From contig CAZYCQ010000043.1 in the NCBI GenBank assembly GCA_964645535.1, positions 9,964 to 29,657 on the forward strand: a DNA stretch of 19,694 nt, given 5' to 3'. Each line of letters begins with the position of its first letter. Position 1 is the stretch's first letter. Source of the stretch: an uncultured archaeon (GTDB lineage Archaea > Asgardarchaeota > Heimdallarchaeia > Heimdallarchaeales > Kariarchaeaceae). Position numbers and translations under genes: made by a program. A model generated the notes under the pieces. The model had not been told where the DNA came from and ran no database searches. It worked only from the letters and a program-made list of their open reading frames with translations. This document shows positions 1 to 19,694 of the stretch, in pieces.

Positions 1-467
1 CCCGGTCTAAGCAGAATGATGTCTCCTGGCTTTAATTCCTCAACTGGCACACTGATTTCTTTCCCATCAATAATCTTCGTAGCAGTCTTTGGTACAAGGG
101 TCATCAGGGATTTGATCGTCGTTCGGGTTCTCTTGACCGTGTATCCCTCCAATGTTTCTGTTATTGAATACAGAAATACAATTGTCAAAGCTTCTTCTAA
201 CGCTCCAAGTGATGCTGAACCGATGATTGCTAAGGTCATTAAGACATCAATCGTTATCTTCCTCTTTTCAAAAATTGCCTCTACAGTTTCAACGTAAAAG
301 AACCAACCGCCTGCCAGAGCTCCCAATAGAAATACTGCAATTTTTATTACCAGGTCAGTATCTTCTGGTGTCACATAAAGTATAATCAACGCAATTAATG
401 AGACTATGGTTCCATAGATTCTAATCCAAGGTACTGGTATCCTAAATTCCTGTAGTTTTTCGTTCAT
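1..467 (-). CDS. Heavy-metal-translocating P1B-type ATPase (CadA/ZntA-like), 5' part; runs off the window start
   Basis: Not in the ORF track. Manual translation from ATG 467 gives MNEKLQEFRIPVPWIRIYGTIVSLIALIILY...ITIDVLMTLAIIGSASLG...LYSITETLEGYTVKRTRTTIKSLMTLVPKTATKIIDGKEISVPVEELKPGDIILLRP. The DVLM, LE..T..R...I..L..L.P and V.VEEL..GD....RP segments are typical of P1B ATPases. Its ATG overlaps the ArsR stop (ATGA). No N-terminal CxxC metal-binding domain. Confidence 0.9.
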   Translation of the reverse strand, partial: MNEKLQEFRIPVPWIRIYGTIVSLIALIILYVTPEDTDLVIKIAVFLLGALAGGWFFYVETVEAIFEKRKITIDVLMTLAIIGSASLGALEEALTIVFLYSITETLEGYTVKRTRTTIKSLMTLVPKTATKIIDGKEISVPVEELKPGDIILLRP

Positions 468-802
468 ATTTTATCTTCCTCTTTATAGTTTACACAAGCC
501 CAAATGGCTTGATACGTTGTCTTAAGAACTTGTTCTGCCAAATCAATGATCTCTTTGATTAGATCACTTGTCAATGAATAGGTGACCTTTCGTCCCTGTT
601 TTTTGGCAGTTACCAAATTGCATTCACGCAAACAACCTAGGTGTGTGGAAACTGTTGATTGGGGAAGTTCTAATTCTTTCACTAACTCGGATGTAATCTT
701 TGGAGAATCAGCCAATGACTTGAGAATGGCAAGTCTTGTCTTGTCCCCAAACCCTCTGAATAATTTTGCCAATAACTCAATTTGGGAAATCTCAGGTAAC
801 AT
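464..802 (-). CDS. ArsR/SmtB-family metalloregulatory repressor, CmtR-like
   Basis: LFRGFGDKTRLAIL...PQSTVSTHLGCLRECNLV...GRKVTYSL winged HTH. CxxxC in helix 4 plus a C-terminal Cys (ACVNY) match the CmtR-type Cd/Pb site. ATG 802 is preferred over TTG 874 because a TATA box and operator lie just upstream of 802. Confidence 0.92.
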   Translation of the reverse strand: MLPEISQIELLAKLFRGFGDKTRLAILKSLADSPKITSELVKELELPQSTVSTHLGCLRECNLVTAKKQGRKVTYSLTSDLIKEIIDLAEQVLKTTYQAIWACVNYKEEDKI

Positions 803-807
803 CTTTA

Positions 808-825
808 CATCGGGATATGCCGATG
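808..825. promoter_or_regulatory. Putative ArsR operator (inverted repeat CATCGG-gatatg-CCGATG)
   Basis: 18-bp near-perfect palindrome (one mismatched pair) 5 nt upstream of the arsR ATG, between the ATG and the TATA-like box. Confidence 0.75.
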
Positions 826-842
826 AATATATATTTTTTTCT
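826..842 (-). promoter_or_regulatory. Archaeal TATA box/BRE-like element for the arsR-ATPase operon
   Basis: The minus strand reads AGAAAAAAATATATATT, about 25-40 nt upstream of ATG 802, consistent with a leaderless or short-leader transcript. Confidence 0.55.
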
Positions 843-882
843 TTTCTTTTCAATTGTATGGGAAGAGAGGCCAAAAAACCAC

Positions 883-1833
883 TTAGTGTAATTTTAGATT
901 ATTTAGATAGTGGTCATATTCCTCAAAAATCCGAAAATCATCGCATTCTAGCTCTTTTATCCACTTTTTATATGGCTCTGCATCCGGAAGACTCAATTCT
1001 TTCAGTCGATCATAGGAAAATCGAGGGTAATCTGGATAGATGATAGTTTCCAAAATTATGGCAAGTACTGCCCGCCAGCCGCGAGGGAGTGTATTCCTAT
1101 TTTCCAGTAAATCCTTAAAGAACTGTCCATATTTTTCTCTTAACTTTTCAGAAGCCAGAAGAGCCCCAATCAAGTAAATGCCATCTAGGGACAGTAGCCA
1201 ATCCAGCGATATTTCGTTTTTCAAAAGCCTGTCATGTATGTCCAGAAGATAGTGGATCAGATACTCTCTCAATTGCGTTTCATAACCTGCATGCCAAGAC
1301 TTGATTTCAAAATCTGGAATTTCCATGTTGTCTCTACCGGAATTTAGGATTTCATCCAAATTGAGTTCGTCAATAATCCACCAGTGATGACTAATTAACC
1401 AGTTAGTGACAAAGTGGAAGAATTCTCGACATGAAAGATCAAGGATCACTCTTGCAGGCTTATCTCCAAAGCTGATATCCTTCAGTCCACATCTGCTTCC
1501 CTTCTTCCAATATGTCGCAAACATTCCGCCTATATAGTCCCATTCGGGTGGTCCCCATGTACCAAATAGATTCATGTACCTATAAGGGTGTATTCGGAAG
1601 TCATTATATTGCATTCCTTTTTCACTCAACATGACCTGTTCGATGTTTTTGGCTGCTTCCTGCATTTCAGGTGTCATGAACTGCTGGTAGTCCTTATAGG
1701 TGTCTACGAACAATAGAACTAATGGCCACGACATGGATGACTTCATGGCAGTTTCCCTAAAAGTCAGCTTTTTTTGTAAATAGACTGCAAGATACCCTAC
1801 CTCAAAATAAAACAAAGCTTTGACATCTTCCAT
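883..1833 (-). CDS. Hypothetical protein (soluble, Trp/Tyr-rich)
   Basis: Long ORF (open to 1914) filling the space between recognised genes. ATG 1833 (MEDVKALF) is preferred because TTAAATAT lies about 25-30 nt upstream; ATG 1746 is an alternative. No motif recognised. Confidence 0.6.
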   Translation of the reverse strand: MEDVKALFYFEVGYLAVYLQKKLTFRETAMKSSMSWPLVLLFVDTYKDYQQFMTPEMQEAAKNIEQVMLSEKGMQYNDFRIHPYRYMNLFGTWGPPEWDYIGGMFATYWKKGSRCGLKDISFGDKPARVILDLSCREFFHFVTNWLISHHWWIIDELNLDEILNSGRDNMEIPDFEIKSWHAGYETQLREYLIHYLLDIHDRLLKNEISLDWLLSLDGIYLIGALLASEKLREKYGQFFKDLLENRNTLPRGWRAVLAIILETIIYPDYPRFSYDRLKELSLPDAEPYKKWIKELECDDFRIFEEYDHYLNNLKLH

Positions 1834-2030
1834 TAAGGTAGAAAAAAAAATCACATATTTAACTACAAAGATGCTCATACAAACTTTTGCAAAACTGTTG
1901 CAATTATGAATCATTTTTTGGGAGATTTCAATAAGAAAGTCCCTTGTTTTTCATTCCACTTGGATTTTAATCCGAAATGAATTCCGATACTATTCACTAA
2001 ACACAAATAGTTTGAATTTGAAATCGAATT

Positions 2031-3752
2031 ATGGAAAATGATTTGATTGCTCCTCATGGTGGAGTATTGGTAGATCGCAGGATCTATGGAGAGGAAGGGC
2101 AAAGGTTGCTTGAAAAAGGCCAGTCACTTCCCCAAATCGTTCTTACTCCCCGATCGTTGGCGGATCTGGAATGCATCGCCACAGGTGTCTATTCTCCTCT
2201 TACTGGCTTCATGACCCAAGAAGATTACGAAAGTGTAGTCGAGACCATGCGGTTGGCTAACGGTCTGGTCTGGTCCGTTCCGGTCACCCTGCCTGTTGAC
2301 CGCAAGACCGCGGAACCCCTTTCCGTAGGGGATGAGGTGGCTTTGGTCTGGGAGGATCAGGTTCTGGCCATCATGGAAATCAGTGACAAATACGTCCCTG
2401 ACAAGGCAAATGAGGCGGAAAAGGTATACCTGACGACAAACGAGGCCCATCCCGGAGTGGCGGCTCTCATGAACTCAGGGGATGTCTATTTGGGAGGGGA
2501 GATCTGGCTTTTCTCTGACATTCCCCACAAAAAGTTCCTTGGAGAACGCCTGACGCCCCACCAGACCCGTGCCGAATTCCGCAAGAGGGGGTGGAAGACG
2601 GTGGTGGCCTTCCAGACCCGCAATCCGATTCACCGTGCCCATGAGTACATCCAGAAAGTGGCTTTGGAAATTGTTGACGGGCTTTTCCTGAACCCATTGG
2701 TGGGTGAGACCAAGAGTGACGACATTCCTGCCGATGTCAGAATGAAGGCGTACAAGACAATTCTGGAGAAATACTATCCTCAGGATCGAGTGCTGCTGGG
2801 GGTTTTTCCTGCGGCGATGCGGTATGCCGGACCCAGAGAGGCCATCATGCACGCCATTGCCCGGAAGAACTATGGCTGCACCCATTTCATCGTAGGCCGT
2901 GACCATGCCGGAGTGGGCAGCTATTATGGGACATATGATGCCCAGAAGATCTTTGACCGGTTTGAGCCAGAAGAAATCGGGATCCAGCCGCTCAAATTCG
3001 AACATGCTTTCTATTGCACCATCTGTGGGCAGATGGCCACTGCCAAAACCTGTCCCCATCCAAAAGACTATCATGTGTTCCTTTCGGGCACAAAAGTCCG
3101 GGCCATGCTTTTTGAGGGGCAACTGCCGCCCGAAGAGTTCACCCGTCCCGAGGTGGCCCAAGTCCTCATGGATTCCATGCAACCCAAGGAGATGGCGGCT
3201 CTGAAAGGTGTGACGGTCTGGTTTACCGGTCTGAGCGGTGCCGGCAAGTCGACCATTGCCAAGAACCTGAGCCGGAAACTGGAGGAGATGGGTATCAAAT
3301 TCGAGATCTTGGATGGGGACATCATCCGGCAGAATCTCACCAAGGGCTTGGGGTTCAGCAAGGAGGATCGTGATGAAAATGTGAGGCGGATCGGTTTTGT
3401 TGCCGGCCTTCTGACCCGGAACAATGTGGTGGTCATCGTTGCCGCCATTTCGCCCTACCGTGAGATCCGCGAAGAGGTGAGGCAAAAGATCGGGAACTTC
3501 GTGGAAGTCTACGTGAATGCTCCCGTGGAGGTATGTGAGCAGAGGGATGTCAAGGGACTTTACAAAAGGGCCCGTGCAGGCGAGATCAAGAACTTTACTG
3601 GTATCGATGATCCCTATGAACCTCCCCTCAACCCTGAAGTGATCTGCTATACCGACAAGGAAACTGTGGAAGAAAGCACCCAGAAGGTTTTGGACAAACT
3701 GATTGAATTGGGATATGTTGGAGCATCAGTTAAGCCGGTTTCTCAAAACTGA
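2031..3752 (+). CDS. sat: Bifunctional sulfate adenylyltransferase / adenylyl-sulfate kinase (Sat-CysC fusion)
   Basis: N-terminal Sat: [53 protein letters not shown]-terminal APS kinase: [12 protein letters not shown] (P-loop), [23 protein letters not shown]. Confidence 0.97.
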
Positions 3753-3858
3753 ATCGATTGAATTATCTTGTTTGGTTGATAAAATGGTGGCAATTTTCTA
3801 AGCAAACTCGAGATTCATTTTACCTTACCTTTAAAAAAATCTAGTGATTTGTTCTTCT

Positions 3859-4320
3859 ATGTCTAAACGGAGGATAGTCAAGACGTACTCAAACACAAGG
3901 GCAAAGGGAGAACGGTATGATATTGAAGGAAATCGGTATTTTGTCAAGGTGGAGCTTGTAAGTATTAAAATGCTGGAAGAGGCCGACGCATTGGGCAGAA
4001 CATCTGAGATCTATCTTGAATGTGGGAAGTCAAAAATGATAAGTAAACGATTTCCCACGAAAGGGGAAATTCATCTTGATAGAAACGAGGTTTTCAAACC
4101 ACGAGGGAGGATAACGCTTTATACGGAAGTTGCAGAATCTGATAAGGGTGGTAGCATTGAAATTCCATTTAAAGTGAAAGAGAAGGATTTTGGAAAGGAT
4201 GAGACCTTGATTGACACCACTTTATCGGTCACTCTTGGACAAACGCAAGAATTTCTGGCATTCGAGGAAAATGGGGTGAAAGTGAAAATTTCTATTGCAG
4301 GTAATAAAACACGATATTAG
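3859..4320 (+). CDS. Hypothetical beta-rich protein, C2-domain-like
   Basis: VKVELVSIKMLEEADALGRTSEIYLEC and IEIPFKVKEKDFGKDETLID echo the C2 loop-1 (D..G.sDpY) and loop-3 (V.D.D...D..l) patterns. ATG 3859 preferred over GTG 3844. The CDS is well supported; the fold call is tentative. Confidence 0.6.
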   Translation: MSKRRIVKTYSNTRAKGERYDIEGNRYFVKVELVSIKMLEEADALGRTSEIYLECGKSKMISKRFPTKGEIHLDRNEVFKPRGRITLYTEVAESDKGGSIEIPFKVKEKDFGKDETLIDTTLSVTLGQTQEFLAFEENGVKVKISIAGNKTRY

Positions 4321-4991
4321 TAATCAAAAAATGATTTTTGGTTTTCTCGTCTTCTCATCAGTATTATGAAGGCAACAACCCAACCGAACAGCAAAGCAAT
4401 GAAAATGGTGAGCCCCATCAAAAAACTGATTCCTTCTTTGTTTGGTTCCGTTCTTTTGATAGACAGACTAAAATTGAAAAACCAATAGGAGTTATCAATA
4501 ATCAAACTACAGATGTTTTCCAATCGGTTTTCCCTGATGCATCCTTCTCCCTCCTCTGATTGTGAAGGTAAGGTGGCATTGAATCCTGGATAGGATTTGA
4601 GTGTTCCATTGTCAAAGACAAGCATGAAATTCTCATTGAAAAGAAGCTCTTCATAATCTGACTTGTTTGCATAATATCTTGCTCCAAAATAGAATTTGTA
4701 GAAATATTGGTCATCTTTTGGTGAGTTGACAGTGAATGGAATGACGTCTGAGCTATTTCTTTGGTTCTCAATCAATTCCGTTCCATTGGCAAAAAAAACA
4801 TGCTGGTAGAAGAAACCTGTTACATTCATTCCCGTAATGTAACCTCTGTCTGGATTTGTCTTCATTTGGTACTCAAGAACACTGAGGTGATACCTGAATT
4901 CATATTTTGCAACAAATTCTTGACCGAAAACAGTATTTAGAGGCGAAAGGAGTAAAATCAATAATATGGAATGAAGCATCCTAGATCTCAT
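4317..4991 (-). CDS. Secreted/surface protein with N-terminal signal peptide and C-terminal membrane anchor
   Basis: MRSRMLHSILLILLLSPLNTVFG signal-like start. C-terminal hydrophobic helix ISFLMGLTIFIALLFGWVVAFIILM followed by RRR. Several N-x-S/T sequons (NVT, NGT, NSS, NKS, NAT, NFS). Confidence 0.8.
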   Translation of the reverse strand: MRSRMLHSILLILLLSPLNTVFGQEFVAKYEFRYHLSVLEYQMKTNPDRGYITGMNVTGFFYQHVFFANGTELIENQRNSSDVIPFTVNSPKDDQYFYKFYFGARYYANKSDYEELLFNENFMLVFDNGTLKSYPGFNATLPSQSEEGEGCIRENRLENICSLIIDNSYWFFNFSLSIKRTEPNKEGISFLMGLTIFIALLFGWVVAFIILMRRRENQKSFFDY

Positions 4992-5073
4992 TTAAATCCG
5001 AAAATTGAGAGGTAATATTTCTTGTTTGTGTTTTCGCGTACATAGAAATGCCTATTCAATTCCCATTGCTTTT

Positions 5074-6129
5074 TCAGATCTTGGGCATCCATCCGTCTTC
5101 GGGATATCCGTCGTTGATTATTTTTTCGTAAATTCCGATATGGATATCCGTAGTTCGATCGATATCATGCTGTTGAACATCTTTGAATGCCTGTTCCACC
5201 AATCTTGTCCGTTCTTTTTCATTAGTCAGCAGATAATCCAATGATGTTACAAAACCTAGGATGTCTCCTGCCCTGTAGCAATTCACATCATTGACGAGCC
5301 AATCAAAAACCTCTATGTCCCTGACCACCAAAGGAGTTTTGGTTGCTGCGGCCTCCAGCGGGGGAAGTCCTTGAGTTTCCATGTGGGTGGTTACCAACAG
5401 GATGTCAATTCCGAAAAAGAACTCTTCAATATCCTCAACAAATCCAATGAGTTTCATGTTTTCGGGAACCTTTCCAAGATACCGGTTGAAGAAAAATCTC
5501 GGGTAGATTGGTTGGGATTTTCCCACCCAAATGAACTGATAATCCGGTCTTTGGATAGCAATCTCTTTAAAATCCCTGACTCCTTTTCGTGGGAAAAGTG
5601 ATCCAATGCCCCCAATCAGGGGTTTTTCAGGATCTAATCCATATCTGACCGTGAATCTTTCTTTCGCGGATTGTCGATCTTCGTTTGTTGGAACTTTGAA
5701 CTGATCCATTGGAATTCCATTGCTTACGGCAGTTGCGGGGGTTGTCACTCCAATCTCTCTGACGCACTTTTTCGCAAACTCTGAAACAGGTATCAGGAAA
5801 GGCGCCTTGTTATAGTAATAACGGAGATATCTACGCATAAAAGGATCAATCAATGAATATCCAAATATTCCTCCAACCATGTCTTGGGGGACCGAATGTA
5901 CATGGACAACTGCCTTGGTCTTTTTCATTGCCTTCGAGAGGAGTCTAGGGTTGAACCCAAAGTGAATGTCCACAAGATCGTATTCTTCAAGTGGTCTTTT
6001 CCCATTATAATCAACTTCAACCCCTTTTTTCCGAAGGGTTTTCATCAATCTTTTTGGGGCTAGTTCGATTCCTCCGAATGTGGCCTTCTTTCCTTCCTGT
6101 CCTGCTCCAATAATGTTGATTTTCAACAA
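5074..6129 (-). CDS. Glycosyltransferase family 4 (GT-B), CpoA / diglycosyl-diacylglycerol-synthase-like
   Basis: VHVHS..QD, SNGI, PRKGV..F, F.WVG, GFVEDI and ETQGLPPLEA (EX7E retaining-GT motif). Confidence 0.88.
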   Translation of the reverse strand: MLKINIIGAGQEGKKATFGGIELAPKRLMKTLRKKGVEVDYNGKRPLEEYDLVDIHFGFNPRLLSKAMKKTKAVVHVHSVPQDMVGGIFGYSLIDPFMRRYLRYYYNKAPFLIPVSEFAKKCVREIGVTTPATAVSNGIPMDQFKVPTNEDRQSAKERFTVRYGLDPEKPLIGGIGSLFPRKGVRDFKEIAIQRPDYQFIWVGKSQPIYPRFFFNRYLGKVPENMKLIGFVEDIEEFFFGIDILLVTTHMETQGLPPLEAAATKTPLVVRDIEVFDWLVNDVNCYRAGDILGFVTSLDYLLTNEKERTRLVEQAFKDVQQHDIDRTTDIHIGIYEKIINDGYPEDGWMPKI

Positions 6130-6205
6130 TCAATTCTGTTCCAATGAAATTTAATAGGTATTGGTACTCACTTGCCTTGCTGTTCGAATTGAGAAATAAG
6201 GTTGG

Positions 6206-7129
6206 TTACCACAGCCGCAATTCAATTAGGTCTTCTTTAGGTTCCTCAAAACTACATGAACCAAATGAGTGGATTCTCTTTTTCCGAGCCATCTGAATCT
6301 GTTCAATAGTCAATTCGTGTCCCTTCCATTCAATCTTATCGTTCCAGAACTTGAAATTGTTGGGCTGCTCATCATTTAGAATTTCTATTAACTGATCTAC
6401 TTCGAGATCCAATGCAGTTCCTATTAATAGATTGAGAAATCCATGCATTTTTGTCTTGACTGAGGGAGAATAATGTCTGAAGGGATGATGGAGTCCTGCA
6501 GTTGCCTTAAATGCCATACCGTGCTCCTTACATAAATGGATGAAATGTGCAACTGCCGAAGATGGTGGTATCATACTTGCTTCAACCCCCCCGGTTCTCA
6601 CCTTGAAATATACCTCAAGTGGGGATTGTACCGCAAATTCTGACAATTTCGAAATTGTGGTTTGCCAGTTGTCAATGAATTGGATCTCTAGGTAAAATTT
6701 TGGAGCAGGAAATGGTTCTGAGACTTCTTCAATCTTCCTCATAAGATCTCCCGGATTTTCTTCTCCAAAGACGGAAGGAGGAAGTTTGATTTCCATCATT
6801 CTGAAATCAACATTTTCTGTCTCCTGTAATTTGGAGAGAGCTTGCAATTCATTGTACAAATTCTCCCCAAATTGTTGGATGTTCATTCCCCCTCTCCCAA
6901 GAATGGAAAATTCAACAGGTTGGGGAAAACGTCCAAAAGAGGTATAATAGGGTCTCAAATCCTCGATTTTTCCAAAAGGAAGTACAAACCGAGATATCAT
7001 CCAGTTGTCTTCAGAATCTAGATATTTGAGATAATTTGACATTGCCGTTTCCAATGGGAGTTTTGCAGGAGGGAAAAGACCTGCATAGTCAATAACCTTG
7101 GACAGCAGTGCCTTCAAAGAGTTGAACAC
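6206..7129 (-). CDS. Conserved hypothetical enzyme (IDYAGLFPPA family)
   Basis: Motifs IDYAGLFPPA.L, FKVRTGG, FKATAGLHHP.R, HGFLN and FGSCSF.EP are recognisable from an uncharacterised, mostly bacterial family. GTG start with AGGA upstream. Confidence 0.8.
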   Translation of the reverse strand: MFNSLKALLSKVIDYAGLFPPAKLPLETAMSNYLKYLDSEDNWMISRFVLPFGKIEDLRPYYTSFGRFPQPVEFSILGRGGMNIQQFGENLYNELQALSKLQETENVDFRMMEIKLPPSVFGEENPGDLMRKIEEVSEPFPAPKFYLEIQFIDNWQTTISKLSEFAVQSPLEVYFKVRTGGVEASMIPPSSAVAHFIHLCKEHGMAFKATAGLHHPFRHYSPSVKTKMHGFLNLLIGTALDLEVDQLIEILNDEQPNNFKFWNDKIEWKGHELTIEQIQMARKKRIHSFGSCSFEEPKEDLIELRLW

Positions 7130-7168
7130 AATTTTCCTATTTCCGGTTATAGTTATAATATTTCCTCT

Positions 7169-8284
7169 TCAGTATTCTGCATGTTTAATGGTATTGGAAA
7201 GAATGAAATCCTCCTTAACCTTAACTCCCAAATTGATCCCTTCAGGTACTTCGATGTAACCAGATTCATCTACGGCTACAGGTGGATCTACAATGTCCTC
7301 TTTGAAGTATCTGTCGGATCCCGATGTGTCTCCGGGAATGGTGAATTCCTCCTTTGCCTGAACGAAGATGTTATGCATTCTTCCGATTCCCATTTCCAAC
7401 ATCCCTCCTAGCCAAACCTTATCTTTTCCTAACTTTTCTGCGATGGTTTTTGCATTGTAATAACCTCCAACCCTTGCAGGCTTGATATTAATAATTCGTG
7501 CACATTCAAATTCTATTGCCTGTTCGGCATGTCTGACCGAATGAATGGATTCATCCAAACAGATCGGGGTATCTATCTTGCTTTGGAGGATTTTGTGGTC
7601 AAGCATGTCATCATAGGCCAAGGGTTGTTCTATCATCATCAATTCAAATCGATCCATTTTCTTGAAGATCTCAACATGGCGATCCGAAAGTGAATATGCT
7701 GAATTGGCATCCACCATTAGCCGAATGTCTCCGAATTGCTTGCGGATTTTCTCAACAACCTCAAGATCCCATCCCGGTTTAATCTTGATTTTAATCCGTT
7801 GATATCCCTTTTCCAAAAATTGTGCTATCCGTTTTAAAAGATCGTCCATTCTCGGTTGAATTCCTATCGATACTCCTGTAGGGATTTTCTTCTTTGTTGC
7901 TCCATATATTTCTTTCAATGATTTGTTTTCACGTTCTGCCACAAGGCTCCAATAGGCTGATTCCAATCCAGCTTTGGCAAAATTGTGTCCCCGAACCTTC
8001 ATGAAACTTTCATGAATGTCTTCAATTGTTGGAAACTTATCTTGGAACTGTTGCTTTAAGGAAGGAATAAGGTATCTCTCTTGAATTATCCATGTTGTAT
8101 CCATCGTCTCGTATGCGTATCCTGGAAATGGATCTGCAACAGTCTCACCCCATCCTACATTTCCTTCTTCATCTTCAAGTTTTATGATGATTGCGAATTT
8201 TTTATCTTGGGTACCAAAACTTGTTTGGAAAGGATGTACTAGAGGAAGACTAACAAGGGATTGAGAAATCTTGATATTGTTCAC
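7169..8284 (-). CDS. menC: Enolase-superfamily o-succinylbenzoate synthase / N-succinylamino acid racemase (NSAR/OSBS)
   Basis: PFQTSFG, GWGE, KIKIKPG (KxK), DAN, EQP and DES metal ligands, INIK, GGMLE, PGDTS..DRYF..DI. Confidence 0.9.
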   Translation of the reverse strand: MNNIKISQSLVSLPLVHPFQTSFGTQDKKFAIIIKLEDEEGNVGWGETVADPFPGYAYETMDTTWIIQERYLIPSLKQQFQDKFPTIEDIHESFMKVRGHNFAKAGLESAYWSLVAERENKSLKEIYGATKKKIPTGVSIGIQPRMDDLLKRIAQFLEKGYQRIKIKIKPGWDLEVVEKIRKQFGDIRLMVDANSAYSLSDRHVEIFKKMDRFELMMIEQPLAYDDMLDHKILQSKIDTPICLDESIHSVRHAEQAIEFECARIINIKPARVGGYYNAKTIAEKLGKDKVWLGGMLEMGIGRMHNIFVQAKEEFTIPGDTSGSDRYFKEDIVDPPVAVDESGYIEVPEGINLGVKVKEDFILSNTIKHAEY

Positions 8285-8418
8285 AAAACATCCAGCAAAA
8301 CTGTTTACTTCAACTTTATCACGTTGTAATCAAAAATTTGTAAGGCATCCCTTATGATTTGGCGAATTTGGCTTGATCCGTGCTTTAATTTTTTATATGT
8401 AGACTCCCTTGAAGATTC

Positions 8419-8733
8419 GTGAGCTCAGAAGATCTATTTACAAGTACTATTGCTTCTTTGATGGAGAAGGCAAAAGAAGATGGGATAATCACCCCTGAAG
8501 AATTCGAGTTGATTGAACAGGTTCGATTGGACGCCGAGAATTATACCTCCATGCTACGGGAAGCGACATCTGATGGCATTATCACGGACAAGGAAGCCCA
8601 AAAGCTCGATGAGCTAAAGAAACGGATCCTAGAACGAGCTGAATTAGTTGCTAGGATTGATGGAACCCTTGATGATGATGAGAAACAACTTTTGGAAACA
8701 TTGGCAGATGTGATTAAGAAAAAGTATGTTTAG
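8419..8733 (+). CDS. Small acidic helical-repeat protein (TerB-like DGxI/LxxxE motif x3)
   Basis: AKEDGIITPEEFELI, ATSDGIITDKEAQKL and ARIDGTLDDDEKQLL repeats. TTTTATAT box about 20-28 nt upstream of the GTG. Confidence 0.75.
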   Translation: MSSEDLFTSTIASLMEKAKEDGIITPEEFELIEQVRLDAENYTSMLREATSDGIITDKEAQKLDELKKRILERAELVARIDGTLDDDEKQLLETLADVIKKKYV

Positions 8734-9623
8734 GAAGATTTGGAAAATTCATAGAAGTTATGAAATGATCCATCTCCATCTATGGTTCTGACATAATCTG
8801 AAACAATCCATCCTTTTTTGAAATATCTCACGCATGTTTCCCTGAATTTTTGTCTCCAATCTGCCGCCACATCCACTTGATTTTCCCTTAGCCATTGGTA
8901 ATCTGTGGGCATTTCGACATAGAAGGTCTCCTTTAATGTGAACTGCTGATTTGCCACAAATTTTCTGTTTTCAATCGAATTCATTATCGATCGTTCAGCC
9001 ACAAATTCCTCGAAACTAGGGTATTTTCGGTGTTCCCCTGATCTTACCCGTTGAATGGCCTTCTCAACTTTTTCAGTTCTAATCTGCCATTTGACAAGGA
9101 ATCTGTCTGTCGGAATTCCTTCATAGATCCCGACTCCCTCTGGCATTCCATAATAATTTATCTTATAGGTATCACATATCACCCCCAATTTTCCGAAATT
9201 CAACCATGCATTGTTTGGAAGCAATGGATCCACTGTCCACAATATTTCATTTATCTGTGGATTTTCATGTTCTAGCGCCAATTGTCGATGAACCATTTTA
9301 AGTTCAAAACCAACATTTTTTCCTTGCCATGCAGGGTCTATTCCCATCATATGGCTGTAGTTTCTATCTGGAAACATGGGAAATGCATAAATGAACCCTA
9401 TGGCATGACCTGGGTCATCGTTTGGTGCTGCCATCAGGACCGTTCCGAAATCAGAAACTGCTTTCATTTCAAAAGTGGCAATATTCTCAAGATCTGTAAG
9501 ATCCCAAGCTTTTCTAATTACCTCTGTAATACTTCGAACCTCTTCCATTGTCTTGACCTTGCGGATGCTAAAAAATTCACCCTCCATTAGATTGGGTGCT
9601 CTTGTTGCTTCCGGGAAAATCAT
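8730..9623 (-). CDS. GNAT-family acyltransferase (D-amino-acid N-succinyltransferase-like)
   Basis: YSHMMGIDPAWQGKNVGFELK (CoA-binding Q/RxxGxG-like motif), WTVDPL..NA.LNF.KLG, NYYG and G.PTDRF.V.W match the GNAT family that co-occurs with NSAR. Confidence 0.85.
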   Translation of the reverse strand: MIFPEATRAPNLMEGEFFSIRKVKTMEEVRSITEVIRKAWDLTDLENIATFEMKAVSDFGTVLMAAPNDDPGHAIGFIYAFPMFPDRNYSHMMGIDPAWQGKNVGFELKMVHRQLALEHENPQINEILWTVDPLLPNNAWLNFGKLGVICDTYKINYYGMPEGVGIYEGIPTDRFLVKWQIRTEKVEKAIQRVRSGEHRKYPSFEEFVAERSIMNSIENRKFVANQQFTLKETFYVEMPTDYQWLRENQVDVAADWRQKFRETCVRYFKKGWIVSDYVRTIDGDGSFHNFYEFSKSS

Positions 9624-9658
9624 TGATCCAAAAAAATGCTCGAAATTAAAGAACTCTT

Positions 9659-10042
9659 TTACTCAAGCAAAAATATTCCTTCAATTTCTACGTTCAATCC
9701 AGCAGGTAAGTTACTTACCTCTACTGCGGATCTAGCTGGTTTGGCCTCGCCAAAGAATTCTTCATAGACCTTGTTGATACGCGAGTAATTATTGATGTCT
9801 TTCATGAAAACTGTCATTTTAACTGCATTTTCCATTTTTCCTCCGGCAGCTTCAACAATTGCCTTGATATTTTCTAGTGTTCTTTTTGTCTCTTCTTCTA
9901 TCGATCCCTCTACAAGCTTTCTCGTTTCTGGATCAAATCCTCCCTGTCCACTAGTGAAAAGCAGGTTTCCGACCTTAACGGCCTGTGAATATGGTCCAAT
10001 TGCAGCAGGTGCCTTTTCGGTAGATATAATTTCCTTTGGCAT
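9659..10042 (-). CDS. ridA: RidA/YjgF/UK114 enamine/imine deaminase
   Basis: APAAIGPYSQAV, SGQ, N.VY.EFF..PARSAVEV..LP....VEIE with the catalytic Arg. Confidence 0.96.
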   Translation of the reverse strand: MPKEIISTEKAPAAIGPYSQAVKVGNLLFTSGQGGFDPETRKLVEGSIEEETKRTLENIKAIVEAAGGKMENAVKMTVFMKDINNYSRINKVYEEFFGEAKPARSAVEVSNLPAGLNVEIEGIFLLE

Positions 10043-10134
10043 ATGCTAACCTTCCGGCATGAAATTAAAAATCGATATGCAATCGATTCTTTTTTTGCGC
10101 AAATCTACAAGTATATGTTGACAGAATGTGAATT

Positions 10135-10794
10135 ATGTATATTGAAATACTGTTGATTATAGTTGCCTATTTTCTCGGATCCATTCCCACTTCATATTTA
10201 ATTGGAAAATATAAGTACGGATTTGATATCCGCCAAAGAGGATCTGGGAATGTTGGCGGTGCCAATGCTGCCAGAACAATGGGAATGAAGGTTGGTATTT
10301 TAAGTGGACTTGTGGATATTCTGAAAGGAACTGCTGCCACATTGATTGCAATCTGGTATTCTTCCAATTATCCTGCTGCAACAGGCATCTTTCAAGACCC
10401 AAACGTTTTGGTTGCGGCCTGTAGCTTCATGGCAGTCATTGGTCATTGCTATTCATGGATACTCGGCTTCAAGGGAGGAAAAGGGGGTGCAACCACTGCC
10501 GGTGTTGTTTTGGCGCTGGATTGGGTCACTTTTCTGGTGTTGGTCGGAATCTGGATAATTGTTGTGGGAAGCACGCGTTTTACAAGCCTAGGGAATCTAG
10601 TGGCTGTCTGGGTCATCCCTCCAATGCTCAAACTCCGAGAGAAGGTTTTGTATGAGAAGGTCGCAAGTCCCATCCCCTCTCCTGCCTACCAAATCATGTC
10701 CTTTGCTTTAGTAGTTTTAATTTATTATAGGCATCGAGACAATATCGGACGTCTGTTACAGGGAAATGAAAGAAAATTCGGGCAACGTGAGTAA
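10135..10794 (+). CDS. plsY: Acyl-phosphate:glycerol-3-phosphate acyltransferase PlsY
   Basis: LGSIP, DIRQRGSGNVGGANAAR, DILKG, GH...FKGGKGGAT and RHRDNIGRLLQGNE: all three PlsY motifs, with multiple transmembrane segments. Confidence 0.95.
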   Translation: MYIEILLIIVAYFLGSIPTSYLIGKYKYGFDIRQRGSGNVGGANAARTMGMKVGILSGLVDILKGTAATLIAIWYSSNYPAATGIFQDPNVLVAACSFMAVIGHCYSWILGFKGGKGGATTAGVVLALDWVTFLVLVGIWIIVVGSTRFTSLGNLVAVWVIPPMLKLREKVLYEKVASPIPSPAYQIMSFALVVLIYYRHRDNIGRLLQGNERKFGQRE

Positions 10795-10796
10795 AT

Positions 10797-11978
10797 TCAG
10801 GTGTTATGAAGGTCGGCAAGTTGCTCAATTTTCTCTTCCAAAGATTCTACTTTTTCGATGTTCAGCTCAACAGCCTCATCCTCCAAATCCAACTCAGCAA
10901 GGATCTCTGCTTTCCGTGAATCTCTGGCAATCTTGAATGCTTGGATCAATCTCGGATAAACTTCAACCCCTGAGACAATTGCATTCAGGGATGGTTCTGC
11001 AACACCCAAATCATTTTTCAACTCATCGCCGGTCTTTATGAGTTTCAAAAATGGTGAATTCTCAAACGATTGAAGAAATCGAGGTGCCTCATAACTCAAA
11101 TCGATGGTTTCATAGGATCTTCGCATTATTGCACAATACACCTTTCTGGAATCCAAAACCTCATCTCTCGTCATTGCAGTTCTTCCGATCACCTGATCCA
11201 CTAAGATATCCACATATCGCAAGTTTCCTTCTCCTCCTTCCTTAATTAGATCTTCAAAAGGCACATGGATAAGAAATGAAAGACCGGGATTGTATAGGGT
11301 ATCATAAAGGTCATCATATCCTGCATCATAATTTTCCCTATAGGGATCATAGAATGAGGAAATCAAGAGATTGGTCACACCTCGATTGACATAGTCTATC
11401 TTTCCCTTGGCAATCCGTTCAAACGGCCAAGCATTTTCTTCAAGGATGGGGTCATTGTCGACAATCAGAATGTTATTTCCCAAAGGGTCTTCTGAAAAGA
11501 CTGTTTTGTAAAGAAACTGGGCAGTATTGTAATGTACCCTCGAATTCTCGAATCTATCTGGAAATACGAAAATTACTGGTGGTGAATATCTGTAACTGTT
11601 TTTCAATATTTCTGACACCGTAAGTATGCTACTTACTCCAGTAGCACCTGCACCCGTAATGAGAAACATAATCCCTGGGTTTTTTGGGATCATCTTCCCT
11701 ATAAGCGGTCTTATTTTATCTTTCCAGTTTTTTACATTCTCCAAGGCGATTTCAAGATTCCTCGCAAAGCCTTCAATTTCATCAGAAATGGAAAAGACTT
11801 GGTCGTATATCTTATCGGTTTCGTGGTGACGTTTCCCAGAATTCAGTGCCAAACTTTTGATATTGTCAATTCCCCCCGCCTTCAGAGTTTCGATTAGTTT
11901 CGCTCCCATGGATTGACCGATATCTCCTGCGGCAATGATCGATACATTGATTTGTTTTTTAAATAGTCTGAACCTCAT
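10797..11978 (-). CDS. Divergent tubulin/FtsZ-superfamily protein (paralogue B, degenerate motifs)
   Basis: IIAAGDIGQSMG (T1), ALNS (T2), GAGATGVS (degenerate GGGTG[S/T]G), FPDRFENSR (T5), IVDND (T6). ATG 11978 is preceded by GGTGAG, which overlaps the upstream stop; collinear with paralogue A. Confidence 0.8.
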   Translation of the reverse strand: MRFRLFKKQINVSIIAAGDIGQSMGAKLIETLKAGGIDNIKSLALNSGKRHHETDKIYDQVFSISDEIEGFARNLEIALENVKNWKDKIRPLIGKMIPKNPGIMFLITGAGATGVSSILTVSEILKNSYRYSPPVIFVFPDRFENSRVHYNTAQFLYKTVFSEDPLGNNILIVDNDPILEENAWPFERIAKGKIDYVNRGVTNLLISSFYDPYRENYDAGYDDLYDTLYNPGLSFLIHVPFEDLIKEGGEGNLRYVDILVDQVIGRTAMTRDEVLDSRKVYCAIMRRSYETIDLSYEAPRFLQSFENSPFLKLIKTGDELKNDLGVAEPSLNAIVSGVEVYPRLIQAFKIARDSRKAEILAELDLEDEAVELNIEKVESLEEKIEQLADLHNT

Positions 11979-11982
11979 GTTC

Positions 11983-13377
11983 TCACCCAATAAGCTTAAT
12001 GATTGCAGGAATTCCCCGGAAAACATATGCCGAAAATAGCAATGAGAAATAAAGCAATCTAAAAGGATTGACAGGGCTTGGTCTCATGCTATAGATGAAT
12101 TCACGTAGAATAAAGATTACCTGCAAATCGATTTCTGTTCTTTTTGGTCTTCCCAAAGCCAAATTCGTTATTTCTTCATAAATGAATGGATCCAATTCCT
12201 TCAAGGCTTTGGTTCTGAACCTTCCCATCACATTTGAAATGGAGATGATAGGGAGCAGAATTTGGCTGAATGAAAGGATGAGGGATAGCAGAAGAGCCAC
12301 CATTACGATATTTCTTATGATTGTGCTTTTTGCATTGATTTCCGCTGAGCTGGCAAGTCCCAATCCAATGCTTCTTTCCTCTTGAGTCAAAGCATCTAAC
12401 GAAGCGGCACCCTTATCTGCCAAATAGGTTGAAAGTGTTGAATTGAAGCTTGATTGACCTGCCTGTTCAACAATTGAGATGAAAAATGGAGATGAAACAA
12501 GGAATACCAGTGAATTGAGGATGATGGTTGCAGCCAATAATCCGTATAGTGGGATGTTTCCCAAAGATTGTATTGACAATCCTGGAGTATCTGCCAATAC
12601 TTTGACAACTTCATAGTTGTTTTTTGAAAGAATACTGTCATGACCTTCATTATATCCTTCCGCTCGTTCTTTGATGGTTTTCAACAACCTGTCATAAAGC
12701 TTGGAGTTGATACGGACAAAATTCAATCCAACTAAAGATACATAGAGTATCAAAGCTATTCCAAAGTGGCCAATCATGAGAAATATGCTTCTAATCACCA
12801 TTCCAACAAGAGTTCTTCCATGAGACAACCAAATTTCAAAGAGTTGAACATCTAAAATAAAGGGTACTATGAAAGAAACATAGAGTGGTATTTTTGGCCA
12901 GCGACGATAATATGATATCTTGAATTCTCGCTCGATTGATTTTTCAAGCCATGGTGCACGTTTTGCCTCTAAAAGATCCGTAAAGGTTCCATATCCATAT
13001 TTCATGTACAATGGTGTGACCAGTATTCCTGTTAGGGCTAATATTGCAAAAAAGATAGAAATTCCCAAGGATTCCAATAAAATTCCCGCTTCAATGGAGA
13101 GGATTAACGCAGGCATGGCTAAAAAAAGCGGAATCAGAAATAGTTTTCTGAACACTCCAGTGTCCAAATAGAGCACTACATTCATTGGAAGTTTCGAAAT
13201 AATTTTTGGAAGCTGAAAGATATTTTTGAATGGTTTTTCCAATTTCTTGATGAGGGTGAAATATTCCGAATCAATCCCTTCCGGAAGATTTTCCTCATAT
13301 TTTGTCAAAAACTCCTCAAATACACAGGAAATGTCTTTTGGAGATCTAGGTCTTGACGAGATGGTTTCTGTTGTCAT
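11983..13377 (-). CDS. Polytopic membrane protein of unknown function (about 7 TM segments)
   Basis: About seven hydrophobic stretches, e.g. LGISIFFAILALTGILVTPLYM, IPLYGLLAATIILNSLVFLVSSPFFISIV, IVMVALLLSLILSFSQILLPIISI. ATG 13377 overlaps the upstream TGA (TGATG) with GGTGA upstream. Confidence 0.85.
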   Translation of the reverse strand: MTTETISSRPRSPKDISCVFEEFLTKYEENLPEGIDSEYFTLIKKLEKPFKNIFQLPKIISKLPMNVVLYLDTGVFRKLFLIPLFLAMPALILSIEAGILLESLGISIFFAILALTGILVTPLYMKYGYGTFTDLLEAKRAPWLEKSIEREFKISYYRRWPKIPLYVSFIVPFILDVQLFEIWLSHGRTLVGMVIRSIFLMIGHFGIALILYVSLVGLNFVRINSKLYDRLLKTIKERAEGYNEGHDSILSKNNYEVVKVLADTPGLSIQSLGNIPLYGLLAATIILNSLVFLVSSPFFISIVEQAGQSSFNSTLSTYLADKGAASLDALTQEERSIGLGLASSAEINAKSTIIRNIVMVALLLSLILSFSQILLPIISISNVMGRFRTKALKELDPFIYEEITNLALGRPKRTEIDLQVIFILREFIYSMRPSPVNPFRLLYFSLLFSAYVFRGIPAIIKLIG

Positions 13378-14738
13378 CAATGATCACCTTCTATCTCTCC
13401 TCTTCGGATCTTGGTCGCTTCTCTTGCCAATTCTTCCGCTATTTCCTTTGGCGCTTTGACTTCGATTTCTTCGTCCTTGTTGAGCTTGTCAATTTTAGGA
13501 TTAACCTTCCCGAAATCAGAATTATTTATTTCCTCATTCAGAATGTATACCCTGACATCTTCTGCTGCACGCATAAACTCCTTCAATTTATCTGGTACAG
13601 GGTTGCCAACGAAAAACGCTCGGAAGTGGAGACCAGCATCCTTAGAAACCTTGTATTCATGAAAGAAGTCTTTGTTGCTGAATTGAAGGAAAAGATTTCG
13701 GTACGAAGACGCTGTTATCTTCCCTTTTCCTGCTTGAATGAATATATATCCTCTTGTAGCATTGGAAGGTACCAATGGATACCCCAATGATTTCTTTATG
13801 GAACCGTCATAAAGGTCAACCAGATCTTCGGGCGTCTCTTCTTTGTCAAAAGATGCAAGAGTGGCTATTCCTTTTGGACCTCTGAATATTTCAATAAACT
13901 CATTCAGGTCGCTTGAATATCCATCACTCTCTACTTCGGTTATTGTAATCAAATCTGCCAAAACGGCCCCAATTCGTTCATTTATGGCTCCAAATATTTT
14001 TTCTGGTTTGTATTTTGAATTGTTTTCAAAAAATTCATCATTGTCAATCAACACTGTTACCAAATTCTTTGATCTGGATCCTGGTGCATAAGTAAAATGA
14101 TAGAGAGCCGCTGCTGCAATGAATTTCGTCCGTGTGTTTTCCAAACTAGATGGAAGAACCAATATGGGGACTGGACGGAGACCCTTGGAAATTAGAAAAT
14201 CTGCCAATTCTAAACTTACTCCTACACCAGTTCCTCCAGCACCTAAGATTAGGAAAACAAGGTTATGATTTGATTTTTTATGAAATTCATTTAGATATGT
14301 TTCAACAAATGCTTCAATCTTTTCTTTGTCTTTTTTGTAAATGGTTGCGCCCTTTCTGAACTGTTTTGCCGTTCCATATGGGGTGTCTCCAATATGAAGC
14401 TTGCGTGTTACCTCAATTTTTGAAAGAACGTCCTTATCGGTCTCTATGGTTGCTAAGTCATAATTGATACCGTATTGAAGAAATCGTTTCCGCAATTGTT
14501 CCACTATTCGTGCACCTGCACCACCAATCCCTATAATCGGAATTTCTGGAATTTCCCTCACTGAGGGTATATCCAACAGAGGCGTTTCTTCTATACCTGT
14601 ATCATCAACTAACACTGTCTCAGGAATCTCTTCTCCTTTGGACTTAGTGGTCGGTTTTCCTAATGCTGTTTCTAAATTGAGGAATGTAACATCTGCTCTG
14701 ATGCGGTCATCCGATCCAAAGGGCCAAAGTCTAACCAT
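13377..14738 (-). CDS. Divergent tubulin/FtsZ-superfamily GTPase (paralogue A)
   Basis: IIGIGGAGARI (T1), IETD (T2), LGAGGTGVG (T4 signature), LPSSLENTR (T5), LIDND (T6), INERI (H7), SSDLNEF (T7). About 60-aa N-terminal extension. Confidence 0.9.
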   Translation of the reverse strand: MVRLWPFGSDDRIRADVTFLNLETALGKPTTKSKGEEIPETVLVDDTGIEETPLLDIPSVREIPEIPIIGIGGAGARIVEQLRKRFLQYGINYDLATIETDKDVLSKIEVTRKLHIGDTPYGTAKQFRKGATIYKKDKEKIEAFVETYLNEFHKKSNHNLVFLILGAGGTGVGVSLELADFLISKGLRPVPILVLPSSLENTRTKFIAAAALYHFTYAPGSRSKNLVTVLIDNDEFFENNSKYKPEKIFGAINERIGAVLADLITITEVESDGYSSDLNEFIEIFRGPKGIATLASFDKEETPEDLVDLYDGSIKKSLGYPLVPSNATRGYIFIQAGKGKITASSYRNLFLQFSNKDFFHEYKVSKDAGLHFRAFFVGNPVPDKLKEFMRAAEDVRVYILNEEINNSDFGKVNPKIDKLNKDEEIEVKAPKEIAEELAREATKIRRGEIEGDH

Positions 14739-14761
14739 ATCTATCTACTTTTGTGTATAGT

Positions 14762-14780
14762 CTTTTTTATTAAGCCTTTA
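14762..14780 (-). promoter_or_regulatory. TATA/BRE-like promoter of the tubulin-like operon
   Basis: The minus strand reads TAAAGGCTTAATAAAAAAG, placing TTAATAAA about 28-35 nt upstream of ATG 14738. Confidence 0.5.
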
Positions 14781-14976
14781 TGTTCAACGATTTAACTTTC
14801 CCACCAAATCTGCACTAGATTGACCTGAGGACATCAAATGAATTCTGCTATAATTCCTTTACAGATACCTCTTCAAAACCGATTCGTCATCTGACCTATT
14901 TGGGGAGAATATTGATATCTTCTTCCACCTACATTTCAAACCAATTAAATTCTATTGTCTCCTAGATCCATTGCAA

Positions 14977-16440
14977 ATGGGTGAATATATTAAAGCCGGT
15001 ATCATAGGAACAATTGGACCATCCTCTGCAAACGAAGAAACCTTGAAGGAAATGTTTACCAAGGGATTGAACATTGTCAGAATCAATCTATCTCACGGTT
15101 CAATTGATCAGGCAAAGAAAAATTTTGATCTTGTCCGAACCGTAAATGATACTATTGGAATACTTCTTGATTTGTCTGGTCCCAAGATGAGAATTGGGGC
15201 AATCAATGGGCATGTTCATCTGAAACAAGGTCAAGAATTTCGTATTACAAAGGAAGACGTTCAAGGTGATGAACATAGGGTCGGAACAAATTATCCGGAA
15301 TTGATAGACCTTGTCAAACCCGGAAATACCCTTTACCTTAATGATGGACTCATAGAACTTGTTGTGAAGGAAAAGACAGAAACTGACGTCATTTGTGAAG
15401 TGGTTCGAGGGGGTATACTAAGCTCTCGAAAAGGAATTAATGCTCCAGGTGTTCCCATTGGACTCTTTTCCCCCACTGCCAAAGATGTGAGAGATTTAGA
15501 GGCCACCATATCACTTGAACCCGATTTTTATGGTGTTTCATTTGTCAGACGTCCTGAAGATCTGATCCGGGTCAAGGAGATCATAGCAACCCACACTAAG
15601 GATGAAATTCATTTGGTGAGCAAAATCGAACATCAGGATGCATTGAAAAACTTTGATGAAATTCTCAAAGAAAGCAATGAAATCATGGTTGCAAGAGGCG
15701 ACCTAGGTGTGGAGATGAACCCTGCAGAAGTCCCTTTGGTTCAGAAAGAATTGATCAAAAAATGCAATAGGCTTGGAAAACCTGCAATAGTTGCTACACA
15801 AATGCTTGAATCCATGGTTGTCTCACCAAGACCAACTCGTGCTGAAGCCTCTGATGTGGCAAACGCTATTTTGGATGGGGCAGATGTCGTGATGTTGAGT
15901 GCAGAAACCGCCACCGGCGATTATCCTGTTAAAGCGGTTGAAACCATGAGGGACATAATTCTCAAGGTTCAGAATACCATTGTTCCACATAAACAAAAAT
16001 ACCTCCCCAAAGAAAATCCCAACTGGGATGCTGTCGGCAGGGCAGCTGTCTATCTTGCCGAAGATCTGGATGCCTCTGCTATTCTTGCAAATACTCGTTC
16101 TGGTGACACTAGCAGGGTGATTGCCAAATATCGTCCAAACCAGCCCATTATTTCTATCACTCCCAATAGGAAAACATTTCGCAGATTGAATATGCAATGG
16201 GGAGTCATACCCATCTATAGCAACAAAACTTACCATGATACGGACGATATGATTGAAGAATCAATACGGATTTGTCTTGAAAAAGGTCTGATCACAAAAG
16301 ATGACTTGATTGTGACTGTTGCAGGTTCATTATTGGGTCTTCCCTATACTACCAATCTCATCCAATACTATTTTGTGAAAGATATCGTGAAATCATTGGA
16401 AGCAAAAGCCAAATTCGCAAAAAATTATCTCTCAGAATGA
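14977..16440 (+). CDS. pyk: Pyruvate kinase
   Basis: TIGPS, RINLSHG, DLSGPKMR, KIE, MVARGDLGVE, ATQMLESM, PTRAE..DVANAILDG.D..MLSAETA.G.YP. ATG 14977 preferred over TTG 14971. Confidence 0.98.
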   Translation: MGEYIKAGIIGTIGPSSANEETLKEMFTKGLNIVRINLSHGSIDQAKKNFDLVRTVNDTIGILLDLSGPKMRIGAINGHVHLKQGQEFRITKEDVQGDEHRVGTNYPELIDLVKPGNTLYLNDGLIELVVKEKTETDVICEVVRGGILSSRKGINAPGVPIGLFSPTAKDVRDLEATISLEPDFYGVSFVRRPEDLIRVKEIIATHTKDEIHLVSKIEHQDALKNFDEILKESNEIMVARGDLGVEMNPAEVPLVQKELIKKCNRLGKPAIVATQMLESMVVSPRPTRAEASDVANAILDGADVVMLSAETATGDYPVKAVETMRDIILKVQNTIVPHKQKYLPKENPNWDAVGRAAVYLAEDLDASAILANTRSGDTSRVIAKYRPNQPIISITPNRKTFRRLNMQWGVIPIYSNKTYHDTDDMIEESIRICLEKGLITKDDLIVTVAGSLLGLPYTTNLIQYYFVKDIVKSLEAKAKFAKNYLSE

Positions 16441-16547
16441 AAGAGGATATTTGAAGAGGTAAGGACTTGTCAACTTTTCCTCAACGAGGCAAATACTATT
16501 AATATTTGTTTCATGAAAGTAAGGTAACAATATTTAGAGGAATCACC

Positions 16548-18563
16548 ATGAGTTTTGACAGAAGGGATCTTTTCGGCGAATTGGCAAACAAGATCGGGGC
16601 GGAAGATATCACTGACCCATTTGAATTGCTAAAAAAAGGAGATGAAGAGGCACAGAAAGGAAATCATGGAAAAGCCAAAGAATTCTATGAAAAAGCCATA
16701 GCTACTGGAAAAGCAAAGGCACAACGGTTCGAAACAAATAACCAGCATCGTTCAGCAGCTGAAATGAATTATGTCCAAGCTCTCGCCAATCTCCGATTAA
16801 ACAATACCGAGGCGGCTATGGCCTTGTATTCAAAGATAGGTACTCAATTGATTCAAGGAGGAAAGAATTACATCGACCTTTACAAAGAATATGAGGATGG
16901 AGTTTTGCTTATCACCCTAGGGGGATTGGTCTATGTACTTCAAGATCGAGTTGCAGAGGCAAAAGAGCTCTATCTTCAAATGATAAATGAAGTTGAACAG
17001 AAAGGCCAGACTGGGGAGATCCAACAAGGTCTTGACCGTTTGAAAGAGATTCTCTGGACTGTTGGATACATTATCAAAGCTATTCAAGATGTCGATCATT
17101 CTGCTCTTCAGAGTGCACAACAACTCATTTCAAAGACTATCCGCCCCAACCTCAAGAAAGCAAAAGTTGCAGGGATGGAACCATTACTAAATGAGATTGT
17201 TTCCTATACCTTGAATTACTTCCAAAGCCAAATCAAATTGCCAAAAATTTCGCTAAGTACTATCATCCCTCCTGAAATGCTTGTCAATTCTATTTTTGAG
17301 GTTCAATTGTCAGCAGTCAACGAGGGTGAGGGTGAAGCTCACTCAATTACCCTTGAATTTGAAATTCCTTCGGATCTTGAACTTGTTGATGGAGCCGCAT
17401 CTGCCACATTTGATAGGCTTTCCAGCGGTGAAAAAATCGAACATAAATTATCCTTGAGATACCAGACAAGTTTGGAAGAAGATCGAACCTTTGACCTTAA
17501 AGCCAAACTTTCGTATAAGGACATGCTCAATAATGAACAGGTTCAGTTTGTTGGTCCAATTTCTCTAGAGGTAACTGCCAAAAGCAAGAAAGACGAATAC
17601 ATGGCTCTATTAACCTCTCTCAAAGAAAAATGGGATGGTATCAAAGAACTTGGTTTTGATGAACTTATTCCTGATGCATTGATTTCAACTGTGGAAACTT
17701 TGATTTCCCAGAAAAGCTCCGATATTGAACAGCTCATTGAAGAGCAGCAATATGTTCAGGCAGATCAAGCTTTGAAAGACCTTGAAACAACCATCAAATG
17801 GTCTGAAGAGGCATTGAGGACTGGAGAAAGCTTTAAGGAACTCCGTGATGCCATTGAAAAATTGAGAAATGAATACGCGGAGACAAAACTTTCTGAAGCA
17901 GAAGAAAAACACAAACAAGAAATTGAAGAAACTATTGATAGGATAAATAAGATAAAAGAAGAGGAAAGGATTCAAGCTCTTCAAGAAAAAGAAGCCGAAT
18001 TGAACAAAAAGTGGGAAAATGAAATTGCCAATTTGAAGAAAAAGCATGAAGATGAAATAAACAACCTAAAGGCCGAACATGAAAAGACCCTGAAACTTAA
18101 ACTTACTGAACTCGAGGAAGCTCTGACAACTCAACATAGACAGCAATTAGATGAGCTTAATACAAAGAATGAACGTGGCATCCGAGAAATACAGGCTGAA
18201 TACCAAGCGGATTTGGAAAAGAAAGTAGAAGAGGCTAGGCAAAATGAAGCTGCCAAATATGAAAAAATGATTGAAGATTTGAAACAAGCCCATGAAGAGG
18301 AATTGCGACAGATCACTGAAAGATTAGAGGAAGAGAAGCAAAACGAGATCCAAAGCTTAGAAGCAAAATTTGAAGTGGAAAAAGAAAACCTACGTCAGCA
18401 ATTGAGAAATGAATTTGAAGAGGAAAAGGCACAGGCCATACAAAAAGCGATAGATGAATTTTCAGAAACGCAACAGCGAAACTTCCAAGCCAAAGAAAGA
18501 GAATATCTTGAAAAAATTGAGGAATTGAACCGTACTATTGCACGACTAGAAAGCCGAGAATAA
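16548..18563 (+). CDS. Large cytoplasmic protein: TPR/SNAP-like helical N-terminus, Ig-like (CARDB/BatD-like) middle domain, long coiled-coil C-terminus
   Basis: KGDEEAQKGNHGKAKEFYEKAI and YVQALANLRLNNTEAAMALY are TPR-like. FEVQLSAVNEGEGEAHSITLEFEIPSDLELVDG...LSSGEK...LSYKD is Ig-like. The last ~250 aa are E/K/Q-rich. No signal peptide or convincing TM. ATG 16548 is preceded by GAGG. Confidence 0.8.
   Translation: MSFDRRDLFGELANKIGAEDITDPFELLKKGDEEAQKGNHGKAKEFYEKAIATGKAKAQRFETNNQHRSAAEMNYVQALANLRLNNTEAAMALYSKIGTQLIQGGKNYIDLYKEYEDGVLLITLGGLVYVLQDRVAEAKELYLQMINEVEQKGQTGEIQQGLDRLKEILWTVGYIIKAIQDVDHSALQSAQQLISKTIRPNLKKAKVAGMEPLLNEIVSYTLNYFQSQIKLPKISLSTIIPPEMLVNSIFEVQLSAVNEGEGEAHSITLEFEIPSDLELVDGAASATFDRLSSGEKIEHKLSLRYQTSLEEDRTFDLKAKLSYKDMLNNEQVQFVGPISLEVTAKSKKDEYMALLTSLKEKWDGIKELGFDELIPDALISTVETLISQKSSDIEQLIEEQQYVQADQALKDLETTIKWSEEALRTGESFKELRDAIEKLRNEYAETKLSEAEEKHKQEIEETIDRINKIKEEERIQALQEKEAELNKKWENEIANLKKKHEDEINNLKAEHEKTLKLKLTELEEALTTQHRQQLDELNTKNERGIREIQAEYQADLEKKVEEARQNEAAKYEKMIEDLKQAHEEELRQITERLEEEKQNEIQSLEAKFEVEKENLRQQLRNEFEEEKAQAIQKAIDEFSETQQRNFQAKEREYLEKIEELNRTIARLESRE
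18006..18071 (+). repeat. Degenerate 33-nt (11-aa) tandem repeat within the coiled coil
   Basis: aaaaagtgggaaaatgaaattgccaatttgaag / aaaaagcatgaagatgaaataaacaacctaaag encode KKWENEIANLK / KKHEDEINNLK. Confidence 0.65.
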
Positions 18564-18601
18564 CCAACACCATTATAAGACCAGAAAGCTAATGTGGCTT
18601 G

Positions 18602-19195
18602 ATGGCTACTGCTTGGAAACCGCAGAACCAAGATTTAAGTGATCTTCCTCCCGTTGCTCAACTGGCATCGGATGATGTAATCCTCTGGAATTATGTTGCA
18701 GGTTCTGCCTTGTATTCCTATGGCTTCTTTGGTAAGGCATTGGGAGAAAGGAAGATCTCTCCAACCTATGTACCACGACCTTTTGTTCTTTCATACTTTG
18801 ATACACTGTACCTTCTTGAACATGGAATTATCCGGTTGGTTGACGATAACGGAAAACTGTTATCTGCGGAAGAGTTCCGGGAATTTGCCAAAGACAGATA
18901 TGAGGATTTCGAAACGAAATACTATTTCTACAGAATTCTCCGAAAAAAACAGTATGTTCCAAGACCTGGGATGAAATTCGGATCTGATTTCATTGTTTAT
19001 TCCAAAGGTCCCGGACTTGAACATTCTGAGTGGGTTTTTCACGTTGAAAAGGAAAACACCCAGATCAGAGCCATTCATGTCGTCCGTGCAGGAAGATTGG
19101 CTGCCTCCGTAAGAAAAAAGTATATGATTGCCGTCAAGGATGAGAAAAACGAAGGAAATCCTAAATTCTACATGTTTGAAAGAATCAAAATCTAG
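18602..19195 (+). CDS. endA: tRNA-intron endonuclease, catalytic (alpha) subunit
   Basis: LS..D.LYL.E.G, Y..LR.K.Y..RPGMKFGSDFIVYSKGPGLEHSEW and RLAASVRKK, with the Tyr-His-Lys catalytic triad present. Confidence 0.95.
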   Translation: MATAWKPQNQDLSDLPPVAQLASDDVILWNYVAGSALYSYGFFGKALGERKISPTYVPRPFVLSYFDTLYLLEHGIIRLVDDNGKLLSAEEFREFAKDRYEDFETKYYFYRILRKKQYVPRPGMKFGSDFIVYSKGPGLEHSEWVFHVEKENTQIRAIHVVRAGRLAASVRKKYMIAVKDEKNEGNPKFYMFERIKI

Positions 19196-19215
19196 ATCCT
19201 ATTTATATACAGGGA

Positions 19216-19227
19216 TTTTTTTTGTTG
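19216..19227 (+). terminator. Oligo-T archaeal terminator candidate
   Basis: TTTTTTTTGTT run about 20 nt after the endA stop. Confidence 0.45.
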
Positions 19228-19281
19228 TCAACCACTTAGTTTTTTATACATTAAAGCTAGAATTATCATGCAGATTGTGCT

Positions 19282-19694
19282 ATGAGTGACCTTGAGAGCT
19301 ACATTGACAGCGTTCTTCAAAACAGCCAAGACTTCCAGAAGCTAAAGAAATTGGCGATTCAGATAAATGATATCGGAAGTCAGGTTGCGGATTTTGTAAC
19401 TACCATTACTCCAACATTACGAGACATCAATAACAGACTGATTGATGCTGAGGAAGAATTTGATGACTTAATCAAGAAATTAGCAAAAACTCCTCCGCAT
19501 CTTATATCATTGCCACCGTTAAAGATTTTAGGAGGTGTCCCAGCTCCTGCCCCCTCTCCCTCTACAATGCAAACACAACCTGCTGGTGCTCCTTCCCAAC
19601 CTGCTTCAATCCCTAATTTGCCGAATCCTGCTGTTGCAGCACCTTCAGGTTCCACTCCAAGAGGTCCCAATCTCGGTGGAGCTCCCAGTGGTGG
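19282..19694 (+). CDS. Hypothetical protein, N-terminal amphipathic helix/coiled coil followed by Pro/Ala/Ser/Gly-rich low-complexity region; runs off the window end
   Basis: Not in the ORF track. Manual translation gives MSDLESYIDSVLQNSQDFQKLKKLAIQINDIGSQVADFVTTITPTLRDINNRLIDAEEEFDDLIKKLAKTPPHLISLPPLKILGGVPAPAPSPSTMQTQPAGAPSQPASIPNLPNPAVAAPSGSTPRGPNLGGAPSG, with no stop. TTTTTATA lies at about 19241-19248. Confidence 0.8.
   Translation, partial: MSDLESYIDSVLQNSQDFQKLKKLAIQINDIGSQVADFVTTITPTLRDINNRLIDAEEEFDDLIKKLAKTPPHLISLPPLKILGGVPAPAPSPSTMQTQPAGAPSQPASIPNLPNPAVAAPSGSTPRGPNLGGAPSG

Follow-up and report, generated by a model that had tools for sequence, protein, structure and literature searches.

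We describe a chromosomal three-gene module, confined to one order of Heimdallarchaeia, in which two divergent tubulin/FtsZ-superfamily paralogues (A and B) flank a membrane protein (M) whose predicted fold is that of the insect chemoreceptor ion channels (7TMICs). In the reading that we favour, albeit with modest confidence, A and B would join into a membrane-bound heteromeric GTPase assembly that docks on M. Both tubulin-superfamily filaments and 7TMIC channels play central roles in eukaryotic cell biology, and the prokaryotic origins of either are obscure. Here, a tubulin-like pair is genomically locked to a 7TMIC-fold protein in an order near the eukaryotic stem. A literature search by accession (OLS29071-73, UJG43236/39) returned no paper on A, M or B, and we found no published description of a tubulin-like pair around a 7TMIC-fold protein. 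An earlier note on this DNA had not recognised the architecture from described loci. This holds for the arrangement as a whole, but the proteins themselves do resemble described families, the folds closest to A and B being those of CetZ and TubZ/RepX.

Structure and distribution of the cassette

The window, meaning the whole stretch of 19,694 nucleotides that was analysed, carries A, M and B as three intact minus-strand open reading frames. The junctions and the promoter element listed below were read directly from the sequence.

Gene A, 13377..14738, minus strand: 453 aa; putative divergent tubulin/FtsZ-superfamily GTPase
Gene M, 11983..13377, minus strand: 464 aa; predicted 7-TM, N-in/C-out membrane protein with a 7TMIC-like fold
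Gene B, 10797..11978, minus strand: 393 aa; paralogue of A with a two-domain tubulin/FtsZ fold
A/M junction, 13375..13391, minus strand: stop/start overlap TGATG with a Shine-Dalgarno-like GGTGA in front of it
M/B junction, 11976..11988, minus strand: TGA, 4-nt gap, ATG; GGTGA overlaps the stop codon of M
AT-rich TATA-like element TTAATAAAAAA, 14763..14773, minus strand: candidate archaeal promoter of A

The stop codon TGA of A (13379-13377) overlaps the ATG of M (13377-13375), the TGA of M (11985-11983) and the ATG of B (11978-11976) are separated by 4 nt, and each internal start is preceded by GGTGA at a distance of 7-11 nt. All elements of the three coupled same-strand genes claimed by the earlier note were thus present. 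The same note had placed a TATA-like box in front of A. The AT-rich TTAATAAAAAA was indeed found (14773-14763); it precedes the ATG of A by about 25-35 nt, and its role as a TATA box is that of a candidate. For B we used the start given in databases (11978, 393 aa) as opposed to the first ATG of the reading frame (12026), and for M the ATG at 13377 (464 aa) as opposed to the TTG at 13380. Spacing at the M/B-type junction is as tight in relatives (-1 to 11 nt). A, M and B would be made together from one transcript by means of translational coupling. The neighbours of the cassette in the window are PlsY, RidA, pyruvate kinase and a tRNA-intron endonuclease, and division genes are absent from the window, as had been noted before.

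The B profile had hits in 47 of 400 Asgard species genomes and the M profile in 46. A/B and M are present in the same ~46 genomes and are always adjacent, and profile searches of the other ~330 Asgard genomes yielded neither A/B nor M. Apart from one contig that is probably mis-binned, all carriers belong to the order of the window and comprise Kariarchaeaceae (f1, 11/11 genomes), Heimdallarchaeaceae (f3, 30/31) and two small families (f2, 1/1; f4, 3/3 or 2/3). In Heimdallarchaeaceae, A' is transcribed divergently from M-B', and the trio stays together despite this rearrangement. The membrane gene is therefore perfectly syntenic with A/B across the order and shares their phyletic pattern; a lack of synteny in related genomes had been named beforehand as grounds for abandoning the idea of a common system. 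We consider it very improbable that the three genes are adjacent through inherited synteny only, without a joint function. PlsY and RidA are likewise syntenic within f1, but these flanks differ between families whereas the trio persists even through the inversion of A'. The identical phyletic patterns and the overlapping or nearly overlapping start and stop codons argue in the same direction.

A divergent pair of tubulin/FtsZ-superfamily paralogues

The outer genes had been proposed to be paralogues, and all the motif pairs quoted in support of this were found. A and B align over 127 aa in BLASTP (E 3e-10), and their family profiles align over 363 columns including the common C-terminal helix (hhalign probability 99.8, E 1.3e-27). 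As judged from these alignments, the paralogy of A and B is far above chance. A possesses the motifs T1 GIGGAG, T4 GAGGTGVG and T7/H8 SSDLNEF as well as an N-terminal extension of ~60 aa and a conserved C-terminal tail (NPKIDKL..EEIEVK). B possesses T1 AAGDIG, T4 GAGATGVS, T5 PDRFENSR and T7/H8 DDLYD. Its N-terminus is basic (MRFRLFKKQ), and a net positive charge at the N-terminus was observed in 31 of 33 A/B members. Canonical FtsZ, CetZ and tubulin carry the T4 signature GGGTG[S/T]G; compared to this, T4 of A and B is variant, yet glycine-rich. The deviant signatures pointed out by the earlier note (AGGTGVG in A, AGATGVS in B) are present, but T1 of B (AAGDxGxxhG) is, by its residues, of the tubulin/CetZ type and not simply degenerate. 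The acidic T7 residue is present in both proteins (E280 in A, D223 in B), and all four groups retain acidic residues in the T7/H8 position.

A exceeded the cut-off of Pfam PF00091 (35.5 bits, cut-off 33), which was matched by 26 of 36 A/B-family members (best E 8.6e-13). The B of the window alone did not match PF00091, its family profile reaching the superfamily via RepX and CetZ. The A-family profile (residues 66-345) matched M. jannaschii FtsZ (8.7e-11), RepX (1.5e-8) and CetZ 3zid (1.6e-8). RepX was the best sequence match of the B profile (E 3e-12, over the two domains plus the long C-terminal helix) and also the best Foldseek match of the B structure model (E 1.6e-16, TM 0.67-0.69). This model displays a complete, CetZ-like two-domain fold consisting of a Rossmann-type GTPase domain, helix H7 and a C-terminal domain, with CetZ/TubZ-like longitudinal elements kept. 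The fold of A was derived from profiles and from the ESM Atlas's own model, which resembles viral TubZ-like clusters (TM 0.64-0.67) and one CetZ cluster (0.65/0.80). Against the FtsZ equivalog TIGR00065, A scored 40.8 bits compared to a cut-off of 295.2 and B did not match, and FtsZ_C, CetZ_C (PF21011), TubZ_C and TubZ-like_C were matched by 0 of 36 A/B members. A separate canonical FtsZ is encoded elsewhere in the same genome, in which the PF00091 search identified FtsZ and A only. The searches with curated sequence models agree with the earlier proposal of a distinct tubulin-superfamily family and support its placement outside FtsZ, CetZ and TubZ.

As RepX/TubZ is the best sequence-profile match of B and most Atlas neighbours of A belong to viral TubZ-like clusters, one might suspect a TubZ-type (type III) DNA-segregation module derived from an integrated plasmid or virus. 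We regard such an origin as barely credible. The cassette holds a conserved chromosomal position next to pyruvate kinase and PlsY across families, its base composition resembles that of the remainder of the host contig, and it is devoid of a TubR-like DNA-binding gene. Neither PHROGs and PADLOC searches of A, M and B nor a tblastn search of A against 72,556 plasmids gave a match, and TubZ_C and TubZ-like_C were matched by none of the 36 A/B members.

The history of the pair was resolved by a phylogeny that covers A and B internally, with RepX and a Lysinibacillus homologue, both of the TubZ family, as outside references. A of f1 and f4 together with A' of f3 formed one clade (SH-aLRT 96) and B of f1 and f4 together with B' of f3 another (87), and the references were located outside the Heimdall clade (support 97). 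According to this tree, the A/B duplication is older than the split of these families. After the duplication, one partner lost the GTP-binding loop, namely A' in Heimdallarchaeaceae and B in f4. T4 is lost from A' in three f3 genera (GNDSFLLG, DNDAFSLG, DNTCFNFG), in which B' retains SGGGTG, and from B in two f4 genomes (SSDGFSTA, SSGTFSSG). Complementary T4 loss between lineages is the pattern expected if A and B work as an obligate pair. That one of the two partners lacks the T4 nucleotide loop in f3 and f4 while both keep the T7 acidic residue would also fit a non-polymerising heterodimeric GTPase switch, in which an active subunit and a pseudo-GTPase gate or regulate M. Such a switch seems quite unlikely to us given that both paralogues of f1, including those of the window, have near-complete motifs and that the full two-domain fold with its longitudinal elements is retained. 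To our knowledge, every characterised member of the tubulin/FtsZ superfamily with such a fold polymerises.

The membrane protein M and its possible partnership with A and B

In agreement with the ~7-TM protein seen by the earlier note, seven hydrophobic/TM segments are predicted in M. In the positive-inside count, the odd loops contain 35 K+R compared to 4 in the even loops, and they are also better conserved (0.52-0.77 versus 0.25-0.35), the conserved cytoplasmic loops being residues 129-162, 223-271 and 381-440. Two of the outer loops consist of 3 and 6 aa, as expected of short extracellular loops in 7TMICs. The third has 50 aa in the M of the window, but it varies among homologues, many of which have a far shorter one. 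In the structure model, helices span residues 190-243, 269-321 and 332-407, followed by helices 415-430 and 438-463 that are split by SPVNPF.

The 7TMIC superfamily includes the insect Or, Gr and Orco receptors of smell and taste. 'Heimdallarchaeota 7TMICs' were described by Himmel, Moi and Benton 2023 (bioRxiv 10.1101/2023.08.30.555482) and singled out as the most eukaryote-like prokaryotic group. 7TMICs are recognised there by extracellular loops that are shorter than the intracellular ones and by a tetrameric cation channel with its pore along TM7b, as well as by a TM7 that is split (7a/7b) and a long TM4-TM6 with cytoplasmic extensions; the latter two features are predicted in the M model. 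When this model was compared to the PDB using VIA-align, the top 19 matches were all 7TMIC channels, spanning residues 31/63-464, and matches beyond these had Z of at most 6.7 and short alignments. Foldseek against the PDB found nothing at E up to 1e-3, the ESM Atlas shape search gave TM <0.3 only, and none of the 16 M members matched 7tm_6, 7tm_7 or DUF3537 in a Pfam scan with a limit of E 10. The link to 7TMICs surfaced only via VIA-align. According to the model, M has the 7TMIC fold, and it may act as a channel.

To assess binding between M and its neighbour, the M+B complex was predicted. The median ipSAE was 0.37 (runs 0.30, 0.39, 0.37), compared to 0.00 for the best of three controls, with a partner pLDDT of 72 or higher and 65% or more of the contacts in agreement between runs. 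In calibration, 58 of 80 solved complexes and 2 of 110 mismatched pairs attained this mark; at scores of 0.60 or lower, however, it was attained by only 7 of the 80 solved complexes and by both passing mismatches. These counts hold only roughly for M+B, for which own alignments were used. The prediction lends weak support to M-B binding. M is not the anonymous anchor it had been taken for: its fold is predicted to be that of a 7TMIC, which changes the mechanistic picture.

The reading that we favour would work as follows. A and B would form a GTP-dependent heteromeric assembly, be it a heterodimer or a heteropolymer, on the cytoplasmic side of the membrane. M would contribute seven TM segments with the N-terminus inside, a cytoplasmic 'anchor' domain built by TM4-TM6 and a split TM7. 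The assembly would dock on this conserved cytoplasmic domain, aided by the basic N-terminal peptides, and would serve either to place or cluster M, or to link its conformation to the nucleotide state. The analysis shows the gene structure, the paralogy, the folds, the predicted topology, the strict co-occurrence and adjacency and the age of the duplication; that A and B assemble with each other, bind M and polymerise, and that M has any activity as a channel, is inferred. The basic N-termini (31/33 members) and the CetZ-like fold could alternatively mean that a CetZ-like A/B pair binds the membrane itself by these peptides. M would then be a channel or sensor of the pathway, which for example signals to the filament or is regulated by it, and not a structural anchor. 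Its fold, that of ligand-gated channels, and the weak support from the M+B prediction are compatible with this. However, the cytoplasmic loops are the most conserved parts of M and tight M-B gene coupling is universal, and we consider this alternative unlikely. A more far-reaching idea is an ion channel coupled to the cytoskeleton, in which a tubulin-like heteropolymer of A and B would physically hold in position or gate a eukaryote-like 7TMIC in Heimdallarchaeales. We put this forward as a tentative possibility. If true, channel-cytoskeleton coupling would have a prokaryotic precedent, located in the archaeal lineage nearest to eukaryotes, and prokaryotic 7TMICs would gain a first functional context.

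A complex of the three proteins, should it exist, would represent a new type of membrane attachment for a tubulin-type polymer, by a polytopic channel-like protein as opposed to SepF/FtsA. It would also offer a first way into the function of prokaryotic 7TMICs, and a natural case in which one subunit of a tubulin-like pair has become catalytically dead. As the cassette is small (three genes), heterologous expression allows direct testing.

Comparison with known systems

The profile similarity of A and B to CetZ, the tubulin-like proteins of archaeal cell shape (PDB 4b45, 4b46, 3zid), is limited to E 1e-3 to 1e-8, and 0/36 members match CetZ_C. Unlike CetZ, they are an obligate pair of paralogues that flanks a 7-TM gene, found in one Asgard order only, and their T4 reads GAGGTG/GAGATG compared to GGGTG in CetZ. 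TubZ/RepX, the tubulins of type III plasmid and phage segregation (PDB 4ei7, 2xka), is the best profile and Foldseek match of B, and the conserved C-terminal tail of A is reminiscent of TubZ and PhuZ. Unlike TubZ/RepX, A/B are chromosomal and vertically inherited, without TubR, a centromere or a TubZ_C match.

The membrane anchor of archaeal FtsZ is SepF. Similar to FtsZ with its anchors (SepF, FtsA, ZipA), the cassette combines a superfamily GTPase with a dedicated membrane tether, a role for which M is a candidate, and the T5 motif (PxxxENxR) is FtsZ-like. In contrast to the peripheral or single-pass anchors of FtsZ, the candidate tether M is a polytopic 7-TM protein. BtubAB and the Asgard AtubAB (PMC13394414) are likewise adjacent, translationally coupled paralogues, and in some lineages the two partners differ in nucleotide-site integrity. 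Identity with AtubAB was rejected as AtubAB are true tubulins and the PF00091 search of this genome recovered no such protein besides FtsZ and A.

FtsZl1/FtsZl2 (Makarova and Koonin 2010, PMC2875224) are divergent FtsZ/tubulin paralogues with uncharacterised membrane-associated neighbours, for which membrane remodelling was proposed. FtsZl1 is devoid of T6-H7 and of the C-terminal domain, and its genomic partners are vWA, GTPase and OmpA genes (PMC2875224); A/B have the full two-domain fold and such neighbours at no locus, and are therefore not FtsZl1. 'Asg.Tub' (Santana-Molina 2023, PMC9871819; OLS26264.1, PWI48967.1, KXH77455.1, OLS30664.1) differs from A/B in accessions and motifs, and LC_2 OLS29073.1 and OLS29071.1 are absent from its dataset; identity with A/B was therefore rejected. 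Like A/B, it is a divergent FtsZ/tubulin paralogue group, and a role in membrane remodelling was proposed for it (PMC9871819).

The text of Himmel et al. 2023 (10.1101/2023.08.30.555482) makes no mention of tubulin, FtsZ, operons or genomic context. M is likened to the Heimdallarchaeota 7TMICs of that study by its predicted fold, without a sequence match to 7tm_6, 7tm_7 or DUF3537.

Layout and conservation of the cassette

The cassette encodes two divergent paralogues of the tubulin/FtsZ superfamily, A and B, and between them the membrane protein M. These genes and the side features of the window are:

13377-14738, minus strand: gene A, 453 aa, complete ORF
11983-13377, minus strand: gene M, 464 aa counted from the ATG, complete ORF
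10797-11978, minus strand: gene B, 393 aa per public gene sets, complete ORF
10135-10799: bacterial-type PlsY (PF02660, E 1e-48), converging on B with stop codons 2 nt apart
14971-16440, plus strand: pyruvate kinase (PK), directly beside the cassette
16506-18563, plus strand: 685-aa protein without Pfam family, adjoining PK
2031-3752, plus strand: Sat-CysC fusion (ATP sulfurylase and APS kinase)

The coupled arrangement described in the earlier note was confirmed. The stop codon of A and the start codon of M overlap in TGATG, 4 nt separate the M stop from the B start, and GGTGA lies 7-11 nt 5' of both internal starts (M and B). An AT-rich TTAATAAAAAA precedes the A ATG by ~25-35 nt. Because the stop codons of PlsY and B are only 2 nt apart, their transcripts must overlap or end within the neighboring gene. 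PlsY keeps its position beside B in the Heimdall LC_2 genome and at the comparison loci L004 and L026. Proteins of similar size, also without Pfam family, take the place of the 685-aa gene in LC_2 (707 aa) and L004 (660 aa). GC content around the Sat-CysC stretch is 0.49-0.53 vs ~0.39 elsewhere in the window.

As had been noted, no division genes lie within the window, where the neighbors are PlsY, RidA, PK and a tRNA-intron endonuclease; canonical FtsZ is encoded separately, on a different contig of the assembly (3.6 Mb, 89% complete). By the names of its homologues, the genome belongs to Kariarchaeaceae, in Heimdallarchaeia (Asgard). SepF (PF04472, E up to 0.01) was found in none of 12 genomes of Kariarchaeaceae, whose completeness reaches 94% and in which FtsZ is present, and in 28 of 31 Heimdallarchaeaceae and 12/12 genomes of another family. 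Possibly SepF has diverged beyond recognition in Kariarchaeaceae; alternatively, this family may attach its FtsZ by other means.

We surveyed 400 Asgard species genomes with the B and M profiles, which matched 47 and 46 genomes, respectively, of the same families. Within the window's order, both matched 11/11 genomes of family f1 (the window's own), the single genome of f2 and 30/31 Heimdallarchaeaceae (f3); in f4, B matched 3/3 and M 2/3. The remaining ~330 genomes matched neither profile. The only cassette beyond the order (L021, contig G061:C52, 4,055 bp) was assigned to a different family's genome, contaminated to ~8%; its M copy (E 1.8e-172) scores like Kariarchaeaceae copies, and mis-binning of the contig, not transfer, probably accounts for it.

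The genes are neighbors wherever contig extent permits. Synteny of the membrane gene, on which the earlier reading had been made to depend, was borne out by the order PK-A-M-B-PlsY-RidA in LC_2 and another metagenome genome; automatic names in LC_2 are 'Tubulin-like protein CetZ' for A and B and 'hypothetical' for M. Heimdallarchaeaceae, among them Ca. Heimdallarchaeum endolithica with its closed genome, carry the arrangement A'(-) [PK(-)] | M(+) B'(+), A' and B' being the local counterparts. The trio thus outlasts inversion and changes of flanking genes, and that A, M and B are neighbors by synteny only seems very improbable. PK adjoins the cassette in Kariarchaeaceae (upstream of A and co-directional in LC_2 and L004, inverted in the window) and is also beside the cassette in f4, between A' and M in Ca. 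Heimdallarchaeum, and missing from the cassette-side position in genus g12 (L018). PK is able to regenerate NTPs; its location may reflect inherited synteny or a functional link.

A and B within the tubulin superfamily

A narrowly passed the Pfam Tubulin model (35.5 bits, cut-off 33) and scored 40.8 against the FtsZ equivalog model (cut-off 295), and B had no Pfam, NCBIfam or single-sequence PDB match. Paralogy was detected by BLASTP (E 3e-10), and hhalign of the family profiles (probability 99.8, E 1.3e-27) aligned 363 columns, among them the C-terminal helix previously described as shared. Judged by these alignments, A and B are paralogues over their full length. The B profile matched Bacillus RepX/TubZ (4ei7) over both domains (E 3e-12) and CetZ2 (E 1.3e-3); the A profile matched M. 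jannaschii FtsZ in the N-domain only (E 8.7e-11), RepX (E 1.5e-8) and CetZ (E 1.6e-8, residues 66-345). No match to FtsZ_C, CetZ_C or the C-terminal models of TubZ was obtained for any of the 36 A/B family members.

B, modelled with AF2 from a 36-sequence alignment (pLDDT 83.8, pTM 0.83), had TubZ-Bc as its best Foldseek match (E 1.6e-16, TM 0.67-0.69). Structural comparison gave 31.2 for CetZ2 (rmsd 2.9, 315 aligned), 29.9 for M. thermophila CetZ, 29.7 for CetZ1, 29.0 for TubZ-Bc and about 27-28 for tubulins and BtubA, with no FtsZ chain among the 50 matches listed. For A, in Atlas's own model, the nearest clusters were viral TubZ-like and archaeal CetZ. These matches place the A/B family in the superfamily; by the curated models, it belongs to neither FtsZ, CetZ nor TubZ. 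The distinct family proposed earlier stands on that basis, with the qualification that its likeness is greatest to CetZ and TubZ. An integrated TubZ segregation system is highly improbable: the cassette keeps its chromosomal synteny, its base composition is like the host's, TubR is missing, and searches of plasmids and phages gave no match.

Nucleotide-site motifs of A and B
T1: A, GIGGAG; B, AAGDxGxxhG (comparable to tubulin AGQCGNQIG)
T4: A, GAGGTGVG; B, GAGATGVS
T5: A, PxxxENxR; B, PxxFENSR (both FtsZ-like)
T7/H8 acidic residue: A, kept (DLNEF); B, kept (DDLYD)

N-termini are basic in 31/33 family members, the window's own A being among the exceptions. In a maximum-likelihood tree of 37 rows, the family was monophyletic (SH-aLRT 97) with respect to FtsZ and the two references from the TubZ family, RepX and a Lysinibacillus homologue. 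A and A' formed one group (SH-aLRT 96), B and B' another (SH-aLRT 87), indicating a duplication older than the split of the families. Both motif sets are largely intact in f1; the T4 loop was lost from A' in three f3 genera, where B' retains SGGGTG, and from B in two f4 genomes. The T7/H8 acidic residue is retained throughout. Such complementary decay between lineages is a pattern that an obligate heteromer would allow.

The membrane protein M and its predicted contact with B

M matched no sequence family, and only 17 relatives turned up when 1.84 billion representative proteins were searched exhaustively with its profile. M's remotest relative (P0080, L025 6001-7380; 459 aa, profile E 1.5e-15) has an RsmB-type methyltransferase gene on one side, nuoA/CTP synthase on the other and no tubulin-like neighbor, so M-type proteins exist outside the trio too. 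Seven hydrophobic segments in the family-averaged hydropathy profile agree with the ~7-TM partner proposed before. Odd loops carry 35 positive charges (K+R) and even loops 4, and the conserved loops are the odd ones; the N-terminus and conserved loops are therefore predicted to be cytoplasmic. The AF2 model (pLDDT 81.5, pTM 0.77) is all-helical with very long helices (190-243, 269-321, 332-407) and a terminal helix interrupted at SPVNPF (415-430 and 438-463). These features are the defining criteria of seven-transmembrane ion channels (7TMICs), the superfamily of the insect chemoreceptors (Himmel, Moi and Benton, 2023, bioRxiv 10.1101/2023.08.30.555482). According to that study, eukaryote-like long TM4/TM5 occur among prokaryotic 7TMICs solely in 'Heimdallarchaeota 7TMICs', which are also the prokaryotic branch closest to eukaryotic 7TMICs; its text does not mention tubulin, FtsZ, operons or genomic context. 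That M is a functionally linked channel and not the anchor of A/B appears doubtful to us.

M+B was picked for complex prediction as the universal adjacent pair, one partner lacking a known sequence family. The median ipSAE was 0.37 (runs 0.30, 0.39, 0.37), against 0.00 for the best of three controls; partner pLDDT did not fall below 72, and the runs shared at least 65% of their contacts. Of the pairs used for calibration, 58/80 solved complexes and 2/110 mismatches passed this mark, yet with scores up to 0.60 only 7 of the 80 solved complexes did so, along with both passing mismatches; these counts hold only roughly for M+B because custom alignments were used. Of the A/B-membrane-protein binding suggested earlier, the M+B part is predicted with 'weak support', which raises our odds only modestly.

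We lean towards a dedicated membrane-associated module, in which A and B would assemble as a CetZ/TubZ-like heteromer and this heteromer would dock on the cytoplasmic domain of 7TMIC-fold M. A non-polymerising A/B GTPase switch acting on M is rather improbable.

Comparison with known families

Identity of A/B with Santana-Molina's 'Asg.Tub', with FtsZl1 and with AtubAB was rejected in each case, and a literature search by accessions of the cassette proteins found no paper citing them. A/B and M both belong to known superfamilies; it is the architecture of paired paralogues with a 7TMIC-fold protein, conserved order-wide, that appears to be undescribed.

Follow-up and report, generated by a model that had tools for sequence, protein, structure and literature searches.

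An unequal pair of FtsZ/tubulin-superfamily paralogues flanking a membrane-protein gene in Heimdallarchaeales and their predicted longitudinal contact

Introduction

Microtubule dynamics depend on the asymmetry of alpha/beta-tubulin, in which one GTP site hydrolyses and the other is structural, and the origin of this asymmetry has usually been studied only in tubulins proper. The locus described here raises the question of whether a comparable division of labour is found in a separate branch of the superfamily. The window, a stretch of 19,694 nucleotides from an uncultured archaeon of the Kariarchaeaceae (Heimdallarchaeales), encodes two divergent members of the FtsZ/tubulin superfamily, hereafter A and B. 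A preliminary description, made from this DNA alone, had noticed that B lacks the first Asp of its T7 loop, the loop that in this superfamily activates hydrolysis in the neighbouring subunit. It had likened the pair to alpha/beta-tubulin, proposing either a heteropolymer with alternating active and inactive interfaces or a role of B as cap, nucleator or pseudo-GTPase.

Organization of the A-M-B locus

Three genes lie on the minus strand in the order A-M-B, with the membrane-protein gene M between the two paralogues. Paralogue A (13377..14738, minus strand) encodes a putative divergent FtsZ/tubulin-superfamily GTPase of 453 aa; M (11983..13380, minus strand) encodes a polytopic membrane protein of ~464 aa with at least 6 hydrophobic segments and no known family; and paralogue B (10797..11978, minus strand) encodes a more divergent protein of FtsZ/tubulin fold, 393 aa long when counted from the ATG at 11978 (a longer version of the open reading frame begins at 12026). 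As read from the junction sequences, the probable ATG of M at 13377 overlaps the stop codon of A, and B starts 4 nt past the stop codon of M. Given such tight junctions, A, M and B would constitute one translationally coupled operon.

For M, no informative match came from Pfam, NCBIfam or the protein atlas, and an orthologue of M occupies the same place in another family (26% identity, E 1e-27). The neighbours at the locus are pyruvate kinase, PlsY and RidA, together with M, and the locus is chromosomal and syntenic across the order. No DNA-binding, TubR-like partner was found among the genes near the locus. A plasmid-type TubZ partition system (TubZ, TubR and tubC) does not suit this context, given the lack of a DNA-binding partner and the chromosomal synteny.

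Paralogy, fold and distribution

Comparison of A with B by hhalign gave a probability of 99.9 over 337 columns, and the B profile matches A proteins at ~1e-20; on these profiles, A and B are full-length paralogues. The AlphaFold (AF2) models (pLDDT 79 and pTM 0.80 for A, pLDDT 84 for B) both predict a complete two-domain fold, consisting of an N-terminal, Rossmann-like GTPase domain, H7 and the C-terminal activation domain. In Foldseek searches each model returned at least 500 matches to FtsZ, CetZ and TubZ, with best E values of 1e-12 to 1e-20; the top matches of A are CetZ2 (4b45), TubZ (4ei7), CetZ (3zid) and FtsZ, and that of B is TubZ (4ei7). Overall, A and B appear nearer to TubZ, CetZ and FtsZ than to true tubulins.

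Paralogue A matches PF00091 with 35.5 bits (cut-off 33) and carries an N-terminal extension of ~60 aa; its C-terminal tail is conserved. Paralogue B has no match in Pfam, and none to the FtsZ equivalog TIGR00065 of NCBIfam; it lacks both the extension and the tail of A and has a C-terminal helix of its own instead. The two proteins resemble FtsZ in fold and in the T1-T7 framework, with a T7 pattern of the form N-x-D-x-x-D that B of this genome follows only in part. An assignment of A or B as the cell-division FtsZ was discarded, since the cut-off of TIGR00065 is not reached (40.8 bits for A vs 295.2). A canonical FtsZ is encoded separately, on another contig of the genome.

In the phylogenetic tree, A and B each form one clade (SH-aLRT 99 and 90, respectively). 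Both clades hold the window's own family (f1) and two further families of the order (f2 and f4), and the duplication would therefore be older than the order. Among the other genomes of the order that were searched, B is present in 42 of 43, and A is present in 43 of 46. The A-M-B module is near-universal among the genomes sampled from this order, Heimdallarchaeales. B had no match in 32 searched genomes of two other families of the class (f5 and f6), and in our searches the family was confined to that one order.

The T7 loops of A and B

The T7 loop and the start of H8 read GYSSDLNEF in A (13896..13922, minus strand), with D277 and E280, and NYDAGYDDL in B (11307..11333, minus strand), where, in P0023 numbering, the first-Asp position is occupied by G220 and the second by D223. 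Translation of the exact coordinates placed these strings, as well as the T1 and T4 motifs considered below, where the preliminary description had reported them. Its alignment of the two T7 strings is likewise borne out: profile-profile comparison (hhalign), MAFFT alignment referenced to FtsZ of the same genome and the AlphaFold models all agree. The first residue of H8 in the models is L278 for A and Y221 for B, which equates D277 of A with G220 of B and E280 with D223. An HMMER alignment that sets FDA of B against FDA of TubZ through a two-residue gap, making D218 the first Asp, was rejected. The first-Asp position is placed at G220 rather than D218 on account of the TPG anchor after H8, the FtsZ reference and the modelled onset of H8; the B proteins of f2 that read NADLNDF and match FtsZ NVDFAD gap-free are a further ground. 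On these alignments, the reported lack of the first T7 Asp in B is confirmed.

Across the orthologue alignment, whose A and B rows are not fully de-duplicated, the first-Asp position is D or E in 31 of 35 A rows vs 5 of 42 B rows, and at the second acidic position 32 of the 35 A rows have E or D, whereas 40 of the 42 B rows have D. The difference at the first T7 Asp thus reads as a family-wide trend and not as chance. The expectation that the asymmetry is conserved across orthologous pairs stands as such a trend, but not as a rule, since two B orthologues have an intact DxxD: P0024 (79% identical), with DADFEDL, and P0026 (58% identical), with EADFDDL.

These two orthologues favour a reading without functional asymmetry, in which A and B would polymerise separately, both active and both organised by M, in the manner of archaeal FtsZ1/FtsZ2 or of CetZ paralogues. 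In the T7 loop of B, the part of the canonical pair would then be taken by D218, D222 and D223. In this regard, FtsZ-family paralogues with separate roles are known to co-exist (PMC12583498, PMC9871819), and B of the window's family retains the second T7 Asp as well as T1 G-D-x-G, T4 G-x-T-G, T5 FENSRV and T6 DN. Indeed, the B T7 loop may still be active, as it keeps an Asp equivalent to the catalytic Glu/Asp and has D222 beside D223. The systematic difference between A and B at the first Asp speaks against two independent and equally active polymers, and together with the evidence given below it leads us to consider this reading quite unlikely.

As to which residue was lost, the first or 'swinging' Asp of FtsZ (D210 in SaFtsZ) positions the catalytic water (PMC8936486), and in tubulin the catalytic E254 of the alpha subunit is replaced by Lys in the beta subunit (PMC13371889). 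The near-invariant Asp of B sits at the position of alpha-tubulin E254 and FtsZ D212. Hence the notion of a beta-tubulin-like loss in B does not hold, and the alpha/beta-tubulin analogy fails at the residue level: the position altered in beta-tubulin is still acidic in B, and it is the other, swinging Asp that B has lost. The similarity of DLNEF in A to alpha-tubulin, earlier regarded as perhaps convergent, fits a superfamily-wide pattern of D-x-x-[D/E]-hydrophobic (VDFADI in FtsZ, DASEF in TubZ).

These residues bear directly on a strict analogue of alpha/beta-tubulin, an obligate heterodimer in which a buried, non-hydrolysed GTP would lie in the A pocket under a dead B T7 loop, and B would hold the exchangeable, hydrolysable site, activated by the A T7 loop of the next dimer in a polar alternating polymer. 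The complete pocket and T7 loop of A and the unconstrained first-Asp position of B are what such an arrangement would predict, but B has Asp where beta-tubulin has Lys (PMC13371889). Tubulins are, moreover, not close relatives: the B profile reaches PDB tubulins, AtubA and Heim-alpha-tubulin at E values of 0.01 to 0.3, that is, above ~0.01, and there is no tubulin among the A-profile matches at E up to 0.01. We regard the strict analogue as unlikely.

Nucleotide-binding loops and their losses in related families

In the superfamily the nucleotide-binding loops include a Gly-rich T1, a T4 signature GGGTG[ST]G, T5 and T6. The loops of A follow this pattern, with T1 GIGGAG (14514..14531, minus strand), T4 signature GAGGTGVG (14220..14243, minus strand), ENTR and DN. 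Those of B do so only in part, with T1 AGDIG (11916..11930, minus strand), in which Asp takes the place of the second Gly, T4 signature GAGATGVS (11631..11654, minus strand), ENSR and DN, and with no H7 base-contact Asn/Asp; the T1 and T4 assignments in both proteins come from translation of the coordinates and alignment. The T1 loop of tubulin, GQCG, has a G-x-x-G frame, which the T1 loop of B appears to share, and G-[D/N]-x-[G/A] is kept at this place in almost all sampled B rows. Within the window's family, T4 of most B orthologues reads G-x-G-G-T-G; as many B proteins have a normal GGTG, the Ala in GAGATG of this genome is a local change. T5 FENSRV and T6 DN are conserved within the window's family. 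The altered phosphate loops of B pointed out earlier (AGDIG, GATGVS) are thus real, but with T1, T5 and T6 conserved they are not simply degenerate, and the motif states lend no support to the label 'pseudo-GTPase' for the B of this genome. At the same time, the guanine-contacting Asp/Asn in H7 of FtsZ and of A is Ile/Leu in B of f1, and the B pocket may for this reason bind nucleotide poorly.

The missing H7 base-contact residue in f1 would also suit a non-polymerising, accessory B, acting as cap, nucleator or regulator at one end of an A homopolymer through its longitudinal face, or as a linker between A and M. Its lack of the extension and tail of A, and its own C-terminal helix, point the same way. 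On the other hand, the near-invariant T7 Asp and H8 of B are features of the opposite face, needless for a pure cap.

The related families offer further evidence. In f2, the first T7 Asp of A persists even though its T1, T4 and T5 have gone, and B keeps GGGTG. In f4, T4 of B is destroyed and A has lost the first T7 Asp; both T7 loops are without it. The first T7 Asp of A is therefore kept where B T4 is intact (f1, f2) and lost where B T4 is destroyed (f4), a co-variation that covers three lineages, and the first-Asp position of B varies freely in all families. The degenerate paralogue differs by family, being A in f2 and B in f4; since it switches in this way, the asymmetry is not a fixed, alpha/beta-like assignment.

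Each alternative is touched by these losses. With the A pocket gone and B canonical, f2 would fit a dispensable 'N-site' as in the strict tubulin analogue, but in f4 it is the B pocket that is dead. A paralogue without GTP-binding loops that is nevertheless kept, as in both f2 and f4, is hard to fit to an independent GTP-driven homopolymer. As for an accessory B, the degenerate A of f2 implies that in this family no polymer driven by GTP could consist of A alone.

A predicted A/B complex and a model for the pair

The model of A and B in complex reached an ipSAE of 0.85, against 0.00 for the best control. In calibration, which differed from the present runs both in the alignments (here our own) and in the GTP riding along, 58 of 80 solved complexes, but only 2 of 110 mismatched pairs, scored as high. 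The runs share at least 95% of their contacts with a partner pLDDT of at least 87, and the prediction represents one A+B orientation. On the A side, the predicted interface comprises residues 271-280 (T7) and the C-terminal domain; on the B side, residues 19-20, 48-50, 67-74, 141-147 and 175-191, with D19 and I20 of T1 contacting A, and the C-terminal helix (350-372). The T7 loop of A is thus predicted to dock on the nucleotide pocket of B. The score may owe something to protofilament structures of FtsZ, tubulin and TubZ that the predictor had already learned. Taken together, a heteromeric longitudinal A/B contact is supported by the complex model and by the near-obligate co-occurrence of the two genes. 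This part of the earlier heteropolymer idea stands, and its fixed, alpha/beta-like assignment of roles does not, given f2 and f4.

The complex model separates the readings further. Such a score, with controls at zero, goes against A and B polymerising apart from each other. The sole modelled interface is of the catalytic type, with A T7 on the B pocket, and not of the N-site type that the strict tubulin analogue would need. An accessory B is favoured to the extent that its pocket face is bound under the T7 face of A, as an end cap would be; weighed against the opposite-face features and the f2 losses, we hold that role to be improbable.

We propose instead that A and B form an obligate heteromer, joined through the canonical longitudinal contact, in which the interface of A T7 on the B pocket is catalytic, and that they represent a lineage-specific TubZ/CetZ-like pair with a dedicated membrane protein; we give this proposal about an even chance of being correct. 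The complete T7 loop of A (D277, E280) would insert into the pocket of B, formed by T1 D19, T2, T3, T5 ENSR and T6, and this would be the GTP-hydrolysing interface. At the reverse interface, B T7 on the A pocket, hydrolysis would be slow or nil, or the interface would not exist, as the Asp with which FtsZ positions its catalytic water is missing from the T7 loop of B. Nucleotide binding, the site of hydrolysis, assembly into a polymer rather than only a dimer and attachment to M are all conjectural parts of the model. We infer that the asymmetry arose independently and that, although its residues differ, its logic of a catalytic interface paired with a non-catalytic one resembles that of alpha/beta-tubulin.

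If the predicted heteromer is real, it would be an independent case of paralogous filament subunits dividing catalytic labour, and would add a new cytoskeletal element, linked to the membrane, to those of the archaea most closely related to eukaryotes. A bolder and more doubtful proposal is that Heimdallarchaeales possess a second tubulin-superfamily heterodimer, independent of alpha/beta-tubulin, with one catalytic and one structural or dispensable interface and hard-wired to a membrane protein. In that case, the losses of GTP sites in f2 (A) and f4 (B) would be natural experiments indicating that one site per pair is enough, and the origin of tubulin-like subunit asymmetry would become testable in close archaeal relatives of eukaryotes.

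Relation to known systems

The A-M-B locus points to a separate TubZ/CetZ-like branch with paired, unequal subunits, characterized by different residues, a lineage-specific complementary loss and a conserved membrane partner; a full-text literature search found no paper on it. In sequence, the B profile matches TubZ/RepX best (4ei7, 2xka, 4xcq; E 7.4e-17, nearly full length), including the T3 motif G-x-A-R-N and the C-terminal motif AGLPLPxR, and TubZ ranks first among the fold matches of B and second among those of A. In TubZ filaments the C-terminal region contacts the next subunit, and the C-terminal helix of B lies similarly in the modelled interface with A. TubZ/RepX are GTPases of type III plasmid and phage partition, whereas A-M-B is chromosomal and kept by descent across an archaeal order; TubZ is a single self-polymerising protein, whereas here two unequal paralogues accompany a dedicated membrane protein.

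With alpha/beta-tubulin and AtubA/AtubB, the locus shares an operon of two paralogues, one with a complete and, in A, putatively catalytic T7 loop and one with an altered loop, and a predicted heteromeric longitudinal contact. In tubulins, including the Asgard AtubA/AtubB (Heim-alpha/beta-tubulin), the beta-like partner has Lys instead of the catalytic Glu, and the two genes lie side by side (PMC13371889, PMC13394414), whereas B has Asp at that position, has lost the other Asp and is separated from A by M. AtubAB is also rare, occurring in ~1% of Asgard genomes (PMC13394414), in contrast to the near-universal A-M-B of one order. An identity of A and B with the published Heimdallarchaeial/Kariarchaeaceae AtubAB was dismissed, as the profile E values against the PDB chains are 0.05 to 0.28 and both gene order and T7 chemistry differ (PMC13371889, PMC13394414).

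CetZ proteins (4b45, 4b46, 3zid), tubulin-like proteins involved in archaeal cell shape, include the top fold match of A, CetZ2 (TM by target 0.81), but the A profile matches CetZ chains at 1.6e-8 to 3e-3 only. Asg.Tub is a CetZ-like group from Heimdallarchaeia and Lokiarchaeia whose neighbouring genes are unknown (Santana-Molina et al. 2023, PMC9871819), and neither the A-M-B module nor an unequal pair appears in that paper. The A family, compared with Asg.Tub by description only, was found in one Heimdallarchaeial order. An A orthologue is annotated as 'Tubulin-like protein CetZ' in one public record.

Two paralogues with unequal catalytic loops

A, B and the intervening membrane protein M are encoded by three head-to-tail ORFs on the minus strand of the window: A at 13377-14738 (453 aa), M at 11983-13380 (at least six hydrophobic segments) and B (P0023, 393 aa), whose longer ORF opens at 12026 and whose start was set at the ATG at 11978 from public gene calls and orthologue starts. 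The probable ATG of M overlaps the stop codon of A, and the ATG of B lies 4 nt past the M stop codon and is preceded by GGTGA. A direct BLASTP match (E 3e-10, spanning T4-H5), the retrieval of A proteins by the B profile at ~1e-20 across ~350 residues and an hhalign probability of 99.9 over 337 columns define A and B as full-length paralogues, and the AlphaFold models (pLDDT 79 for A and 84 for B) show a complete two-domain fold in each.

All the motifs quoted in the preliminary description were reproduced by exact-coordinate translation: T1 GIGGAG, T4 GAGGTGVG and T7 GYSSDLNEF in A; T1 AGDIG, T4 GAGATGVS and T7 NYDAGYDDL in B. When T7, the loop that completes the GTP site of the neighbouring subunit, was aligned to that of the genome's own canonical FtsZ (NVDFAD), the Asn position corresponded to S275 in A and D218 in B, the first Asp to D277 and G220, and the second Asp to E280 and D223. 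The start of helix H8 in the models (L278 in A, Y221 in B) agrees with this alignment, so that the claimed loss of the first T7 Asp in B is borne out. The catalytic water of S. aureus FtsZ is positioned by a swing of D210, the first Asp, and D213 supplies the environment; mutation of either residue abolishes assembly (PMC8936486). The D223 of B occupies the site of the alpha-tubulin catalytic Glu, where beta-tubulin has Lys (PMC13371889). Thus, from its sequence, the T7 of B is plausibly impaired because the first Asp is lost, but otherwise than in beta-tubulin, since B keeps an Asp where the latter has Lys.

This difference extends over the collected orthologues (35 A and 42 B rows, not fully de-duplicated). 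The first T7 position is D/E in 31 of 35 A rows against 5 of 42 B rows, which mostly carry S or G, and the second is E/D in 32 of 35 A rows and D in 40 of 42 B rows. The asymmetry is therefore a real family-level difference, though not an absolute one: the B orthologues P0024 (79% identical) and P0026 (58%) have an intact DxxD (DADFEDL and EADFDDL, respectively).

The phosphate-binding loops of B, described earlier as altered, are indeed changed, but they are conserved rather than decayed. Nearly every B row sampled has G-[D/N]-x-[G/A] at T1, within the G-x-x-G frame of tubulin T1 (GQCG). T4 is usually GGTG in B orthologues, which makes the Ala in the GAGATG of the window a local change. Among the B proteins of the window's family, T5 (FENSRV) and T6 (DN) are conserved, and the H7 guanine-contact position, Asp in FtsZ and Asn in A, is Ile or Leu. 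On these loops, a pseudo-GTPase role for B, as had been suggested, is not shown in the window's genome.

Predicted longitudinal pairing

Complex prediction of A (58-400) and B (5-372) with two GTP gave an ipSAE of 0.85 against 0.00 for the best control, a mark that 58 of 80 solved complexes attained, as did 2 of 110 mismatched pairs, counts that are only approximate here because our own alignments were used and ligand was included. The runs share at least 95% of contacts, with partner pLDDT of at least 87. The predicted interface is canonical longitudinal, in one orientation: A contributes T7 (271-280) and the C-terminal domain, and B contributes T1 (D19, I20), T2, T3, T5 (141-147) and T6/H6 (175-191), with extra predicted contacts from its C-terminal helix. 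Since superfamily protofilaments have already been solved, this result may partly echo those structures, and the predicted score is a measure of likeness, not of binding.

Complementary degeneration between families

The most telling result came from a motif table of 16 loci from three families of the order. In the window's own family (f1), the pockets of both A and B look usable. In f2, A has lost T1, T4 and T5 (T4 reads NDGFLFG or NNAFLLG) and keeps the first T7 Asp (FYSYDLSDF); B has a canonical SGGGTG and carries Asn where H7 contacts guanine, some of the B proteins show a full NADLNDF, and here the Pfam Tubulin match (31 bits) comes from B, not A. In f4, A keeps a partial T4 (GAGSTG), B has lost it (SSDGFS or SSGTFS), and the T7 of both is without the first Asp. 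This complementary loss of GTP loops is located at L017 3674-4939 (-) and L018 8599-9873 (+), and in the B genes of L023 and L024.

Across these three lineages only, the catalytic T7 Asp of A is kept where the B pocket is intact and gone where that pocket is dead, and the first-Asp position of B drifts in every family. Such co-variation is what we would expect if the T7 of A acted on the B pocket and the reverse interface were free of catalytic selection. As regards the proposed alpha/beta-tubulin-like asymmetry, a heteromeric, catalytically unequal pair is thus supported in part, but a residue-level copy of alpha/beta-tubulin is not; nor is the asymmetry fixed, as degeneration affects A in f2 and B in f4.

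Affiliation and history

A narrowly passes the Pfam Tubulin cut-off (35.5 bits, cut-off 33), and domain-family searches gave no family match at all for B. The best structure matches are CetZ2, TubZ, CetZ and FtsZ for the A model and TubZ, FtsZ and CetZ for the B model. Profile and fold both put the pair on the TubZ/CetZ/FtsZ side of the superfamily, and the same evidence led us to reject true tubulin or the published Asgard AtubAB (PMC13394414, PMC13371889). A plasmid-type partition system is disfavoured by the chromosomal, order-wide synteny and by the lack of a TubR-like partner. A may fall in the CetZ-like 'Asg.Tub' group, for which neither an A-M-B module nor an unequal pair was described (PMC9871819).

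Within the order, besides the genome of the window itself, 42 of 43 genomes have a match to the B profile and 43 of 46 to the A profile. The B profile matches none of the 32 genomes sampled from the class's two other families and, elsewhere in the phylum, yields three matches only, all weak; against 1.8 billion representative proteins it finds only 38. Homologue records are named Heimdallarchaeota and Kariarchaeaceae. In an FtsZ-rooted tree A and B form sister clades (SH-aLRT 99 and 90), and the presence of f1, f2 and f4 members inside both indicates that the duplication predates the order.

Beyond the core, A carries a conserved C-terminal tail (window 13377-13560, residues about 394-453; low model confidence) in which a near-invariant G-K-x-N-P-K-I-D-[RK]-L precedes D-E-E-I-x-V-K and a charged helix. 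B has no tail of this type. The A tail resembles the partner-binding peptides of FtsZ and TubZ, and M is a candidate for the partner. M is without family assignment; its protein-atlas model is poor (pLDDT 0.56) and the nearest atlas clusters are unnamed.

Genomic context

The neighbours of the locus in the window encode pyruvate kinase, PlsY, RidA and a tRNA-splicing endonuclease. Loci of the f1 type run pyruvate kinase-A-M-B, and in f2 pyruvate kinase-A is divergent from M-B. The pyruvate kinase gene adjoins A in all loci examined (window 14971-16440 (+), L001 4490-5881, L002 4398-5906, L017 5009-6421), also in f2, where the module splits into these two units; in the window it is divergent from A, not upstream. 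Local NTP supply for a filament would be one guess, plain synteny another. The bacterial-type glycerol-3-phosphate acyltransferase PlsY (10135-10794 (+), E 1e-48) is convergent with B, an arrangement found in L001 and L002 and absent from the f2 locus L017. After pyruvate kinase comes a gene for a 685-aa protein without Pfam match (16506-18563 (+)), and proteins near it in size (~660-707 aa), likewise without Pfam matches, adjoin pyruvate kinase in L001 and L002. Finally, a fused ATP-sulfurylase/APS-kinase gene (2031-3752 (+)) has a local G+C of 49-52%, compared with ~39% in the rest of the window.
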